From Promethearchaeota archaeon (GTDB lineage Archaea; Asgardarchaeota; Thorarchaeia; Thorarchaeales; Thorarchaeaceae), in the NCBI GenBank assembly GCA_027031765.1, contig JALVPN010000052.1:1-17429 (forward strand): DNA of 17,429 nucleotides, given 5' to 3'. The translations under genes were made by a program, and so were the position numbers. Position 1 is the stretch's first letter; every line of letters starts with the position of its first letter. The notes under the pieces were generated by a model. The model saw nothing but the letters and a program-made list of their open reading frames with translations, was not told the origin of the DNA and searched no databases. Positions 1 to 17,429 of this stretch are shown piece after piece.

Positions 1-2
1 CT

Positions 3-152
3 CTGGGACCCCTTGTCACAGGCCTCGCGCAGTGGGCAAAGGAGAAGGGCATCCAAGTCGTCCAGAACAAGGCCCTGGGGCTCTTGGCAGCGACGAAGGA
101 CCTGGAGGACATGGCAAAGAAAGCACTCGAGGCGAGGAAGAAGCTCATGTGA
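3..152 (+). CDS. 3' end of a CDS truncated by the window edge; product unknown
   Basis: Frame from position 3 reads LGPLVTGLAQWAKEKGIQVVQNKALGLLAATKDLEDMAKKALEARKKLM* (TGA 150-152) with GC3-rich codons like the other genes. Not in the ORF track. Confidence 0.7.
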   Translation: MGPLVTGLAQWAKEKGIQVVQNKALGLLAATKDLEDMAKKALEARKKLM

Positions 153-266
153 TATTGAGCGGCGGGCGCTGGCGCCCTGGCGACTCAACAACGACCATGC
201 CCCCACCGCCAGAGTCATAACGGGATGTGTGCGCACTGCACCCGACGCAAGGGAGATGTGAGGCGG

Positions 267-530
267 TTGATAACAGCGTTCGTCAGTATGTCAGTCACGC
301 CGGGCTCCGACGAGGACATTGTGAGGGAACTTGCAGACGACGAGATGGTGGTCGAGGCATGGCTCACCACCGGGGAGTATGACATCCTGCTCGTCCTCAA
401 GGGGGAGGACTCCTCTGAAATCAATGACTATGTCAACTCCCGCATACGAGAAGTGGAGGGCGTAATCCGCACGACCGTCACGTTTGCAATTGAGCCCATC
501 AAGTTCGTCCGCGACCCCAGCGCTCCATGA
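267..530 (+). CDS. Lrp/AsnC ligand-binding (RAM) domain protein, no HTH, ~87 aa
   Basis: MITAFVSMSV...EAWLTTGEYDILL...IREVEGVIRTTVT matches the AsnC C-terminal pattern (GxYD, I..I.GV..T.T). TTG start at 267 after GTGAGGCGG is inferred; the ORF track starts at 225. Confidence 0.85.
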   Translation: MITAFVSMSVTPGSDEDIVRELADDEMVVEAWLTTGEYDILLVLKGEDSSEINDYVNSRIREVEGVIRTTVTFAIEPIKFVRDPSAP

Positions 531-852
531 ACTCGCGCCACTCCTCCACGGGGAACCGATTCGTCATCTGCTGGTGCTCCTCTAGCACCGCCTCTTCGAG
601 GTCCACTCCAAAGTGCGATGCCAGCTGCAGGAAGAGCGAGAAGGCCTGTGCAAACTCCCGGGCCAGCCCGGACATGTCAGGGGCCTCGTGGCCGAGGCCG
701 ACGGCCTTGTAGCCCTCCTCGACGGTGATGTAACGCGATATCTCGCCCAGCTCCTCAACCAGGTGGGCAAACACCAGCGACGCCGGGAAGCGGTCCCAAC
801 AGCGCTCACGTATGAACGTATCAAAGGACTCTTGGATATCATGTAGGTGCAT
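499..852 (-). CDS. MazG-like nucleotide pyrophosphohydrolase
   Basis: Acidic MazG signature HLVEELGEI...REFAQ, followed by FGVDLEEAV. It starts 9 nt after the tRNA-binding gene stop, with GAGGGG in the gap. Confidence 0.8.
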   Translation of the reverse strand: MHLHDIQESFDTFIRERCWDRFPASLVFAHLVEELGEISRYITVEEGYKAVGLGHEAPDMSGLAREFAQAFSLFLQLASHFGVDLEEAVLEEHQQMTNRFPVEEWREFMERWGRGRT

Positions 853-861
853 CTCTACCCC

Positions 862-1557
862 TCAGTAACGCTTTGTAATATGCAGCACCTGGGCACGCGC
901 ATGGTCAAGGGCACTGGGTGGCGGGTCCGGAAGTAGGCCCAGTGGCACGTCCTGTGACAGACGTTCAGCACCCAAGAACATCGCCTCACTGACAACGCCC
1001 ATCATCTCGACGGGTGGCAACACCGCACAGGCAAGACGCTCGCCCTCGGCAATGCCGGGGATGTTTGTCACGACCCCCCAGACCCGCGTGCCGTCCGAAG
1101 ACCGACACTCTGTCAGGTTCTTGGCCCCCGGCACAGAGCGGGTCCCAGTGACCTCCACTGCAAGGATGTCCACTGCGAAGGCTGGGTCGTCAGGGCAGTC
1201 TCGGAGCCTCCGTGGAAAGCCCTCGACCGTACGGAGCGAGTACTCCACCTCCGCAAGTACGAGGCGCTCCTTCACTGTACCTGGTGAGTAGCCGCTCTTG
1301 GAGAGGGCCGACTCGAAGACCTCGCGGAACCTGCTCACAGCCTCTACAGTACGCCGAGTGGGCCCAGACTCCGCAAGGGCTGCTGCATCCATGTAACTGT
1401 ACTTTATCTCATAGAAGAGCGGGCCCGCAGTCTTGAGGCTCTCCCCGAGCTGACCGTAGTCAATATGGAAACGGAAGCGTCGTCCCGAAACAACCTCGTT
1501 CAGACGGTGTAGTGCGTCCTCGAGTACCAGCACTCTTGCGTCCTTTGCGGTGTCCAC
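862..1557 (-). CDS. Archaeal tRNA-binding protein (helical N-domain + Trbp/MetRS C-terminal-like OB fold), ~231 aa
   Basis: Starts (M)DTAKDARVLV with an EIKYSY motif. OB domain: VVTNIPGI..GERLACAVLPPVEMMGVVSEAMFLG. GTG start at 1557 preceded by GGTGA; the ORF-track extension to 1707 is judged spurious. Confidence 0.85.
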   Translation of the reverse strand: MDTAKDARVLVLEDALHRLNEVVSGRRFRFHIDYGQLGESLKTAGPLFYEIKYSYMDAAALAESGPTRRTVEAVSRFREVFESALSKSGYSPGTVKERLVLAEVEYSLRTVEGFPRRLRDCPDDPAFAVDILAVEVTGTRSVPGAKNLTECRSSDGTRVWGVVTNIPGIAEGERLACAVLPPVEMMGVVSEAMFLGAERLSQDVPLGLLPDPPPSALDHARAQVLHITKRY

Positions 1558-1591
1558 TGCCTTCACCGCCGGCGATATTGTGGTCACCCCT

Positions 1592-1598
1592 GATAAAG
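1592..1598 (-). promoter_or_regulatory. Putative TATA box for the tRNA-binding/MazG operon
   Basis: CTTTATC on the minus strand, ~35 nt upstream of the GTG at 1557, in a GC-rich background. Confidence 0.45.
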
Positions 1599-1762
1599 GC
1601 CTTGTCAGTGACGGGCCAGGCGGGGGTTGGCACCCATCGGCCAAACCCCACACAGACCGAGTGACGGAGACCCGCGTCTGTCCGCGGTAGCGAGACCACC
1701 AGGCCACTGCATGCTGATAGAAACGGGCCCGTCACAGAGGGGAGAACATCGTGGTTGAGAAC

Positions 1763-1778
1763 GAGAAGTGATATAAAG
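1763..1778 (+). promoter_or_regulatory. Putative BRE + TATA box for the longin-wHTH gene
   Basis: Purine-rich GAGAAG followed by ATATAAAG (1771-1778), ~46 nt upstream of the GTG at 1824. Confidence 0.6.
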
Positions 1779-1823
1779 CTACGAACAATATCGTCTTGTG
1801 ACCCGCAAGCGGAGAGGCTCACA

Positions 1824-2441
1824 GTGATCCAGGCAATATACATCCTGATAGCGGACAGCGGTCTTTGCGTCCTCGACCGCAAGTATGGCCAAGCCGAGAT
1901 GGACCCAAACTTGATAAGCGGGTTCCTGACGGCACTGATACAGTTTGGACGTGAGCTGAGCGATGGCAACCGTGTCCATGTCATAGACTTTGGGGCCTTT
2001 GACATCTGTCTGTTCCTCAAGGACAACATCATCGTAGCCGGGATTGTTGACAAGACCGATGATGGGAACGCGGCAATGGCAGTCCTCGCCGAGGTCAACA
2101 GCGCCTTTGTGAGCCAGTATGCAGACGTCCTGAGCCACTGGGACGGGAACCTTGAACCCTTCGACTCGTTCAAGGAGAGACTCGACGAGATTACAAAGAG
2201 CGGCAAGGCATCCGAGCTGAAGACTGTCGTCCCAATCCTCAAGGGCAAGGTCTCACCCATGCTGGTACGCCTCGGCCAGATGACCCAGGAGACCTACGAC
2301 GTTGCGAGGATGTGTCAGGGCAAGCTGACAGCGCGGGACATTGCCGACCAGCTCGGGATTGTCATGAAGGACGTCCAGAAGGCGCTGCATACACTTGAGG
2401 ACATGAAGATGATAGAGTGGCGTGAGATTGGCCAGGAGTAA
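1824..2441 (+). CDS. Longin-domain protein with C-terminal winged helix, ~205 aa
   Basis: (M)IQAIYILIADSGLCV...MDPNLISGFLTALIQFGREL...IIVAGIVDKTD...F...Y is the Asgard-type longin pattern. C-terminus CQGKLTARDIADQLGIVMKDVQKALHTLEDMKMIEW is a wHTH pattern. GGAGAGG precedes GTG 1824. Confidence 0.75.
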   Translation: MIQAIYILIADSGLCVLDRKYGQAEMDPNLISGFLTALIQFGRELSDGNRVHVIDFGAFDICLFLKDNIIVAGIVDKTDDGNAAMAVLAEVNSAFVSQYADVLSHWDGNLEPFDSFKERLDEITKSGKASELKTVVPILKGKVSPMLVRLGQMTQETYDVARMCQGKLTARDIADQLGIVMKDVQKALHTLEDMKMIEWREIGQE

Positions 2442-2478
2442 ACGGCTGCGCATGCGCACACGTATCCCGTCCACCCGT

Positions 2479-2756
2479 CCCGGTCCCACTAGCGCGGGGA
2501 GGGCTCACCACAGATGCGTGACGTACGGTGGAGTGGGCCCGGTCACACAGGTGGATACAGCACTGACATGCTCCCACTGTTGGAAACTATATGCCCGGAC
2601 ACCGTGCAGACGCTGCCCATGACCGGACACTGGAGCACGGTCATCGGAGGGCACCTCACAGACTGTTTCACTGCAGTCGGCGGACTATGTATATGACCGG
2701 TCATCAGTGACCATCACAATCATGGCCCACTGAGTGGTGTCCCCCCCACGTATATG
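2479..2756. repeat. Dispersed short imperfect repeats and a 12-bp palindrome in a convergent intergenic spacer
   Basis: ATGCCCGGACAC (2591), ATGACCGGACAC (2619), palindrome ATGACCGGTCAT (2693-2704), CCCGGTCAC (2538); TATATG at 2588, 2690 and 2751. Confidence 0.4.
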
Positions 2757-2819
2757 CTATCAGATGACAAGTGCCACAAGGACAACTGGGCTCGACCACG
2801 GGGAGCATGGATGTTGGGA

Positions 2820-3548
2820 CTACTTGATCTGGCTCCACTCGTTGCCCGTAGCAATCAGGATCAGGCCAATTACGATGAGGCCGGGTGCGAGCACGCCGGG
2901 GATGGTCGGTGACCCGCTGAACAGGAACGCCGAGAGAGCATCACGTGCCGAGTGGATTGCACGGCCAGTGAACAGGATGAGGAACCCGAGCCCCAACAGG
3001 AAGTTCGAACGCCGCAGGATGCCACCAGACTCGTACGCCAGATACCAGAACAGGATGGGTATGAACAGGGCGTAGCCGGCCCCAGCACCTCCAGAGAGAT
3101 AGAAGCGTACCAGTGGGTCAAGCGGCACCAGACCAAGTACCAGCCCGATTGCGATGGCTGGTGCAGCGAACAGTATCTCGGCCCAGCGCTTGCCGAATAT
3201 CATGAAGCCGGCGGTGGCCGAGAGCGTGGCCAAGGCCATCCACTGGAAGAAGGTACCCACGCGGAGGAAGAACTCCTGGTCCTGGAGCAGTGGCGTGAAT
3301 AGACTGCCGAGACCCCCATACAGCGACGTGCTGTCTGCGTAGAAGTCACCCACAAAGTAGAAGCAACGGCCAATGGCCAACAGCAGGAAGAACAGTGCCA
3401 TTGCCAGTTGGAACGGGTTCTTGTCCTTCCGCCACCTGAAGAGCAGCAGGAAGATGAACACGAAAAAGTAGTACCCTACAACGAGGAACCATAGCCCGAT
3501 GTGGACTTCTCGGATAGCCATGTCGACAGTCTGCATATGCTCAACCAT
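2820..3548 (-). CDS. Polytopic membrane protein, about seven TM helices, ~242 aa, no soluble output domain
   Basis: Seven hydrophobic segments from IGLWFLVVGYYFFVFIFLLLF to PGVLAPGLIVIGLILIATG. ATG at 3548 (alternative 3536). The ORF-track extension to 3920 overlaps the opposite-strand glpA remnant and is rejected. Confidence 0.8.
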   Translation of the reverse strand: MVEHMQTVDMAIREVHIGLWFLVVGYYFFVFIFLLLFRWRKDKNPFQLAMALFFLLLAIGRCFYFVGDFYADSTSLYGGLGSLFTPLLQDQEFFLRVGTFFQWMALATLSATAGFMIFGKRWAEILFAAPAIAIGLVLGLVPLDPLVRFYLSGGAGAGYALFIPILFWYLAYESGGILRRSNFLLGLGFLILFTGRAIHSARDALSAFLFSGSPTIPGVLAPGLIVIGLILIATGNEWSQIK

Positions 3549-3595
3549 CCGCCACTCAGTCGGTCTTGCAGATACGTAAGGAGGGTGTGCATCCC

Positions 3596-3606
3596 AATAA
3601 ATAAAG
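3596..3606. promoter_or_regulatory. AT-rich TATA-like element between the divergent 7TM gene and glp remnant
   Basis: AATAAATAAAG (minus strand CTTTATTTATT), ~48 nt upstream of the ATG at 3548. Confidence 0.5.
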
Positions 3607-3732
3607 CTATGCCGGCTGGCCAATGCCCCCCTCCACACCGTCCCAGCGGGTGGTGACGGTTGTGCGGAAAGGCTTCGTACCACAGTGGACAGGCCATGCC
3701 ATACGACATGAGAGAGGAGGCCTGCTGCGGCT

Positions 3733-3978
3733 GTGAGCAACACCGTGTTCGACGTCGTGGTCATAGGTGGCGGCAGCACCTGGACCGCCACGGCCCGTGA
3801 CTGCACCATGCGTGGTCTGCGGACACTCCTGCTGGGACGCGACCACGTAGCATCAGGGACTGTGGGGACATGCGCGGGCATGATATCCACCGGTCTGAAG
3901 TACATGGACGAGCCCGACATCGTAGACGTGTGTTCGAGCGAGGTCGTCTACTTCAACAGACTGTTAGGGACACCATAG
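3733..3978 (+). pseudogene. glpA: Truncated FAD-dependent glycerol-3-phosphate dehydrogenase (GlpA/GlpD-like) N-terminus
   Basis: FDVVVIGGGSTWTATARDCTMRGLRTLLLGRDHVASGTVGTCAGMISTGLKY resembles the GlpA start, but the last Gly of GxGxxG is Trp and the frame stops after 81 aa. Confidence 0.75.
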
Positions 3979-5097
3979 TGGGCACGGCCGAGTCGGCAAA
4001 GCATACGAGGATGTGTGCCGCATGCCCCAAGATTTACAGACACGTGTACCCGACATTCTTCGCGTGGCGGTCGGATGCTCAGACGCCACAAGGCCGGGCC
4101 CTGCTGTTGCACTACGAGGACACAGAAACAAGGGCACCAGACGACCGTGCTGTCGAAGTCCACTGCAGTGTCTGTAGCGCGGACACTGTAAGGTCATCTG
4201 CGCGACCGGCGTCTACATTGCCCCCACCGTCGAGGCGAGGAGGGCCGGACTGGTCAGCGTGGGACGGGCACCAGAGGGACTCAACCCCTTGCGAGGGCTG
4301 TGGCAGAGTCCCACAACCCGTTTGGGGAGCCGCACGCGTCACGCAACTCGTGGCTTGACCTGACACCAGGTGAGGGCAGGCATGTGGTCTACTCTACCGG
4401 CTGCACCGCTGCATACAGGGAGCGCGAGATGGCCGAGAAGACCGTCATGGTATTACAGCGGCCCGGGTTCCCAGTCACCGTGCTGGACGAGGAGTGGTGC
4501 TGTAGCACACCACTCTTCAGGACTGGACTGGTCGACACCGCGCTGCAACAGGCAGTACACAACGTCAGACTGCTCAACGAGTCCAGTGCCGAGGAGGTCA
4601 TCGTCACCCGCCCGGGCTGCTACAGGGCCCTGACCGAGACCACCAGCACCATGGGCCGACACTGGGACTCCCCGTACGCCACATAGCACAGGTGCTTGCC
4701 GACTCCTAGACCTGCTCCCGGCCGGCGTCCTGGACATCAGGACCACCTACCACGACCTGTACCACCTCGGGAGGAGGGGGGAAAAAGAGTATACGAGGAA
4801 CCCCGGAGTGTGACAGTTCACATCACCACCGGGCCACTGGTCGAGATGAAACGGTACCGGGAACAGGCGACCTGCTGTGGCAAGAGTGCGGGGCTCAGAC
4901 TACTCTTCCCGCAGCAGGCGCACAAAATCGGTGCTGAGGGGGTGCGTCACGCAGGACGCACGGGCGCCGAGATGCTTGTGACCGCCTGTCCGTTCTACAA
5001 GGAGGTGCTGGCTGGACAGGCAGGTCCTGGACTACAGGTGTTCGACCTACCAGGGCTAGTGGCCGAGGCACTAGAACAGGGAGACGCCGATAGGTGA
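3978..5097 (+). pseudogene. Frameshifted (Fe-S)-binding protein, GlpC/HdrD-like (two 4Fe-4S motifs + two CCG domains)
   Basis: Collinear fragments in different frames: CAACPKIYRHVYP; GHCKVICATGVYIAP; HNPFGEP...STGCTAAY...EEWCCS...VTRPGCY; VRHIAQVLAD; TYHDLYHLGR; VYEEPR...CCGKSAG...LVTACPFY. Several frameshifts and lost Cys ligands. Confidence 0.85.
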
Positions 5098-5137
5098 AAA
5101 CAAATTAGTGCAGGGACACCACCAGTGTACGAGACGG

Positions 5138-6253
5138 ATGGACGCCAAGGAGATACTTAGACTCAAAGTGCGCCTGTTGACAGAGGGCGCGGTGCTACCC
5201 GAGGGCGTGTGGGGCGGTCGGAAGGGTGGTGCCGGGCCGGTCGGCGCCAGGTACTTCCTGCTACCTAATGGGAGGGCGTGTGGCGTCCCTGTGAGGCGTG
5301 GCCGTGTGGCAGAGGCCTACGGCTCGGCGCCGCTGGATACCACAGAAGACCCGTCAGTGTGGCTCTACGACCACAAGGTGGAGCTGAGGCTCGTACCACG
5401 GCCCAAGTTCTACGAGCGCACGACCGATGATGGTGTCCCATACCACAAGATTGCACTCCTCCATGGCAGCAGCACCCTTGCGACTACAGTGTACCAGGCG
5501 TGTAGGTACTGGGACCGTGGCCTCCAGTGCAAGTTCTGTACTATCCCGTTCTCGTACCAGGGCGGTCACACCGTCCTCGAGAAGACACCCGGGCAGGTAG
5601 CGGAGGTGGTACAGGCTGCAGAAGAAGAGGGCGTGATCACTGACATCCTGCTGACCACTGGCACCCCTGACACTGTGGACATGGGCTGTGACAGGCTGCT
5701 CCGGGTCGTGAGGGGGATACGGGAAGTGTCGGACCGGCCAATTGGGGTCCAAGTGGAGCCACCTGCAGACCTGAAACTGATAGAGGAGCTGCATGCAGCG
5801 GGTGCAGATGCGATAGGCATGCACATCGAGGCTGCAGAGGAGGAGGTCAGGGCCTACATGTGCCCGGGCAAGTACGAGTACGCGGGCCTCGGAGTCTACG
5901 AGCGTGCGTGGCTCGCTGCGGTAGACCTCTTTGGTCGTGGGAACGTAAGTACCTTCATACTCCACGGCCTTGGAGAGAGCCCGGAGTCGGTCCTGGCCAT
6001 GGCCGACTGGGCTGCGGAACGGGGAGTGCTGCCTGTTGTGACCCCCGTACGGCCTGCACCGGGCAGCCAGCTCACAGACTACAGGCCGCCATACGTTGGT
6101 GCCCTTGATGATGTCGTCGACCTCTACCACCGCCTCGGCCAGATCCTCTATCGCTGGGGCTTGGAGCCCAAACGCACCATGGCCGGCTGTCACAGGTGCG
6201 GGGCATGCACGCCAGTCCAAGAGGCCTTCGACTCAGCAGCAGCGGCCCGCTAG
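5138..6253 (+). CDS. Radical SAM protein, MSMEG_0568-like, ~371 aa
   Basis: N-terminal RKGGAGP; non-canonical CX8CX2C (CRYWDRGLQCKFC, 5501-5539); LLTTGT; C-terminal GCHRCGAC (6188-6208). ATG at 5138. Confidence 0.8.
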   Translation: MDAKEILRLKVRLLTEGAVLPEGVWGGRKGGAGPVGARYFLLPNGRACGVPVRRGRVAEAYGSAPLDTTEDPSVWLYDHKVELRLVPRPKFYERTTDDGVPYHKIALLHGSSTLATTVYQACRYWDRGLQCKFCTIPFSYQGGHTVLEKTPGQVAEVVQAAEEEGVITDILLTTGTPDTVDMGCDRLLRVVRGIREVSDRPIGVQVEPPADLKLIEELHAAGADAIGMHIEAAEEEVRAYMCPGKYEYAGLGVYERAWLAAVDLFGRGNVSTFILHGLGESPESVLAMADWAAERGVLPVVTPVRPAPGSQLTDYRPPYVGALDDVVDLYHRLGQILYRWGLEPKRTMAGCHRCGACTPVQEAFDSAAAAR

Positions 6254-6494
6254 TCGACACTGGGCCCGTGCAGACATCGCACACAGAGGACAGCTGTAAG
6301 TGGGAGGGACGACGACGCAGCATATCAAGGCATACCAAGGGCCGTCGCAGTGGACAAGGCCGGGCCCCACCATGCCGTGACGACCGTCCGACCGGACGCG
6401 TTGCTTGTGACACCATCTATCGCCCAGACAGGACAGCCACCATAATGGGCGTTTCTGGAAAGGAGCGGGCCGGATGTGCGGGCCTAGAATGACT

Positions 6495-6505
6495 TAACAC
6501 TGTTA
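6495..6505. promoter_or_regulatory. Short inverted repeat (possible operator/TATA region) upstream of GNAT
   Basis: TAACA-C-TGTTA, an AT-rich patch ~52 nt before the ATG at 6558. Confidence 0.3.
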
Positions 6506-6557
6506 TGTGACTGCATACACTCTGGGACTGACCGACCAATAGCCCGCAACTGGAGGG

Positions 6558-7061
6558 ATGTCCATGGACACACCGGCCAAGAAGATGGAACCGGAAGAGA
6601 TCAAGATTGTCGAGTTCGGCGAGGAGGACGCCGAGGAGATATCCGAGCTGTTCCGCCAAGTCTGGCCCCTTGAGACCCAGTACCCGGAACACTGGCGGCA
6701 CGCCCGGATGTACCCACCAGAGAAAATCATCGAGGAAATGCGCGCCGGGTATCACTACTTCGGTGCTAGGCTGGGGGGCAGGATAGTCGGGGTCTACAAG
6801 GCCATCATTACAGAGAAGGGTTTGTACGGAGAACACCAGACTGTCCGACCAGAGTGCCGCGGCAGCGGTCTTGCCTCAGCCATGTACATCCAGTTTGCTG
6901 AGTACGGGCGACAGCACGGCTGCAAACGCAACTACTGCAACATCCTTGTCGGCAACAAGGTAGGTGAGAGGCTCATGCGTAAGTTCGGCTTCAGGCCCTG
7001 GGGAGACCCGTACTACCAGGCCGAGGGCATGCTCGTACAGATGTATGAGAGGCCACTGTGA
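6558..7061 (+). CDS. GNAT-family N-acetyltransferase
   Basis: Acetyl-CoA motif A (TVRPECRGSGLASAM) and motif B (N...ERLMRKFGF); GGAGGG precedes the ATG. Confidence 0.85.
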   Translation: MSMDTPAKKMEPEEIKIVEFGEEDAEEISELFRQVWPLETQYPEHWRHARMYPPEKIIEEMRAGYHYFGARLGGRIVGVYKAIITEKGLYGEHQTVRPECRGSGLASAMYIQFAEYGRQHGCKRNYCNILVGNKVGERLMRKFGFRPWGDPYYQAEGMLVQMYERPL

Positions 7062-7559
7062 ACAACTGCCCTACGTCGTGACCCCCGACCGATGGGCACT
7101 GTTGGTGACGGGACGCATGTGCTACCCAGGGCCCCAAGGTGCGGGCGACGGGATGTGAAACATGCAGGACATGTAGTGCACGACCACTCGTAGGGCCACC
7201 GCACTGTCCGCATAGGACGCTACCGGTCGAGTAGTTACCGTAGCCCGCGAACAGATACCAAAAGACACGGGTCAGAGACTGTACTCGTAACGCCATGGGC
7301 AGCAGGCACGTACGGCCATCGGGACACACTGGTGGGAAAGGGATAAAGGATTGGATGATGTGGGTGAGGTCTCCAAGAACATGGGTGTCTGCAGTGCGAG
7401 TGGTACCTACATGGGGCCATATCGTGAGACTGGCCTTCTGGTACAGCGAGGCCGCAAGAAGACTGGTGAGGCCTGGCTAGGACAGGAGTGCAGTTGCAGA
7501 CACAGGTGGCACCACCAGAGTGGAGTGGGCCCGTAGACCCCGGAGGTGTGGTCAGTAGG

Positions 7560-9224
7560 ATGCAGGTATACCCGGTACTGGTCGATGGTGAGGAGGTAGA
7601 CACAGGGGTCCACGTGGAGTTCCCGGACATGGAACAGGTCGTGGAGGACCCGGGCATCGGCATTGCGCTCCGCATGAAACGGATGCCTGCTGTGGCAGGG
7701 CTGGTGTTCCGGTACCTGCCGGGACTGATACCGGGGAGCAGGGCAGAGGCACGGTATCTCCGGGACTACAGGCGGCACCACGGGGTCCCCAAGTACACAC
7801 GTGACGAGCTGGAGAACGCCGTGTATGCACTGGTGTGCCAGTCCCGGGAGGAGGACATACGGCGCGCGCTTGCAGCTGGGACTCGCGACCACAGACGCCT
7901 GTACAACCCGTTCAGGTGGCCCGGGATGGGTGTGACACTGGAGGGACGTGTGGATGCACTCTACCGTGCAGGCCTAGCAGTGAGGGACAGGTACGACGAG
8001 TTCAGGGAGGTCTCGGTGAGAGAGGGGGTGCCAGTGAGGACGTTCGAGTGGACATGGCGCATGTTCACGGAGTACCTTGAAAGGGAGACCTTCGAGTTGT
8101 GGGCGCAGGAGCTGGACGTGGTGAGCGCGCCGGGGAGGGACGGGGGACAGAACTACCGGTTCAGGGAACCATATGGTGTGGCCTGCTTGTTCACGCCGTA
8201 CAACTCGCCACTGGCACTCGGGATCCTGAGCATAACATCATCAGTACTCGCTGGCAACGCGACAGTGCTGAAGCCACCGAGCAAGGTGCCACTGTCAACG
8301 GTCCTGCTCGCCCGGGTGTTCGTGACGGCCTTCCGCGAGCTCGGGATGCCACGGGCGATGCTGCAACTACTGACCGGTGGCGGAAAGACCATGATGGCGC
8401 GGTTCATTTCGGACCCGGCAGTGGGTGCCCTGGTGTGGTACGGCGACAGCGACACAGGGATTGGACTGTGGGCGGAGGCGACCCTGCGGCGGGTACAGAT
8501 GGCGCCAGAACTTGCGGGGAGCGACGCATGTCTTGTGTGGGGACGTGATGTCGACCTTGAGGCTGCGGCCAGGATGGTCGTGAGGGGGCGGTACCTGGGC
8601 AGCGGGCAGGCGTGTATGGCGGTCAAGAGGCTCCTCGTACAGGACCAGCTACACGACGACCTCGTGGCACTGATAGTGGAGGGGGCAGAACAGCTGCGGG
8701 TCGGCCTGCCGTCGGATCCGTCGGTAGACCTGCCGCCAGTGGGGGTGAACGCAATGTACACGCTCCTCGACCAGATGGAAGACGCCCGTGCAAAGGGCGC
8801 CCGGGTGGTTACGGGGGGTTACAGGTGTGACCACACGGGTGCAGAAGACCCGGCAGGACTTTTCTACAGGCCGACCGTGCTCACCGACGTGACACTGGAC
8901 ATGCGTGTGATGCGCGAGGAGGTGTTTGCACCTGCACTCCCGGTATACAGGGTGCGGTCGCTGGACGAGGCGATTGCAGTCGCCAACTCCTCACGGTTCG
9001 GTCTGCGGTCGTCGATATTCACATCGGAGGAGGGGGCAGTACGCAGGTGGACGAAGGACGTGGAGGCTGCGGGCGTCATCGTCGGACAGGACCACCTGTA
9101 CTTCGACCCGCACATGCCACACCTGGGCGGGTACAAGGACTCTGGCATCATCGGTGCAAAGTACTTCCCGGTGATGCTGACACGCCTCAAGTATGTTCAT
9201 TTAGGCCCGGGAGTACGACTCTGA
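7560..9224 (+). CDS. Aldehyde dehydrogenase family protein, divergent, with N-terminal insertion, ~554 aa
   Basis: EPYGV...PYN, LAGN..VLKP, ELAG (catalytic Glu), GQAC (catalytic Cys), EEVFAP, FGL, LGGYKDSG. ATG 7560 (MQVYPVLVDGEEV) preferred; GTG 7488 is possible. Confidence 0.9.
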   Translation: MQVYPVLVDGEEVDTGVHVEFPDMEQVVEDPGIGIALRMKRMPAVAGLVFRYLPGLIPGSRAEARYLRDYRRHHGVPKYTRDELENAVYALVCQSREEDIRRALAAGTRDHRRLYNPFRWPGMGVTLEGRVDALYRAGLAVRDRYDEFREVSVREGVPVRTFEWTWRMFTEYLERETFELWAQELDVVSAPGRDGGQNYRFREPYGVACLFTPYNSPLALGILSITSSVLAGNATVLKPPSKVPLSTVLLARVFVTAFRELGMPRAMLQLLTGGGKTMMARFISDPAVGALVWYGDSDTGIGLWAEATLRRVQMAPELAGSDACLVWGRDVDLEAAARMVVRGRYLGSGQACMAVKRLLVQDQLHDDLVALIVEGAEQLRVGLPSDPSVDLPPVGVNAMYTLLDQMEDARAKGARVVTGGYRCDHTGAEDPAGLFYRPTVLTDVTLDMRVMREEVFAPALPVYRVRSLDEAIAVANSSRFGLRSSIFTSEEGAVRRWTKDVEAAGVIVGQDHLYFDPHMPHLGGYKDSGIIGAKYFPVMLTRLKYVHLGPGVRL

Positions 9225-9270
9225 TGACCACCAGAGGACTGGAGAAGAGATAGGGAGCACGGTGTGCACA

Positions 9271-10605
9271 ATGGAGAAGGAGACCCCATCATCTCTGTCA
9301 TCAGTACGACAACTTGCTGTCAGGGCGCTGGAACAGTATGACAGCGGGAGGGGCTCTATGAGGAAGGTGCTCCGGGGGCTGGTGGGTGTTGGACTGACCG
9401 CCGACCAGCATGGGGTACTCTACTCCCTGACACTGGGGACGGTGCGGCGGCTCAATACGATTGACTTCATCATTGCCCGGACTCTGCGCCGCTCCCGACT
9501 CGACACGCTCGCCGCGGAGAGGCGTGCCGCACTCCGGCTCGCCATCTATGAGTGCAGGTGGGGCGGGTCAAGACTGAGCAGGGCCGTCGAGGCGTACTTC
9601 CCAGACGACACAGAGATGGCAAGAGTTGTCAGGCGTGCTCAGGGCCTCGACCTTGACAGTGCCACCGCACACCTCCTACTGGCCAACCAGCTCAGCATCA
9701 AGTGTTCACACCCGACCTTTCTGGTCGAGACGCTCCTCGGACACCTCCCCGAGGAGGAAGTGCGTGAGCTGCTGAAGAAGAACAACGACCGCCGGAAGCA
9801 CTACCTCAGGGTGAACCAGTTCCGGGCGCGGAACAATGACGATATCATTGGTCACCTCCGTGAGCTGGGTGCAAAGATTGTCCCCGACCCTGACATCGAC
9901 GGCCTGTTCCAAGTCGTGGAGAACGCCCAAAAGGTCATCGACTCGCAGTACTTTGTCGACGGCGACGTGATGGTACAGGACAAGGCCAGCGTGGTCACCG
10001 TGAAGGCCCTCGACCCGCAGCCCGGAGAGGTCGTCTGGGACGCATGCGCTGCCCCCGGCCAGAAGACCGAGCTGATATGGGAGCTCATGAGGGGAGAGGG
10101 GCGGCTGGTAGCATCCGATGTCCACAGGCAACGCGCCCGGGACGCAAAGGAGCGGCTCGACAGGTTCGGCTGTCCCGGCGTCCAGTGGGTCCACGGGGAT
10201 GCCTCAACAGCCCTAGTCCGTGGTGCCGACCGCGTCCTCATTGATGCGCCGTGCACCTCGGTCGGGATGGTACAGAGCCACCCGTCCTTCAAGTGGCGGC
10301 TGAACCGACGGGCACTCCTGAACCTGACAACAGTCCAGAACAAGATACTTACCGGCATTGTCAAGGCGTACAGCGGCTGCCCGGACACGGTCTTCGTGTA
10401 CTCGACGTGCTCGCTCCTACCCCAGGAGGGGGAGTGGCAGGTGGACTCGCTGCTGCGCACCTTTGACATCGAGCTGCTAGACCCGGGCTGCACCGGTGAC
10501 CCGGGGTATGCCGGTTTCGAGTGCTCGCAGTACGTCCGGAGGCTCTTCCCACACAGACACGAGACGCACGGCTTCTTCATAGCTAAGTTCAGGGTCGGGA
10601 GCTGA
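9271..10605 (+). CDS. RsmB/NOP (Sun/Fmu) RNA cytosine-C5 methyltransferase with NusB-like N-domain
   Basis: DACAAPGQKT (motif I), DAPCTSVG (motif IV Cys), YSTCSL (motif VI Cys), PH...THGFFIAK; N-terminal LGTVRRLNTIDFII...LRLAIYE. Confidence 0.92.
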   Translation: MEKETPSSLSSVRQLAVRALEQYDSGRGSMRKVLRGLVGVGLTADQHGVLYSLTLGTVRRLNTIDFIIARTLRRSRLDTLAAERRAALRLAIYECRWGGSRLSRAVEAYFPDDTEMARVVRRAQGLDLDSATAHLLLANQLSIKCSHPTFLVETLLGHLPEEEVRELLKKNNDRRKHYLRVNQFRARNNDDIIGHLRELGAKIVPDPDIDGLFQVVENAQKVIDSQYFVDGDVMVQDKASVVTVKALDPQPGEVVWDACAAPGQKTELIWELMRGEGRLVASDVHRQRARDAKERLDRFGCPGVQWVHGDASTALVRGADRVLIDAPCTSVGMVQSHPSFKWRLNRRALLNLTTVQNKILTGIVKAYSGCPDTVFVYSTCSLLPQEGEWQVDSLLRTFDIELLDPGCTGDPGYAGFECSQYVRRLFPHRHETHGFFIAKFRVGS

Positions 10606-11530
10606 GTCGTCGCTCAACAGACTCCATCACCCTGCGCGCGAACTCCCGGTCGTCACGGAAACTCCATGGGATCTTCAGGAAGAGCACCGCCGCCTCGTCA
10701 ATCGTGGCCCGGTCACGCTCGATCAGTGCCTTGAAGACGAGCTTGGTCCACTGGAAGCACACACTGTCTTGGAAGTACTGTTTGAGGTCTGGCCGGGCTG
10801 CGAGCTCGGTGAGGTACATGAGACCGTCCTTTGGGCGCCCGAGCATCAGTTGTGCGAGTGCAGCCATGCACGCAAAGGTGACCCCGTTCTTTGCCATGCC
10901 ACTGGCGAGGTATTTCTCGGCCCCCTCACGGTACTCACGGGCCTTGCGCTCGTACAGACTGCGGCCGTCCACCACTACCACGTCCCTTGGCCCGGTCTTC
11001 TCGGCCTTCTTGAGGGCCAGGCCACCAGCAAGGGCGGCCTTGAGCTCTGCCTGCATTGCCGTGAGGTCGGGCTCGGTCTTCAGCTTGCGGGCAGCAGCAA
11101 TCAGGGACATGCCTGCACGGAAGAGCGACGGCTTGATGTCAGGGCGCCGCACCGTCGGGTCACCGGTGGCAATACCACGCTCATATATGCCCCGTGCATA
11201 CCGGAAGAAGTCATAGCCCCGGTCAATGAGGTTGTTCTTCGTTGCCAGCTCGATGCCCTTGACAAGCGTCATGATCGCATTGTCGGTCTCCTGGAGGTTC
11301 TCGAACTGGTTTGCCGACTCCATGAGCCATAGGAAGGCATCAGTGCTGTTCTCTGCAATGGCCTCCTGGGCCTTGAAGAGGGCGCGGTAGGCGTCCACAC
11401 ACATCACCGCAATGTCCTCGGAAGCACACTTTGCATTGACCTCTGCAGCCGGCAGCCTGACACCCCGCAGTCTACAGGAATAGCCATCAAGCCCCGACTC
11501 CAGCCACTCACACATAGGACCGGCAGCCAT
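10589..11530 (-). CDS. Hypothetical protein: N-terminal Cys4 cluster + alpha-helical (TPR/SNAP-like) repeats
   Basis: 313-aa ORF with normal codon bias; C-x11-C-x15-C-x8-C, then Ala/Leu-rich amphipathic helices. Start 11530 or 11515. Confidence 0.75.
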   Translation of the reverse strand: MAAGPMCEWLESGLDGYSCRLRGVRLPAAEVNAKCASEDIAVMCVDAYRALFKAQEAIAENSTDAFLWLMESANQFENLQETDNAIMTLVKGIELATKNNLIDRGYDFFRYARGIYERGIATGDPTVRRPDIKPSLFRAGMSLIAAARKLKTEPDLTAMQAELKAALAGGLALKKAEKTGPRDVVVVDGRSLYERKAREYREGAEKYLASGMAKNGVTFACMAALAQLMLGRPKDGLMYLTELAARPDLKQYFQDSVCFQWTKLVFKALIERDRATIDEAAVLFLKIPWSFRDDREFARRVMESVERRLSSRP

Positions 11531-11594
11531 ATCTCACATCCCCTGACAGAGTCTATGGGCACCAAGGGGACCGTGTTCTCTGACGCCACTCAGC

Positions 11595-11602
11595 AATAAA
11601 AA
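11595..11602. promoter_or_regulatory. Putative shared TATA element of a divergent gene pair
   Basis: AATAAAAA / TTTTTATT lies ~65 nt from start 11530 and ~64 nt from start 11666. Confidence 0.45.
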
Positions 11603-11665
11603 CCAATGCTCGCTGTATCGCTATGCTTTTCAGCACTGGGGCCCCGGCATAGGTGGGGCCAGTGA

Positions 11666-12064
11666 ATGACCGATGACGACCCAGAGCTTGCACTGCTGCG
11701 ACGAAAGAAGATGGCCGAGCTGATAGAAAGAGAGAAGAGGCGCAAGGCCGAGGCCGAGCGCAAGCAGAAGGTGGACGCTGAACGCGCCAAGCTCCTCAGA
11801 CGGTTCCTGACACCAGACGCGGTCACCTACCTCGAACACCTGAAGGAGTCACAGCCGGGCATCGGACGTCGCGTCGAGGATGTCATACTATACCTGATTG
11901 TGTACCAGGGGTACAGACAGACCGTAACAAGGACGGACCTGATGTATGTGGAGAGGCAGCTGAAGGGAGAGGGGCCACGGATCCGTGTGCAGCGCGATGG
12001 CGAGGTCTCCGACTTTGGGAGCTACGTGCGTGATGCCGTGCGTCGCCACAGCTCATCCGACTAG
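11666..12064 (+). CDS. PDCD5/TFAR19-like double-stranded DNA-binding protein
   Basis: DPELALLRRKKMAEL...AER..LLRRFLTPDA..YL..LK...P.....VE..ILYL matches the PDCD5 pattern (D.EL..IR, LTPEA..RL, P..A..VE). Confidence 0.75.
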   Translation: MTDDDPELALLRRKKMAELIEREKRRKAEAERKQKVDAERAKLLRRFLTPDAVTYLEHLKESQPGIGRRVEDVILYLIVYQGYRQTVTRTDLMYVERQLKGEGPRIRVQRDGEVSDFGSYVRDAVRRHSSSD

Positions 12065-12957
12065 CTGGACGAGAGGGCACGCATCTTCCACTCACGCACC
12101 TTGTACTTGAGCGACTCGGTGTCACCACCCGCACTGCGCCATGAGGATGCGGTCCTCCGCATCTCGAACATGAGGGCACCACCACGGCTCAGCTGTTGCT
12201 CAAGCGCATCAGCAGCCTCTTCGAGCGCCCTTGCCACAACGGCAGGCTCGTCAGTACGGCCGATGATGTCTACCAGTGAGTCGAATATCTCAGCCGGACT
12301 TGCGGTCTGCCAGGCTGCGGTCGGTACCTCCACCTCCGTGTACTTGCGTCCCAGCACGACTGTCTGCGCGTCCTTGAACTCCAGCTCCCCCGCATCAACA
12401 AGACCGTCCACTGCGCTGGCGACCTCCTGCACATCAGCCACAAGGGCAGCAGCGATTTCTTCGAGCCGCGCGCGGCGTTTCTGGAACAGCAGCAGGAAGA
12501 CCTTGTGTTCGAGGTCACCGACCTCCATGAGTGTCTGGCGTAGCCGGTCGACTGCGCCCTCTTCTCCGGTCACGACTGCGAGAGAGGCGTCCTGGAGGCG
12601 CGACAGACGGCCTTGGAGGGAGCCGAGCAGGCGCTGGGACTCTTCCACCTGACCCCTCAGGTCATCCGTTGCACCGGGTGTACGGACACGGGGCGCGGCG
12701 GACTGTCCGGCCCTCATGCTCTGGACCTCCTTTCCCAGCCGGTCAAGCGCGTCCTTGTAGCGCCGTACTTCGGCCCGTAATGCCTGTGTCTCCTGTTCCT
12801 TCTCTGCCACCTGTTGCTCCAAGGTCTCGACCCGTACTGTGAGCTCGTTCGCCCTCCGACGACTTGCCGCGAGCTGTGCGTGGAGGGTCTCAATCTTCTG
12901 GTTGAGGGCTGCAATCTGGAGCGTCTTCTCACGCAACCGTTCGTTGATGTCGGACAT
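12061..12957 (-). CDS. Hypothetical protein: long coiled coil + winged helix + C-terminal helical domain, ~298 aa
   Basis: Heptad-rich residues ~1-125; wHTH-like KVFLLLFQKRRARLEEIAAAL..DVQEV..AVDGLVDAGELEF; C-terminal helical bundle ending LKYKVREWKMRA. ATG 12957 (GTG 12963 alternative). Confidence 0.8.
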   Translation of the reverse strand: MSDINERLREKTLQIAALNQKIETLHAQLAASRRRANELTVRVETLEQQVAEKEQETQALRAEVRRYKDALDRLGKEVQSMRAGQSAAPRVRTPGATDDLRGQVEESQRLLGSLQGRLSRLQDASLAVVTGEEGAVDRLRQTLMEVGDLEHKVFLLLFQKRRARLEEIAAALVADVQEVASAVDGLVDAGELEFKDAQTVVLGRKYTEVEVPTAAWQTASPAEIFDSLVDIIGRTDEPAVVARALEEAADALEQQLSRGGALMFEMRRTASSWRSAGGDTESLKYKVREWKMRALSSS

Positions 12958-12988
12958 GTACACTCAACGAGCAGTACAATCCAGACCA

Positions 12989-12994
12989 TTAAAA
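12989..12994. promoter_or_regulatory. Putative bidirectional TATA box
   Basis: TTAAAA / TTTTAA centred 32 nt from ATG 12957 and 30 nt from ATG 13024, suggesting near-leaderless transcripts. Confidence 0.55.
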
Positions 12995-13023
12995 GCAAAT
13001 CCCTCACCGACCCTACGGTCACA

Positions 13024-13785
13024 ATGCAGTACTTTGATGCGCACACGCACCTCGACATGAAGCACTATGATAACGACCGCGACCGCGTGATTGCACGTGC
13101 TCGTGATGCAGGACTGGTGGGCATGGTCACCTCGTCCACAGGACCGGGCTCGTTCAGACGGACCCTCGGTATCGTTGAGAAGTACCCGGGCCTCGTCCAC
13201 CACTCTGCGGGCTGCATTGTGTCACGCCTCACGCCCGGAGAGGCGGAGAAAATAGTCGTGCTGACGCGGCGGTACGCCTCCCAGATAGTCGCTGTGGGAG
13301 AGGTAGGCCTTGACTACTACTGGGTGCGTGATGCCGGGGCACGGAGGGCACAGGAGCCGCTGTTCCTGAGATTCATAGAGCTCGCAAGCGAACTCGCCCT
13401 GCCGATGGTCGTCCATGCGCGGAGAGCCGAGAGAGAGGCAGCCGAAATGCTTGAGCGACACTTCGACGGCGACGTGCTGATGCACTGTTTCGACGGGCCG
13501 AGGGAAGTGGCACAGCAGGTGGCCGACAATGGGTGGTCAGTCACATTGCCAGCGAACTTCAGCAGGTACAGGAACCGTCGTGAGGCTGCGAAACTCCTTC
13601 CGTTGACACAGCTCATGCTTGAGACCGACGGGCCGTACCTGTCACCTACAAGTGGACGAAACGAGCCGGCAAACGTACGTCTCGGCTGCAGGGCGCTGGC
13701 AGAGCTCCTCGGGCTCGAACCACAGGAGGTGGCAAAGGTCACCACAGACAACGCACTGAGGTTCTACCGACTCGGGGGCCCCTGA
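13024..13785 (+). CDS. tatD: TatD family metal-dependent hydrolase (DNase), ~253 aa
   Basis: FDAHTHLD, GEVGLDYY, VVHAR, MHCF, ETDGPY and RNEP motifs. ATG 13024; the ORF-track extension is spurious. Confidence 0.93.
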   Translation: MQYFDAHTHLDMKHYDNDRDRVIARARDAGLVGMVTSSTGPGSFRRTLGIVEKYPGLVHHSAGCIVSRLTPGEAEKIVVLTRRYASQIVAVGEVGLDYYWVRDAGARRAQEPLFLRFIELASELALPMVVHARRAEREAAEMLERHFDGDVLMHCFDGPREVAQQVADNGWSVTLPANFSRYRNRREAAKLLPLTQLMLETDGPYLSPTSGRNEPANVRLGCRALAELLGLEPQEVAKVTTDNALRFYRLGGP

Positions 13786-13839
13786 CCGATAGTGCCAAAT
13801 GCAAATGTTGGTCTCTGAGAGTGAGGGAACGAGTACAAC

Positions 13840-14637
13840 ATGTACGAACGTCAGTTCATCAACTTTGACGGCATCTCCCTGAGAGACCCAGTCGCCATAA
13901 TCGGACTGCCCGGCATAGCGAGTGTGGGAAAGATAGCTGTGGAAACGCTGGCCTCCGTACTCCATGCGCAGAAGGTGATGGACTTCTTCTGCGACGACTT
14001 CCCACCGCGAGTCATTGTACGTGATGGCATCTCTCACTTCCCAAAGTCGTCACTGTACCTCTACAGGGCCGCGCCTGACGAACCACACGATGTCCTCATA
14101 CTCAGCGGGGACTTCCAGCCGACCTCAAGCCAAGGGGTGTTCGAGTACGCCGACTACGTTGCAAAGAAACTGAGCTACCTTGGCACAAAGGAGGCATACG
14201 CACTGGCCGCCTACGAACAGGGCTACGAGGAGTTCTTTGCGTTCTACGGTGAGCACGGTCGGGCACGGGTATACGTCACGGCGAGCTCGGAGGAGATCCT
14301 TGAGCGGGCCATGTGTTGCGAGGGCACGATAAGGTTCGCATATGGAGCGGTCAACGGTGCCAACGGTGTCATACCGGCATGGGCACATACGATGTACGGG
14401 ATTGAGAGCGCGTGCTTCCTCGGCGAAACACTGGGCATGATCAAGCTCGACTACAGGGCAGCCCAGCGGGTACTGGAGGTCATCTCGTCACTCACCGACC
14501 TGGAACTAGACCTGTCAGTCCTAGACGACGACGCTGAGAAGGTCAGGGAGTTCCTAGCGTGGGCGCAGAAGGAGATTGCCCAGAGGGAATCGGAGGAGAG
14601 CGACGGCGAGCGGCCGCCAGACAGGTACATCGGCTGA
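13840..14637 (+). CDS. PAC2 family (proteasome assembly chaperone-like) protein
   Basis: PVAIIGLPGIASVGKIA, DFPPRV, ILSGDFQP, G.NG, CFLGET...D.RAA..VL and a C-terminal RYIG. Confidence 0.85.
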   Translation: MYERQFINFDGISLRDPVAIIGLPGIASVGKIAVETLASVLHAQKVMDFFCDDFPPRVIVRDGISHFPKSSLYLYRAAPDEPHDVLILSGDFQPTSSQGVFEYADYVAKKLSYLGTKEAYALAAYEQGYEEFFAFYGEHGRARVYVTASSEEILERAMCCEGTIRFAYGAVNGANGVIPAWAHTMYGIESACFLGETLGMIKLDYRAAQRVLEVISSLTDLELDLSVLDDDAEKVREFLAWAQKEIAQRESEESDGERPPDRYIG

Positions 14638-14682
14638 GGCAGTCCCCACAGCGTGCATGGCCCACCAGTACACCCAGAACAG

Positions 14683-14874
14683 TCACTCGACCAGCTCAGG
14701 GCCCAGTACATCACTCACAGAACCCCGACTGTCAAGGTTCACATAGAAGTGGTGGTCGTTGTGCTCCACACGCACTGTCACTGGGAACCGGTGGTGACCG
14801 GCCACGAGCTCAGGGCCCGAATCAACAGGCGCCATCTCAGAACAGACAGGACATCGCACGTACTTCTTGACCAT
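14683..14874 (-). CDS. Small putative Zn-binding protein (CxxC...HxxH), ~63 aa
   Basis: MVKKYVRCPVC...FPVTVRVEHNDHHFYVNLDSRGSV. GAGGT precedes ATG 14874; an alternative GTG at 14913 overlaps the upstream TGA (GTGA). Confidence 0.7.
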   Translation of the reverse strand: MVKKYVRCPVCSEMAPVDSGPELVAGHHRFPVTVRVEHNDHHFYVNLDSRGSVSDVLGPELVE

Positions 14875-14909
14875 CGATACGACCTCTTTTCCAGACAGAA
14901 CGGTGTCGG

Positions 14910-15317
14910 TCACTCGGCGCGTACCCGGCTACTGACACTGACGACCAGCCCCGCCGAGTAGTCCGCAGGGTGCATGAGCACCCGGGTGAAGACCTCAACC
15001 ATCTCCCGGGGCCCCATCGTGAGGACGTGCCCGCCATCCGCAGCCACAATCCGCAGGTTCTCATAGACTCCTGACTCGACGAGGATCTTGAAAGGGACAC
15101 CCCCTGACACCCCGGCGAGTACTGCGAACCTGTCAAAGTCCTTGAACTCGTCCTTCGGGCCCCGGAGCTGTGCAGTGACACGCTCCACGTTCTGGGACTC
15201 AAGGAGGCCCTTCAGCAGAAAGGCACGAATGACAATGTTGCCGACCTTGCGGCGCACATCCGTGAACTCGTCAACGTGTCCGTCCTCGTACTTCAACTTC
15301 CAAGCATGAGGCGTCAA
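14910..15317 (-). CDS. Hypothetical protein, ~135 aa
   Basis: (M)TPHAWKLKYEDGHVDEF...; GC3-rich codons from TTG 15317, preceded by GAGGGA and a TATA box at 15365-15371. Confidence 0.7.
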   Translation of the reverse strand: MTPHAWKLKYEDGHVDEFTDVRRKVGNIVIRAFLLKGLLESQNVERVTAQLRGPKDEFKDFDRFAVLAGVSGGVPFKILVESGVYENLRIVAADGGHVLTMGPREMVEVFTRVLMHPADYSAGLVVSVSSRVRAE

Positions 15318-15364
15318 TGCACATCCCTCGTAGGTTGAGTTGCAACAACACACCGAGTCATTTG

Positions 15365-15371
15365 TTTTATA
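15365..15371 (-). promoter_or_regulatory. TATA box for the two-gene minus-strand unit
   Basis: TATAAAA on the minus strand, ~48 nt upstream of TTG 15317. Confidence 0.65.
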
Positions 15372-15380
15372 GAAGTTCCG

Positions 15381-15924
15381 TGGCTGTCCCCCACACCGCG
15401 GGGAGTAGGTCGGACAGCCAGCACCAGTCCCGACGCAGACAGGAAGGCCAGTGCGGGGGGCACAGGCCCGACCAAGAAACATCGTGGCCGGACTACGCAT
15501 GACACCGTGGCACGATGACACCGAGGCATTCCGGCCCGACCAGCCACAGGAGGGGGCTTTGGGGGAGCAACGGATGGCTCCCCCTGCGTACGCATCCGCC
15601 GGGAGTAGCAGGCGTCCGCCAGCCACGGGTGGGAATAACCCACAATATCTGATGTTGTGTGGCCAGCCCATTACTTGGCCAATACCCGTTAGTGCACAGC
15701 CAGACCACACCGGGGCTCACCGCGACCCGCGGGGGCAATACACGTGATGACACGGTGCCACAGGGAGGTAACACGGCTCTACTCCGCCCCCACTGTGGGG
15801 CAGACGAGACAGGGCCGGACCGTGTACTGGCCGACCATAGCACGTGACACATCATGGCACCCGGCCCCACGGCAGGGCACCCGACTGGAAGGGCCGCCAC
15901 TCGGCAATACATTTATGGCGGCCC
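15381..15924. repeat. Cluster of inverted and direct repeats in a long intergenic region
   Basis: Inverted repeats TGGCTGTCC/GGACAGCCA (15381-15420), GGGGGAGC/GCTCCCCC (15561-15584), GGGCCGCCA/TGGCGGCCC (15891-15924) plus smaller hairpins; tandem ATGACACCG(T/A)GGCA at 15499 and 15515; CCGC(G/C)GGGAGTAG at 15396 and 15596. Confidence 0.7.
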
Positions 15925-15964
15925 GGTAATCCCACTTTCCGCAACAATGAAGTGAGGAATACAG

Positions 15965-16732
15965 ATGGCTAGCAGTGCTGAAGACGCCAAGACCGACGTG
16001 GCCGGAGCAGCCAGCGAGGAGTCACAGGCTGCTCAAGGGGTGCGTGCCATAGACCTCATCCGAGCGCGACGGTCGATCCGGGAGTTCACGGGCGAGAAGA
16101 TCCCCGACGAACATATCGAGCTCATCCTTGAGGCGGCCCGACATGCACCGAGCCCGGAGAACATGATGATGATCCGGTTCATTGTCATCCGGGACGACCA
16201 AGAGACAAAGGAGTTCCTTGCAGACATAGCACAGGAGATGGCCGAGACCGCATTTGGTGGCGCACCCTTCGAACTCACCAGCGGGCGCAACTGGTTCATT
16301 AGCGACCCGTACAGAGCAGCGGTGTACGCCAGGATGCGGGATGGGAGGCTGTTCAGGTACCCTGAGAAGAGCGACACCGTGATCATAGTGTGTGCCAGTG
16401 AGGCATGGCACGATGCCGGCTACCTGTATCCAAACGAGATGTTCGGGTCTGTAGTCGCAGGGATGGCAGTGATGAACATGTGGCTGGTGGCCACAGAGCT
16501 CGGCTACGGCTGCGGCTACGAGGCGCTGGTGTGTTCAGACCCGCGACATGCCGAGCTGATCCGCGACCGTCTGGGTATCCCACCGATATGGACACCCCTC
16601 ACTGCATTCTGCATCGGCGTGAGGGAGTCACCACGAGCACTCGGTCCCAGCAGGCCTCCGCTGGAAGGACTGATGTATGAGGAGCGCTGGGGCAACCCGT
16701 ATACGAGGCTCGCGTTCAGGAACAAGGGGTGA
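15965..16732 (+). CDS. Nitroreductase family (FMN-binding) protein
   Basis: RRSIREF, LEAARHAPSPEN, ..MNMWLVATELGYG, LGIP motifs; GTGAGG precedes the ATG. Confidence 0.9.
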   Translation: MASSAEDAKTDVAGAASEESQAAQGVRAIDLIRARRSIREFTGEKIPDEHIELILEAARHAPSPENMMMIRFIVIRDDQETKEFLADIAQEMAETAFGGAPFELTSGRNWFISDPYRAAVYARMRDGRLFRYPEKSDTVIIVCASEAWHDAGYLYPNEMFGSVVAGMAVMNMWLVATELGYGCGYEALVCSDPRHAELIRDRLGIPPIWTPLTAFCIGVRESPRALGPSRPPLEGLMYEERWGNPYTRLAFRNKG

Positions 16733-16737
16733 GGAGC

Positions 16738-16995
16738 ATGGAAGTGGAGTTCGATAAGGAGACAATGGAGAAGCTCGTCGAGCTTGCAACAGAGGCGAAC
16801 CTGAAGCCCGAAGGGCTGGTCGAGGTGGTCATGCACCAGTGGGCCAACAACACTGGCGCGCGCGTATACACTGGACGCTGGTCCAAGGGCGAGAGGGACG
16901 GTGTGAAGGGCCTGCGGTACGTCGTGCAGTGGCCGTTCAAACCGGGCTTCCTTGAGGCCACAGGCGACCTCGTGAAGAAGTGGAGGCTTGAGTGA
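16738..16995 (+). CDS. Small protein with N-terminal ribbon-helix-helix-like domain, ~85 aa
   Basis: MEVEFD-KETMEKLVELATEA-NLK-PEGLVEVVMHQW gives a beta-alpha-alpha pattern; GAGGAG precedes ATG 16738. Confidence 0.65.
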   Translation: MEVEFDKETMEKLVELATEANLKPEGLVEVVMHQWANNTGARVYTGRWSKGERDGVKGLRYVVQWPFKPGFLEATGDLVKKWRLE

Positions 16996-16996
16996 G

Positions 16997-17269
16997 ATGG
17001 CGAAGTACAGGAAACACCCATCTGGTGAGTGGCCGTTCTACCCGACACTGAAGGACGGCGACATCGAAGCGGAGTACTGGACATCGAAGAAGATGATCCA
17101 CCAGTCCTTCATCAACGACCGGAAGGGCCGAGTGGTCATCCTGATGGACGCAGACAAGTACCAAGAGTTCTTGGACGCAGTCAGACGGCGCAAGGGCAAC
17201 ATCTGGGCGTCCTCAGTCAACGCGGCGGCCCAAGAGGCGATTGACGAGTGGATTGCAAAGGAGGACTGA
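16997..17269 (+). CDS. Small protein with C-terminal ribbon-helix-helix-like domain, ~90 aa
   Basis: RVVILMD-ADKYQEFLDAVRRRKG-...SVNAAAQEAIDEWI; ATG lies 1 nt after the upstream TGA. Confidence 0.65.
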   Translation: MAKYRKHPSGEWPFYPTLKDGDIEAEYWTSKKMIHQSFINDRKGRVVILMDADKYQEFLDAVRRRKGNIWASSVNAAAQEAIDEWIAKED

Positions 17270-17272
17270 GAG

Positions 17273-17429
17273 ATGTCACAGCTCCAAGAGTTCTTCAAGT
17301 TCCTACTGGCACAGGTGCGTGAAAAGGAGTCCCTCAAGAAGCGCCTCGCAGAGTGGGTCGGCCCATACCACGGGAAGATCCTCCAGGTCTACACCGACGA
17401 TGTACTGGGGGCCGTCCTCGGTGTAGACC
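17273..17429 (+). CDS. 5' part of a CDS cut by the window edge; possibly SCP2 sterol-binding-like
   Basis: MSQLQEFFKFLLAQVREKESLKKRLAEWVGPYHGKILQVYTDDVLGAVLGVD...; ATG 3 nt after the previous stop. The SCP2 guess rests only on a helix-helix-strand layout and is weak. Confidence 0.55.
   Translation, partial: MSQLQEFFKFLLAQVREKESLKKRLAEWVGPYHGKILQVYTDDVLGAVLGVD

Follow-up and report, generated by a model that had tools for sequence, protein, structure and literature searches.

The eukaryotic proteins NPRL2 and NPRL3 constitute the longin core of GATOR1/SEACIT, the GAP for RagA/Gtr1, and together with FLCN/FNIP and C9orf72/SMCR8 they represent the longin-based proteins that regulate the lysosomal Rag and Arf GTPases; how these regulators originated is a question in eukaryogenesis. 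The gene considered here belongs to a Thorarchaeales genome; it is located at positions 1824 to 2441 on the forward strand of the window analyzed (the whole stretch of 17,429 nucleotides from contig JALVPN010000052.1) and encodes, as read from its translation, a protein of 205 residues between a GTG start and a TAA stop. A preliminary description of this sequence proposed that the gene combines a longin with a winged helix in an NPRL2-like arrangement, and that it may be a compact prototype of the GATOR1 subunits. The explanation that we favor, with moderate confidence and on the basis of predicted models, is that the protein is a core and strongly conserved Thorarchaeota member of a large Asgard radiation of ‘NPRL2-like longins’, and that it would function as a non-catalytic NTPase platform or adaptor, and not as an arginine-finger GAP.

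The gene is monocistronic and possesses its own promoter. A BRE and TATA box (ACGAGAAGTGATATAAAGC, positions 1761 to 1779, forward strand), corresponding to an archaeal promoter element, is located approximately 45–53 nucleotides upstream of the start codon, and across the 200-nucleotide upstream regions of 13 Thorarchaeota orthologs the ACGAGAAGTGATATAAAGC block is the sole strongly conserved stretch between the divergent genes. A Shine-Dalgarno-like sequence (GGAGAGG, read at positions 1811 to 1817 of the same strand) precedes the start by 7 nucleotides; the 13 aligned orthologs display a GGAG or GGGAG element at the same distance (7–10 nucleotides upstream), and also retain the start position itself as TTG, GTG or ATG. 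A longer frame that opens with the TTG at position 1755 is unlikely to be used, because it begins upstream of the TATA box. A scan for bacterial promoters and terminators returned no matches, although such models do not apply to archaea. Among sequencing runs, no RNA run is listed as containing the sequence; the sole run that contains it is of DNA, from a hydrothermal-vent metagenome that is probably the source sample.

Comparison of orthologous sequences indicates that the gene is under strong constraint. Of 59 genomes that belong to the same family, 54 have a full-length ortholog, with 52–83% identity (72–83% across most Thorarchaeota genomes, and 52–54% in a single genus, g12), and genes neighboring this one are 45–82% identical in the same genome pair. 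Sampling of the order took in one further family, in which orthologs are also present, and relatives of approximately 200 residues, at 32–38% identity, are distributed through many other Asgard families. The 223 homologs are nearly all Thorarchaeota ‘hypothetical proteins’ of 199–229 residues; a JGI label of ‘nucleoid DNA-binding protein’ on two of the orthologs was set aside, as it probably derives from a sub-threshold match to HU-HIG (E 0.014). Around the gene, no adjoining GTPase or Roadblock gene was found, nor any conserved neighbor of the GTPase, Roadblock or MinD type, nor an adjacent paralog with which a heterodimer might be formed.

The first domain of the protein, comprising residues 1–127 (positions 1824 to 2204, forward strand), was assigned from model topology, structure matches and a family profile. 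In the full-length AlphaFold2 model (27-sequence alignment, mean pLDDT 85.7), residues 2–124 display the strand-strand-helix-strand-strand-strand-helix-helix topology of a longin, with DSSP placing strands at residues 2–9, 14–20, 51–56, 59–66 and 69–76, and helices at 28–43, 81–104 and 111–124. Structural comparison with VIA-align gave Z scores of 15.2 and 15.1 against the longins of Sec22b and VAMP7 (rmsd 2.3–2.4 Å over approximately 120 residues), followed by 14.5 for Fuzzy, 14.0 for Ykt6 (the superpositions on Sec22b, VAMP7 and Ykt6 spanning 2.3–2.5 Å and 119–121 residues) and 12.4 for Mon1, whereas Roadblock and MglB proteins scored lower (Z 10–12, with only about 100 residues aligned). 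As modeled, the N-terminal domain is a true longin. The Pfam Longin profile (PF13774) matches it below its gathering score (15.2 versus 26.2 bits; E 0.02), and column statistics over 152 representatives define a signature for the longin family that reads S-G13-[ILV]-C, D27..L30.SGFL.A...F..E44, F95...Y99 and W106.G108....F113..F116.

The second domain, a winged helix at residues 134–205 (positions 2223 to 2438, forward strand), was recognized through a separate domain model, matches in the PDB and weak Pfam matches. When modeled alone this region again forms a winged helix (pLDDT 91.4), and in the full model it is composed of a strand at residues 134–139, three helices, and a strand at residues 197–202. 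The N-terminal strand (TVVPIL) leads into a basic K140.K142...R149 stretch that precedes helix 1, the three helices include a C164-x-G166-x-x-T169 turn, and after the third helix the models place a single C-terminal strand and no hairpin wing, the other long strand being the one ahead of helix 1. The architecture given in the preliminary description is therefore upheld by the longin topology (Z of about 15) and the model of the C-terminal domain; the domain limits that it gave (approximately 1824–2195, and 2226 onward) are accurate to within a few codons, and the residues VVPILK with which it opened the winged helix (V135-V136-P137-I138-L139-K140) do begin at nucleotide 2226. Two candidate assignments for this domain, raised by the C-x-G-x-x-T turn and by matches to RRE structures at Z 6.2–7.2, were considered and rejected: PqqD/RRE (PF05402), the profile of which has no match on the gene; and DUF742 (PF05331, the winged helix of conservon CvnC), which also lacks a match on the gene and is found weakly in a paralog on contig C145 (E 0.025 in the genome search and 6.5e-4 by hmmscan).

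An exhaustive comparison of the isolated winged helix with 48,161 PDB representatives yielded a Z of at least 8 for only four chains. The best match corresponded to residues 242–312 of 8adl_S, a SEACIT Npr2/3 chain (Z 9.2, rmsd 1.9 Å, 70 residues), with residues 258–331 of 9o5d_C (Z 9.0) and residues 172–242 of 8fw5_B, a GATOR1 chain of NPRL2 size (Z 8.4, rmsd 2.0 Å), scoring similarly; an unrelated peptidase domain, 3k9t, reached Z 8.8 at an rmsd of 3.9 Å. The first winged helix of the GATOR1/SEACIT chains, taken as NPRL2 or NPRL3 on the basis of chain size and of the make-up of each complex, matched the query at Z 8.0–9.2 and an rmsd of about 2 Å over 70–71 of 78 residues, while the winged helices of transcription factors gave Z scores of 6.8 or less with 49–64 residues aligned. 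The possibility raised at the outset, that the winged helix might cluster with ordinary archaeal transcription factors and show no NPRL2/3 match, was thus not borne out, as NPRL2, NPRL3 and Npr2 provide its best matches among PDB structures. The lead in Z of the NPRL type over other winged helices is just 1–2.5 units, and structure-based identity is 16% over 70 residues for NPRL2 versus 21–23% over 53–56 residues for regulators of the AdcR/ZitR type.

When judged by sequence, the same domain resembles winged helices of the TrmB, Lrp and MarR types, and a rival explanation follows from that resemblance: that the protein is a transcription regulator, with a winged helix that binds DNA and a longin that dimerizes or senses, by analogy with CodY, and that a ligand or a bound GTPase might gate it. 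We consider this rather unlikely. At the level of sequence, every match of the C-terminal domain is a DNA-binding winged helix (TrmB, HTH_24, MarR, Lrp, TFE and CodY); profile comparison gave Lrp at E 9e-5, TFE at 2e-4 and AdcR/MarR at 4e-4, Pfam TrmB was matched at E 2.4e-4 (21.3 bits, against a gathering score of 25.6) and Pfam HTH_CodY at E 2.9e-4 (20.8 bits, against 27), and a TrmB match at E up to 1 recurs in 19 of 27 relatives. None of the Pfam HTH matches, however, exceeds its gathering score. CodY likewise unites an N-terminal domain of profilin-like fold with a C-terminal winged helix, and its HTH is among the best single-sequence matches (PDB E 0.056; all CodY matches are below curated thresholds), but its N-terminal domain is a GAF and its winged helix is of the canonical DNA-binding form, whereas the query carries a longin. 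Longin, GAF and PAS domains are related small alpha/beta sensor folds, which is consistent with a sensory role for the longin, and both the solitary gene with its own promoter, as is found for many regulators, and the conserved basic stretch ahead of helix 1 are in keeping with a transcription regulator.

Set against these points are several properties of the domain itself. The model lacks the hairpin wing past the third helix, and across the family conservation in that helix is confined to hydrophobic core positions, the exposed columns being mixed or acidic (of 27 sequences, 16 have an acidic residue at position 183 and 11 at position 192). The winged-helix domain carries a median net charge of +1, and the protein as a whole is acidic, at −10. 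Downstream of the promoter element, the 13 orthologous upstream regions showed neither a conserved palindrome nor a conserved operator, which is weak negative evidence on DNA binding, and the closest structural matches are to the winged helices of NPRL2, NPRL3 and Npr2, which do not bind DNA.

A further alternative concerns the longin: that the protein is a longin of the trafficking or adaptor type (SNARE-, AP-sigma- or TRAPP-like), partnered with a membrane or a cargo and independent of any NTPase. Its nearest longins by structure and profile are indeed those of Sec22b, VAMP7, Ykt6, AP sigma and mu chains and TRAPP subunits; the family profile matches AP-2 sigma at E 1.8e-4, as well as the VAMP7 longin in the PDB, and some relatives match Clat_adaptor_s (Pfam PF01217) at E 1.8e-6. 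The first longin of FUZ/MON1/HPS1 (Fuz_longin_1, PF19036), which is found above its cut-off in paralog C11 (28 bits) and in P0166 (30 bits), and adaptor sigma show the strongest affinity to the longin family at the level of sequence; both are longin platforms that serve Rab GEFs and coats and are not GAPs. Those proteins nevertheless comprise three longins or are coat subunits, and have no winged helix, of which the query has one. Moreover, neither a SNARE motif nor a transmembrane segment was found in the protein, nor a nearby gene for an adaptor large subunit, and the fusion partners of the longin relatives are GTPases, TIR domains, receiver domains and winged helices, and not SNARE or coat modules. 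A purely trafficking role is accordingly regarded as improbable.

The proposed likeness to NPRL2 and NPRL3 is partly supported. Like those proteins (and yeast Npr2 and Npr3), the query has an N-terminal longin that is followed directly by a winged helix with a leading strand, and a Foldseek search with the whole two-domain model returned NPRL2 as its top match (9v0j_A, E 4.5e-6, 243 columns, both domains in order), with single-domain longins close behind (E ~2e-5). The part of the NPRL2/GATOR1-like designation that rests on domain order, on this match and on the best winged helices in the PDB therefore stands, but it has no counterpart in Pfam: the proposed check against NPR2 returned no match on the gene, hmmscan of the protein and 27 relatives found neither NPR2 nor NPR3, and in the whole genome PF06218 (NPR2) gave only one unrelated match (E 0.2, contig C213) and PF03666 (NPR3) none. 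NPRL2 and NPRL3 were also absent from the best 60 matches in single-sequence and profile searches of PDB sequences.

The features that would identify a GAP are likewise not apparent. A GP motif before strand 2 is specific to the GAP-type longins NPRL2, FLCN, SMCR8 and C9orf72 (PMC12290439). Among the 152 representatives that motif is absent and is replaced by S-G-[ILV]-C, in which G13 (92%) is followed by I, L or V and then by C15 (67%), proline not being within the three commonest residues at position 14. In human NPRL2 the catalytic arginine finger is Arg78, on a loop of the longin. No arginine is conserved here at residues 50–76, from strand 3 to strand 5, and the most basic columns are 19 (58% R/K) and 85 (53% R/K), as judged from alignment columns. 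Further differences are those of size and assembly: the protein has 205 residues versus 380–1146 in NPRL2 and NPRL3, it has a single winged helix versus several, ending at residue 205, only three residues past the last strand of that domain, and the C-terminal dimerization domain is missing. In GATOR1, the TINI (NPRL2 intermediary) domain and the C-terminal domains of NPRL2/3 make protein contacts (PMC8534245). DEPDC5/Iml1 was not found in the 95% complete genome, where PF12257 (IML1) had no match at E up to 1, although a very divergent homolog is possible, and the longin of NPRL2 is more distant from that of the query than are SNARE, adaptor-sigma and Fuzzy/Mon1 longins.

The GATOR1 prototype hypothesis thus retains its NPRL-type winged helix, but loses the GP motif, DEPDC5/Iml1 and a longin that is specifically NPRL2-like. 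A catalytic role as a true proto-GATOR1 subunit, in which the protein would be an NPRL2 ortholog-like GAP supplying an arginine finger to a Rag/Gtr-like GTPase of its own genome, is very improbable, notwithstanding the shared architecture and winged helix, the presence in the genome of Gtr1/RagA-like GTPase genes (C58:1308, C77:23496 and C208:16995) and of 15 Roadblock proteins, and the ancient tie between NPRL2-like longins and starvation signaling that Liu et al. propose (bioRxiv 10.1101/2020.10.19.343400).

A platform or adaptor without catalytic activity, comparable to NPRL3, Mon1 or Fuzzy, is more likely than an arginine-finger GAP because the hallmarks of a GAP seem to be missing, and the relatives of the longin point to nucleotide-switch proteins as its possible partners. 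The genome encodes approximately 25 paralogs with the same longin, among which several families join the longin to one, two or three winged helices. In P0138, from the same longin subfamily, a longin 38% identical to that of the query is accompanied by a Ras domain (E 2e-44), and in the query's own genome C216 joins a longin to an Arf domain (E 8e-20), while C207 combines a GTPase, a longin and a winged helix; ESM Atlas clusters of 308 and 283 residues carry Arf, Ras or Roc domains, and feature and shape searches of that atlas returned Asgard clusters only, with uninformative names. Longin plus winged-helix paralogs on contigs C11 and C27 are located close to genes for MinD/ParA-type ATPases. 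Dimers of longins and of Roadblock domains are established as GTPase platforms (Levine et al. 2013, PMC3747258); a homodimer co-fold of two copies of the query (27-row alignment) scored 0.03 against a mark of 0.42, a result that carries no weight on dimerization in either direction.

Under the favored platform or adaptor explanation, a nucleotide-switch protein encoded at another locus of the genome would dock on the longin; this partner would be a small GTPase of the Arf/Ras/Rag-like kind or, possibly, an ATPase of the MinD/ParA type. The winged helix would be an adaptor between proteins, as in GATOR1, instead of reading specific DNA sequences. A more speculative variant, to which we assign a low probability, is that a small GTPase in its GTP-bound form, or a MinD-type ATPase, docks on the longin while the NPRL-type winged helix binds DNA or RNA through its conserved K.K...R stretch. 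If true, such a protein would represent a GTPase-gated regulator of nucleic acid or chromatin without a known counterpart, and would suggest that the winged helices of NPRL2/3 descend from an archaeal nucleic-acid-binding module.

The concept of Asgard NPRL2-like longins has already been published, and the protein described here is an added member and not a new concept. [quoted passage not shown] (bioRxiv 10.1101/2020.10.19.343400; Nature 2021); they resemble the protein considered here in combining a longin with a small C-terminal domain of NPRL2 type and in their presence in most Thorarchaeota genomes. Many other modules are also joined to the Asgard NPRL2-like longin subfamily, which has subsequently served as an ESP class (Rodrigues-Oliveira et al. 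2022, PMC9834061). As the likeness is one of description, the published family could instead be a tandem-pair longin plus winged-helix family. The contribution made here is a well-characterized member together with a set of constraints: that it is predicted to be non-catalytic, that it has one winged helix, and that it is accompanied by approximately 25 paralogs. As a nearly invariant Thorarchaeota protein of only 205 residues, in which a longin is joined to just the first of the NPRL-type winged helices, it is tractable for structure determination and for a search for its partners, and it could reveal the role that was played by the longin plus winged-helix unit before GATOR1.

The longin and winged-helix coding sequence (1824-2441, plus strand; 205 residues by translation) lies in a window of 60% G+C. 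The source, a Thorarchaeota (Asgard) genome, measures 2.95 Mb and is 95% complete. A hydrothermal-vent metagenome is the only sequencing run containing the stretch, and no RNA run contains the locus. In 13 aligned orthologous loci the start codon (TTG, GTG or ATG) occupies an identical position and follows a GGAG-type ribosome-binding site, and a BRE/TATA block (ACGAGAAGTGATATAAAGC, window 1761-1779), approximately 45-53 nucleotides upstream of the start, is conserved across the same loci. An ORF finder also lists a longer frame from TTG-1755, the use of which is unlikely because that frame opens upstream of the conserved TATA box. The gene is monocistronic, diverging from an Alpha_Helical and tRNA_bind gene (862-1707, minus strand) and converging with a conserved open reading frame of no known family.

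The divergent neighbour matches Alpha_Helical (PF18489, E 1.4e-13) and, below threshold, tRNA_bind (25.6 bits versus 27), and it and the longin gene are also paired in a second Thorarchaeota genome (L001), although the neighbour is only 47% identical there. The convergent gene (2820-3920, minus strand) matches no Pfam or NCBIfam family, and its true start is probably well inside the 366-residue frame, since its alignment to a 265-residue gene in L001 (73% identity) covers only residues 129-364. Elsewhere in the window, the gene for a CCG cysteine-rich domain protein (133 residues) stands directly before that for a radical SAM protein (381 residues; together 4696-6253, plus strand), after which comes a GNAT acetyltransferase (6558-7061). 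A 313-residue protein without a family (10589-11530, minus strand) and a 300-residue coiled-coil protein whose only Pfam matches are weak ones to coiled-coil families (12061-12963, minus strand) are both conserved in L001 at 49-51% identity. At 11666-14637 lies a series of housekeeping genes of eukaryotic and archaeal type, which encode a PDCD5-like dsDNA_bind protein, a TatD DNase and a PAC2 proteasome-assembly chaperone; L001 has the same gene content, but in a different arrangement with respect to the longin gene.

A word-index search recovered 223 homologs of the 205-residue protein, nearly all of them Thorarchaeota 'hypothetical proteins' of 199-229 residues at 75-83% identity. Among 251 sampled Asgard genomes, 192 have a match with an E-value of at most 1e-10; 54 of the 59 genomes of the source's family contain a full-length ortholog (52-83% identity), and many other Asgard families carry full-length relatives at 32-38% identity. 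The protein shares 77% identity with its counterpart in one further Thorarchaeota genome, against 45 to 82% for ten neighbouring genes; the gene is a constrained core gene.

An AlphaFold2 model built from 27 aligned full-length relatives (mean pLDDT 85.7) displays, over residues 2-124, the strand-strand-helix-strand-strand-strand-helix-helix order of the longin topology. VIA-align placed this domain closest to Sec22b (Z 15.2), VAMP7 (15.1), Fuzzy (14.5) and Ykt6 (14.0), followed by AP sigma and mu chains (12-13) and by Roadblock/MglB proteins (10-12, with only approximately 100 residues aligned). A search of PDB sequences with the family profile matched AP-2 sigma (E 1.8e-4) as well as VAMP7 longins, and relatives match Clat_adaptor_s (E 1.8e-6) and also Fuz_longin_1, which exceeds its cut-off in one paralog; on the 205-residue protein itself, Pfam Longin was sub-threshold (15 bits versus 26.2). 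Because of the model topology, the VIA-align scores and the profile matches, the N-terminal domain is a longin, and the preliminary description, which had claimed one, was borne out.

Residues 134-205, folded alone on a separate alignment (pLDDT 91.4), were modelled as a leading strand (TVVPIL), then a short helix and three further helices, closed by a single strand, with no hairpin after the third helix and with the domain's second long strand preceding helix 1. In sequence profile this domain resembles ordinary winged helices that bind DNA (Lrp, E 9e-5; TFE, 2e-4; AdcR/MarR, 4e-4; and CodY), and it also matches eS25 and RPC6, with Pfam TrmB below cut-off at E 2.4e-4. When Foldseek's 1000 best chains were re-scored, GATOR1 or SEACIT chains made up seven of the top eight rows, at approximately 2 Å rmsd over 70-71 of 78 residues: 8adl_S (residues 242-312, Z 9.2), 9o5d_C (258-331, 9.0), 9o5a_C (258-331, 8.8), 9h4q_T (242-312, 8.7), 9v0j_A (172-241, 8.6), 8fw5_C (258-331, 8.4) and 7t3b_C (258-331, 8.0). 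When the domain was compared exhaustively with 48,161 PDB representatives, no more than four chains reached Z 8, among them 8adl_S at 9.2 and 8fw5_B at 8.4 (residues 172-242); an unrelated peptidase domain, 3k9t, ties at 8.8, but at an rmsd of 3.9 Å. The next row stood at 7.2, and transcription factors reached 6.8 or less over 49-64 aligned residues. The margin of the NPRL-type winged helix over others is modest, 1-2.5 Z units, but consistent. From chain size and complex composition, chains of approximately 362 residues were inferred to be NPRL2 and those of 400-460 residues NPRL3; the element matched in each is the first winged helix after the longin.

The best PDB match to the whole model by Foldseek was 9v0j_A of GATOR1-KICSTOR (E 4.5e-6, 243 columns), and the top nine also included other NPRL2-sized chains and SEACIT chains, with single-domain longins next at similar E-values (approximately 2e-5). 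VIA-align spans both domains (183-186 residues) to 8fw5_C and 8adl_S, at a large rmsd because the domain orientation differs; among the matches listed, alignments of two-domain length were otherwise limited to a handful of chains from coat subunits, such as 9qpq_L (209 columns, rmsd 25.6). Just such a plan had been predicted for NPRL2/3 by Levine et al. (PMC3747258), with two or more winged HTH repeats coming after an N-terminal longin.

The architectural part of the proposed NPRL2 likeness is supported; the part implying family membership is not supported. Pfam NPR2 and NPR3 gave no match on the protein, its 27 relatives or the genome, apart from one unrelated hit at E 0.2. The GP motif reported in a 2025 survey for GAP-type longins (NPRL2, FLCN, SMCR8 and C9orf72) and for a Heimdall longin class (PMC12290439) is replaced in this family by S-G13-[ILV]-C15; across 152 representatives, G13 is conserved at 92%, the common residues at position 14 do not include proline, and no column from strand 3 to strand 5 holds a conserved arginine, the most basic columns being 53-58% K/R. 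The protein has a single winged helix, ending three residues beyond it, IML1/DEPDC5 was not found in the 95% complete source genome, and structure-based identity to NPRL2 is 16%. For these reasons the protein is not filed as a member of NPRL2/NPRL3. Its likeness to them therefore resides in the architecture and in a particular winged-helix variant, which is compatible with, and not proof of, remote common ancestry.

The source genome contains approximately 25 paralogs of the longin domain. On contig C11 (6597-7205; L016:3598-4206), a 202-residue longin and winged-helix paralog, 27% identical and with Fuz_longin_1 above cut-off, lies directly downstream of a MinD/ParA-type ATPase gene (L016:2606-3397), with a TPR protein gene divergent upstream. 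On C27 (7297-8151 and 8159-9544; L017:3298-5545), tandem paralogs of 284 and 461 residues with two to three winged helices, a better candidate for an NPRL2/NPRL3-like heterodimer than the 1824-2441 gene, are followed by genes for an ADP-ribosylglycohydrolase (L017:5587-6540) and a MinD/ParA-type ATPase (L017:6694-7494). An ADP-ribosylglycohydrolase gene adjoins a longin and winged-helix gene at two unrelated loci (L017:3298-6540, and L004:6001-7659 around relative P0124 in another Asgard genome), which may be chance or a recurring link. On C145 (10640-11506 and 11510-11881; L015:4641-5882), downstream of radical SAM and DUF2797 genes, a second tandem pair consists of a longin with two winged helices (weak DUF742 and HTH_47 matches) and, after it, a longin gene cut by the contig end; PqqD/RRE and DUF742 readings of the 1824-2441 gene were set aside, neither lead reaching it. 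Further winged-helix-bearing longin paralogs lie on C123, C192 and C61. Fusions include a longin with an Arf-like GTPase (C216:14519-15376; L022:2520-3377; 285 residues, E 8e-20), a GTPase, longin and winged helix cut by the contig start (C207:230-1570; L026) and, outside the source genome, a 38% identical longin with a Ras-type GTPase (P0138, E 2e-44) and a longin of this subfamily with a TIR domain (P0135). ESM Atlas clusters of this shape, all from Asgard archaea, carry Arf/Ras/Roc, receiver, V4R or TrmB domains.

Beyond the fold, domain order and family context that these analyses document, we infer a function: the longin may serve as a platform for an NTPase, the protein being a non-catalytic platform or adaptor, a reading that we favour while holding it at about even confidence. 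It is favoured because longin and Roadblock domains are small-GTPase platforms (PMC3747258), because members of this longin subfamily recur fused to, or next to, small GTPases and MinD-type ATPases, because the TINI (intermediary domain) and C-terminal regions that follow the NPRL2 longin contact proteins in GATOR1 (PMC8534245), and because of the properties of the winged helix. Across relatives its third helix has an unconserved exposed face that is often acidic, the domain is close to neutral within a protein of charge -10, and the promoters of orthologs share no operator-like palindrome; all of these weigh against a transcription regulator with a longin sensor, a possible but distinctly less likely reading, which gains some weight from the stand-alone gene and from the resemblance in sequence between the winged helix and DNA-binding families. 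An adaptor role independent of any NTPase is improbable, and a true arginine-finger, proto-GATOR1 GAP is the least probable reading of all.

NPRL2-like longin proteins of most Thor MAGs, and many further NPRL2-like longin asCOGs, were reported by Liu et al. (bioRxiv 10.1101/2020.10.19.343400; Nature 2021), and later work treats the class as one category of ESP (PMC9834061); the literature searched contained no experiment on any member of the family. The distribution found here fits the description of Liu et al., the gene being a candidate for the family of their figure because the source genome has several longin and winged-helix families, and the range of paralogs and fusions matches the modular 'NPRL2-like longin' radiation that they described. 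We rate the 1824-2441 gene as a well-documented new member of that already described class.
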